Assembly: GCA_964057225.1 (NCBI GenBank)
Contig: OZ059900.1
Location: forward strand, 12,648,001 to 12,712,000
DNA from: Auanema rhodensis
Lineage: Eukaryota > Animalia > Nematoda
Length of the DNA: 64,000 nucleotides
Direction of reading: 5' to 3'
The translations under genes and the position numbers were made by a program. The notes below the pieces were generated by a model. The model searched no databases and was not told the DNA's origin. It worked only from the letters and a program-made list of their open reading frames with translations. Positions 1 to 64,000 of this stretch are shown piece after piece (position 1 is the first letter of the stretch; every line of letters starts with the position of its first letter).

Positions 1-333
1 AGACAACAGTTTTTCTGATTGAAAACATAGTTAATGGATTAAATAATTTAATTGACTGAAGAGTAATATGTTAGTTTAACCTATGTGGAGGAATTATCTA
101 TGCAATTACTAATATTGTACTAGATATATGAACGCCCTCTCGAAACGAAATAAAACAATTTCAACAAACAACTGTCTCTTTGAGTAGCATTTTACTATAA
201 AGAAAAGTGGAGTCTAAACACCTTATCGATCAATCTAAATGTTTTACTATATCTCGTTCATGTAAAAAACGGTAAAACTCTGAGAACTATCAGAGAACCG
301 TTGGTTTTTTTTTAAGAGCAGCTCGTCTAGTTA

Positions 334-513
334 TTATTGGAGAGCGGTAATTTTCTTCTCGGCGGAGATGGGTGCTCTATACTTCTTAATCAGTTTCTCG
401 AGCCCTTCTACGTCTATCAGTGCCATGCCACCAACCAAGTCAACGTACTTCAATAATTCAAGAGCAGGAATTTTTACAAATTTCTTCGACATAGAATTTT
501 GTTTCCTGGCCAT
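334..513 (-). CDS. Putative 59-aa ORF in the L cassette: MARKQNSMSKKFVKIPALELLKYVDLVGGMALIDVEGLEKLIKKYRAPISAEKKITALQ
   Basis: A TTTCAG acceptor lies 2 nt upstream of the ATG and the ORF ends TAA TAA. It is just under the ORF-track cutoff. No homologue recognised. Confidence 0.3.
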   Translation of the reverse strand: MARKQNSMSKKFVKIPALELLKYVDLVGGMALIDVEGLEKLIKKYRAPISAEKKITALQ

Positions 514-686
514 ATCTGAAATGAGTAGAAATTAAGACAATCATGGCTCTACACCGGATTTGTACCAGTGAGTGTAGTTTGCCTCAGATTTGCAATCCTG
601 GTACTACACCACTTGACTATTCCGGTGTTTTTTTTTCGGTTGTAAACAAATGCATTTGGCCATGACAGTAACAATGCAGATAGTTT
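337..686. other. 350-bp cassette specific to L units, replaced by the 7-bp filler ATTAATA in S units
   Basis: L reads CTAGTTATTA|TTGGAGAG...ATAGTTT|TTAATTCAC and S reads CTAGTTATTA|ATTAATA|TTAATTCAC. 350-7=343, which equals the L-S length difference. Confidence 0.93.
551..636 (+). ncRNA. Candidate structured small RNA (Y RNA/sbRNA-like or pre-miRNA-like hairpin) followed by a T9 Pol III-type terminator. Copies start at 4146, 6928, 8084 and 10866.
   Basis: ACACCGGATTTGTACCAGTGAGTGTAGT (551-578) pairs with ACTACACCACTTGACTATTCCGGTGT (603-628), about 23 pairs with two single-A bulges. T9 follows directly. Expression is not shown. Confidence 0.35.
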
Positions 687-3600
687 TTAATTCACTTTAA
701 GAATATGCCAGATCGTTCCATTTGGGTCGCCGCGGATTCTAAGTCACTGAACGCCCAAAAACATTACGAAAGAAAAGAGTATAGATTTATATAAAGAATA
801 AATAGATTGTACTTTTATAGTGAAAAAAGGCAGAAAAGGATTTAGAATACAAAGGTTAATTAACTACAAGATTATAACTATAGTATAAATGATAAAGATA
901 AACGAATGAACTGTTATGCTTTTAAAGCTCATGCTTATATACTATTACAACCTCTATTTTTTTAAACGCCTCTCTACTGACGTGCCCTTAGAGTATGCTT
1001 ATTTCTTATAATCGAGAAAAAATCGCGCTATGCGTTCTCTTTAGCAGCAGTTTACTGCAATGCATGAAGCATCTCGTAAAATATTCTTTAATTGAATTAT
1101 AGTTTTATTATATTCAACAAGATGAATATCTTCATCAAGTTCACAAATCAGTTGAACAGACAACAGTTTTTCTGATTGAAAACATAGTTAATGGATTAAA
1201 TAATTTAATTGACTGAAGAGTAATATGTTAGTTTAACCTATGTGGAGGAATTATCTATGCAATTACTAATATTGTACTAGATATATGAACGCCCTCTCGA
1301 AACGAAATGAAACAATTTCAACAAACAACTGTCTCTTTGAGTAGCATTTTACTATAAAGAAAAGTGGAGTCTAAACACCTTATCGATCAATCTAAATGTT
1401 TTACTATATCTCGTTCATGTAAAAAACGGTAAAACTCTGAGAACTCTCAGAGAACCTTTCGTTTTTTTGAAGAGCAGCTCGTCTAGTTATTAATTAATAT
1501 TAATTCACTTTAAGAATATGCCAGATCGTTCCATTTGGGTTGCCGCGGATTCTAAGTCACTGGACGCCCAAAAACATTACGAAAGAAAAGAGTATAGATT
1601 TATATAAAGAATAAATAGATTGTACTTTTATAGTGAAAAAAGGCAGAAAAGGATTTAGAATACAAAGGTTAATTAACTACAAGATTATAGTTATAGTATA
1701 AATGATAAAGATAAACGAATGAACTGTTATGCTTTTAAAGCTCATGCTTATATACTATTACAACCTCTATTTTTTTAAACGCCTCTCTACTGACGTGCCC
1801 TTAGAGTATGCTTATTTCTTATAATCGAGAAAAAATCGCGCTATGCGTTCTCTTTAGCAGCAGTTTACTGCAATGCATGAAGCATCTCGTAAAATATTCT
1901 TTAATTGAATTATAGTTTTATTATATTCAACAAGATGAATATCTTCATCAAGTTCACAAATCAGTTGAACAGACAACAGTTTTTCTGATTGAAAACATAG
2001 TTAATGGATTAAATAATTTAATTGACTAAAGAGTAATATGTTAGTTTAACCTATGTGGAGGAATTATCTATGCAATTACTAGTATTGGACTAGATATATG
2101 AACGCCCTCTCGAAACGAAATAAAACAATTTCAACAAACAACTGTCTCTTTGAGTATCAGTTTACTATAAAGAAAAGTGGAGTCTAAACACCTTATCGAT
2201 CAATCTAAATGTTTTACTATATCTCGTTCATGTAAAAAACGGTAAAACTCTGAGAACTCTCAGAGAACCTTTCGTTTTTTTGAAGAGCAGCTCGTCTAGT
2301 TATTAATTAATATTAATTCACTTTAAGAATATGCCAGATCGTTCCATTTGGGTTGCCGCGGATTCTAAGTCACTGGACGCCCAAAAACATTACGAAAAAA
2401 AAGAGTATAGATTTATATAAAGAATAAATAGATTGTACTTTTATAGTGAAAAAAGGCAGAAAAGGATTTAGAATACAAAGGTTAATTAACTACAAGATTA
2501 TAGTTATAGTATAAATGATAAAGATAAACGAATGAACTGTTATGCTTTTAAAGCTCATGCTTATATACTATTACAACCTCTATTTTTTTAAACGCCTCTC
2601 TACTGACGTGCCCTTAGAGTATGCTTATTTCTTATAATCGAGAAAAAATCGCGCTATGCGTTCTCTTTAGCAGCAGTTTACTGCAATGCATGAAGCATCT
2701 CGTAAAATATTCTTTAATTGAATTATAGTTTTATTATATTCAACAAGATGAATATCTTCATCAAGTTCACAAATCAGTTGAACAGACAACAGTTTTTCTG
2801 ATTGAAAACATAGTTAATGGATTAAATAATTTAATTGACTAAAGAGTAATATGTTAGTTTAACCTATGTGGAGGAATTATCTATGCAATTACTAGTATTG
2901 GACTAGATATATGAACGCCCTCTCGAAACGAAATAAAACAATTTCAACAAACAACTGTCTCTTTGAGTATCAGTTTACTATAAAGAAAAGTGGAGTCTAA
3001 ACACCTTATCGATCAATCTAAATGTTTTACTATATCTCGTTCATGTAAAAAACGGTAAAACTCTGAGAACTCTCAGAGAACCTTTCGTTTTTTTGAAGAG
3101 CAGCTCGTCTAGTTATTAATTAATATTAATTCACTTTAAGAATATGCCAGATCGTTCCATTTGGGTTGCCGCGGATTCTAAGTCACTGGACGCCCAAAAA
3201 CATTACGAAAAAAAAGAGTATAGATTTATATAAAGAATAAATAGATTGTACTTTTATAGTGAAAAAAGGCAGAAAAGGATTTAGAATACAAAGGTTAATT
3301 AACTACAAGATTATAGTTATAGTATAAATGATAAAGATAAACGAATGAACTGTTATGCTTTTAAAGCTCATGCTTATATACTATTACAACCTCTATTTTT
3401 TTAAACGCCTCTCTACTGACGTGCCCTTAGAGTATGCTTATTTCTTATAATCGAGAAAAAATCGCGCTATGCGTTCTCTTTAGCAGCAGTTTACTGCAAT
3501 GCATGAAGCATCTCGTAAAATATTCTTTAATTGAATTATAGTTTTATTATATTCAACAAGATGAATATCTTCATCAAGTTCACAAATCAGTTGAACAGAC

Positions 3601-6600
3601 AACAGTTTTTCTGATTGAAAACATAGTTAATGGATTAAATAATTTAATTGACTGAAGAGTAATATGTTAGTTTAACCTATGTGGAGGAATTATCTATGCA
3701 ATTACTAATATTGTACTAGATATATGAACGCCCTCTCGAAACGAAATGAAACAATTTCAACAAACAACTGTCTCTTTGAGTAGCATTTTACTATAAAGAA
3801 AAGTGGAGTCTAAACACCTTATCGATCAATCTAAATGTTTTACTATATCTCGTTCATGTAAAAAACGGTAAAACTCTGAGAACTCTCAGAGAACCGTTGG
3901 TTTTTTTTAAGAGCAGCTCGTCTAGTTATTATTGGAGAGCGGTAATTTTCTTCTCGGCGGAGATGGGTGCTCTATACTTCTTAATCAGTTTCTCGAGCCC
4001 TTCTACGTCTATCAGTGCCATGCCACCAACCAAGTCAACGTACTTCAATAATTCAAGAGCAGGAATTTTTACAAATTTCTTCGACATAGAATTTTGTTTC
4101 CTGGCCATATCTGAAATGAGTAGAAATTAAGACAATCATGGCTCTACACCGGATTTGTACCAGTGAGTGTAGTTTGCCTCAGATTTGCAATCCTGGTACT
4201 ACACCACTTGACTATTCCGGTGTTTTTTTTTCGGTTGTAAACAAATGCATTTGGCCATGACAGTAACAATTCATATAGTTTTTAATTCACTTTAAGAATA
4301 TGCCAGATCGTTCCATTTGGGTCGCCGCGGATTCTAAGTCACTGGACGCCCAAAAACATTACGAAAAAAAAGAGTATAGATTTATATAAAGAATAAATAG
4401 ATTGTACTTTTATAGTGAAAAAAGGCAGAAAAGGATTTAGAATACAAAGGTTAATTAACTACAAGATTATAGTTATAGTATAAATGATAAAGATAAACGA
4501 ATGAACTGTTATGCTTTTAAAGCTCATGCTTATATACTATTACAACCTCTATTTTTTTAAACGCCTCTCTACTGACGTGCCCTTAGAGTATGCTTATTTC
4601 TTATAATCGAGAAAAAATCGCGCTATGCGTTCTCTTTAGCAGCAGTTTACTGCAATGCATGAAGCATCTCGTAAAATATTCTTTAATTGAATTATAGTTT
4701 TATTATATTCAACAAGATGAATATCTTCATCAAGTTCACAAATCAGTTGAACAGACAACAGTTTTTCTGATTGAAAACATAGTTAATGGATTAAATAATT
4801 TAATTGATTGAAGAGTAATATGTTAGTTTAACCTATGTGGAGGAATTATCTATGCAATTACTAATATTGTACTAGATATATGAACGCCCTCTCGAAACGA
4901 AATGAAACAATTTCAACAAACAACTGTCTCTTTGAGTAGCATTTTACTATAAAGAAAAGTGGAGTCTAAACACCTTATCGATCAATCTAAATGTTTTACT
5001 ATATCTCGTTCATGTAAAAAACGGTAAAACTCTGAGAACTCTCAGAGAACCTTTCGTTTTTTTGAAGAGCAGCTCGTCTAGTTATTAATTAATATTAATT
5101 CACTTTAAGAATATGCCAGATCGTTCCATTTGGGTTGCCGCGGATTCTAAGTCACTGGACGCCCAAAAACATTACGAAAGAAAAGAGTATAGATTTATAT
5201 AAAGAATAAATAGATTGTATTTTTATAGTGAAAAAAGGCAGAAAAGGATTTAGAATACAAAGGTTAATTAACTACAAGATTATAGTTATAGTATAAATGA
5301 TAAAGATAAACGAATGAACTGTTATGCTTTTAAAGCTCATGCTTATATACTATTACAACCTCTATTTTTTTAAACGCCTCTCTACTGACGTGCCCTTAGA
5401 GTATGCTTATTTCTTATAATCGAGAAAAAATCGCGCTATGCGTTCTCTTTAGCAGCAGTTTACTGCAATGCATGAAGCATCTCGTAAAATATTCTTTAAT
5501 TGAATTATAGTTTTATTACATTCAACAAGATGAATATCTTCATCAAGTTCACAAATCAGTTGAACAGACAACAGTTTTTCTGATTGAAAACATAGTTAAT
5601 GGATTAAATAATTTAATTGACTGAAGAGTAATATGTTAGTTTAACCTATGTGGAGGAATTATCTATGCAATTACTAATATTGTACTAGATATATGAACGC
5701 CCTCTCGAAACGAAATGAAACAATTTCAACAAACAACTGTCTCTTTGAGTAGCATTTTGCTATAAAGAAAAGTGGAGTCTAAACACCTTATCGATCAATC
5801 TAAATGTTTTACTATATCTCGTTCATGTAAAAAACGGTAAAACTCTGAGAACTCTCAGAGAACCTTTCGTTTTTTTGAAGAGCAGCTCGTCTAGTTATTA
5901 ATTAATATTAATTCACTTTAAGAATATGCCAGATCGTTCCATTTGGGTTGCCGCGGATTCTAAGTCACTGGACGCCCAAAAACATTACGAAAGAAAAGAG
6001 TATAGATTTATATAAAGAATAAATAGATTGTACTTTTATAGTGAAAAAAGGCAGAAAAGGATTTAGAATACAAAGGTTAATTAACTACAAGATTATAGTT
6101 ATAGTATAAATGATAAAGATAAACGAATGAACTGTTATGCTTTTAAAGCTCATGCTTATATACTATTACAACCTCTATTTTTTTAAACGCCTCTCTACTG
6201 ACGTGCCCTTAGAGTATGCTTATTTCTTATAATCGAGAAAAAATCGCGCTATGCGTTCTCTTTAGCAGCAGTTTACTGCAATGCATGAAGCATCTCGTAA
6301 AATATTCTTTAATTGAATTATAGTTTTATTATATTCAACAAGATGAATATCTTCATCAAGTTCACAAATCAGTTGAACAGACAACAGTTTTTCTGATTGA
6401 AAACATAGTTAATGGATTAAATAATTTAATTGACTGAAGAGTAATATGTTAGTTTAACCTATGTGGAGGAATTATCTATGCAATTACTAATATTGTACTA
6501 GATATATGAACGCCTTCTCGAAACGAAATGAAACAATTTCAACAAACAACTGTCTCTTTGAGTAGCATTTTACTATAAAGAAAAGTGGAGTCTAAACACC

Positions 6601-9600
6601 TTATCGATCAATCTAAATGTTTTACTATATCTCGTTCATGTAAAAAACGGTAAAACTCTGAGAACTCTCAGAGAACCTTTCGTTTTTTTGAAGAGCAGCT
6701 CGTCTAGTTATTATTGGAGAGCGGTAATTTTCTTCTCGGCGGAGATGGGTGCTCTATACTTCTTAATCAGTTTCTCGAGCCCTTCTACGTCTATCAGTGC
6801 CATGCCACCAACCAAGTCAACGTACTTCAATAATTCAAGAGCAGGAATTTTTACAAATTTCTTCGACATAGAATTTTGTTTCCTGGCCATATCTGAAATG
6901 AGTAGAAATTAAGACAATCATGGCTCTACACCGGATTTGTACCAGTGAGTGTAGTTTGCCTCAGATTTGCAATCCTGGTACTACACCACTTGACTATTCC
7001 GGTGTTTTTTTTTCGGTTGTAAACAAATGCATTTGGCCATGACAGTAACAATTCATATAGTTTTTAATTCACTTTAAGAATATGCCAGATCGTTCCATTT
7101 GGGTCGCCGCGGATTCTAAGTCACTGGACGCCCAAAAACATTACGAAAGAAAAGAGTATAGATTTATATAAAGAATAAATAGATTGTACTTTTATAGTGA
7201 AAAAAGGCAGAAAAGGATTTAGAATACAAAGGTTAATTAACTACAAGATTATAGTTATAGTATAAATGATAAAGATAAACGAATGAACTGTTATGCTTTT
7301 AAAGCTCATGCTTATATACTATTACAACCTCTATTTTTTTAAACGCCTCTCTACTGACGTGCCCTTAGAGTATGCTTATTTCTTATAATCGAGAAAAAAT
7401 CGCGCTATGCGTTCTCTTTAGCAGCAGTTTACTGCAATGCATGAAGCATCTCGTAAAATATTCTTTAATTGAATTATAGTTTTATTATATTCAACAAGAT
7501 GAATATCTTCATCAAGTTCACAAATCAGTTGAACAGACAACAGTTTTTCTGATTGAAAACATAGTTAATGGATTAAATAATTTAATTGACTGAAGAGTAA
7601 TATGTTAGTTTAACCTATGTGGAGGAATTATCTATGCAATTACTAATATTGTACTAGATATATGAACGCCTTCTCGAAACGAAATGAAACAATTTCAACA
7701 AACAACTGTCTCTTTGAGTAGCATTTTACTATAAAGAAAAGTGGAGTCTAAACACCTTATCGATCAATCTAAATGTTTTACTATATCTCGTTCATGTAAA
7801 AAACGGTAAAACTCTGAGAACTCTCAGAGAACCTTTCGTTTTTTTGAAGAGCAGCTCGTCTAGTTATTATTGGAGAGCGGTAATTTTCTTCTCGGCGGAG
7901 ATGGGTGCTCTATACTTCTTAATCAGTTTCTCGAGCCCTTCTACGTCTATCAGTGCCATGCCACCAACCAAGTCAACGTACTTCAATAATTCAAGAGCAG
8001 GAATTTTTACAAATTTCTTCGACATAGAATTTTGTTTCCTGGCCATATCTGAAATGAGTAGAAATTAAGACAATCATGGCTCTACACCGGATTTGTACCA
8101 GTGAGTGTAGTTTGCCTCAGATTTGCAATCCTGGTACTACACCACTTGACTATTCCGGTGTTTTTTTTTCGGTTGTAAACAAATGCATTTGGCCATGACA
8201 GTAACAATTCATATAGTTTTTAATTCACTTTAAGAATATGCCAGATCGTTCCATTTGGGTCGCCGCGGATTCTAAGTCACTGGACGCCCAAAAACATTAC
8301 GAAAAAAAAGAGTATAGATTTATATAAAGAATAAATAGATTGTACTTTTATAGTGAAAAAAGGCAGAAAAGGATTTAGAATACAAAGGTTAATTAACTAC
8401 AAGATTATAGTTATAGTATAAATGATAAAGATAAACGAATGAACTGTTATGCTTTTAAAGCTCATGCTTATATACTATTACAACCTCTATTTTTTTAAAC
8501 GCCTCTCTACTGACGTGCCCTTAGAGTATGCTTATTTCTTATAATCGAGAAAAAATCGCGCTATGCGTTCTCTTTAGCAGCAGTTTACTGCAATGCATGA
8601 AGCATCTCGTAAAATATTCTTTAATTGAATTATAGTTTTATTATATTCAACAAGATGAATATCTTCATCAAGTTCACAAATCAGTTGAACAGACAACAGT
8701 TTTTCTGATTGAAAACATAGTTAATGGATTAAATAATTTAATTGACTGAAGAGTAATATGTTAGTTTAACCTATGTGGAGGAATTATCTATGCAATTACT
8801 AATATTGTACTAGATATATGAACGCCCTCTCGAAACGAAATGAAACAATTTCAACAAACAACTGTCTCTTTGAGTAGCATTTTACTATAAAGAAAAGTGG
8901 AGTCTAAACACCTTATCGATCAATCTAAATGTTTTACTATATCTCGTTCATGTAAAAAACGGTAAAACTCTGAGAACTCTCAGAGAACCTTTCGTTTTTT
9001 TGAAGAGCAGCTCGTCTAGTTATTAATTAATATTAATTCACTTTAAGAATATGCCAGATCGTTCCATTTGGGTTGCCGCGGATTCTAAGTCACTGGACGC
9101 CCAAAAACATTACGAAAGAAAAGAGTATAGATTTATATAAAGAATAAATAGATTGTACTTTTATAGTGAAAAAAGGCAGAAAAGGATTTAGAATACAAAG
9201 GTTAATTAACTACAAGATTATAGTTATAGTATAAATGATAAAGATAAACGAATGAACTGTTATGCTTTTAAAGCTCATGCTTATATACTATTACAACCTC
9301 TATTTTTTTAAACGCCTCTCTACTGACGTGCCCTTAGAGTATGCTTATTTCTTATAATCGAGAAAAAATCGCGCTATGCGTTCTCTTTAGCAGCAGTTTA
9401 CTGCAATGCATGAAGCATCTCGTAAAATATTCTTTAATTGAATTATAGTTTTATTATATTCAACAAGATGAATATCTTCATCAAGTTCACAAATCAGTTG
9501 AACAGACAACAGTTTTTCTGATTGAAAACATAGTTAATGGATTAAATAATTTAATTGACTGAAGAGTAATATGTTTGTTTAACCTATGTGGAGGAATTAT

Positions 9601-12292
9601 CTATGCAATTACTAATATTGTACTAGATATATGAACGCCCTCTCGAAACGAAATGAAACAATTTCAACAAACAACTGTCTCTTTGAGTAGCATTTTACTA
9701 TAAAGAAAAGTGGAGTCTAAACACCTTATCGATCAATCTAAATGTTTTACTATATCTCGTTCATGTAAAAAACGGTAAAACTCTGAGAACTCTCAGAGAA
9801 CCTTTCGTTTTTTTGAAGAGCAGCTCGTCTAGTTATTAATTAATATTAATTCACTTTAAGAATATGCCAGATCGTTCCATTTGGGTTGCCGCGGATTCTA
9901 AGTCACTGGACGCCCAAAAACATTACGAAAGAAAAGAGTATAGATTTATATAAAGAATAAATAGATTGTACTTTTATAGTGAAAAAAGGCAGAAAAGGAT
10001 TTAGAATACAAAGGTTAATTAACTACAAGATTATAGTTATAGTATAAATGATAAAGATAAACGAATGAACTGTTATGCTTTTAAAGCTCATGCTTATATA
10101 CTATTACAACCTCTATTTTTTTAAACGCCTCTCTACTGACGTGCCCTTAGAGTATGCTTATTTCTTATAATCGAGAAAAAATCGCGCTATGCGTTCTCTT
10201 TAGCAGCAGTTTACTGCAATGCATGAAGCATCTCGTAAAATATTCTTTAATTGAATTATAGTTTTATTATATTCAACAAGATGAATATCTTCATCAAGTT
10301 CACAAATCAGTTGAACAGACAACAGTTTTTCTGATTGAAAACATAGTTAATGGATTAAATAATTTAATTGACTGAAGAGTAATATGTTAGTTTAACCTAT
10401 GTGGAGGAATTATCTATGCAATTACTAATATTGTACTAGATATATGAACGCCTTCTCGAAACGAAATGAAACAATTTCAACAAACAACTGTCTCTTTGAG
10501 TAGCATTTTACTATAAAGAAAAGTGGAGTCTAAACACCTTATCGATCAATCTAAATGTTTTACTATATCTCGTTCATGTAAAAAACGGTAAAACTCTGAG
10601 AACTCTCAGAGAACCTTTCGTTTTTTTGAAGAGCAGCTCGTCTAGTTATTATTGGAGAGCGGTAATTTTCTTCTCGGCGGAGATGGGTGCTCTATACTTC
10701 TTAATCAGTTTCTCGAGCCCTTCTACGTCTATCAGTGCCATGCCACCAACCAAGTCAACGTACTTCAATAATTCAAGAGCAGGAATTTTTACAAATTTCT
10801 TCGACATAGAATTTTGTTTCCTGGCCTTATCTGAAATGAGTAGAAATTAAGACAATCATGGCTCTACACCGGATTTGTACCAGTGAGTGTAGTTTGCCTC
10901 AGATTTGCAATCCTGGTACTACACCACTTGACTATTCCGGTGTTTTTTTTTCGGTTGTAAACAAATGCATTTGGCCATGACAGTAGCAATTCATATAGTT
11001 TTTAATTCACTTTAAGAATATGCCAGATCGTTCCATTTGGGTCGCCGCGGATTCTAAGTCACTGGACGCCCAAAAACATTACGAAAAAAAAGAGTATAGA
11101 TTTATATAAAGAATAAATAGATTGTACTTTTATAGTGAAAAAAGGCAGAAAAGGATTTAGAATACAAAGGTTAATTAACTACAAGATTATAGTTATAGTA
11201 TAAATGATAAAGATAAACGAATGAACTGTTATGCTTTTAAAGCTCATGCTTATATACTATTACAACCTCTATTTTTTTAAACGCCTCTCTACTGACGTGC
11301 CCTTAGAGTATGCTTATTTTTTATAATCGAGAAAAAATCGCGCTATGCGTTCTCTTTAGCAGCAGTTTACTGCAATGCATGAAGCATCTCGTAAAATATT
11401 CTTTAATTGAATTATAGTTTTATTATATTCAACAAGATGAATATCTTCATCAAGTTCACAAATCAGTTGAACAGACAACAGTTTTTCTGATTGAAAACAT
11501 AGTTAATGGATTTAATAATTTAATTGACTAAAGAGTAATATGTTAGTTTAACCTATGTGGAGGAATTATCTATGCAATTACTAGTATTGGACTAGATATA
11601 TGAACGCCCTCTCGAAACGAAATGAAACAATTTCAACAAACAACTGTCTCTTTGAGTAGCATTTTACTATAAAGAAAAGTGGAGTCTAAACACCTTATCG
11701 ATCAATCTAAATGTTTTACTATATCTCGTTCATGTAAAAAACGGTAAAACTCTGAGAACTCTCAGAGAACCTTTCGTTTTTTTGAAGAGCAGCTCGTCTA
11801 GTTATTAATTAATATTAATTCACTTTAAGAATATGCCAGATCGTTCCATTTGGGTTGCCGCGGATTCTAAGTCACTGGACGCCCAAAAACATTACGAAAA
11901 AAAAGAGTATAGATTTATATAAAGAATAAATAGATTGTACTTTTATAGTGAAAAAAGGCAGAAAAGGATTTAGAATACAAAGGTTAATTAACTACAAGAT
12001 TATAACTATAGTATAAATGATAAAGATAAACGAATGAACTGTTATACTCTGAGGCCACTCGAATACAGGGGTGTATTAAAATTGTTAACTGCGCAGACCA
12101 ACAGCTGTTAAAATTATACTTTCGGGCGTTAGCTGCCAAACTTAAATTTTCTGAAATCCAACAAGGATAATAATCGTATTCAAAACTTGAAAATGAGCGG
12201 AAAAACATGGATTATATTACTTAATAAACATGAATTTATTTTTTCCATTTTTAAACCTTAATTTGCTAAACGAATTAAATAGATTTAAACGT

Positions 12293-12563
12293 TGAAACAA
12301 TTTCAACAAACAACTGTCTCTTTGGGTAGCATTTTACTTTAAAGAAAAGTGGAGTCTAAACACCTTATCGATATGTGGAGGAATTATCTATGCAATTACT
12401 AATATGGTACTAAATATGTAAACTCTCTCTTTCACTCGCTCTGCATACTGTTTAACAGTAGTTTACTGCAATGCATGAATCATCTCGTAAAATATTCTTT
12501 AATTGAATTATAGTTTTATTATATTCAACAAGATGAATATCTTCATCAAGTTCACAAATCAGT
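12293..12563 (+). repeat. Diverged, rearranged fragments of the array unit beyond the array end
   Basis: 12293-12372 matches unit ~151-230, 12372-12417 matches unit ~82-128, and ~12435-12563 matches L-unit ~1025-1153. Confidence 0.85.
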
Positions 12564-12944
12564 AGATGTGTGTGAACTGTCTATTTAACTTGTTATAACT
12601 CGCTTGATGATTTAAATTCATCGAGGTGCTTAGTTGTTGTATGTAATTCTATAGCCGGATTGAAATTGTTTTACAAAAAGAGAGCAAACGCAAATATCGT
12701 ATTAAATAGAATTCACGCTTTAGATTAATTCCTATTATCGAATGGGAAGTGCATGGATCTCTGCATACAACGCTTTGTTTGAAATGAAAATTGATTTTGG
12801 CGCCAATTCTGAAAATTTTGAATTTGTTTTTTCTTGCCTTTTTTTAGTTCCACCGTTTCTTCTGTACAAACTACTGAATAAATGCTTTAGTTTTTTTCTG
12901 AATTTATGTGAGTTATCTTTGTTATTTACTTTGTTTCCGGTTTG

Positions 12945-15141
12945 ATGGATGACCCACAGTTGGATAGGCTGAATTATTGCATCAAATGCCAAAAGTTTTT
13001 TAAGAATAATGATAAAACGGAGCACTGTTGTGTAAGCGTTACTTGTTTTTTTCTTAAATTTTTTTTTAGCTCTTCTCATTTGTTTCTTCTAATAAAGACG
13101 ATGAACAAAAGTTCAAACAAAAAACGTTTTTGGCTATCCGACACGAGTTGTATGAAACAGAAAGATCATATTTAAATTTTTTAAAAGTTTTGGAAGAGGT
13201 TTGTCTTTTTTTTCTTGTTTATCCTTAACGATGAAGAATATTTTCAAGCTATTTTTTGTTCCACTATCAATGTCTACTCTATGTAGTGAAAAAGAAGCTT
13301 TATCAATTTTTACTGGTCTCCCATCAATAATTGGCATAAGCAAGGTTTTATAAAAATAGTTTAGCAGCTAAAAAAATGCTCAACATGTTTTTGTTGCAGA
13401 TGATGCTCAATGAAATTGAAAGTGCTGCAGGCATTCAATCAATTTTTAATGTTTTTTCTCCGTATCTAAAGCTATATTCAACCTATGCTTGTAATTATTC
13501 TACTTCTCAAAAACATTTCCTTGTTAGTTTAAGTAAAATTTCAATAGAGTGCTAATCTGTTTTATAAAGAAATTGATGTCGAAGCCTAAATTCAGGCGTT
13601 TCATCGAACAACTGGAATCTGATCCTCGTTGCAATTCAATCAAGTTAGCTGGACTACTCATTATGCCTATCCAACGAATTTCGAGGTTTTTTGGAATTTT
13701 TAAAATAGTTAAAAAGAACCATTTAGATACGAACTATTCATCAAACGTTTTTTGGAAAACAGTAACAATGAATCCGAAAGAGCGGATTTATATGGTAAGT
13801 ACCAGTTCTTCCGATTGATTTTACAATTAAAAAATAAGAAATAATTATACCATATTTACATATCAGATGTGTTGCATCAATTGCAAAAAATAAGTGAGGT
13901 TACCCAGGAATGTCTGAATGATTTTGAATTTGGTGAAAAATTATGGTTGATTCAAGAGTCGTTAGGTATGAATGAAGGCATCGTAGCACCCGGTCGGAAA
14001 TTCATCAAAGATGGATTATTGTACAAGGCATGTTAACTAGAATATAAATTAATTATTGTGTAACAGAAAGTACAAGGAAGTGATTCAAATTTTGAAGAAC
14101 GTCTATTTTGGCTGTTTAACGACTTATTGATATATGGAAAACGTCGGCTAGGTATTGGCCCGAAATACGAATGCTCTTGTATGCTTCCATTACGTCATTG
14201 TTCTTCGTTCTATGATGACCTTACGGGGACAATAAAAGTATGCTATCTACTTTCGTAGTTGAACTTTTGTCTTTTAGATTCAATGCAAATCATATCAAGT
14301 ACTACTAACTGCCGATAGCTTTGATGTACTTAAAAAATGGTTCCCTGATCTTTTTAACATATTATCATTATTTCTAGTCTTACAGGCATGAGGAATTGGA
14401 CAATGCGATACAGTCCAGTAAACTTTCTCGTTCTACGCTTCGAAAGGAAAGCAGCAAGCAACAAGTTAAAGAATTCGGGTGTGTTTTCTTATTTGAAATT
14501 TTTTCTATTATTGTTCTTAGATCACAGATTAGAAAAAAGATTACAAATCGTTTCAATCAGAAGTCATTTTTGGCACAGGATACAATTGTTCAAAAGAATA
14601 AAACGAGTGCTTTTCGAAAAAGGAAATGGGTAAGAATTACCTGAGCTTATTATACTTTGTTGTTTTTTATAGGAATCACATGTTTCAACTCCTTTAAATA
14701 AAAACGGTTGTGAATTTGCTGAAAAAAGTGAGTAAAATATTATTATATTATTTCTGTTTATTTAGTTCAAAAAACACAAGAAAGTCCAACTATCTCGCAC
14801 AGCGAAATCAAAAAATGCTTGCAGTATTCCCATAGAGAAACTGATCAGGTATTTAATAAGACAAAAGCTTTAGTTTTTCTGTGAACCATATGAAATTTTT
14901 ATTTCATATTTTATTTTTATAGAAAAACGAAATCAAAGATGAAAAACGAGAATTTATTACATATAATGGGATAACCAATGAAATATGTCAAACAAGTTCT
15001 GAATCGATTCTACAGCGATATCCTCCGAATATATCAAGTGAACCTCCGTGGTGGTTACATGATTCTACGCCAGCTGTATATTTAGAACAACAAAAGCGTG
15101 GGTTAGTAAGTAAAATTCTCGATAATTGTACGATTATGTAA
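12945..15141 (+). CDS. Dbl-family RhoGEF (DH-PH), ARHGEF39/TAG-52-like, multi-exon
   Basis: Spliced translation gives the DH motifs ELYETERSYLNFL and LLIMPIQRISRYELF, then a PH domain PGRKFIKDGLLYK...ERLFWLFNDLLIYG. It ends ...KILDNCTIM*. Confidence 0.85.
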
Positions 15142-16260
15142 TATATATTGATTAGCATATTTTGTAATTTCGAGTCTGATTGAACATCTGGGTTTACTCT
15201 CTCAGCATAATATTTTCAATGAAACATCCTTTGCTTTTACAATTTACTCTTTAAAAGAAAACAACTGTTATACCATTGGCATCACCATCAAATGCTACGC
15301 ATAGGACATAATGTTATGAAACAGTAATTATCATTAACTATATTTTTTTTTCCAATAACGAACATACAACAAACCATTGCTTTTTCACTTTTGTATGAAT
15401 GTGGGAAATATTTTTCAAGTGAAACGTTTTATCAAAAGTATACAAACGCACCAAAATGGTTCTGTATTATTCATTATTGGAGTATAATACTACTGGCCTT
15501 TCATTCATTTTAGATTTGAAAGAAGATAATATATAAATGAAGGGCGGGTTATGTTGGCCAATAATGAAGGATAGAATTTTATTGTCAAATGACCTTGGTT
15601 TTCAACTATCTCTTGTGTTAACTCACAGAGGTTTTTATAATCTTTCTGGCAATGCAACCATTTCATGTTTGATAATGTTCTTAATAACTAGCATTTTGAA
15701 TAATATGAATAAAAAATATATTGTACCTTTAGTCTTACCTTAAATAGCATAGATTATGTACAGAACTTTCAACTATACTTTCATTACTTATTCATAATTA
15801 TTTTATACTCGAATCGAACGAAGTTTTATTGGTGGATAAGTTTATTCAAAATCTCTTTTCAGATCAAGTTTTTCAAGTTTTAAATAATTGTGTTCATATT
15901 ATATATTCAAGTTAGTAGCTGACTGATTAATGTAGAAAAATTACTGAAATTACCATTGTTATCAAATTGCGGAGTCTGATATTCAGAACCTGTTCTTGAG
16001 AAAGTTTTTCAATATTTGTATCTGTTTCAATCCGTCTTTCGGGCCTATTCATCATGTGTCTTGATTTGTGGTTTCATTATGTTTTCAAGTTTTGCGATGA
16101 TTTTATTTCCAGTTTTCTAACACTTTTCTATTTTCATGTATATACCCTAATGATAATAGCTGGTACCTATTTTATTGAATCACTTTAAGATTTGTTTTTA
16201 TTTTTTCTTATATTATTTTTTTTATTTTCTTCGCGTTTGCAATGATTAATTCCAGAAACA

Positions 16261-18260
16261 ATGAAGGATACAACAGTAGAATTAAAAAACAATAACTCTT
16301 CTCGAGTTAGATATATTATACTTATTATCGGTTTCTTTTTTTTTAATTCATAAGTAATTTACAATTTGGACAGGAACTCTATGTATTGCTAGCATAGCTT
16401 CAAATATGATAGTATTCAACTTTACCGTCATTTGTATGACTAGTCCTAATTCTACAACACAAAGCAACTCAAACATTCATAATTTTTCACAAAAAGAAAT
16501 ATCACAACTTAATTGGTCAGTCGGGGTTGGAACATTGCTAGCCGCATGGCCATTTCATTGGTATGTGAACAACTACTTCATTACTTGATTGGTAATTAAT
16601 ACAATATTTAGGTTTTATATGAAATATGGAGCCCGTATAGTTTTTTTCATAGCAGGACTTATTTCTGCAGTTTCAACCGTATCAATCCCGTTTGTAGCTT
16701 TTAGTGATTTCTACTTATTTTTATTGGCTCGCTTCGCACAAGTTTGTTGTTTAGAAAAGTAAACAATATAAATACTTTGATTAGGGAATTTCATTTGGTG
16801 CAGACTTTGCTGCTATTGGGCTCATAGTTGTTAACTGGGCTACACTGAAACAACATGGATTTTTCATCTCCTTGCTGTCGTCTTTTTCTCAGATATCTGT
16901 GATGTTTACCATGCCATTGGCAGGCGAAGTTGATTTTTTTTTATATTCAAGAAATATATTTTTTTTTAAGTTGTGCGAGTCGAAGCTCGGATGGGAAGCT
17001 GTTTATTACATTCATGCCTTTTTGAGCATTATTCTATTCAGTGCATGGCTCATTTATTACAGGTTTAAATCATGGCTGTTATGCTAATCTTTACACCCTA
17101 AACGATGTTGTAGAAATGATCCTGCTGATCATCCAAAAATAACAGAGAAAGAACTGGGTAAAATTCATTCTGGGAAAGAGGGAACACTGGATATGGAGAT
17201 TAAAACACCTGTTAAAGTAAATATAATGCTAGTTCACAATAAACGCTATAATTTTATTTTAGGCTATTATGAGCAACATTGTCGTTTGGGCGGTCTGGCT
17301 TTCTGCTTTTGGTGAGCTATTAATGTCGCAATTCATTGTGATGTATGGATCGATATATCTTAAAGAGGTTGAGTTTTTTACAATCATATAAAGTACTGAA
17401 AACTGAATTTAGGTTTTGGGTTTTCAAGTTGCACACACAGGATATTTTGTAGCAATTCCTAGAGCCCTACATTTGGTTTTCAAAATAGTATCTGGAATTG
17501 CTTCCGATAAAATTCAATTTATCTCAGAAAAGTTAAAGATGAAAATATTTAACAGCATCGCTTTAATGGTACTAGTAGTAAACTTCTTTTTCAACTTTCA
17601 CTATTTTTTTAGGTTTCCGGATTATTCTTTTGCTTGTTAGGATTTTTGCCTAAGGAATACTCCAATTACGCGCTTGCATCTCTCCTAGCTATTGAAGTAT
17701 CTACCGGATTCATTTGCGGAGGTTTCTATAAATGTGCTACACTAGTATCGAGGTTTTATAATATTATAATATAAAAAAAAACTGTTTTTTAGGCAACACT
17801 CTCATTTTGTATTATCTCAAATTCAATTCATCAAATGTTTATCGCTATTTATTGAGCCATTGCTTGTCTACTTATTGTGCCCTGATAATACGCTCATTCA
17901 GTGGAGAATAGTATTTCTGATTCACGGTTTCTTGCTCATAGGTAGATAAATTTTTGAATGAATAAATATGTCGTTATATATTTATAAACGCATATTCATA
18001 TCAAGTCCTATTAATTTCTATTTGTATTACAGGTGGAAACGTTGTATTTTGCATATTTGCTACAGATGAACCAGCTGATTTCACAAAACCGAAAAATCAC
18101 GTGCGTGTTCCACTTGTGGATATCTCTTCAGAAAAAGATAGGTTAGTCTGCTTTCACTTTCAATGTTACGAGAAATTCAAAGAAAAAGCATGAAATTTTT
18201 TTTTCATATTTCAATGTTTTGCTAAATTTTTACAGTAATGCTATTCGCACCAACTCATGA
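16261..18260 (+). CDS. MFS transporter, nematode SLC17/anion:cation symporter type
   Basis: Spliced: SNMIVFNFTVICM, KYGARIVFFIAGLISAVST, ARFAQGISFGADFAAIG, GELCESKLGWEAVYY, GGFYKCATLVSRQHSHFV, FATDEPADFT. The last exon is slightly uncertain. Confidence 0.88.
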
Positions 18261-18855
18261 ACATCTACATCACACTAATATGAATGCATGCATAAACTCA
18301 TTTTATGATTTATGCTTCCATGATAGATTTTTCTTCTTGTAATAGAGAGTTTTTGATGTGAAACGTGTTAATATAGTTAATTATGTATTAAGTATGAGCT
18401 ACCTCAATGAAAAAATATAATTTAAATAGATAATGAATATAAAACTTGCACTAGTTTCTAATTTTTCAATACTTTTCAGACTAACTAAGTCAGCGGATGT
18501 CACCAACTAAGATAATACTATTATACACATATATATAGAAATATAAAGGCAGTGAAAATCAATGTACCTATTTTCTCTTAGAAATAAAATAGTACAAATT
18601 GGCTAGGAGTAAACATGTTTTTTCTTGTGCTTCATTATTTTTGATTCTTTTCACAAAAAATGTTGCAGATAGTTGGAAATAAAGTTTTGAAAACTAAAAC
18701 AATCCTAGTAGCAGGATGAGATATGGTAACGCTTCGATTTCAGATTTTTCAACAAAACAAACAAAGATAGATTTATTGAAAGAACAAAATTGAAAAAAGA
18801 TGATGATCATTATCAAATTCAATTGAAGATTTTCAAAACAATATAAACAGTAAAA

Positions 18856-21800
18856 TTATTTCTTTTTTGAAGATCCGATGTGATCGTTTTTTCCCTGACT
18901 GTCATGACGCTTTTTACTTGTACTACGATCTCGGCTTCGATGACGATCCTGAGCGTTTTATTAATTGAAAAAAACGAAAATAAATAAATCTCACATCAGA
19001 TGGTTTCCGTGATACATGTTCTTCTTTGTCAGTATTAGCTTTGTGTGGCTTCTCTACTGATCGATGTTGATCAGGCCGAGCGTCCTAAAAAATATATATA
19101 TATTGATAGGTTTATTATACACTAATATACTTTGCGATCTTGTTCTTTTTTCTTAGTCATATATTGATTGAAAAGGCTTTCCCGGACCTTTTCTCGCTCA
19201 TTACGCGCTTTCTCAGCCTATATATAACAATCAATGAAAAAGAATAATCTAAAATATGATACTTTTCTGATTTCACTTGGTAAGCGACTAGGTTCTCCAA
19301 ATATGCTTCTCATCCGTTCCAACGGATCCATCTCTTTTTTCCTCTCCTACAATGAAATGTTATGTAATCAAGTTTCACAAGTAATTTGAATTACTGATGA
19401 CTTGTCTATTTTCCGAGGGATGGTTTTACTAGTAGGTGTCATTGTTATGGCAGACGACGGCTTTTCCTACAATATCAATTTTATAAAAAAAATTTGAAAA
19501 AAACTAACTATCTTTTTTTTATCGGGTTTGTCACTTTTAAGCGGAGTGAAAGAAGATTTTTTGCTTTTTTCCAAATCTTCGGAATAAGGTTTTTTCCTTT
19601 TTTCTGTCTCATCAACGTGAGTTTTTTTGTCCTAAATTAGATGAAGGTTTGGTGTTTATTCAATTCACAAACCTTCTTTTTCTCCATTTTTTCGTCTTTA
19701 CTTGCGAGTTTATGAGTACTGAAGGTAGACACATCCTTGTGATCTTTCTTTTCAAGTCTTTCACTTCGTTCTAACTTATCTCGTTTATCACGCTTTTCCA
19801 GTCTGTCAGTCTTTTCTTGTTTTTCCAATTTATCATTTCTATCTTTTCTGCTGGCAGTATCCTTCTCGTTGAGTTTCTCTTTTCGTTCCAGCTTATCCAT
19901 TTTTTCGGGCTTTTCCAGCTTGCCTTCTGTTCTTGATGTCTTCTCCTTTCCTGTAGATATATCTCTTCTCTCCACTCGTTTCTGTTTTTCCTGTTTCTCC
20001 AAGCGTTCCATCTTTTCTAACTTCTTGGCTTTAGACTTTTCTGTTTTATCAGTTTTTTCCGGGGAATCCATTGCCTCCTTTTCTTTTTTTTCGTGTCGTT
20101 CTGATATCTCAGTTTTAGCATATTTATGCTTATCCGGTTTTTCACAAGTGTTCCTCTCAAGCTTTTCGCTTTTTGACAGTTTATCAACCTTGTCCTTTTT
20201 GATAAATTTCTCGATCTTCTCTGTGTGCTCAAGCTTGCCGACACTTTCGGATTTATCCATTTTATCCTTCTTTTCTAACTTTTCCGATTTTTCCTTTTTA
20301 TCCTTTTCTGATTTGTCCAACTTCTCCGCTGATCCATGAATTTCTTTTCTGTTGTACTTCTCCTTCCGATTTCTTTCCAGCTTGTCACGTTCTCGTTTGT
20401 CGGCTTGATCCAATCTTTCCTGCTTCTCCGTTTTTTTCCAAACTTTTTCTGTATTGCTTCGTTCATCTTTTTTCAACTCGAAATCCTTTTGTACTATAGG
20501 CTCAAAACCAATCTGAAACAGCACATGTTTAAAAAAACATAAATAGTGAAAATAACCTTTTCCAATGATTTCCTCTTATCAAAAGGTTGAATAGCCGAAC
20601 TCTTCGTTTTAATGGAATTTTGATCAGTATATTTCTTGGGTAGATCGAACAAATTATTTTGAGATTGTAGATCTGTTGATTTTCCTTTGGGTCGATCTTC
20701 GTCAAGTTTGAGTTTGTCTTTCGACCTGTTTCTCTCTTTCTGTGAGATCATTTGAGTATCTTTTTGTTTGCAGCAGCTATCCATTTTGGGAGAAATATAT
20801 GTTGATGAAACAGATGATGACATCTTCCGTTGTCCTTCATTGACGATCATCGGAGACTTTTGAGATATGATAGCTGTGGATTTAACAAGACAATCATTAT
20901 CGCCCGATTTCGAAAAACACGAATCTGTGAAAGAATGATGTGGTTGTGAGGCTAATGCAGATGATGTGGTAGGCTTTTGACCATCATTAACAATTAAACG
21001 ATGTTGCCTAAATAATGAGGATGCTGATGCTGATGCTGATGAAGAAGTTGAAGGTGAGGTCGTTAATGGTTGACTGTTAATCGATTGTTCATTGACTTTG
21101 CGATGCGGCTTTAGTGAAGATGAGTAAGATGTAGTTGGTTTTTGTCCATCGTTCACTATTATACCTCCTTTATATGAAGAAGGTGATGAATATGACGATT
21201 GCTGACTTATTGGGCTTTGACCATGAGTTTCAAGACTTGACCCTGATGGGTGAAGTTTTGATAATGTATGTGTATCACCTGATAACTTTGTCTCTTCAGG
21301 TTTCGAAATACTATGGGGAGAATTTGTTTCTTGAACTTTGAATAAACTTCGACGTTTTTGTAAATGCAAAGTTTGTCGATCCAGCGAATTTAGATTATCG
21401 GAGGCATTACATGTGTCAAGGGACTGACCGAGCACGTTCCGATTACGATGACTGTCTTTTCGCTTAGGAATATCAATAGGTGTTAAAACCCATTTAATAT
21501 TTTTTGGCGTGTCGTCTTTTTTAATCTCCGAAAGACCAACATGTTGATGATGCAAAGCTGAATTATTCTTCTCAGAAATCTCTCCAACTGTGCTAGAGGT
21601 AAGAGGTTGTTCGACCGATTTTGATGCACAGATATTTGCTGAAGGAGAATCTTGAGAGTACAAGATTCTAGAAGCTTGACTCGACATTGGAGAAGACGTC
21701 TTCAGTTGAACATAATCAGTTTTATGAGCATCATGCTGAAGTGAGGCAAAGATATAAATAAGAAATTAATCAAAATGAAAAATCTTACTTTGGGTTTTGC

Positions 21801-24800
21801 AGGATTAAGAGAGGGTACGAATGAGGAAGAAGTCGGTTTTGGTTCTGAAATAGTTGGCATCCATGATCGAGAAGGTGCTGCTGGAATGCTTTCACTCAAG
21901 CGTTTTTTCAATCGTTCTTTGTATTCATCAACAGATAAACGCTTAATTTCCTGAACAAAAGTTTCTATAAAACATATTCTTTAATCAACGAACCTTAGGT
22001 TTTTCATCGTTTCTCTCGAGGGGAGATTGTTTTTGATCGATTTTTTTTGATTGAATTTCTATAAATAAAGTTTTAGTTGAGAATTCAATTAGAAACGTCA
22101 CCTGAAGTCGAAACAGAAATAGTCTTGGCTTTTTTACGCGAGAGTCTCTGCTTTTTGGCTCCCTTTTTAGAGAAACGCTTTGATTTTCTTTTCCGTGAAC
22201 CTTTCAAAGATCTGGGCTTTTTCGAAGTTGTTTCTTTTTTAATTTTGGCTGCACGTTTCATTTTCTTATGCCGGAGCTTTATTTCATAGTCTTGAAGTTT
22301 TGTGTACTCATCAGTCGTAAGACATCGTTTTGGTAAGACTTTAGGTTGCCGGGGTCTTGGCCACAAAGGATACGCTTTACGCAACGAAGAAAAATTCGAG
22401 TTCTTCTCCCTCTTTACAAATGATTTTTTTCGACCTATTCTGGGGTCTTTTGGCTTTTGAGACAAAGAATCCATAGGTATCGTGAATGGAGATTTGAATT
22501 TTGGTGAATCCGTTGATAGAGAACGTCCCATGGTTTTAGAAGCATTCTTTACGCTCACGTCTTCATTAACAGAAGGCATTGAAACACTCCGGCTTAATAT
22601 TTTTTCAGCTTCATTTTTTACACGGAGCGGTGGAGGCATAGGGATTTTGAATGCCCCGCTGTCAGAAGATGTATTTTGAGTTTCGGTGCAACCTGGAAAA
22701 TAAATTTAAAAAAAAACTGAAAACTAGTACTGAACTATTACCTCTTTTAAGCACATCTTTCTCCTTTGAGGCCACAGGGTTTTGCCCGAGAATTGTTTTG
22801 TTTTTCTCTCGCTCTGATAATTGGCGTGCTAGCTGTAGCTTTGGTTCACTTTTTTCTGGCGTTGTCGATACAGGAATTTGTATCGAGTCCTTTGTCGAGG
22901 TGGAAGATTCTTCTTTTATCTTTTGCTTCAAAATAGCTTTCTCCTTTAAGCATTCTGCTGTACGAACAACCGTTCGTTTAGCTAGTTCTTTTTCTTGTAA
23001 TCCAACATACTCATCTGTCGTCAAACGCCTTCGTTTAGTCTTTATTTTTGGTAGAATAATAAGACTGTAGTTTAAAAGAGCTTCGGAATCTATTTTCAAA
23101 TCGTATTTCCTTAGTCGTGGAAGAGACTGTTTCCCTTCGATAACCTTTTTGGTTTTCCTTCTTGTTTTTGTGAGTTTGCTTGATGCAGATTCGTTAGCTG
23201 ACTGTACGAGTGTTTCGTCCGATTGGTGTTCGATTCCAACTTTTTTGATATTTTTTCCTGTTTTATCTCGAACTAAATGACGTTTGTTTGGATTTGGTGA
23301 AGGTGATGGAACTGCTGTATCTGTTGATATGTTCGGGAGAGAAAAATCTTGAATTGATGCCGATGTCGAGTCAAACATGCCAATAGGACCACTGCTACCT
23401 TTGTGTAAGGAAATATCATCTGTTGCTAATGATATCATTTCAGCCACCTTTCCTGCATTGTCGTTTGCCACGGTTTTCGATTTCTCTGTTTTATCACGGG
23501 AAGGATCATTGGCTTGACGAATGGTTCTCTCTCTTTTTAATTCCAGTTTCTTTTTTGTCAGAACTTCAGCATTAAGAATTGCTTTAAGTCTGCTTCTCAC
23601 AGCAATATTATTTATAAATTGCATGCTATTGATTTTGCGAGAAACCTTCACAGTAGAAACATCACAGGGCTTTTTCCTCAAAATTGTTTTTAATTCCATA
23701 GGATTGACTCTGGATGGTGGATATCGTTTCGATAGTTTTGCTGTGTTCATATTGAACATTACACGCTTCGAATAATTTGAACCAAAACTTTTTCTACTTT
23801 TTTTGGGAAGCTTCGAAATTGAATGACCTTTTCGACAAATCATTTTCAAATAATTGTCTTTGGTTTTTAATATAGGCTGAAGTTTTCGAGCAGATTTTGT
23901 ATTGCGATCAGACTTCTCTTTAAAAAAAAAAAGTATAAACGTCATATTACTTCTCGTACCTGATCGTATTAGCAACTTTGAATGCTCAGGGTCGTTATTA
24001 GAAACTTGGAAACTTGGCCGGGAACGTCGATAGTCACTCGATGGAGTACCCTTCGTGGTAGACTTTGAGGTTTCTGAATGAGTAGAAAATAAAAAATAAT
24101 ATAAATTTCATCTTCTCACCCTCATAATACTTGCCAGCTGAACTCTTCAAGCAATCAGGAGAACTTTCATGAAGACTGAGAATTCGGCGTTTGATGCTAC
24201 ATCCAGATTGATTATCAGTTAGTTTTCTCTTTGCAGGTTGAGATCGACTTCTAACATCTTGACTTATGAAAGATGCTGAATTGCTGTCCGATCCCAAAGA
24301 TGACAATGATAAGGTACGATGAGCGGTTCCAAATTTAAACGTCGGTCGCTCAGTACCACTGCGAAAACTGCCAGAACCTCTACTCTGGTCGTTCCTTGAA
24401 GTTGACTTCTCCAAATTAACACACTCAGAAAAATATGATCTTCTCGAATGTTTTTCTCTTACAGGCTAGAAAATTTAGATTGCAAAATCAATTCGAAAAA
24501 AATCAGCAAGTAAAATACCTCTTTTTGTTTCCGTGTATCTTTCTCTTTTGTTGAAGATGTCCGTAACTTTTCTTTCTTACGCAGAAACATAGCATTCAGT
24601 TTTTCAATTCTCTCAGTTTCACGATATTTTAATTTTTCAACAAAATCATCAAGAGTAATTCTTTTAATTGGCTAAAAGAAGAAATTAAATAACTACTCAA
24701 TTCTTCAAATACCTTTATAGTGATTCTCCGTTTTTCAATGGTACTTCCAGGGGAGGAAAGTGATGCCAACGCCGAAGAAAACAAAGAATTTGAAGTAGTA

Positions 24801-27800
24801 TTAGGTCTGTTGCTTTGTAGTTCTTTTCTGCGCTGCTCCAAATACTGAGAGACTGTAAGACGTTTGACGATCTTAAAATTCGAAAAACAGTTGGTAAAAA
24901 AATAACAATTTACTTTCTCTTTTTCTTGAGCTTTTTTATATAAAGAGTCAAAGAGCGATGCAGGTTGAGGAATTGTTGACCGTTGTTTGTTGAGTATCTG
25001 CTTATGTTTATTATACTTTAAGTAAGCTTCCCTCCTTGTTTTATGATTGAACCAGGAATCAGTGGTCTTTCGAGAATTCTAAAAAATGTAAATAAATAAA
25101 AAATGATATCAGTTAACTGATTGAAACCATTTCGTGTTTTTTAATCCGAAGAGAAAACAATCGACAAATGTCTTGAGCAGATGAAAGCTCCCTTTCCTTT
25201 TTCAGATTTTCCTCGCGTTCAAGAACTTTGTCCATCCATTCGTCAGTGGTTATGGGCGCTGAGATTATCTTTGGTCCAGAATTCTATCAATAACAAAAAA
25301 TACTATTTATGGAAGATTTAAATCTTACTTCTCTTTTCTTTCGAATATTTTCTAAAGTTTCACCGCAAAATATTCTAGAACGATTACGAAAGAAACGCGA
25401 TCTAACTTTTTTTTCATGTTTATGGATCAATTTTATTGCTTTTCGTTGCAGTCTCCTCATATCCATCAGCTCATCAGTGGTGAGCAAGCGGCCTTCATAC
25501 TGAAAAAAAAATTAAAACTGAATTTAAAAAGAAAAAAACCTTTCGAACTATTGAACTCAAATATTTTCTATGTAAAATTCTTCTTTTAAGTCGAAATGTA
25601 CGTGATGGTAAATAGCGACGAGGCTAAAATAAAATTAGTAACAACATGATTCTATTAGCTTACATAGTTGTACACATTTTCCGCTATATACAAATGTAGC
25701 GCAATCATACGTATTTTTTTAGCGAATAAAATTGCTGCAATCATGACTTCATCAGCCGGTTCTTGAATTTTTTCATGTGAACCCTGAAATGCTCATTAAT
25801 AGTGAAACTAAAATGTTTAGTAGTAGCACCTTTGATGCACCTCCACTTTGTTTATCATTGCTCAAACTTTTTTCATTCAACTTATTAATACGTTCAGTCT
25901 CAAGCCTCACCCAATTCACATCATATAATTTTCGTTTGATCTAAATAATTCATGGGCTAAGTTCATAAAATTTGTAAACTAACATGACAAATCAGGGAAG
26001 CTTTTTCATTATCTGATAGTTCAGATTTCCATATGCTCGTGATTCTTTTAGCAATCGATAGAATTGCCGGTTGCTCATAATTTAACTGTCGATTCATCCA
26101 AACGGCACGTGAAATACGTGGGCGTTTTCTTTTCTCTTTTTTGTTATGACGATTAATATGAGTTTTTTTGACCACAGACTTCTTTTTTCCTTTAGTACAT
26201 TCATAGTCAACATTATCAGGATTCAGCATTTTCTTAAAATTCTTTTCTTTCTTAATTTTATCTGAAACAAATTTTTTTTTTGAATTGAGATTTTTTCTCA
26301 AACCAGTAATGTTAGTGATTTTCATCTGACGTTTTTCACTTTTAACTGTTCGTTTTCGAATCCTTTCTTTGTGCTTGACTTTCGATATTTCATTGCTAGA
26401 CCGTTTGCGGTGAGACCTGTGAAGCTTTCTCAGCGTTTCGGTAGAACTTCTATTCGAGGTATTCATCTGTTAAATAAATGAAATAATCGCTTTCATTCAA
26501 GAAACCTACTTTGCTTTTCTTTTGTTTACGATATTTTTCGCCAAGTTCGCTATATTTTTCATATTTTTGTACAGCAATAGTTCGGTTTATGGGATACTCG
26601 GAAAGCTTTTGAGCTAACGAACAAATTTTTGAAGTAAACGAATCACGTCGTTTTTCAATAATTTGTCGTTCTTGTAAATCAGCTTGTTGATCTGTCGTTA
26701 ATCGTTGATGGAAAATCAAATGCTGCAAACCAAACTTAAAGATAAATATTACATGTTAACGATTCACGTTTTCTGGGGTGAGCTCGACAGAGCTTTGCAT
26801 ATCCTTCCAAGCTTCAAGAATTTTCTTGAATTCTTCTCGGGACATCTTCATTTTGATCTAAGTACCCATACAAGTATATAAATATAAATATATATATATA
26901 CTTACCACTAATTTTCTCATTGATTCTTTATTTTCTTTTCCTTCAGACATTAAAGAAACTTCAGTATTGGGGAATTGTTTTCGCATATATTTATAGCGTA
27001 ACACAAGCCACTCAACAGCTGGAACTGTGCGTTCAATCTAGAACAAAAGTCATATGCTCAATTTTCTTATTTCTTCAACTTACTTTGAAACATTTGGGAG
27101 CTGATATTTTTTTTTCTTCTGGTTCTTCAAAGATTATGGACTTTTTTGATTTTTCCCCACAAAAACCTCTCGCATATTTCAATTTCTTAGAATTTATTCC
27201 AATTTTGATCTAAAACGTTTCCGAAATAATTTAGATATTCAAAAAAAAATACCCTAATGAGTTGTTTTTTTGGTCGATATCGTCTATCCTTAACTTTATC
27301 TTTTTTAAACACACGGCATATCTAGGAGAGAAAAGTATAAATATATATAACATTCGAACTCTCTTACGTATATTTTTTTTCTTGACAATTGCTTATTGTG
27401 TATATTAACTTGAAATGGGAGATAGTATTTCCAAGATATATGTCCAGCGGAATCTCCATTCTCAATCGCGGGAAGAAGCTGAAAATGAGAAGTGTAAAAA
27501 AGTTTTAAAAGTCAATAATACTTTAATAACTCTGTGTCCTTGGAGTTCAAGACGTTTACGTTCATCAATAGGTCGATAATTCATTTGTCTCCGTTTCCGT
27601 TCAAACCACTTTTTAATTGGTATACCTCCGGCAAGCTACAAACTTCAATATAATATGAAGATAAAGTGATTCCTCACCTGTATAATTCCATGATTGATTC
27701 TACATTTCATCGCTTTTGCATCTGAGTTCTTTTTCAGAATAGAAACAGCTTCTTCTGTCCTGTCTAAAATATATTTTTCAATTATTTTATGAACATTAAA

Positions 27801-30800
27801 AACAAACGTTTCGAGAAAGTACGAGAAGCTAGAGTTTTGATAGAACTATCTGGATTCAAATCTGCTTTTTTGCCGCAGTTTCCCATTTTAGCATTTGTTG
27901 TAAATGATTTAATGTTTGAAATGCACCTAATTTGTTTTAAACGTTCACGTTGCGAACCGAGCGTACCACGTAAAAATTGCTGTAAATAAGAAGTATAGTA
28001 ACTTATAAATGTAAAAAATTTCATACTTTTTTCACTTTCCAATTAAAGTGAGAAGCAATTGTTGAAAAACTACGATATTCTTCCACCCGCTGAAAAGACA
28101 ATCGTGGAAAAGAAGCAGATCGCCCTGATGAAAGTGATTTCACTTTAATTGGGACTGATGCAGATCTACAGTAGGGTTCCGGTAAATTCGCTATTATGGT
28201 CCGACTATCGTTTTGAGAACGTCTTCGGCTGCGTGATTTTCTAGGATTTTGGTAAAATGCCTGAAATTCTTGAAATATGTGCATTTTTCAAATATAAATA
28301 CCTGAAGAAACTCAATATTGTTGAACAAATATGATTCGCGGCCTACTGGCGTAAGAGCGAAACACGAAGATATTTTTTTTTGTGAAATGGGAGTATTTTT
28401 GAAAGCACGAAAACTTTTCAAATTTGGTTGGCCTGAGCTTTTTCTTATTTTGCACGTTGGTGGTGCAGTTTGGAATTTCTCTCTTATTCTTGCCTCGTTA
28501 AACAAAATTTGTTTATTTGCGGTTCTTGAAGATTCTGAATTTTTCCAAAACTGTTCTTTTGAGGATTTTGCTCTTTTTAGTGTTTTCTGACTCTCCTCGT
28601 CAAGACATAAAAGTTTCGAAGTAGACGCAGTAGAATGCGGCAGAGTGCCTCGATTACACTTTTCATTTCCGACATGTGAGATTGTCGATTTCGATGTAGA
28701 ACTCTGGTTCTGATAACCAATATTTTTGCAAGGGTCATTTAGATGACGACCTCGAAGATTGTCGAAAGCAGCTTTCCGATTCTGAAATACCATTATGTAA
28801 ATTATCTTAACCAAATACTTACTTCTCTTTGTTTCGTTGATGTCTTCTTCGACTCTGCATTAGAGTAAAACGAACATTGGCATTTTGTACATTTAAAAAT
28901 CCGAACTGCGCTAATATTCTCTCTGGGTGTTTGAGTTGGGCATGTTTTTGAATAAGTTATATTTAAATCAGCGCTGGTAGAACGCAAACTGATTGGATGC
29001 TTTGTTGTTTCTGTTAGTTGAGCACTAACAGATCGTATCTCTTTATCCTTTGGACTCTGGAATAATGGAATGCTACCGAATAGAATAATTAAAAACCTGT
29101 TTAAAACGAGCAGGAAGTTCAGGTATCTTGAAAACTGAATCATCGTTTGCTTTCTCATCACATCTTTTTGACAATAATTTGAGATCAGAAGCTTGAGAGA
29201 TTGGCAGAGATTCTTTATTAGTTGAAGTAGATATAGTAGGAGGCTGCTTAGCGTTCGAAACACAAGGTGAATAAGCCGTTGACTTATACTTCTTAATTAC
29301 TGAAATTGTGATTAAATACGAATGTAATATACACCAAAAATTATTACTACTATACGGCTTGAAACATGACAAACCTTGCATTGCACCTTTTTCTATCTTA
29401 AAGCAACAGGAAGACATTTTTTTCTGCTTTTTATATCTTCGGAGAATGATTCTGAAAATAAAACCATTAATTGTAGATGACTTTTTATTTTGAGGAAAAA
29501 CGTACCTTTGATTCCTTAATTTATTTACTGCCAAACCTAAACGACGTGAAGTCTTCATGATGTGGCATAAACTCCATGGAGTTAATAACCGTTTATGATG
29601 TTTAATACAAAATGATTTACGACGAAGACGCTCTAACTTCAAATTATTATTATAGCAAGCTCCATTTCTCCACCGGTGAACCATGAGCTTTTTTACATGA
29701 TTAGAGCCAATATATACACTAGGTTTTTTCGATTTCGAAACAGTATATTTACCAGTTTTCTCTTTACTGGTTAGACGCACGACATCTTCCTTTTTGTGCT
29801 TTTTCTCCTTCTAAAAAGAAATTAAATAATTCACGACAGATGATACTCACTGGATTATTCTTTCCACGGCGGCTGTACCGGACCAAACCCTGAAAAAATT
29901 TGTATTCTACATTTATACTCAAAACCCTTACTGATGTTGGAGATTTGAAGCGTACTCGTTTATATTTTGAAATCTGTAAAATTCTCATTATTATTAAAAT
30001 ATTATATTTAAAACCCAAACCAGAAATAAGCGAACTGCTTTTTTCTTTTTTCGCGCTATGGAATTTGTTGAAGCTTTATCTGTGCACTTATTACAAGCCT
30101 GTTTGTTATCTGATTCCGATACATTTAATTTCTTGGAAGTTCTCTGAAAATATATTGATATCGGAAGTATTATAAACTTTTCAGGTTATGCTGAACTTTA
30201 GAAAGAGCGAAATAATAATAACTCTGAAAGAAATTTTACGCTAAACAGATGAGTACAGCAATTTTGGTAGTAATATTGTATTTGTTAATGTTCACAACAG
30301 AGAATTGAAGAATAAAAGCTATGAAATACCTTATTGTTTGTCTCACTAGCTACTTTGCTCATTTCCTTTCTTTCCGTATTTTCATTCAATTTCGCTTTAG
30401 CAACAACCTTCGCTTGTAGATCATTTCTTACTTTTTTTTCTATTATATTTACAGGAAGCCATAATGACTGAAAAAACGAATGTAACTTTAAATTCAACAT
30501 TAAACTTACCAGTCTTCTACATGCTGAAGCTAACATATGTGCTTTTTTATGAAAAATTGTAACCCCTATGGCAGAAACATGATTAGTTTCAACTTGAGAA
30601 ACGTGTGCTCCTTTAAGAACATTATGAATATGACATAACGATACAAACGAAAACCTGACTCAGAGTTCCAGCAATGTAGAGTAGAATCCGAAGAACCACA
30701 CCACACAAACTTGGAATCTGGTGAAAAACATCCAGTCAACTTGTAATGCTATAATTTTGAACAATATCAACCGATATTAACAAAAATCAGACTAACGCGA

Positions 30801-31920
30801 TCATTTTTATGTCCTTCTAATATACCTTTGACTTTACCATTATACGAGTCGATTACTCTACATAATAGAAAATAATTAATTTCTACAACATTAAATTGTA
30901 CCTCATATAGCTACCATTTGTATTTATCAAAATGAACTTGCCATTCGGTGATACTTGAATATTGGTCCAATCCGCGCGATTATCTCGCTCGTGTTTGAAA
31001 GATAGGAAGGGACCCTAAAATAAAAGCTTAGACACACTCTTAAGATTTCAACCAACATCTTCGATTTTTCGTACATCATAGAGCTTGATGGCATCTCTAT
31101 TGATAGCTGTTGCAATAATATTACCAACAGAATCAAATGTAGCAATGGAATTAGCTTTAGTTCTCAATACACCCTATACAAATAATTTATAAAAATTGTA
31201 GTATTTTGTTTTTTCACAAACCCAAGCTTTTGGTGACCTGTAATCCCACAAACGCACTGTTTGATCCAAAGAAGAAGTTAAAAAACCTTGATATAAAGCA
31301 TTTTTAGCCAGTGATGTCACTCTATAAAAACTTTTATATAAAAAACAAAAAATCGATTACTGAATAAACAAAATAAATCAATAACTAAATGAAAAATTTT
31401 TCAACCTTTTGCTATGTCCTTTGTAATAACGTATATAACTGTTTTTGTGTAAATCCAAGTAGCGCAAAGCATCTGATAAAATAAAACTTTTTGGAATAAT
31501 ATTATATGAAACATACCATCAACCTTTGTGGAGTTATGAACAGCAAAGTTTTTGTCTTCGGCAAAACGAATTATGTCGACTCCGTACTTTTTGCTATGCA
31601 GATTCTGTATAAAAAAATAGAAACAAAATATTTGCGTTCAAATTAACCACATATTCCTCTGACTCTTTAACAGCATTCAGGTTGTAAACAGTTACACTTT
31701 CATGGTCGTTAGCAGACAATATATAATTGCCGTCTGGACTTATATCCAAGGATTTTATTATACGAGGTCTCTCAACTTCATAAGATTTTATACATACAAG
31801 ATTTCCTAGCTCTTTAGGATCGATCCTGACCTAAGTATTTAATTGATTGCATACGAAGATAATAACATTCAAACAAACCTTGTCAGGCTGCAAAGTTTTA
31901 CTTAAAGCATTCGTTGACAT
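18856..31920 (-). CDS. Giant (~3,500 aa) protein: N-terminal WDR82/Swd2-like WD40 propeller fused to a very long K/R/S-rich low-complexity extension
   Basis: Exons 31920-30450 encode LHSKKYGVDIIRF, DALRYLDLHKNSYIRYYKGHSKRV, TSSLDQTVRLWDYR, IKLYDVRKIEDGPF, FSPDSKFVWCGSSDSTLHCWNSESG and MLASACRRLSLWLP, colinear with WDR82/Swd2. I followed one reading frame through ~51 GT-AG introns to TAA at 18856. It links the ORF-track fragments at 29073, 28802, 28194, 28021, 27782, 26450, 25963, 25287, 24629, 24034, 22662, 22085, 21702, 20494 and 19637. Confidence 0.75.
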
Positions 31921-31964
31921 TACCACTTATTCGTTAATAACATATTCGGGAAATCCAAAAAGTA

Positions 31965-31969
<5 letters not shown>

Positions 31970-31996
<27 letters not shown>
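31970..31996. repeat. (TA)n microsatellite
   Basis: Uninterrupted TA run upstream of the WDR82-like ATG. Confidence 0.9.
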
Positions 31997-32344
31997 GATA
32001 AGATTACGATAAAAACCGAAAAATGATCAGGCAAAAATTATAGAAAGTAAAAATATCAAAGAGAAATATGTAAAAAAAAGTAAATAAAAACTTTATTGAT
32101 ATTTTACTTTCAAATGCATAAAATTGGAACTTCTAAATCAATAAAATTTCATATATAGGTGACACATGAAACAATGTGAAATTAATTGAAATCAATAGGA
32201 TATAAAAAATAATGAAGCGTTTTCACCTTTAAAGTATTACTGATAGTACAAGAAAGTATTCGAAGGAACACCAAAAATGGCGTGGGCGCTAAAATGTTAC
32301 GCGACGCGGATGAAAGTAATGCAACGCAGGCCACAACGCTTGTG

Positions 32345-32360
32345 CATTGGAGCGCGCTTG
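32345..32360. promoter_or_regulatory. CATTGGAGCGCGCTTG motif in a CG-rich patch ~430 bp upstream of the WDR82-like gene
   Basis: Resembles the CAaTGGAGCGCG(C/T)TTG germline-promoter motif described for C. elegans (from memory). A related GCGCTCCATTG lies at 60325. Confidence 0.4.
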
Positions 32361-33347
32361 TTATTGTGCCTTTCAGATAATTTTGAATTTACACTGAATG
32401 TTTTCAAAAAAATGTAAATGGGAAAACTTCTGATGTAGACGTGATTCATGTTGAATCTCAGACGCTCATCATGTAATTATGTCAAATCACTAACATGTTA
32501 GCTGATTTTGAGAGGTGAAGTGCTAGTGAATAAAACAATAGAGTGGGCACACATTTTCACAACACTTTCATATCAAAAAAATGTTAAAATAGAAAAGTTA
32601 AAATTCTGATTCCTATTTGAAAATTAGTTTGCATGGGTAATAAAATTATTCTTAATAGTGTAAACAATACCCAAAATATAGTTACAAAAACGAAATAATT
32701 TATTGACAAAGGAAAGTGATATATGCACACGGTTAACTAACTAAGTTTTGAAAAGCAGAAAATTATTAGAATTGTGAAATACAAAAAAAATCATATTGTA
32801 CTAAAGTTTTCAGATTTGCTTAAAAATTAGATTAATTTAATGTTTCAATTTTCCATTCAGAAAGTTCACTGTAAACTGATAAAAACTAAACTAAAGAAAG
32901 GATCATTATTGTTTAATTTTTTTCCAAATCCCAAACTTTTTCAAACCTTACCAGTTACCCAAAACAGAAAATAGAAAGAGCTATAACTTAATCCTATTTT
33001 AAAGTTTATCTAAAAAAAATTAAAGTACAACACTTTCCTGGTTATTTTTTATACTTTTCACTATTGAAACAATTTTCTGTTTTTTGTAAAGCATTCGAAT
33101 CGTATATGATTGTTTGCAGAATTATAATGAATTAAAACAAACGGTGAATATATTTTGTTATTTATTGGAAACTGAGCGAATGAAAATTATTATTGTATAA
33201 CAATTACAAATGAATACTGGTGTTAAATAAGTTTAAAATGAATTCCTATAGATCACGTTTGTCACAAAAGTTGCCTTCAAAATAGTTTAAATAATATACG
33301 GCAACAATTTAGTATTAAAGGGAATTGTTTTTAAGTTTGTATTATGA

Positions 33348-34903
33348 TTAGTTTTCATTTTGCTTCGTCTGTTCTTCTCGCGAAAATATGATTCTTTCTT
33401 GTTCAGGAAACTTATACAGAGTTGATATTTCAATTTCAGTATTCATTTCTTCTTTTCGGATCCAGCGGCGGTATAAACGACTAAAAATATAATTAAATGA
33501 AGTCAATTGTTATTCTGGTTGGAATACCTGAACACGCAGTTGCGAAATATTTTAAGAAACTCAGCGCGTATGTTATGATTGAAGTAAGCATAGCTTACTG
33601 GATTTAAACAGGCAGAAAACATTGCAATAACGTGACAACATGCAAAAACTGAGACGTAAAACTGAGGGACAAGTTCATACGTATTAACCTGTAAATATCG
33701 ATATAATTACAAAAAAAGTTTGAAAACTTTACTAAATGAAAAACATTCAGTGGCAGCCAAGCAATGGCAAAAATTCCTACAATTGACATCAAAAGAAAAT
33801 GTGTACGTCTTTGACGTTCAGCAATTGATCTAAATAAATAAGTTATTATGCGTCAATTTTGACATATTGTATTTTACCTTCGTCTTTCCGATAATGAACT
33901 CAGAACGGATCGATTGGAAAAAGTAGAAAAATCTCGATTAGTACTCCTGAGTTTCATTTTATTGGCTATTCGAGTATATGCAAAAACTAAAGACATAAGC
34001 GGGAAAGCATATTGTACGGCAAGAACAGAAACAGTATAAGTTCGTTTTGAAATAATCATCTGAATAGAAACTTTAGTTTTGAAGATTAATATTGTATTAT
34101 ACTTTTTCCCAAATTGAATTCTGTTCATGACAGATTTGTAAAACAATTTTGCATATGGGATCTTCGTATAGAATGTTAACATCAGAGGCAATTAACAAAG
34201 GTACTGCCAAGATTAGTGATATAACCCATATCAAAAAGAAAAAAACTATAGAAAGTCGTTGTTGACGTTCTCTTTTTGTGGGAAAAATGATAAGAACATA
34301 TCTGAAAACGTTTTCAATGTTACAAAATCAGAGCAAATATATATTTACCTGTCCAGGGCTATAGCTGTAATAGAAAACGTAGAGAGAAAGACGTTAAAAC
34401 CTTGCATAGATCCCACAATCTTACACAAAGTTGTGCCAAAAGGCCAGAACATATAACGAATAGTATACAATGTGATCGGTGCGGTTACAGTGCATACCTG
34501 AAGTCAAAATATTCAAGAGTTGCTAAACTTCAACTTTTTAATAAGTTTGTTGCAGTTCTCTGTCACGTAAACCCACAAAAAAGTCTGAAAGTGCCAGATT
34601 GAGTATGAAAAAATTCCGGGTTGTTCGCATATTTGAATTTTGTAGAACAACATAAATAGTCAACGCATTTCCCAAAGTGCCAAAAAGAATGACTGAAAAG
34701 TACGCAGCTGTTATGAAATATCCAGCCTATAATAAATTATTCATATACTGTTTCTATCTCTTTAATATAAAGAAGCTCCTGTATACCGTTGTTGGTGAAT
34801 GTTCAGTTCCATTTAGTATCACTTCATCGCGATAATAGCTGTTTATTTGATTGAATACATCTTTAAATTCACTACAAGAATCATTTCCCCACTGAGCACT
34901 CAT
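33348..34903 (-). CDS. npr-11: Neuropeptide Y/F-type GPCR, NPR-11 orthologue
   Basis: Spliced: GYFITAAYFSVILFGTLGN, MRTTRNFFILNLALSDFFVC, DRYVLIIFPTKRERQQ, ICHEQNSIWEKMIISKRTYT, NPVSYAYFNHNIR. These closely match my recollection of C. elegans NPR-11. Confidence 0.88.
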
Positions 34904-34944
34904 TTTTCAAAACTTGATATCCAACTTTTCTAAAGTTATTTACA

Positions 34945-34950
<6 letters not shown>

Positions 34951-34985
<35 letters not shown>
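34951..34985. repeat. (TA)n microsatellite
   Basis: TA run just upstream of the npr-11 ATG. Confidence 0.9.
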
Positions 34986-34987
<2 letters not shown>

Positions 34988-37652
34988 ATATATAGTTTAA
35001 AAAGGTAGTTGACAGAAAAATACTATTATCAAACTTGTACATATTTTTAAATTCACAAGATTTTTTTTAATTGAACTCTTATATAAGCTATTGGAGTAGC
35101 AATATATACATAAAATCTGTTGAATGCAACTAGATGAATACAAACAGTCTGAAGTCTGATGTTTTGGAATCATTATGACCAGCCGAGAAAAAGCTATACA
35201 CGAGAGAATAAACCATTTTCCAAAAAAAAAACAATTTTTAAAATGGTTAAAAGAAATAGAAAAAACTTAATATAATTTTAAAATTAAGAAAAAATAAATC
35301 TGAGAAGCAATAAAATACTAAATAATTGCCTTATTTCTAAAATGATAATAGTGATGTATTTTTACATATGAAAGGAAAAGAAACGATAAACTTTAACAAT
35401 AAAGAATATCTACATGAACAACTTTGATAAATGTAGTAAAAATCAAATATTTGCTATTGAAACATGTTGAAATTATCAAATTGCATGTAGTTTCTTCCAA
35501 ATGTGGTAAGATTAACTAAATTAAGTTTTTAATCAGAAAAAATAACTACGCAAAATTGAATTTCAGCTCTGCTCATACTTTTTGATTCGTTGCTGAATGT
35601 ATTTTTTCAATTAAATAAGAAACCGGCTCCTTTTAATACTTTTAATTAAAAATATCCAATATAAAACGTAATCGAGTATGATTGAAAATGATTCTTGAAA
35701 ATTTGATAGCAATAGTTCCCCCAGAAATATTGATCAGAAGATGAAAGAATAAAAAAATGCAATTTGGTATAGCCTAATAGTTCAAATCATAAATAAGAAT
35801 ATTTGGAAAAAATGAAGGTGCGTGAAGATCCATATTCATGATATCGATCATATTACTATGATAAATGTTGTGAAGTTGAACAATTTTAAATTTAAGGAAT
35901 ATAAAATATTGCGAAAATCAGTACAAATATAGAAAGAGTAAGCTTAAAAAATTTCATTAAAGAATCTTCTATGAAAATAAAAAATAAAAATAATATATTT
36001 AACATAAATGCTGATAAACGACATTGGGGAGAGGAACATGAGAAAATAGAATGATTTGGGAAAAGTTTGTTATAAATATATGAAATTGTGTGAGCGAAAT
36101 TTGCTGAGTAAATTGAGTATTTCTGGCATAGGCGTATCTAGTTTAACGAGACATAACATCTTTTAATGTCTGGAGGGGATGAAAGAGAAGTTAAAGCTAT
36201 TTTGAGCTCGATGCGTTGTATTTACAAAGCATTAAGAATTTTTCGGGTTATGCGTCTAAGCAAAAGTTAGCTCGGTAACTTGCGATAGAAGAATATAATT
36301 AAACACATTTTAAATTTTATTCATTAAAGGTATTGGCAACTACACAATATAAATGTAATACAAATATGATATTTCTCTAGTGTTAAAGACATTCTAGATA
36401 TTTTATAACTTAAAAACATTTAGTTCTTTTTTCATTATTCCAATTTCTCATCATGGAACAAAAAAAATTATAAATATAAATTGTTTTTTAACAATAGTTT
36501 TCTTCAAAATGTTCAAAAAAAAAGAAATAAGGTAGAAATAATAATATATCTTAAGTATAAAAAAATGAAAAAAGAAAGATGTTGGAAATGTCAAAAATTT
36601 ACATTGTTATGTTATTTCTATAACAGAGCAAGTGTCTGAGAATTTTTATGTTGACTTGCAAACAGAGTTAGATTAGGAATCTTCACACGTATTATGCCTG
36701 AAGCAATGAAAGCGATTAGTTTTTGCGCAAAAAATGTATCATTCGTTGATTTATCTTCACTAGCGGCTAGAAGAACATTGTAAAAAAAAAAGAAAGTGAA
36801 AAACAGGAAAGGTTGTTCATTGAAGGTTTATTGGAGTGAAGTAGTACTAGTGCAGTTCTAAAAATCAACAGCGTTGTATGGCAAATCATATCCTAGTTAT
36901 TTTATCATTGATTTTATCATTGATCACTGCATATGTGATTTTATATAGTCCAGCATAACTGTAGTAGCTGAAATTAAGACAACCTAACCAGATTGATTTC
37001 TTTTCAAATTTTGTAACGCTAGTTATTTTATTAAATAAAGAGTCGCATGGCGAAAAGATACTGCTAAGTGAATTTAGCTAAAAAAAAAGAGGAAATCACA
37101 TTTACGAAAGTATTGTGTTGACTTTCGCACGGCTACTCATCCTCATGTATCTCACTTGAAAATTTAAAAAATTCAATTCGTTTTCGTTTCATTGAAGAAA
37201 TATGATGGAGAGATTTTTTTTGCTTCCAGAAAAGATTTTACTTTAGTTACACACACAGAAGTTAAGGAAGAATGCCTTTTTATACAGCATATACAATATA
37301 AAGAAGTTTTTTTTACTGATTTTTACTACACTTATGTTAACAAGGATTACAAAGTGTTGTATTAAAGATTTATTGTTATTTCATAACTTTTAACACCAGC
37401 GTAACGGCTGACACGGTGCTCACTTCTTTAAAAAGTATTCGTTAAATACAAAAATCTCTCCAGCTCTTTTAAACGTAACATTCGCCTTGGAGACATCACT
37501 AGGCAACAAAAAATCTATTGTTTGTAGAGGTCAGCTGAGAAAAGTTTATACGCATGCTTGATGTTGTCATGCCAGCCATCTTTACGCATACGACTCTCCT
37601 CTCTGTAACGAATTTACAGCTTAGTTTTTCAGATATTTCACTATTTAAAAAA

Positions 37653-38339
37653 ATGAAACAAATAAAGTTGTTCATTATGAATTTTGCTGTGCTATGTTTT
37701 TTATTTGGTTTGTTTTGCTCAACAATTTCTATGGTGTAGAAAAATAATATTTAGAATCGGAAGCTATTAAATGTCATCAATGCAATGGTTGGCATGGTTC
37801 TTACTCTCCCAGGTTAATAAGATTTGTTAAGCTGAAAATACTGAAATTTTAAAGTTTCATATTTCTGTTTATGAAATGCATTTTCAAATTACATATTTGC
37901 ATTTTTTTTTCAGGTATTCCGAAGTGAGCACATGTGATAACAGAAATAATCAATGTGAAACACCTCAGGTAAAAAGAAAAACTCTTTTTTTTTACCTTGG
38001 GTTTTTATAACAAGTGTGCTAGCAATTTGTTCCAGTATTGCGTTAAAATCATCGATACTATGACCCCCGGAGCCGAATATGTCACATACAAAAGTGATTG
38101 CTTTTATCAAACGCAAATCCAAGTCAATCCACAAAATCTTTCATTTGTTCAAGGCCGAGCTTGTTTTCCATTTCAAGATGGTTCTACGCCTGTTAAAAGG
38201 TAAATGTAAATGAGTTGCATATCATTCACGTGTTTCTAGATGGTCTTATTGTTTCTGCAACGATCGGGATTATTGTAATACGGCCACATTTCCGTATGTG
38301 ATTTTTAACATAATATCCTTATTATTCATCCAAATTTGA
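37653..38339 (+). CDS. Small Cys-rich Ly6/LU (three-finger, quiver-like) protein, probably GPI-anchored
   Basis: Signal peptide, then IKCHQCNG...TCDNRNNQC...YCVK...SDC...RAC...YCFCNDRDYCN, followed by a hydrophobic tail. Five exons. Confidence 0.8.
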
Positions 38340-39060
38340 ATTATTCATGATTTATTTTTAGTTTTAATTTTAAAATATTTTTCATTATTATTTTTTTTCC
38401 GAATTTATTGAATTTATATTAATATTTGTTTTGACTTCAGCACCTGTACTTAATATAGTTAGCCACCATTACAAACTCATATGTTAATTGACATATTAGC
38501 TACTATGTTGTCGAAAAAGTTATACCCAGCAAGTTTCTCATTGATATACAATCATATATTAATTTAACTTGAATTTGTTTTCAATTTATTTCCCAAATAC
38601 TATAAATAGACAAAGTCCCTATGATATTACAAAATAGGCCGCGCGTAAGAAACCCTACTCAAGGCAATTGTGTATGTAATGATTGGAAGATAATAGGACT
38701 ATTGAACGAACTAGAAAGCTATTTAGATAGCTATAAATTTGTTTCGGCTGAAACCCATTAGTCACTCATAATTACTATAATAGCTATGTCCATGCTCACA
38801 GCTTCCGGCTATTTTCTTCAAATAGTACGCCCCACCTCTCAAAATCGTCTAATGTATACTTCAACATTTTCATTCAGATTTTGTTCTCAGTTTTCAACTC
38901 AGCCATTTGTTCGGATTTTCTCTTTATTTTTATTGCTTGACTCATATGATCTGATTGTTTATTCACAATTCGGTTATAAACGTATAATAATAATTATATT
39001 TTTGTTTTTCGATTGTGAAAGCTCATACTAGTGACCGAAGTGAGAACAGTTTTATGCAAT

Positions 39061-39973
39061 ATGTCACGTCATCGTATATCCGATGATATTTTAAACATCA
39101 ATGTTGGCGGAAAAAAATATACGGTTTATATAAATAAAGGTTTTTTTAATATGTAAAACAGGTTCGAAGAACTGATATGCTTGCCGACCCACGTTCAAAG
39201 CTTGCTGAATGGTTCAAACCGGGCACTATCAAACCGATTGCTACAGATAAGGTGAATCCCGATTAAATTAATTTTATTTATTTCAATTTATCTTCAGGGA
39301 GGAAATTATTTCTTAGACCGGGATCCTAAAACATTCCGCCATATTTTGTTTTATCTTCGTCTCAAAAAAGAGAAATTTGTTCCAGCCCTGGCTTTACCAA
39401 GTAAACCAGATGATTTGGCAAAGTAAAATTATAAGTTTGTCACAAAAGACACAAAGTATTGTTAGAATCGATCATAGTGAGATAAATGGGCAAGAGAAAA
39501 AAGATGTAATAGGTGGAGTGGAAAAGAATGAAATAAAGAACGAAGACTCTGAGAGCAAAACAGAGAAACTTGTGTGCGAAGTAGTGAGTCGAGTATAATT
39601 GGAAGAGGTAGCGTGGGTAGAAAAACGAGAAAGAAATAGAAGCAGACATGCAGAGAAACGGATTAGGAAAGCTTTATTCAGATTAGTTGGTGAATGTGAG
39701 GCACTCAATCTGGTGGAACTGAAAGAGTTAGCATTGGAACTAATTCAAAAATATCAGCGAACTGAAGAACAGCATTTTGTGACATCATATGTGCAAGTAA
39801 CTCTACGCGATTATGAGAGTTTTCAGTTTGAGCGTGAACAGGTGGATTACAAAAATGTACAATTAGCTTCTATTTTTACATATTTTCAGAATCAAATTGC
39901 ACTGAAAACGAAAGCAACTCGCGACGAAGTATATGATAATTCATCACCATACGACGAATGGGACAACCTATAA
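39061..39973 (+). CDS. KCTD-type BTB/POZ (T1) domain protein
   Basis: ILNINVGGKKYTVRRTDML...GNYFLDRDPKTFRHILFYLR...LVGECEALNL after splicing. Confidence 0.88.
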
Positions 39974-42057
39974 AAAGCTGACTTTTTTTTCAATTTCAAG
40001 TACTCATTGACTGGGCTATATAACATTAAGAATGCTGAATTAGATGTTTTGTCTTATTATGAAGTAAACAAATATAAAATATTTGAGGCGCTATATTGGA
40101 TGATGAATTATTTTTGAACAATTATTCAAACAAGGCTCACGATTAACTTATATATATATATATACATAAATATATGTATATATATGTTATTATAATATTT
40201 ATTGATTTTTCATATTTTTGACAATATATGAATATATTATTTTAGCAACAAAAAAAAACAACAAAATAGTTCAAAGTCAGACACAACCAATCGTAATTTA
40301 GAAAAAATAAATGATGATGATAAAATCTAAATAGGAAAAAGAGATGCATATTTATCACGAGTATAGCTACATCAAATTTGAAGCAATTTTCAGAATAAAT
40401 GGCGCTGATTACTAATAGCGTTTCACAAAGTTCTATTGTTAAAATGTAAATAATATTACATAATCATTGACTTGGGAAAACATGACGCAAAAAGTAAAAA
40501 TATTTTTTTATATCCGAAACTTCTTTCTTAGATATATATATGTATATTATTCTTTGTACAGATTCTTATGTGTATCAGTTTGTATTGCTACAAACGACTG
40601 AAATCCATTTTCCTTACCGCAATTTTTAGATGCAAGAATGTGCTCACAAAAACTTTCTTTATTCAAGTTTTATACTATTTTTGCAAATCTTAATGAAACA
40701 ATGAGGCAGGAATGTATGAACTACATTTTTCGCATCAGTAAACTGATCTATCACGTAATTCACTTGATGCTAATGCATTTACTTTTATATTTAATTTTTC
40801 ACTCGTAAAAATTTATTCATATTTTTATTGCTCTCCTTTGTTTTAAATCAAAATACTTGATTTGTCATTGTTCATTCAATTCATACGACAATTCAAGGTA
40901 CTTCTTTGCTTTTTGCTTCAGAGTAGTCTAGCTTAGCAATTTTACTGTATTTCTCTTTTTTGAACCGTAAACGTTTTTTATTCTTCATCTTTCATTCAAA
41001 TATTGCTAGTTTCAAATCTATCTCAAGTTTTTACCCATTCACATTTTGGAATTTTCTGAAAATGAGCAAAATTTAAAAAATTATATTAAATAATTAGACT
41101 GCTTATTGACATTATTTCTTCAACTTTTTTATAATTTTGAAATACATTTATATGTCTATCATTTAGTTTGAATCTTTTTAATTATTTGTCGTTGTATTGA
41201 TAATAAGAATAGAGAGAGTTCAGAATAATAATGTTGGAAAAATGATTTATTATTCATTGATTAAACCACAAAGATATTCGAGCACTAGATATTCTAATCT
41301 AAAGAAAAGCATCTAATATAAAAAAAGGCAACAAACATATCTATTTTTACGCATAACATGCATATATATATTGACATGCATAACATGCTCATAAATTGAA
41401 TAATTTCGAAGCAAATTGTTAATTGATTACCAGAACAATAATTTGTACATTACTGATGTTAGAAATAATCTACTTTGTTTCCACTGAAAAATGAAGTAAT
41501 TGAATGATTTTTCTTGTATTATCTGCTTTTTTTCTTTTATATTTCATGTATAGTCAAATGTTTTGTTAATCGCATAAAAACATGAAGATATCTGAGTTTG
41601 TAAAAAACACTCATACCTACATCTGAAATAGACACGCTTTCCTACGACAATTACTCGAGTCTACCTTTTTTTTGCAAAATTGGGTAACGATTGGACAGAG
41701 AATAAGTTTTTTGTGAGGAAGGAGTAATTGAAACCATAACAAAGTTTAAACGCTTTTCCGAACTCATTCTCGAATACATAGTTTAGTTGTCTTGTTTCAA
41801 GATGGATGAACAAGGAAATTTAAGTAAAAATCAGCTTTCTCACTCAATTTGTATTCTTTTGTACACTTCAAGTTTATGAAAGCACTTTTGAGAAGTTTTT
41901 CATTTATTTGTTCATTATATCAAACTGATACTGTTCTGTTATATGTTTAGTTGCATTTATGCCCTAATTTGAGTTGAAAGATATATTCTGGTTCATAATA
42001 AGCGTTTCTTTTGACAAAATATGTTTTTGACCTTAATTTTATCAATATTTCTTCAAG

Positions 42058-44024
42058 CTTCATAGAGACAAACTGGCAACTCAGGATATATTAGCCGATG
42101 AAGCTATATGGGCAAAGGCCGAAATTTCAAAATGTAATTTTTAGCAATATTTTCGTTCATTTTAACAATATACTCATTGAAAAAAAAAATATCATAATTT
42201 AGCACAAAATGTTGTTTGGAAAAGTCCATGGTTGGCAATTCTTTTAATATGTGTTTGCTTAGTCACTATATCCGGCAACATACTCGTCATAGTAGCAGTA
42301 TTCACAAAAAGATATTTACGAAATCCTAAAGGGTAAATAAATACAATAACAAGGCGTATTGAAACTATTAAAACAAAGCTCGTGTTACTATTCATTCCAG
42401 TTACTTGATTGTGTCTTTGGCTTTTGCGGATATGATAGTAGGTCTCGTTGTCATGCCAATGAATTCGCTATTCGAAATGACTAATCATGTCTGGATTTTA
42501 GGTCTCTTGTTAGCACCGTTAAAAATATATATAATTTTTTGATAGGTCTGCCAATGTGTGATCTCTTTCATGCACTGGATATTTTGGCTTCAACTAGTTC
42601 AATATGGAATTTATGCATTATCAGTTTAGATCGGTATAAATGCTTGTGTTTTTTGTTTCTGTTACTTTTTGCTTATTTCTTTTTGACTGAACATTTCATA
42701 GATACATTGCGGGTACAAAGCCCATTGGATATCGAGAAATTGTAACAACAAGACGTATATGTGGAGCGATATTCGGACTATGGCTTGTGTCAGGCTGTCT
42801 TGCATTTCCGGCCATTTATTTTTGGAGAACACACTCTCCTCATTTATACACAGATGAAGTAATATTAGTTTGTTCCGAAGAAAACCAAACAATCTATTAT
42901 GTTTAATTTTAGACAAAGTGCTATTTCACAGATAGCCAAGTCTATATAGGCTTTTCAGCAATCGTATCCTTCTATGTACCACTTATACTTATTTTATTTG
43001 CATATGGACGTGTATTCATAATTGCCACACGGCATTCCAGTAGTATGCATGCCGGTATGAAAACGGTAAAAACACATTTGCTTTTCAGATTTGAACAATT
43101 CTATTGAAAAGTTTTTTAAATCTTCTGATTGTTTAAGTGGTTTATTTTAGATTGCAAAGAATTCAAACCGTGACAAGCGAGACAACCGGAAATCACTTGG
43201 AGAAGCAGTAACTTTACGCATACATGTAGGAAATGGTCGTAATCATGCAATCAGTAATCTACCTAAAAATGAAACAGAGCTAAGTATTTTAAAAGTGAGT
43301 TAACTAGCTGATTTCTTTATTTTTGCTAAGTGTTAATATAAAGTTAAATTCTACTTTTTTATTACACACACGGATATATGTACATATTTATATATATTTT
43401 TGACAGCAAATAAAAGTAAATGGATATATAATCCGTCAATTTAACATAAGAATCAATGTTCCTAATTATATTACAACTTTTTTTTCAGCAAACCCGCGGA
43501 GGTCGAGGCGAAAATGTTTCAGCTTTTAGGCATACTATACTTAGAAGACTGCACTTGCAAACAAAATCAAGGCAAATGATAAAATATATGTACGAAAAAC
43601 GTGCAGCTCGTACATTATCCATTGTCATTGGTGCATTCATTATATGCTGGACACCATTTTTTATTTTCACTCCGCTAACATCTTTTTGCGAGGCTGTACT
43701 TTATTTTGAATTTTCAAAGTATGCTATATTTTTCAGTGCGCAAGAAATCAGGATTATTGGTTCACAATCTTCACTTGGGCAGGACATCTAAACTCTATGC
43801 TTAACCCATTAATTTACAGTAGATTCTCTCGTGATTTCCGCAAAGCTTTTAAACAGATACTCACATGTCAAAGTGAGCCGAAATTGAAATCTGGCATACA
43901 AACTCCTCTCGCTCTTGTTTTTAATCAACTTATTTCTGTAACCCAAATGGGTGAACAAGTTCAGTTACAGTCCAGCGGTCCTACAACTGATGATCATCCA
44001 ACTGACAGTATTGTAGTTGAGTGA
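42058..44024 (+). CDS. dop-4: Invertebrate-type dopamine receptor, DOP-4 orthologue. The first exon is not resolved; a possible ATG lies at 41802.
   Basis: KRYLRNPKGYLIVSLAFADMIVGLVVMPMNSLFE, CDLFHALDILASTSSIWNLCIISLDRY, EKRAARTLSIVIGAFIICWTPFF, NSMLNPLIYSRFSRDFR. These match my recollection of C. elegans DOP-4. Confidence 0.85.
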
Positions 44025-46992
44025 TGCATCGTTATCGAATTATTATTGTTTTCTTTTGTTTATGATGCATAACAACTTCTCAAATTACGTTTATATTCTT
44101 TTTTAATCTTAGAATTGTTTATGCAGCCAAAAATAGGTAATATAAAAGACATTATTATTATTATTATTAGTCAATTTTAAATTCATATTATCTACTATTT
44201 TTTTAAACAAAGGCTGTAATGTTTAGATTTATAAAATTATATATTCACTATGACTTTTATAATTATTTGTGTAATTCCATATAAAAAGTTTATGATGCTT
44301 ATTGAGCAGTTATAAATGAAAAAAATCGTTTAAGATATAGAACTGGACAAGGAATATTTTGTAGTCATATATGTATATCCTAACCATACAATTTCAATTT
44401 TATAGAAAAAAGATCCGTGGACAACTGGAAAAAAATTCTTTTTTTCTACAATCCATTGTTGAAGTCAGCTAAAAACCAAATAAAAAACAATTGTAGTATA
44501 TGAATATATTAAATATAATAAAAAAACTTAATCGAATCTGACAAAAAAACCTCAAAAACTCAACCAAGCAGTTCAAAATTTTGAGAAAATATTATTAGTT
44601 TTTATTAATTTGCTGAAAATTGCTCGCCTTATTTTAGTATTTGTAGTAATCAATAAAAATGAGGAAAATTTAGACAAACTGATCATTTATTTTAACTTTA
44701 CAAGTATTTAGCAAAAAAAGCGTCGAGTATTATTTAATTTTGTGTATGTAAGTGTATTTCAACTAAAATTGCTATATTTTCCTCACATATATATTAAATA
44801 AATTTGAATTTATTTTAGGTATATGCACTTTAAAACTAAAAATATAAAGAATTTTTACATCACACAGATATATTTTCTTATGATTCTAATACATCAAAAA
44901 TTATGATTTCCTCGGACATAAGCGTGGTGATCAATAAAGCGCGCACTACTATTGGTCCTACCGCGAAGAGAAAACTTGAGTCACTGAAAAAAAGCCTACC
45001 TAATATACATATAGCTGTTTTTTTTTTCAGTTTCTGTTTTAGATTATTGAATTATTTGATGTTAGGTTATAATCTGTATTATAGCTATTTGACGTATAAG
45101 TTAGAACAATAAGAATTTTTTCCCTTTAAAGTTATATGCATAGCTAAACCATTCAACTCAATCTTTTAAATTATTTTTTTTTTAGGATTTCAATTGGAAA
45201 ACTCTTATTCCATTAGTTTTCGATTAACAACACAATTTTTTTTACTAAGCCAAAATAAGGATATGGTAAGTTATCATTTTTTCTGTCAGTTTTCGAATTT
45301 CTTATTTCTATATGAAATTGTTCGTAATTATTAATCAATTTAAAACATAATTATCTACTAATATAAAATTGTGTAAGAAGATATTTAATGCATAGTCTTC
45401 GTCAAATCGATAAATATACTGAACCATAAATTCGAAATATTTTTTTTACTGCTGTTATTTCTGTTGTTTTACTGTAATAGAAAAGTTTCACAAAAATTCA
45501 ATTTTTAATTAGATAGGATTCAAACTAGTTATGTATTCATACTTTAAGTTAGTTATGAACTTATGTCGTCCACAACGCAAGATACAGATTTTTATATACG
45601 AGTGAGCAGTGAAATTTTTTTCTCAGTTTTTTTGTTTCAAGATCACAATTTAAATGAATTATCATAATATCATATCAAAAAAAAATCCACTCCATTGGTT
45701 TTGACAGTTTTTCAAAAACCGAAACATCTTCCCTCTCTTTTACATTCAAACTCTTTATCTCATTTAACTACATACCTGGTTATCTGTGGGAGCTAAGATG
45801 TATGAATAAGTTGGATTCTTTAAAAACTATCTCAATAGACAGAAAAAATAAAAAGCCTTTTTAGAGATTAAGGTTGTGCTATTTCAGACGTCAATGAAAT
45901 TTTTATTTTAAGAACCACGCTGCAGCTTTTGATTTTTGTAGAGGAATCCTGTTTTATCTCCTATAGCTGAAATAGAAAAAAAAATTTCATATGTATGATA
46001 TTTCGGTCAAAATATTAACCTTCTTTGCTGAATTTGTTAGATTAACCAGGGACACTTTGTGAGACACACAACTTGGTTTTTTAAAACACTTCTGAATTTT
46101 TTCACCTTCACCTTTTTGAAAAAATGCTTAACGTGTAGGCTCTCACGTTTTGTTTTATTTAAGTTTAAAACCATTTATTTTAGGTTTTGTGTTTTAATTT
46201 TCATAACATCATACAAAAACTATTCTAGATATTACATTCTAAACTTTCGTATAATTATTTCGAGAAACATTGACCGTTAAACATATCTTTTGTTTTGAAC
46301 ATATCTTTGATCTCTTTCATTTTTTCATTTGAAACGTTATTTTACATTTTTGAACTCATCTGCAATAAAATTAGAAATTTTATTGAAAGAAAGGTTAACG
46401 TTATAATGATTAGATATATGCTAAATCATTTTGAAAAAAGTTTTATATAATTTTTTTTATTCTATATTACATGTATTATTAAATTCGAATAATTGAATTT
46501 CTTTTCGTTTACTACTTAAAAATGCGTTTTCTTTAATGAACTTCAAATCTTATAGCCATTTTTCATGCAAAAGACCACCTTTATATTATTTCAATAGGAT
46601 TGAAATCTGAAATATATTAGAACATAGATGCATTTAGATTACGATTGAAATATTAAGAAAAAATGTATAAATATATGTATACAGAAACTTCCTAAAAAAA
46701 TTATGTACGCATTTTAAAGAATCTTCCTATTATAATTTGCCGCCCAAAACTATAAAAAAAAGGTGACAAAGTAAACTCGTTCATTTATAAAATATTTTTG
46801 AGTTTATGTACTTTTTTCACGTTTCAATTTCTGTTTTTTTCTAAAATTTTCTTAACTTTAAGTGCTGAATTTCATGCATACATAATTTTCTTAACATTAC
46901 AAGGCATGTAAGAGAACTGAAAGATTTTTAATCAGTATTGAAATAATTTTATATTTTTAGGGAACTTTTCAAAATTTACTCAATATCAAAGC

Positions 46993-47959
46993 ATGAATGT
47001 AAGTGAAGTGGATGCTCATAAGCGCCAGTTTGAAGAATGTTCCCCTGATATGAATAGGATTTGCCCGGATGACGGAACAACGTGGATCCGTTTGAATGTT
47101 GGAGGAAAAGTTTATTTCTAGTCTAAATAACTTTTTATAACGAAAAAAAATAGATTTTTACTACAACTCGCCAAACGCTAACACGTGAGTGTCCATCGTT
47201 TCTTCAAAAACTATGTCAAGATGGATGTATGACAAGCCATAAAGTAACACAACACATTAATCGTTTCTTTGAATTTTTTGTTTGTTCACAGGATGAAACT
47301 GGTGCATATCTCATTGATCGTGATCCTGACTATTTCGGTCCTATACTCAACTATCTTCGACATGGGAAGTTGGTGATAAATCCGGGTATAAGTGAAGAAG
47401 GTTTGTTTAAAGTTTCACTGTTTGTCCTAATTGTTGTTTAAGGAGTACTAGAAGAAGCTGAATTTTATAACCTCCCTACATTATCTTCTATGATTGCAGA
47501 GCGTATTCAAGAACGCAAAAGAATATGTGAAACAACATGTGAAAAGGTTATTTTATTCTTTTGTGCAGCAGCTGGTTATTTGAAGTATATTTACTTTTTT
47601 AACATTTTAGGCTGTTAGATCGGTATATCGAGTTCTTCAATGTCATCAGGATGAGTTAACTAACGTAGTTTCTGCAATGGGTGATGGTTGGAAAATTGTT
47701 CAGGTATGTTTTAATATCATAAATCATGTTTACGAAGTTAACTATACATTTTTGCTTAAGGTTATGCCTAATGGAGGCTTTAATTTTTCTAACGAAGGAC
47801 AGCAAGAATATTTATGTATTGTTGTGCGAGATTTTCCAGAAACTTCAGGTTCCGTTGATATCAATAACAGTGACAGAGCTCAGCACATTCAACAGAGATC
47901 AAGAAGTATGTCACAATTGTCCACTCGCTATAACTATATACATCTTTTCAGATAATTGA
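46993..47959 (+). CDS. inso-1: KCTD2/5/17 (insomniac-like) BTB protein, Cul3 adaptor
   Basis: [57 protein letters not shown] and [24 protein letters not shown] are diagnostic of the KCTD5 group. Confidence 0.85.
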
Positions 47960-49342
47960 ATGTAGTGTGTTGCAGATTCAATGAAAATGTTTCGTCACTA
48001 CTCTTATTGATGCTTAACTCAAATTGAATAATACTCTTTCTTTTATGTTTAATGGTTGGTTTGCTTTACATTTAGTTTATTGTTTTTTTTGTAATTGCTT
48101 CTTCTCCAATAATAGTATTAAAAACTGTTACATCATTTATAACTTTGAAAAAAATTTGTATCCGAAGTTATGCAAATTTATTAATGGATCTCTTTTTATT
48201 GCCCTTACAATTTGTTGTATCTTACTTGCCCCGTGAATAAGTTAATGTCATGAAATGTTATGTGTTTCGAAATACATAATAAATGTAATTCTCTCTTATA
48301 GATGATTTAGCTCACAAAAAAAGTTATTTAATGCGAAAAGAATACCAAATCAACCAACTTTTGCGTCTTTCATTAGAAAAAAAAAAGATTTTTTACCGAC
48401 TGAACAAACTTTTTACTTTCATTAGAAAGTTTCTCTGGAATACGCCAATCTAAACGCCGAAATCAAAAGTATAGAAGAAATTAATTAGTTTGATGTTTTG
48501 TCAACAGGTATTATAATTCAGAACTAATCAGGTAATGTTTATTCACAATTTGTACGTCGCTGTATCTGTCATTCAAAGTAAATCACCGTTTGAGAAACTT
48601 CAAAAACTACAAAGTTTATATTGAATTTATTTACACTCATTTGATATACATTTTTCTTGCATAAATTTTAAATAAATCAATTCAAGGACTATCAGTTTAC
48701 TGAAACAATCTAGTGAATCGCCCTTGACCGCGACCTAATAAAATATAGTCGGCATATCGCCTAAGCGATCAAAAAAATTTAGTCATCAAATACAAATGGC
48801 TAAAAATATAAACTTCTGCTATAAAATTTTCATTATGAACATGATAGGATATCGAAAATTGTAGATATTTAAGCAACATGAGTTGATTAAAAATGTTATA
48901 AAAAAGTATAAAAATGTAATGAATGCGAGATTTTTCATCTCACATTTATTATGACCTAATATTTTCAGCATGACCCAAATTCGTTAAGAAGAGCGAGAAC
49001 TTCTTTGTGTAAACCTTATCTCATTCGTTTTCTCATTCGTTTTCTCATTCACCTATATACGTCCAGATATATCAGGAGCGTAAAATATATATAATATATT
49101 GCTTTATATTCTATTTTCTTCTTTAGTTCTTTTGTTGAATGTGTTCTGATTTACCTATTTTCTTATAAGGCTCATTCAATTATTTAGTTTCTTTTATAAA
49201 GAAATAGGTAAACAGTTTCTGTGAGCTTTAAGAAGTTTTTTCAATTTTTAATTTCAATCTCGTAAATACAAAATGTTTCAGCTGTCTGAATAAATAATTT
49301 GCCGTCTCAATATATAAGACTATATATACATTCTACGTAAAC

Positions 49343-51776
49343 ATGTGGCGTTTTCTTTTGTTTTGTTCAGTTTTAATAGCCAAAGCAGAAATGCAGGTTT
49401 CAGATAAAGGTGAACTTCTTAAATTATCAAATATTGCATTTTTTATTGTTTATTTGTCAATTAGAAAAAAAAAATTTTCCAAAAAACTATAGAAAAATAG
49501 AAAAAATACACTTTTTAAATGCTTCTCTGTGTACTTATATTGTAACAAAATTACTGCTCTTCTTCAATTTCAAAGACTTACAAATATAATATAATTTGAA
49601 AAAAAACCTATTAAGTGTCATAAAAACTTGATGTTTACATTTCTTATATACAAATTGGATAAAGTTTCATTTCTGAAATATAATAGGTTAATAACTTTTT
49701 TTTCTCAGAGCAATGCCTCGGAGAAACTGGTTTCATGGTTATTGAGAACACATCTTTGGAGTCAGCCAATTCAGAGACATATGAGAATCTCTCCGAAGAA
49801 GAGTGTACTAAGATTTGTTCTAACAATAATGTAAGTGATTTTGTTGGAATACTAGACTAGAAATGTTTTTAATATATTTAGGATAATTATAAACGTGATA
49901 TTGCTTGTTCTTCGGTCAATTACAATCACGCAACATTCACTTGCACTATCCATTCTACAAGATTAGATTCAGCTGGTTTAGTCAAGCGTACTTCTTCGTT
50001 TGGTAACAAATACTTCGAAAAAATTTGTTATCAAGGTATTTTTTGTTATTTTACAGTTTTTAAATAAGAGTTACATGATTTGATTTCTAAAGAAAAAAGG
50101 GCTTTAGTGAAAAAAAAAGAAAAAAAAATTTTAGGAAACCCTTCAATCAACTGTAACTCTGGCTTATTTATTCGTGTTGATAACTATGTGCTATCTGGAT
50201 TTGCTGTTGAGGTTTGAAACATGAACAAATGTTTTGTCTATACCTATTTTTTTAGGTTACTCTTCATGACACTATTGAGGACTGCATTTCTCACTGCGTT
50301 GCTAACACCACATGTAAAGTAAAAAAAAGTTTAACTGCTCTATTTTTATATTTTATACTATTTAGTCAGCGATGTACTTTTACGATGAAAAAGAGTGTAT
50401 CATCAACACAGAAACTGCTCTATCCCACCCAGATAATTTTAAAAAAGAAGAAACCGATCGAGTTATTTACTTTGAAAATCCCTGTGTTGAACAATCATCA
50501 GTAAATATTGGTAATCATCAATTTATTGAATTTAGTTGACACCTAAGTTTTTAAGAAAGTACAAACACCCAAAAGGATACAGAATATAAGTCGTCAGGCA
50601 GCACTTTCGAAAGTATCGAAGGTGATTAATTTTAAATCAGTTTCTCAAGTAAAATATTTTTAAAGAAGGATCTGGTGAAGAGCTTGAACAACGCAGCGAA
50701 GAAGAAGAAGAAGAAGAAGAAGAAGAAGAAATGAATGAAAACGAAATTGGTGAACAGTTACGCCAAGCTGGTAAGACAATAATGCATGATAGTCGATAAA
50801 ATTTGAAGTTTCAGTTGAAGATCAATCCGCCGAAAGTGCAGTTGTATCTGAAAAGGAGTCTACAAGCGTTTTCACCCCAAGCAGTCATTACAAACAAGAA
50901 GTGAAAGAAACTACAAATGATGATGAGGACAAGGAACAGAAAGATAGTGAAGAAGCTACTGCTAAAGACCATGTTATTCGAAAAGCAGGAAAAACTGATC
51001 ACTTGAATAGCGCAATCAGACTAAAATACAACACACATCCTAGAAACTATGCAACCCATACATTTGATTTAAATGAAGAGGCTAGTGAAATATTCTATAG
51101 TAAACAATATCAAATATATTTCAGGAACTTCAAGTTGTGGAAGAGAAACATCGAAGCAAAGAATCGTTAAAGCAAAAAAAGAAGAAATCTTCAAAAATTG
51201 AAACGATTGAAACGATTGAGTCAGAAAATAATGTATGAGATATGAAGAAAAATGATGCTTATTACATTATTTAGATAAATTACTTCACTGAATGGTCTGA
51301 TTGGACCACATGCACGATGATGGGAGAACGACAAATAAGAAAGAGACAGTGCACAAACTTGAAAAAATGTTTCGGACCTTTAATGGAATTCCGAAACTGT
51401 TCGGAATCAAACATTCCATCAAAAAGTGATTTATAAACCATACGAAAGTGGTACTGACCTAATTGTTATTTCAGCTGAGAAACCAATACAATCAGTGAAA
51501 AGTCTTGTTGGTATTGGACCAAAGCTATCGATTGATCAAAATCAATCTGCTGAAAATAGCCTGCCAACGACAGCTGGGTATTGGGGCCCATGGAGTATGC
51601 TTTGTCAGGTAAGTGCTCTAATAACTTCATGTAGTAATCTTAATAATTAGGAATTCGCATCTTCACAACCTTGTAATAATGGCAAGATGATTGGATTCGA
51701 ATCGCGCGAATGCATAGCTGAAGACCCAGCTCAATGTCTTGGACCCTTCTTCCGTTACTGCTCAATTCCATGTTAA
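49343..51776 (+). CDS. Secreted protein with two PAN/apple domains, an acidic spacer (poly-E) and C-terminal TSP1-like Cys/Trp modules
   Basis: Signal peptide MWRFLLFCSVLIA. PAN patterns EECTKICSNN...CSSVNY...YFEKIC and EDCISHC...CKSAMYF...CIINTE...YFENPC. Then WSDWTTC...RQIRKRQC and YWGPWS. GAA repeat at ~50698-50730. Confidence 0.8.
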
Positions 51777-51963
51777 TATGTATGAAAAGATTTTTTCTTT
51801 AATGACTTTATTAACGTTGTAAAACAAAAATTTTCACGAAAATATCGAAACTTAATAATTGTTCTTATAATAAACTTTAATTCATGAGAAGTATTCAAAA
51901 TAAACTTAATTATAAGAACAAAAAACATAAACAACCATTTGTTATTACTGACCTTCGGATCAT

Positions 51964-53773
51964 TTACTGTTTGATACCAAATAAATCAAAAATTCTTTCT
52001 ATTTCCGTCATCGCAACATATAATAGTAGCAGAGAGAACCATCCCGATAAGCTAAGATCAATGAATTAACTATGAAGTCATAAACAAGAAACCTGTAAAA
52101 CTCCAATCAAAATGCAACCACCAATGACCCAATCAAGATAATTGTAAAATACATCATAAATAGCATCAGCACAGCCCTGAATTTCATTTATTGTACTAAC
52201 TATTAAAATTGGCATCTGAAATTTTTTTGTGATTGAATTTCACCTTGTTATTCAAAAATTCAGAATAAGACTCTAATGGTGCTTGATGAAAAGAGATGCC
52301 ACAATTGGTAGGGTATTGTAAAAGTCCATTTTCATTGCAGCACGATGTTGGGACACGGCCTATGTTATTGGATATACTGATATTTAAACTTATTTTCACA
52401 CCACTATCCTTTCCAACAATACGCCCACCTAAAGCACCAATGCCATGCTCAATGCGATTATCTTTTTCCGTGCCTAGTGCTTGGCTGTTTCTTTCCCATC
52501 CTGCCTCGAGCCAATCCTTGTATGAATGGACACCGCAACAATTCATCTAAGCAAAACAAACTGATATTTTCCTTCGCTAAAATAGTAACCTCATTCTGAA
52601 TCTTGTCGATTGCTGCTTTGTAGGCTGCATCGGAGGCATATCGTGATCTAATCGCATCAAACATGCTGTTTTCAACATAGCCTCTAAATTAAAGAAAAAT
52701 CACTATGATTGTTTTCTTCTAACCGTATTTGCTCTTGTTTAGCATTTGCCAAGACTGCAGCCGTTAGCTCTATCGAAAACGCCAGCAAAAGAACACAGAA
52801 GAACTGAAAAAAATATATCAACATTCCATTTGTTAATTCATATTTTCAATAATTTAAAATAGCGTAAATTAGACTCGTAAAATATGCCAGCTGTTTGGCT
52901 GGGTGGCATACTTATATTTTTAACTATATCACACGTAGTGTGCTCATATATCCCTATTCTCATTCTTAATTGAAAATTCTCTATCCCTTTTTCACATTTT
53001 GTTACATCTTGAACATGGATCTTTGTTTCTTTTCTCCACTTCGCATCCTTTAGTCTCCTAATCATGCAGATGATTCCCTCGCGTCATTCTTCTTCGTGCT
53101 TAGCTTATCCTCTCTCAAACTTGCTATTTGCTATCTCCTCGGGCCAACCAAGCTTCCTTTATTTCATTTTTACGAAGAATTCACTAAACCTCCGCCCACT
53201 CACAAAAGAAAAGGAAGCCTTAGTAATCCTTTTCTTCTAAATCGCAAAATATTTTTAATTAATTCGTAGCATAGTGAAATCTATAATCTTGAATAGTTTT
53301 CTCAATAATTTGAAATGGAAAACTTAAAAAAAACTTACAAGTAGTAGACAACATTTATTATTTCTCATGGCTCCGCAGTAGCCGCAAAATCCAGTAAATG
53401 TAAGGATTGCTCCAGCAGCAATTACAAGCCATGCAACAACACGGAAAGAACATGAAATAAAAAGATATAATAATTGATAACTTTAATATGAGTAAAATTG
53501 ATTTTGTATGATTATGGGATAATTACTTTGATGAGCAGCATATAGAGAGAATAGATCAGTTGCTGAAGGACTAAAAATAATCAAAACTCCAAGGGCAAGA
53601 AGGAATACTCCAGCAATCTGTCAAAGTATTGAATTTTACCAGTTGAAGTACAAATAGAGTAGATCACAATAAAATTCTGATTATTATTTCAAATACTCAG
53701 TATTTTTTTAACTCACCCATAATACTATGTTGTATAACACAGCTAAGTTTTTCAATGCTGAACAGTTGACCAT
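51964..53773 (-). CDS. tsp-8: Tetraspanin, TSP-8-like
   Basis: Four TM segments, GFCGYCGA, CCG motif (MNCCGVHSYKDW), RIEHGIGALGG, GRVPTSCC, GCADAIY. One intron needs a non-AG acceptor (see findings). The symbol is from recollection. Confidence 0.8.
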
Positions 53774-54165
53774 TGTCTGCTGGGCAATCGCTCTCTAACT
53801 GTTGCTTGAATGAAGGTTTGGGAAGCCATGCTGTGATATGGGTGGAGTCACAAGAGATATTCTTAGATTTATATACTAAGAACGAAACAAGTGTCCCCAG
53901 CTGTTAAGCAAAACCTTGCTTACACTTATCTATGAGATATATGAAGTTCCTTTAAAAATATATTTTTCAAAAGCAATTTATTGTACAGAGCCGGTCAAAG
54001 GATAGAAAAAACAAAAAGCAAGCATTTATTCAATTTTCAACTCAAAATCTAATAATAATTTAAGATTCCACTACAAAATACATAGACAGCATTCTTTCAA
54101 ACAATTTTCAATTCAAGAAGGTCTACACTAATAAACTACATATATTTGTGTAACTATAAATGAGC

Positions 54166-55490
54166 TCATTTATCGAAACCAAAGATTCTTTCAGCGACTC
54201 CAATGTAATACACAGTTTGCGCGATTCCGAATAAAGGAGCCATGACAAGCATACGGCAAGCAGCTCCTTTGAATAATGCTTTTGGCCCTTCCTGCCGAAT
54301 AATTTTACTGAAACAATAATTTTAATAAAAAGCATCCTTGTAAAAATTGCTCACAGAAAAGCATCACCAATATTTTTGTAACGAACACCAGTGTCACTTT
54401 TATTTCCTGCCTGGATACGTGTTTTGATAACTGAATTTATGACGTTAGTGAGAAATTCAAACAACTCTAATGGATACCATCAAGCGGGGTTACAGCAAGA
54501 GAAGATAACGCTCCAGAAGTTAATCCAGCGAAAAAGGAACAATAGAAAACAGCACCCCCACTACCATCTGATTTCCGTGGTCCTAGTGAATCCAAATAAG
54601 CAAAAAGAGGAAAGTACATAACAGAGAAGGTTACATCACGAGCAAAAGTAGGACCTAACCCTCTGAAACAAGAATTCGGAAAGCTTTAAAATCAGAAGTC
54701 AAACTTGTAAAGACCGCGAATACCATATTCACGTAAAAGGTTTCCTATGAGTGTAGTAGCTTTTAGCTTAGGCTGACCTATTATCAAATATGGTGACTTA
54801 TACAATCTACTGCATGAAATTACCAGAAGTTGCCCCCTGAGATTGCATTTTGATTTTTATAAGCTCCATGGGTGTTGTAACGATAATTTGAAACATTCCA
54901 GCAAGACCACCGGCTATCATTCCACGTCCCGCAGATAACTGTCTGATAAATTTTTTTCTGAATTAGATTGTTCCAAAGACAACTTACTTCTGATCTGGAG
55001 TAGACAACTTGTGCCTAAAATAATCGTTTGCAACAAGTTTAATTGCCTTTTCAGGAGTAATCAATATGATGTTGATAGCTGAACCAGAATAGACAGCCCG
55101 AAACTGTAAGAAGCCAAAGGTTAAGTGAATGCTGTTTTCAAAACCTTTGATAACAGAGATGAGCCTCCTGATCTCCAAGTTTGCTTTGCACAATCAACTC
55201 TGTAATTTTGAAATATTAACAAAAGCAATTTAATACAATTACGGACATTCCAGTGTATTGAGCTTTGCCATCTGGAGAGATACGTTGATTTTGGAGCCGT
55301 GTCTTAACCAAATCAATGGGAAATACACAACTTACCCCCACGATTCCAGCAATACCACCATTGATGATTTTTGGTGTGTAGCTTAAAATTAGTTAAGCAA
55401 ATATTTTAAAGAGCACACAGTCGAACAAAAAAAAACAAAACAAACGAATTTCAAAGTAACTTACGAAAATGAAGCCTGCTTCTTAGTCAT
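54166..55490 (-). CDS. Mitochondrial carrier, glutamate carrier type (SLC25A18/22)
   Basis: [99 protein letters not shown]. Confidence 0.92.
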
Positions 55491-55761
55491 TTCCTAAAAA
55501 GGAAAAACTTAGATTAACTCCATATTTTGTTTTTCATCAAAATATATCAGATGTAACAACATGAGAAATTAACCAAAAAAACCAGCTATTGTATTTTCAC
55601 ACAAACAAATAAAAAGAAAAGAAAATAATGCTAGATAAACACAAAATTGATACTGTTGTAATAAATATATGCTTTGAAACATTAAAAGTTATATTATAAC
55701 ATAAAATAATTAAGATTTATACATCTGTCATAAGTTAGGTAATTCAGCAATCTGTTGTATC

Positions 55762-57766
55762 TTATAGTACAAGTGTGGACAAATCTGATTTACAATCAAT
55801 TTGCTTTTGTTGTTCAGGAAAAACTAATGTGTGATCATCTACAACATTGCTGAACATGCTTGTCACACGTGTAGCTTTGTTAATAAGACCATTAAAGATA
55901 TCGCTGCAAGCATAAATACCACCTACAATAGAACACAGGCTGATGAACAAAGCAAATAATGATCTGAAAGTTTTTTTTCAATTTAGTAGAAATTTTTTGA
56001 TTATTTTAATCGTGCAACTTGAAATAAATTCAAGGCTTCTCTAAATTAATCACTTACTTTTTAGCTTTGTTAATTTCTATTACTGTAGATGCAAAGTCAA
56101 ATTCAAAAAGAATGCCTGTTGGTTGGTTCCACTGAGAACTATTTCGAGTCTACAGAAAAAACGATATTAATACATTGGTTGGGTAAGAATCGACTAACTA
56201 TAAAAGTTAAAGAATACTGGTAAAAAAGTTTCGGACTTGAAAAAATGCCGGTATGAAGCTTAGTTGGTACAATTTTCAGATAATATCGATAAGTACCATC
56301 ACCTGTATAAGAATATCAAATTTATTTTAATAGAAGGTTTTAAAAAAATAGAAAGATTTGTCAAATAAATCTTATTTACATGTGTATACATATATAACAT
56401 ACCCGAAGGACTTATTTGTTCAACTCCAGCTAAAGGTGTAACTAGTCCTGGAATGTGCTGTCCAAAATGAAATTTTTCTATCCTATGTGATATATTTGAA
56501 TCTTAAAAAAGCGAAAAGGATGTAAATATATAAACACTACATAGTAATAGATGTCTCACTTCTTGCATGATCAAATCCAGGTAATAAAGTTAAACTTAAT
56601 GATTCCTCTCGTCCCTTTTGAACTTTTAAGTTTCCATGTATTCGACAGGCCGTACCTAAAAGCAATTTTCATTACATGGATAATTGGAAAAAATAAGAAA
56701 ACCTTCATCCTCGCTCACTTGTGACACAATTTGGAACACACCAAATCCATTTCCCAGCAAGACAACCTAAATTATAATAATCGCAAGAAACAATTTCTAA
56801 AGTTTATACCATAGTGTCAGAATTGCTGCTATGAGACTTGCCTTTCTCTTTTTTCAAACGTTCAACATTTGCTGTACCTTCTTTTTGATTCAAATCTGCT
56901 TGCCGTTCCAGTTGATCTTCAACATCACCATCAATATATACGAGCTGAAACAGGAAAATTGTAACTTTTTGTTTCAAAACCTGATAATCTGATAAAATTT
57001 GATAAGATGGTTAACTTAAGCAAGCAATATACATATTATATTTCTTATCAATGAATTGTTGGAAAATTTACAAGATTAAATAGAAAGTATTAACAACTAA
57101 GTATATAATTACAGTAAAATGTGTTATAATATATTTTTGTTTTGTACAAATTAAAATTAATTACTTAGCAAACTCACATCTTCCAATCCTCTTTTGCCTT
57201 TATCCATGATGCTAGCATGTGCATGGCGTAAAACAGTCCAATATAAATTTTCTTCGTCAGTGAATTCGAATCTTTATTGATTTTTTTAATATAATGGAAG
57301 CGTTTGATTATTACCTGGAAGTATCTTTTCTTAAAGAGTCTTCTTGCTGCTCAGTAGCATACAATGAACTTTTTAGTCTTATCATACTACAAGGAGAGGC
57401 AATCATCATATCAATAGACAATGATGGCTCACTAAAAAATAATATTTTAGCTTGATTTTTCATGATTCACTCACATTTCCATATCAGTGTCCACTTTGAA
57501 ATTATAATTGAAAGTGTTTTTAGTAAAAAAATAGTCCCAAATTTCTGCTGTTACAAGCAGAGATATGATTATAAAGCATAATAAAGAAACTTCAATTATT
57601 TTAGTCATTTAGATATTCAATTTGTTAACTGACTTATTCCTGAAACTGTTTTCTGCTCTTCTTTGGTATTTTCTTGAACTTTTAGAAAAAAATCTAAATT
57701 TTCCACACCCTTGACCAGTTTGATGTTTTTTCTTAACCGCAAGTTGGGTCCATTCCCCTCCATCAT
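55762..57766 (-). CDS. ER-Golgi intermediate compartment protein (ERGIC2/Erv41-like)
   Basis: NLDFFLKV...GIISLLCF, IDMMIASPC, ACRIHGNLKV, NISHRIEKFHFG...PGLVTPLAG, YRYYLKIVPT, LCSIVGGIYA. Confidence 0.85.
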
Positions 57767-58595
57767 GAAACCTTTAATATTAGTGTAAAAAAATCAATAA
57801 TTTGTATACAATAATCAAAATAAACGTTGAAGGATTGAACTAAAGAAAATCTGGATGTAAGACAACTTAAGGAATATTATGAATAGAAATTATGCTGATA
57901 TTATTGAGATATTGGAATAAAATATCAAATGTTAGTTACCCTAACGCAACAATAAAATAAACACGATATTAAATTAGTTCAATTTTGGAACCTAACGTAA
58001 CTTTGCGTAACGTAATTGTTTTTAGATCAAGCAAATATAACGTAACTATGCCACTGAAGGAGATAGAGCACAAGATAAATAAATAAACATACGCATTATG
58101 TAGAGTAGTGAATAGTATGATATATCGATAGATGCTATTAATAAGAACAATGAGAAATAAATATATAGGTCAAATTTGGCGCTATTCTGTATGACCTCGA
58201 CGAGCATATTAATGCGACTTATAGGTAAACACATATACATCGAAAAGCCTCGCGTATCAAGACGCTGGAACATTTAAGTGATCTAGTTTGTTTACGATGC
58301 TGAATGAATCTAATACAACAATCAATAAAACCATGGAATCGATAGGGTATGTTTGAAAAAAACTTTATTATCTAATCGTGCTTGTCATAAACATCTGTGA
58401 TTCATCAAATGCATATTCTTATGGACATCTTTTGAATATTACAAAATTTTCATAACAACGTCTTGAGCTGTATTGATTGAACGGTTATGTTCGAAAAATA
58501 TTCAGTTTTTAGTTTTTAAATATCATTTATGAATTTATTTTTATTAAAATTTAAGGCGTAGTTTAGAAAATTTTTTTATTTGTTCTAGCTCACAC

Positions 58596-59766
58596 ATGAA
58601 AACAAATATCACGAGAAAAGGCGGAGGGTGTATACGATACTTGTTGTTGTTTTATTCGATATTGTTTTGGGTAATGTTAAGTTTTTCTATATTTTTTGTA
58701 CGTAATATTATTTCAGTTAACTAGCTTAGGTATATTAACTGTTGGGCTACTAGTTGTTCTTGATCCAAAGCGTAGCTATATACTCGATCTCGTTGATTTT
58801 TCAGAAAACTTTCCACTTTTGGTGAGAACATTGTGTTTTTTATATTTTTTAAATATTATCATTTTCGCGTGCGTCAGCATATACTGCTATCGGCACAGGA
58901 TTTTTTTCTTTTCTACTAGGGTTTGTGGGATGTTGTGGAGCATTGAATCGAATGAGATGCTTGCTTATTGGGGTAATATTTTTTCTTATAACTTTTAAAA
59001 TTGATGTAAACTGAATGAGAAAGCTTGTATTTAGTTTATCTGCGGTTTAGTAGCAATATTTATTGCTCAAATTGCATCAGGAACATTAGCTGTATTCTAT
59101 AGATCGTCCGTGAGTTATATATAGATATACTTATACTTTAAAAACATTTACTTTTTTACAGTTCTCAGAGATCAGAATGGAAACATACCTATCAAATATG
59201 ACAAAAGAAAAATACGGTAGAGATAAATGGGTTAAGCCATTAGTGGATAACATTCAATTTTTCGTAACTTTTTCAAGTGAAATTTTTTCAAATGTTTTGT
59301 TTTGTAGAATAAATGTTGTGGCGGAAAAAGCCCATCAGACTATGAGAATTCGTTTTGGTTCATCACGAACAATGATCGAGGAACTAGGTCATATGTTCCA
59401 TCTTCTTGTTGTCGACAAAGTTTAACAGCTCGTCATTATAATATTAAACCAATCGATTCCTTGTGCTCAATTTATTACTATAATCATCCTGCTTTCAATG
59501 CTTCAGTTAATAATCAGGTATAATTATAGAAAATTAATTTATTCCGTTTTTCTCTCACAGTCATGTGCAAAACCAGTGCTAAACAAATTACATGAACAAT
59601 CAAATCTTCTTATTATTATGAGTTTCGTTGCTGCAGGTGTAACGGTATTTCATTTAAATTCATTCAATCGATTTTTTCACAATCAATTTTTTAGATGGTT
59701 GGAATTTTGTGCTCATTAATATTAATTGATAAAGTAGTTTATTACACCTACCTAGAAGAGAGATAG
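58596..59766 (+). CDS. Tetraspanin (second copy)
   Basis: LGFVGCCGA, NKCCGGKSPSDY, YVPSSCCRQ and four TM segments. One intron needs a non-AG acceptor (see findings). Confidence 0.85.
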
Positions 59767-60484
59767 AATTAAAATTATGTAGTTATCTTACCAAGATTAG
59801 TATAACTTTATACGAATTGTTTGACTCACTGGTATATTAAAACTGTAATAAATCGTTTCAATAGAGCTTTTGTTGAATCAGAAAACGTTTTGAAAAATTT
59901 GATGAAAAAAAAGAATGAAAAAACTTAATCGTTAACATTATGTTTTCGAATGTTCTCAAAAAATATATAATTTATATCTTACGGACAAAGTCGTAACTAA
60001 TTATTCTAATTCTTGTTAGTTTTTTATATCTTATTATTTAAATAATGATTTTGATAAGAAACAAATTGAGTTGACATTGAGTGTTGAAATGTATTCATTT
60101 CTTTTATTGATCTCACATAAGCGATATGAGCAAACACCATTTTTATTTAATTTATCAAATATTGTGTTTTGATAATTGATTAATGGCTGTAATTTGTGAA
60201 TTCAACAGAATTACACATAGCAAAATGAAAACAAAGTAATATGAGAATGATTATACATTTTCTGAGCTATTTTGATTTTTTTCTTTTAAAAAAAGTGATT
60301 TTCTAAATTAAGATTTTCTAAAAAGCGCTCCATTGAGATTAAAGGCCGGCGTATTTCAGTGAGAGGGGAACATGCGCAAAAGGTCATGGCGCTTTTTTTC
60401 GTTTTTCTCTTTTATGATATTCATAATTATTATGTAATTATTTATAATTGAATACCTTGTTTAATGATTAATTTTAAAGTTTGT

Positions 60485-60888
60485 ATGCCGGCTAATGACG
60501 AAAATATTCCATTAGAGGAAGAGAGAGATTGGTCTGCATATGTGAAGTTAATTGTACAATCACAAGTAAGAATAAAAAGTTATTTAAATAAAAAGTAACA
60601 TTAGGATGGCTCAGTGTTGCGATACCGTATCAAGTGGAATGCTCCCCTAAGAAGGTTGAAACGTGATTATTCCAATAGAAAAGGAATCGTTTACGAGACT
60701 TTGGGGTTGGGTCGTTTCTCAAACTGATTCGTTTATCGTTATTATAGTTTTTGGTTCTTATCTGTTGCTATTGGAGATGAAGACACGGCTCAAGATTTGG
60801 GGTTAGATGATGAAGACATAATCGAGGTTCTTTGCTTATTTGTTGCATTGAAAACAATATTGTTTCTTTTAAGGTTTATCGATCATAG
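60485..60888 (+). CDS. 91-aa SUMO-like protein lacking the C-terminal Gly-Gly
   Basis: Four exons give MPANDENIPLEEERDWSAYVKLIVQSQDGSVLRYRIKWNAPLRRLKRDYSNRKGIVYETLGFWFLSVAIGDEDTAQDLGLDDEDIIEVYRS*. This is colinear with the SUMO beta-grasp core (IKLKV..QD....F..K....L..L...Y..R.G.....LRF.F....I...DT...L.MED.D.IEVY). Confidence 0.8.
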
Positions 60889-61471
60889 TTGACAATGTTT
60901 AGGGAAGAAAATAAGAGAAACTACTATATATATTGAATATTAGAAACTAATCAGTTTTCCGTTGTTTTTATTATCAAATTTGAACACAATAATGTGATCT
61001 AAACCATATACAATGTGCCATCCACTTTTATTATACAATGATAACTACTAATTTGTCTGTTTGAAGGCTGCATGCTCAGCAAAAGCTTTCCAATTTTGAG
61101 AATCAGTTCCTTTTGAAATATCAATTGAATATTCTTCATAATGTACATTCCTTTTTTTTTATTAATCTATTAATTGGCGTTTCATTTGAAATATAATATT
61201 TTCTCATGTCGAATGTTTATCTCTTGACTATCATCCTTACCTTGTATAAAATTTAGTGATGCTATGTGATAATGAAATTTGATAACATTTTATCAGTTAA
61301 TAAAGTTTACAATTATTTAACATTATAAAAATGTTATAAAGTGGCAATCAGAAGAATGGTTTAAATTAGAATTTAATTTTGTGAACAAATGTACACCTTT
61401 TTCAATACGAATTTGTAAAACAATTCTTGTGTAACCATCATTTTTGCTTAGTTAAATATTTTTTTAAGATT

Positions 61472-63522
61472 ATGAAACTATTCTGGTTTATTGTTCCGTT
61501 AATATGTCTTGCTAATGCACATGTTTCTATAAAAGAAGGTACTACATGAGTTTTTTCAAATATAGCCTAATCAATATAACTTCATTTTCCTGACTTAAAA
61601 ACGTCAACCGTATTGCAGGCTCAATACAACAATTAGCATCGTCATTTCAAGGAAGAAATGTAAATCTTGCGGGATCTGCCAGTACTTCCATGGCTATGGG
61701 TACTGAATTTGTGTATTCTTATTTGAGCAATCATGTGGATGAGACTAGCAACGAAAATTTGTGGTTAACAATCACCAATCCAACTAATCAAACTGCTATA
61801 GTAACAATCACTTCGCAGTTTGAAGGATTCAATACTATTTCAAAGACTGTAAAACCATACATGTCAATACCTGTGAGTTTCTCGAACAATTCTTTCTTGC
61901 ATATTCTTGCCATTATCAATTATAATTTTAACTAAGGCTCGAATTTTTCCAACTAATATTCAAACTGATTATGATGGCATATTGAATAGCAATTTCAGCA
62001 TTGGTTAGCCATTGTTTCATTAACAAATTTAAAAATTCAAAATATTACAGATAATCGTTCAATATTTGTTAAGTCTACTGTACCAATCAAATTGATTGCA
62101 ACCAATCAAGTAGTTAATGATTTTTCTGAGGACAAGTTTAGCATTCTTCCTGTAAGTTCGATATACTTTGCAAGTTATTAGATAAAGCCTTATCATGTTT
62201 TTATTAAATTATAACACTGCAGATATGTGAACTGGGAACTAGTTACATTGTTGTTGCAGATGAATCTTCAAACTATAAAATGACGCCCCAAAACATTTTC
62301 AGCGTTATTGCTACTGAAGATAACACTAATGTACCGGAATAGATCAAATTCATGAACAGAAATAAACAATTTCAGTTGACCATAACTGGTATCACATCTG
62401 TTCCTCAAATTCTCAACAAAGGTCAAGTATTCACCTATTCTTCCATTCGGGCTCTTAGCGGATTCACCATTGTTGCAACAAAGAAGGTCGCTGTCATCAC
62501 CGGAAGCGTTTGTGGTTATGGTATTTCGAATAAGGTTATATGTAGTCATCAGGTACTTTGAAAGCTAATCATAGCTAATAAGTATTTTACCGGTGTAGGC
62601 TACGATGGTATATCCACTCGCTGATTGGGCCCTGAACTATCCGCATTACAAATTTAATTACGAAACGAATAGTGAAGTGTTAGTCTTTATTCAGGTTTGG
62701 TTTGCCTCATATAGTCATAGATACTTGAATACTTCTCAGCAAAACGACACTACTATTACAATAAATGGAGAACAGGTCAATAAAGTTTATTCATCTGATG
62801 AATATATTACTCTACAAAGTTCGTCAGGAATTTTTGTTACTGGTGATAAGCCCATTTATGCAGTTGTTGTACGTTTGTTAAAATACTGCTGTTGAATCGT
62901 TCATATCTTAATTTGGCTAATTTTGTAGGTCGGAACAGTCAATTCAAATGATTATGGTGCTCCATTTTTAGCCAATTTGGTCAGTTCTTCTCAGTTCACG
63001 TCTAATCCCATCATATTTGCGTGAGTTTCTATCTTTAATTTAGTGTTAAAATTGATATATAAACGTTAAGAATAGGAATGAACAGTGATGAAGGTCTTAA
63101 CTTGAAGCATTTTGCTCGCATAGTTACAAAGATTAATTCTATTGGAAATATTGCAATTGACAGCTATATACCTAATGGCTTGTTGTATCGGCGGTTTGTT
63201 TTTAATAATAATATTGCATAATGGTATATTTGTCAGTATGGGAAAAAGCGATTATTATTTCATTGATGTACCTATTGTATCTGGCCAGCATAAGATTGCT
63301 GGAGTGCACGGCTCTGAAACATATGGGTGAGTATCTTCCTCTCATTACAACTAAAGACATTACGAATAGAAACTAATAGAGCGAACATTATAGATCTATT
63401 GTATATGCCTACGGAGATCGCAGATCGTATGCATTCAATCCGGGACTCAACTTAATCTGTTAGTTTCTAGCTTTGTTTATAAAAAATTATTTATTTATAT
63501 TTTAGCTGAAGGAAACTGCTGA
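61472..63522 (+). CDS. Secreted IgGFc-binding-protein N-terminal-domain protein
   Basis: Signal peptide, then GTEFVYSYLSN, SIFVKSTVPIKL, EDKFSILPICELGTSYIV, FSVIATEDNT, ATKKVAVITGSVC, VYPLADW, DKPIYAV, SIVYAYG..SYAFNPG. The last exon is uncertain. Confidence 0.75.
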
Positions 63523-64000
63523 AAATAAAAAGCAAAATGATGAAACCGATATTTTATATTTTGTGTCTAGACTCCCTGATATAAATAGAAAGTTGTTATC
63601 ACTTGAATAAATTATTTTTTAAAGCTATGATTATATATAATTTATATTAAGATGAATTAGCGATAAATGACAGACATTCACATCAAACAAGCAATCGTTA
63701 ATGCTGTCAATCAGATTTTGAGAAGCAATGAAGAAGCTAAGGCTTTATTTGACAAAGGTATTATCAGGTTTGTATTACACAGACTTGTTTCACTCACTAT
63801 TTAATAAAACAAGTTGAGCAAGACAAACATTCGCGTATTAGATAGTAATTATATCATCAATTTTTTTTCTGTTTTAGAACCTATGCGTTACTTTTATCTT
63901 TGCCTACCTAACATATAACAATTTTATCAAACTTTATATTTTTCTGAGCAAAACAAAAATTTGACAAATTTATGAATATACTTGATGAAGGTAATATATT

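Follow-up and report, generated by a model that had tools for sequence, protein, structure and literature searches.

Gene structure and transcript support

The window (64,000 nucleotides of Auanema rhodensis DNA from contig OZ059900.1) contains a coding region on the minus strand (18856..31920), which was modelled as 51 exons and 50 GT..AG introns, with ~3,539 codons, the ATG being at 31920 and the TAA stop at 18858-18856. An AATAAA is found beyond the stop, at 18777-18772. The introns measure 40–84 nt, except for a single one of 186 nt. Exons 1–11 specify a WDR82/Swd2-type WD40 propeller (30453..31920, minus strand, aa 1–327; assigned by BLASTP to WDR82 proteins), and a basic tail of ~3,200 residues follows in the same frame. 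The exon junctions were read by hand and then checked against contig arithmetic. Exons at or above 26100 are backed by spliced contigs, and those below 26100 are predicted; the 3′ 60% of the gene model rests on predicted splice sites.

Transcript evidence was taken from three assemblies (runs X1–X3) of a single study, with one contig per run (10,537, 10,611 and 10,546 nt, respectively). The contigs are de Bruijn assemblies rather than single molecules, and the runs are labelled as RNA on the basis of a guess, but DNA could hardly give spliced contigs. Between 26100 and 32000, the 29 CT..AC joints in the contigs, together with one that was dropped at a masked repeat, account for all introns of the model in this interval (30/30 GT..AG introns spliced out, including 30329-30144). 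Counting exons alone, the model has 4,276 nt between the ATG and 26100, and the corresponding contig position is 4,317; this offset is an exact fit with a 5′ untranslated region of ~38–41 nt. In all 30 depth bins, the covered length predicted from the exon model differed from the observed one by at most 3 nt. The bins 30040-30236 and 30237-30433 were each covered over 104 of 197 nt, which shows that the contigs lack the 186-nt intron. Over the 1,425 transcript-supported codons, the reading frame is free of stops, whereas the two alternative frames have 76 and 140.

Below 26100, the model has 20 predicted introns of 40–53 nt, all in phase. The contigs are 46–121 nt shorter than this portion of the model, which fits either contigs that end just before the 3′ end or one to three unseen in-frame introns; a good candidate for such an intron lies at 23959-23918.

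The junction between propeller and tail

The last propeller exon (exon 11; 30467-30330, minus strand) begins with SLWLP, and no stop follows this motif. The remainder of the exon (30330..30452, minus strand, aa 328–368) adds 41 K/E-rich residues past the usual end of WDR82 and finishes with AAG, directly followed by the donor GTATTT. The critical intron comes next (30144..30329, minus strand; 186 nt, the longest in the gene), and none of the three runs has it in its contig. Its retention would end the frame 14 codons further on. The intron matches nothing in Rfam and its fold is unremarkable (z −0.38), a search for AATAAA within it found none, and an Rfam scan of 18500-32500 returned no RNA family.

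Overall, the propeller and the tail are confirmed to be joined by splicing in one open frame. The positions given in the first-pass annotation for the ATG (31920), the exon end (30330), the next exon (30143) and the stop (18856) proved exact, and its description of a stop-free exon end and donor agrees with what is seen in exon 11. The in-frame splice that it proposed between the propeller and a basic tail of ~3,200 residues is present in the assembled transcript of three runs. Its claim that all downstream exons join in phase through canonical introns has contig support at or above 26100; below 26100 it holds as a prediction only.

In principle, the locus could yield two functional products. 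One would be a stand-alone propeller, made by intron retention or by polyadenylation within the 186-nt intron; the other would be a separate tail protein, encoded by transcripts with their start or a trans-splice site at exon 12. In that case, the fused mRNA would represent a minor product of read-through. The exceptional length of the junction intron (186 versus 40–84 nt) and its acceptor at 30143 (TTTTCAG, a kind that trans-splicing also uses) are in line with such an arrangement, and contigs drop rare variants. However, a single unbroken contig spans this junction and 29 others in 3/3 runs, whereas an abundant alternative form would normally break the contig. In addition, the intron has no contig coverage, no loose ends are reported, the intron lacks an AATAAA, and exon 11 already carries its 41 extra in-frame residues past the normal end of WDR82. 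We consider two separate products quite unlikely, but minor isoforms that contain only the propeller (through intron retention) or only the tail (through trans-splicing) may exist and are compatible with the contigs.

It is most improbable that the join arose artificially, through chimeric assembly of two neighbouring transcripts or misassembly of the genome. A single study supplied all of the evidence, in the form of de Bruijn contigs and not of single molecules, but the three samples share the same joints and agree with the window without any mismatch. Exons 11 and 12 are joined by a canonical in-phase GT..AG splice and not by an overlap of untranslated regions, and the depth bins deviate from the model by no more than 3 nt.

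The WDR82/Swd2-type propeller

In sequence alignments, residues ~39–327 form a complete and colinear WDR82/Swd2 propeller (~288 residues aligned). BLASTP gave 36–46% identity to 120 named WDR82/SWD2 proteins, with a best E-value of 2e-95 (280 bits); on the same scale, a canonical WDR82 reaches 103 bits with WDR5 and 165 bits with Swd2.2 of S. pombe. The alignment spans canonical residues 24–309 of 313 with 2 gap positions, and no blade is missing. The best 120 matches of a profile search were all canonical animal WDR82 proteins, with no nematode copies among them. Single propeller exons gave weak WD40 matches in Pfam and generic WD40 matches or none against solved structures, the latter because the queries were too short. 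Among solved structures, S. pombe Swd2.2 was the best match of a metagenomic WDR82 sharing 42% identity with the propeller.

The propeller sits on a very long branch and diverges far beyond any canonical animal WDR82 that was compared. At 123 near-invariant columns of canonical WDR82, 75 residues are identical, 13 are conservative replacements and 35 are radical changes; with changes of this number, binding of the canonical partners is not to be assumed. Together with the long branch, they indicate that canonical partner or CTD binding may have been lost. The family signatures SKKYGVD, YIRY.KGH, GPF.SF and ASAC...WLP are kept. Of the two aromatic residues in the DPR-binding pocket (S. pombe WDR82 F187 and F237; PMC13710762), the first is retained as the F in GPFLSF and the second is replaced conservatively by the Y of VIDSYNG. 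As judged from these comparisons, the N-terminal part of the protein is a complete but fast-evolved seven-bladed propeller of the WDR82/Swd2 family, in agreement with the complete but divergent WDR82-like propeller of the first-pass annotation. The same annotation held that WDR82/Swd2 normally ends within a few residues of WLP: 114 of the 116 canonical WDR82 proteins end 3–12 residues after W[LIVM]P, whereas ~3,210 residues follow here.

Composition and homology of the tail

The tail is basic (24% K+R; K+R to D+E of 757:368), with low hydropathy, and its composition is of low complexity, charged, and rich in lysine and serine. The C-terminus is extremely charged and K/E/R/D-rich (exons 45–51 with the TAA, aa 3078–3539; 18856..20512, minus strand; six introns, all predicted). 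No above-threshold Pfam match was obtained with 18 tail exons, although a domain split across small exons could be missed in this way. The largest tail exon (443 aa) had zero matches by phmmer in 1.84 billion representative proteins; the self-match was also missing, indicating that the source organism is absent from that protein set. For exon 41, a word-indexed search scored nothing among 76 candidates, and an atlas search yielded chance-level neighbours only (0.79). These homologue searches used single-exon queries (two exons), and their length limits would have kept any long orthologues hidden. Scans for tandem repeats and self-BLAST showed that the tail is not built of recent duplications. 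The tail shows no recognisable domain and is probably disordered; as the tested exons lack a detectable homologue, its conservation, and hence its function, is putative.

These properties bear on the possibility that the protein is a divergent WDR82 with a young and weakly constrained extension of little function, which arose by stop loss and exonisation. The two tail exons without a homologue, the chance-level neighbours of exon 41, the lack of a Pfam domain in 18 exons and the low-complexity charged composition are in line with such an origin. However, ~3,200 open codons in 40 in-phase exons at 36% GC are very unlikely to persist without selection, and two different short motifs occur in the tail far above chance (see below). 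We therefore regard a tail of this kind as fairly unlikely.

Short linear motifs in the tail

A motif scan combined with shuffling revealed seven copies of a motif that can be summarised as basic-[LI][TS]xD[DE]-aromatic and written in full as basic-[LI][TS][TLV]D[DEQ][YWFLQ] (21921..26701, minus strand), at aa 1255, 1576, 1638, 1806, 2318, 2536 and 2635. The DE-core pattern has 6 matches versus 0.02 expected (500 shuffles); the seventh copy, LTTDQQ at aa 1255, fits the looser pattern. A second motif, [ILM]IVN[DE]GQ[KR], is present in three copies (20827..21162, minus strand; aa 2876, 2931 and 2980), which lie ~50 residues apart within a Ser/Thr-rich stretch; the recurrence of IVN[DE]GQ[KR] is far above chance. 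The tail had been described as motif-rich, and the recurrence of these two motifs bears this out.

Two further elements resemble known docking motifs. The 42-nt microexon 13 (29932..29973, minus strand, aa 410–423), identified in a scan for RVxF-type motifs, encodes KRVRF (aa 414–418), a strict RVxF-type PP1 docking motif, and LV follows six residues on, in exon 14. This KRVRF-x6-LV element lies ~90 residues past the end of the propeller; the strict RVxF pattern has 1 match versus 0.32 expected by shuffling, which is not significant. The other element, resembling motifs of WDR82 partners, consists of a DPR tripeptide (aa 2494–2496) and LWPRPRQPKVLP (aa 2521–2532), which are located at 22331..22447 (minus strand), directly upstream of one LTTDEY-type copy. 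DPR occurs once versus 0.49 expected, again not significant. The motif definitions (DPR, WPL/I, LI-like) were taken from PMC13710762; the sole likeness to a WPL/I or LI-like WDR82-binding motif is LWPRPRQPKVLP at aa 2521, which is weak and was noted by eye.

Comparison with known systems

WDR82 has been described as a small stand-alone hub that is divided among SET1/COMPASS, PNUTS-PP1 and Restrictor via short docking motifs of long, disordered partner proteins. The protein described here shares with canonical WDR82/Swd2 the seven-bladed propeller and both aromatic positions in the DPR pocket (one F→Y), but canonical proteins have 312–335 residues and stop soon after WLP, whereas this one runs ~3,210 residues further. 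None of the canonical WDR82 proteins used for comparison has this layout of a propeller plus a giant tail, and literature searches found no description of a WDR82 fusion.

C. elegans has swd-2.1 and swd-2.2 (PMC3187824), and Swd2.2 of S. pombe belongs to the PP1-PNUTS module (PMC13710762). They provide a precedent for a divergent second WDR82 copy that is devoted to a non-COMPASS complex. S. pombe Swd2.2 differs in being a stand-alone propeller, whose solved chain has 341 aa, and C. elegans swd-2.2 has about the same size.

PNUTS/Ppn1/Ref2 is a long, mostly disordered scaffold with an RVxF site for PP1 and is a partner of WDR82. The tail described here likewise is long and contains a candidate RVxF-type site (KRVRF-x6-LV, within chance), but it shows no TFIIS-N-like domain (Pfam, 18 tail exons), no CCCH finger and no sequence similarity to PNUTS/Ppn1/Ref2; the N-terminus is formed by the propeller and not by a TFIIS-N-like domain as in PNUTS. 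A regular-expression scan of the tail for CCCH zinc fingers found none, and Pfam gave no match in 18 exons. ZC3H4 and SET1A/B, which are disordered and very long, use a DPR motif for docking on WDR82 (PMC13710762). The tail described here has one DPR (aa 2494, at chance level), but RRM, N-SET, SET and post-SET domains were not found, and the C-terminal ~460 residues are K/E/R/D-rich without a Pfam match.

Proposed function

In the explanation that we favour, and which is probable rather than certain, the locus is one gene whose main assembled mRNA encodes a protein of ~3,500 residues, with the propeller as docking hub and the tail as client arm. The propeller would still serve as a hub, as suggested by the DPR-pocket aromatics, of which one is kept and one is changed from F to Y. 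The tail would act as a built-in client arm, the short linear motifs of which recruit factors wherever the propeller docks; candidates are the seven basic-LTTDEY-type motifs, the three IVNDGQK motifs, the one RVxF and the one DPR. In other organisms, these jobs are split between stand-alone WDR82 as the hub and the long disordered proteins PNUTS, ZC3H4 and SET1 as the clients. The most likely setting would be nuclear, tied to RNA polymerase II transcription or chromatin. The first-pass annotation had proposed a lineage-specific paralogue that would bind the CTD and might act in transcription termination or chromatin regulation; of these points, a restriction to one lineage would fit the two tail exons without a detectable homologue.

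A more specific version, which we consider unlikely, is that the protein is a single-chain equivalent of PNUTS-WDR82, in which the propeller is the hub and PP1 is brought in by KRVRF-x6-LV. Through its DPR/W-P region and its LTTDEY-type motifs, the arm would dock back onto the propeller or bind factors of termination or chromatin. The nematode model species has been reported to be without PNUTS (PMC3814315). If this version were true, the gene would be a natural 'Rosetta stone' fusion that exposes the missing PP1-targeting scaffold of nematodes.

More generally, a transcribed hub with a motif-bearing arm of 3,200 residues would show that hub and client can share one molecule, and the fusion would point to a possible dedicated, non-exchangeable WDR82 complex. 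The tail would supply new candidate short linear motifs, and the RVxF site, if real, hints at how nematodes, reported to be without PNUTS, may target PP1 to transcription. If the tail should turn out to be unconstrained, the gene would clearly exemplify an ancient propeller that has gained a very large extension de novo.

Splicing of the propeller to the tail

Translation of the minus strand between 32400 and 29700 in three frames revealed an ATG at 31920 followed by eleven short exons, which, joined via canonical GT..AG introns, encode a WD40 propeller. The last propeller exon (30467–30330, minus strand) starts with SLWLP, continues for 41 further codons and ends at AAG/GTATTT; the first-pass annotation had described this exon as open past SLWLP, and re-reading of the sequence gave the same result. 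The next exon starts at 30143 (minus strand), and retention of the intervening 186-nt intron (30144–30329) in the mRNA would stop the frame 14 codons on. A splice model indicated a possible 27-nt in-frame microexon within this intron (SYYYFALSK, 30197–30223, minus strand), with TTTCAG as its acceptor and GT as its donor; it was skipped in the contigs of all three runs.

Transcript support was assessed with three runs from one study, for which the label RNA is a guess and in which 55% of the sampled words of 26100–32000 were present. Each run yielded one contig over this region (10,537, 10,611 and 10,546 nt) with zero mismatches. In the contigs, 29 joints have CT..AC ends, which read GT..AG on the minus strand, and one more was lost at a masked repeat; 15 joints are located by position, and the remaining 14 agree in number with the introns read by hand between 31920 and 29811. 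Window position 29810, upstream of which the model exons total 1,305 nt, corresponds to contig position 1347, and 26100, where they total 4,276 nt with the 48-nt masked-repeat intron taken out, to contig position 4317. The 5' offset was 41 nt at both positions; had the 186-nt intron been retained, this arithmetic would miss by 186. Covered lengths were obtained from a depth table (contig depth times covered fraction), and the model was within 3 nt of the observed value in 30 out of 30 bins, with 104 of 197 nt covered in each of the two bins around the junction intron. The donor of intron 2 was shifted to 31647 on account of the sole 3-nt misfit. From joints, offset and depth bins together it follows that propeller and tail are truly joined by splicing in the dominant assembled transcript, as seen in contigs from one study that are blind to rare isoforms. 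A (TA)n microsatellite (31956–32000) adjoins the 5' end of the contigs, about 38–41 nt upstream of the ATG; since this repeat was masked, the contigs give an apparent 5' end, at which a spliced leader would not show.

The full gene model

Above 26100 the gene model is supported by reads, and below it consists of predicted splice sites only, with 20 predicted short introns of 40–53 nt, all in phase. The six terminal introns proposed earlier were taken into the model, where, by bypassing a stop at 19637, they keep the frame open as far as the TAA (18858–18856, minus strand); they stand as predictions. An AATAAA is present past the stop at 18777 (minus strand). With the predicted part included, the model has 51 exons, 50 introns and 3,539 codons. 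Compared with the part of the model below 26100, the contigs fall short by 46–121 nt, so that either they end just before the 3' end or 1–3 in-frame introns went unseen. Within the largest exon, a 42-nt in-frame GT..AG segment (23918–23959, minus strand) scores on par with confirmed introns, and its translation, a hydrophobic peptide rich in T, is of the kind that introns give; it is probably an unseen intron, in which case the protein would be 14 residues shorter. Exon 44 contains, in its Ser/Ala-rich part, a perfect GATGCT hexanucleotide repeat (3.7 copies, 21020–21041), a possible coding site of length polymorphism.

The 1,425 transcript-confirmed codons contain no stops in frame (versus 76 and 140 in the other frames), and the whole model contains only the terminal one (versus 171 and 339). 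All ORFs of at least 130 aa across the 64-kb window lie in this gene or on its antisense strand. The plus-strand ORFs at 19869–20339 (156 aa) and 22651–23070 (139 aa) oppose K/E-rich exons and look like by-products of sense-strand codon composition, not genes.

Upstream on the same strand (33300–34900, minus), exon-sized ORFs resemble a neuropeptide receptor of the rhodopsin type, whose last helix has an NP..Y-type motif; their distance from the WDR82 gene, about 1.3 kb, speaks against an operon. Convergent plus-strand exons at 16358–18190 are like those of a major-facilitator-type multi-pass transporter, and farther away, at 13070–14260, like those of a RhoGEF-like (DH-type) protein.

Identity and divergence of the propeller

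No single propeller exon is long enough to be assigned to a family, and WDR82 genes were fetched for comparison instead, using a degenerate DNA pattern derived from the window's own exons (KKYGVD, 93 nt, YIRY). This pattern matched 40 metagenome loci, whose ORFs (313–330 aa) are 38–47% identical to the spliced propeller over about 288 residues (E down to 3e-93). For the metagenome locus L035 (313 aa), the best match among solved structures was S. pombe SPAC824.04 (Swd2.2). L035 also retrieved 2,582 proteins, and all of the best 120 carry the name WD repeat-containing protein 82 or COMPASS component SWD2. The window's propeller is 36–46% identical to these 120 (best E 2e-95, two gap positions) and sits on a tree branch of 2.9 substitutions per site, against a median of 0.18. 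The earlier description of a divergent, WDR82-like propeller thus holds, and by sequence comparison the divergence from WDR82 is strong: at 123 columns that are at least 95% identical in 100 canonical sequences, the propeller keeps 75 residues and has 13 conservative and 35 radical changes. In the S. pombe structure two aromatic residues form a DPR-binding pocket (PMC13710762); the corresponding pair here is F and Y.

Canonical WDR82 was said to end within a few residues of WLP, and indeed, of the 116 proteins with the motif, 114 have 3–12 residues after their last W[LIVM]P, whereas the protein of this gene has about 3,210. The longest extension past the motif among the 120 is 112 residues; none is comparable to the tail, in a search whose length limits would hide any long nematode orthologues. 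A literature search found no published description of a WDR82 fusion, in line with the first-pass annotation, which knew of none.

Composition and motifs of the tail

The tail is rich in K (15%), S (12%) and R (8%), with 757 K+R against 368 D+E, and its hydropathy is low all along, with the minimum in the final ~540 residues. Pfam searches with 18 tail exons gave no family over threshold, a pattern scan of the tail gave no CCCH or C2H2 patterns, and self-comparison revealed no recent repeats as building blocks. A 443-aa tail exon had zero matches among 1.84 billion representative proteins; since it failed to match even itself, the organism is absent from that library. The homologue search with a 196-aa tail exon was likewise empty.

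Two short motifs recur in the tail far above chance. The first, [LI][TS][TLV]D[DEQ][YWFLQ], occurs at aa 1255, 1576, 1638, 1806, 2318, 2536 and 2635, preceded by K/R in six of seven copies; its DE-core pattern was observed 6 times versus 0.02 expected from shuffles, and the copy at aa 1255 (LTTDQQ) fits the looser pattern alone. The second, [ILM]IVN[DE]GQ[KR], occurs at aa 2876, 2931 and 2980. In principle, propeller and tail could be separate products, their join could be an assembly artefact, or the tail could be a young, unconstrained extension. That the contigs are unbroken, the junction canonical and in phase, the open frame long and the motifs recurrent makes all three less probable.

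Other motifs are single. KRVRF (aa 414–418) is a strict PP1-type RVxF on its own 42-nt microexon, with LV six residues later, and DPR (aa 2494) and LWPRPRQPKVLP (aa 2521) resemble the docking motifs of WDR82 partners (PMC13710762). Each occurs no more often than chance would give, and we treat them as leads only.

Implications for WDR82 function

Elsewhere among eukaryotes, WDR82 is a small hub shared by several long disordered partners, which bear docking motifs (PMC13710762). In the window's gene, in contrast to this system of hub and separate partners, hub and arm are one chain. We infer that, with both on one chain, the motifs of the arm would be brought to every site where the propeller docks. 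The residues at the DPR pocket suggest that the hub function is kept, and the number of residues changed at otherwise invariant positions points to altered partners. C. elegans has two WDR82 homologues (PMC3187824), which makes it plausible that the gene is a specialised second or third copy. Because PNUTS has been reported absent from C. elegans (PMC3814315), an attractive possibility, based on one motif in the tail, is that the tail would serve as a built-in PP1-targeting arm.
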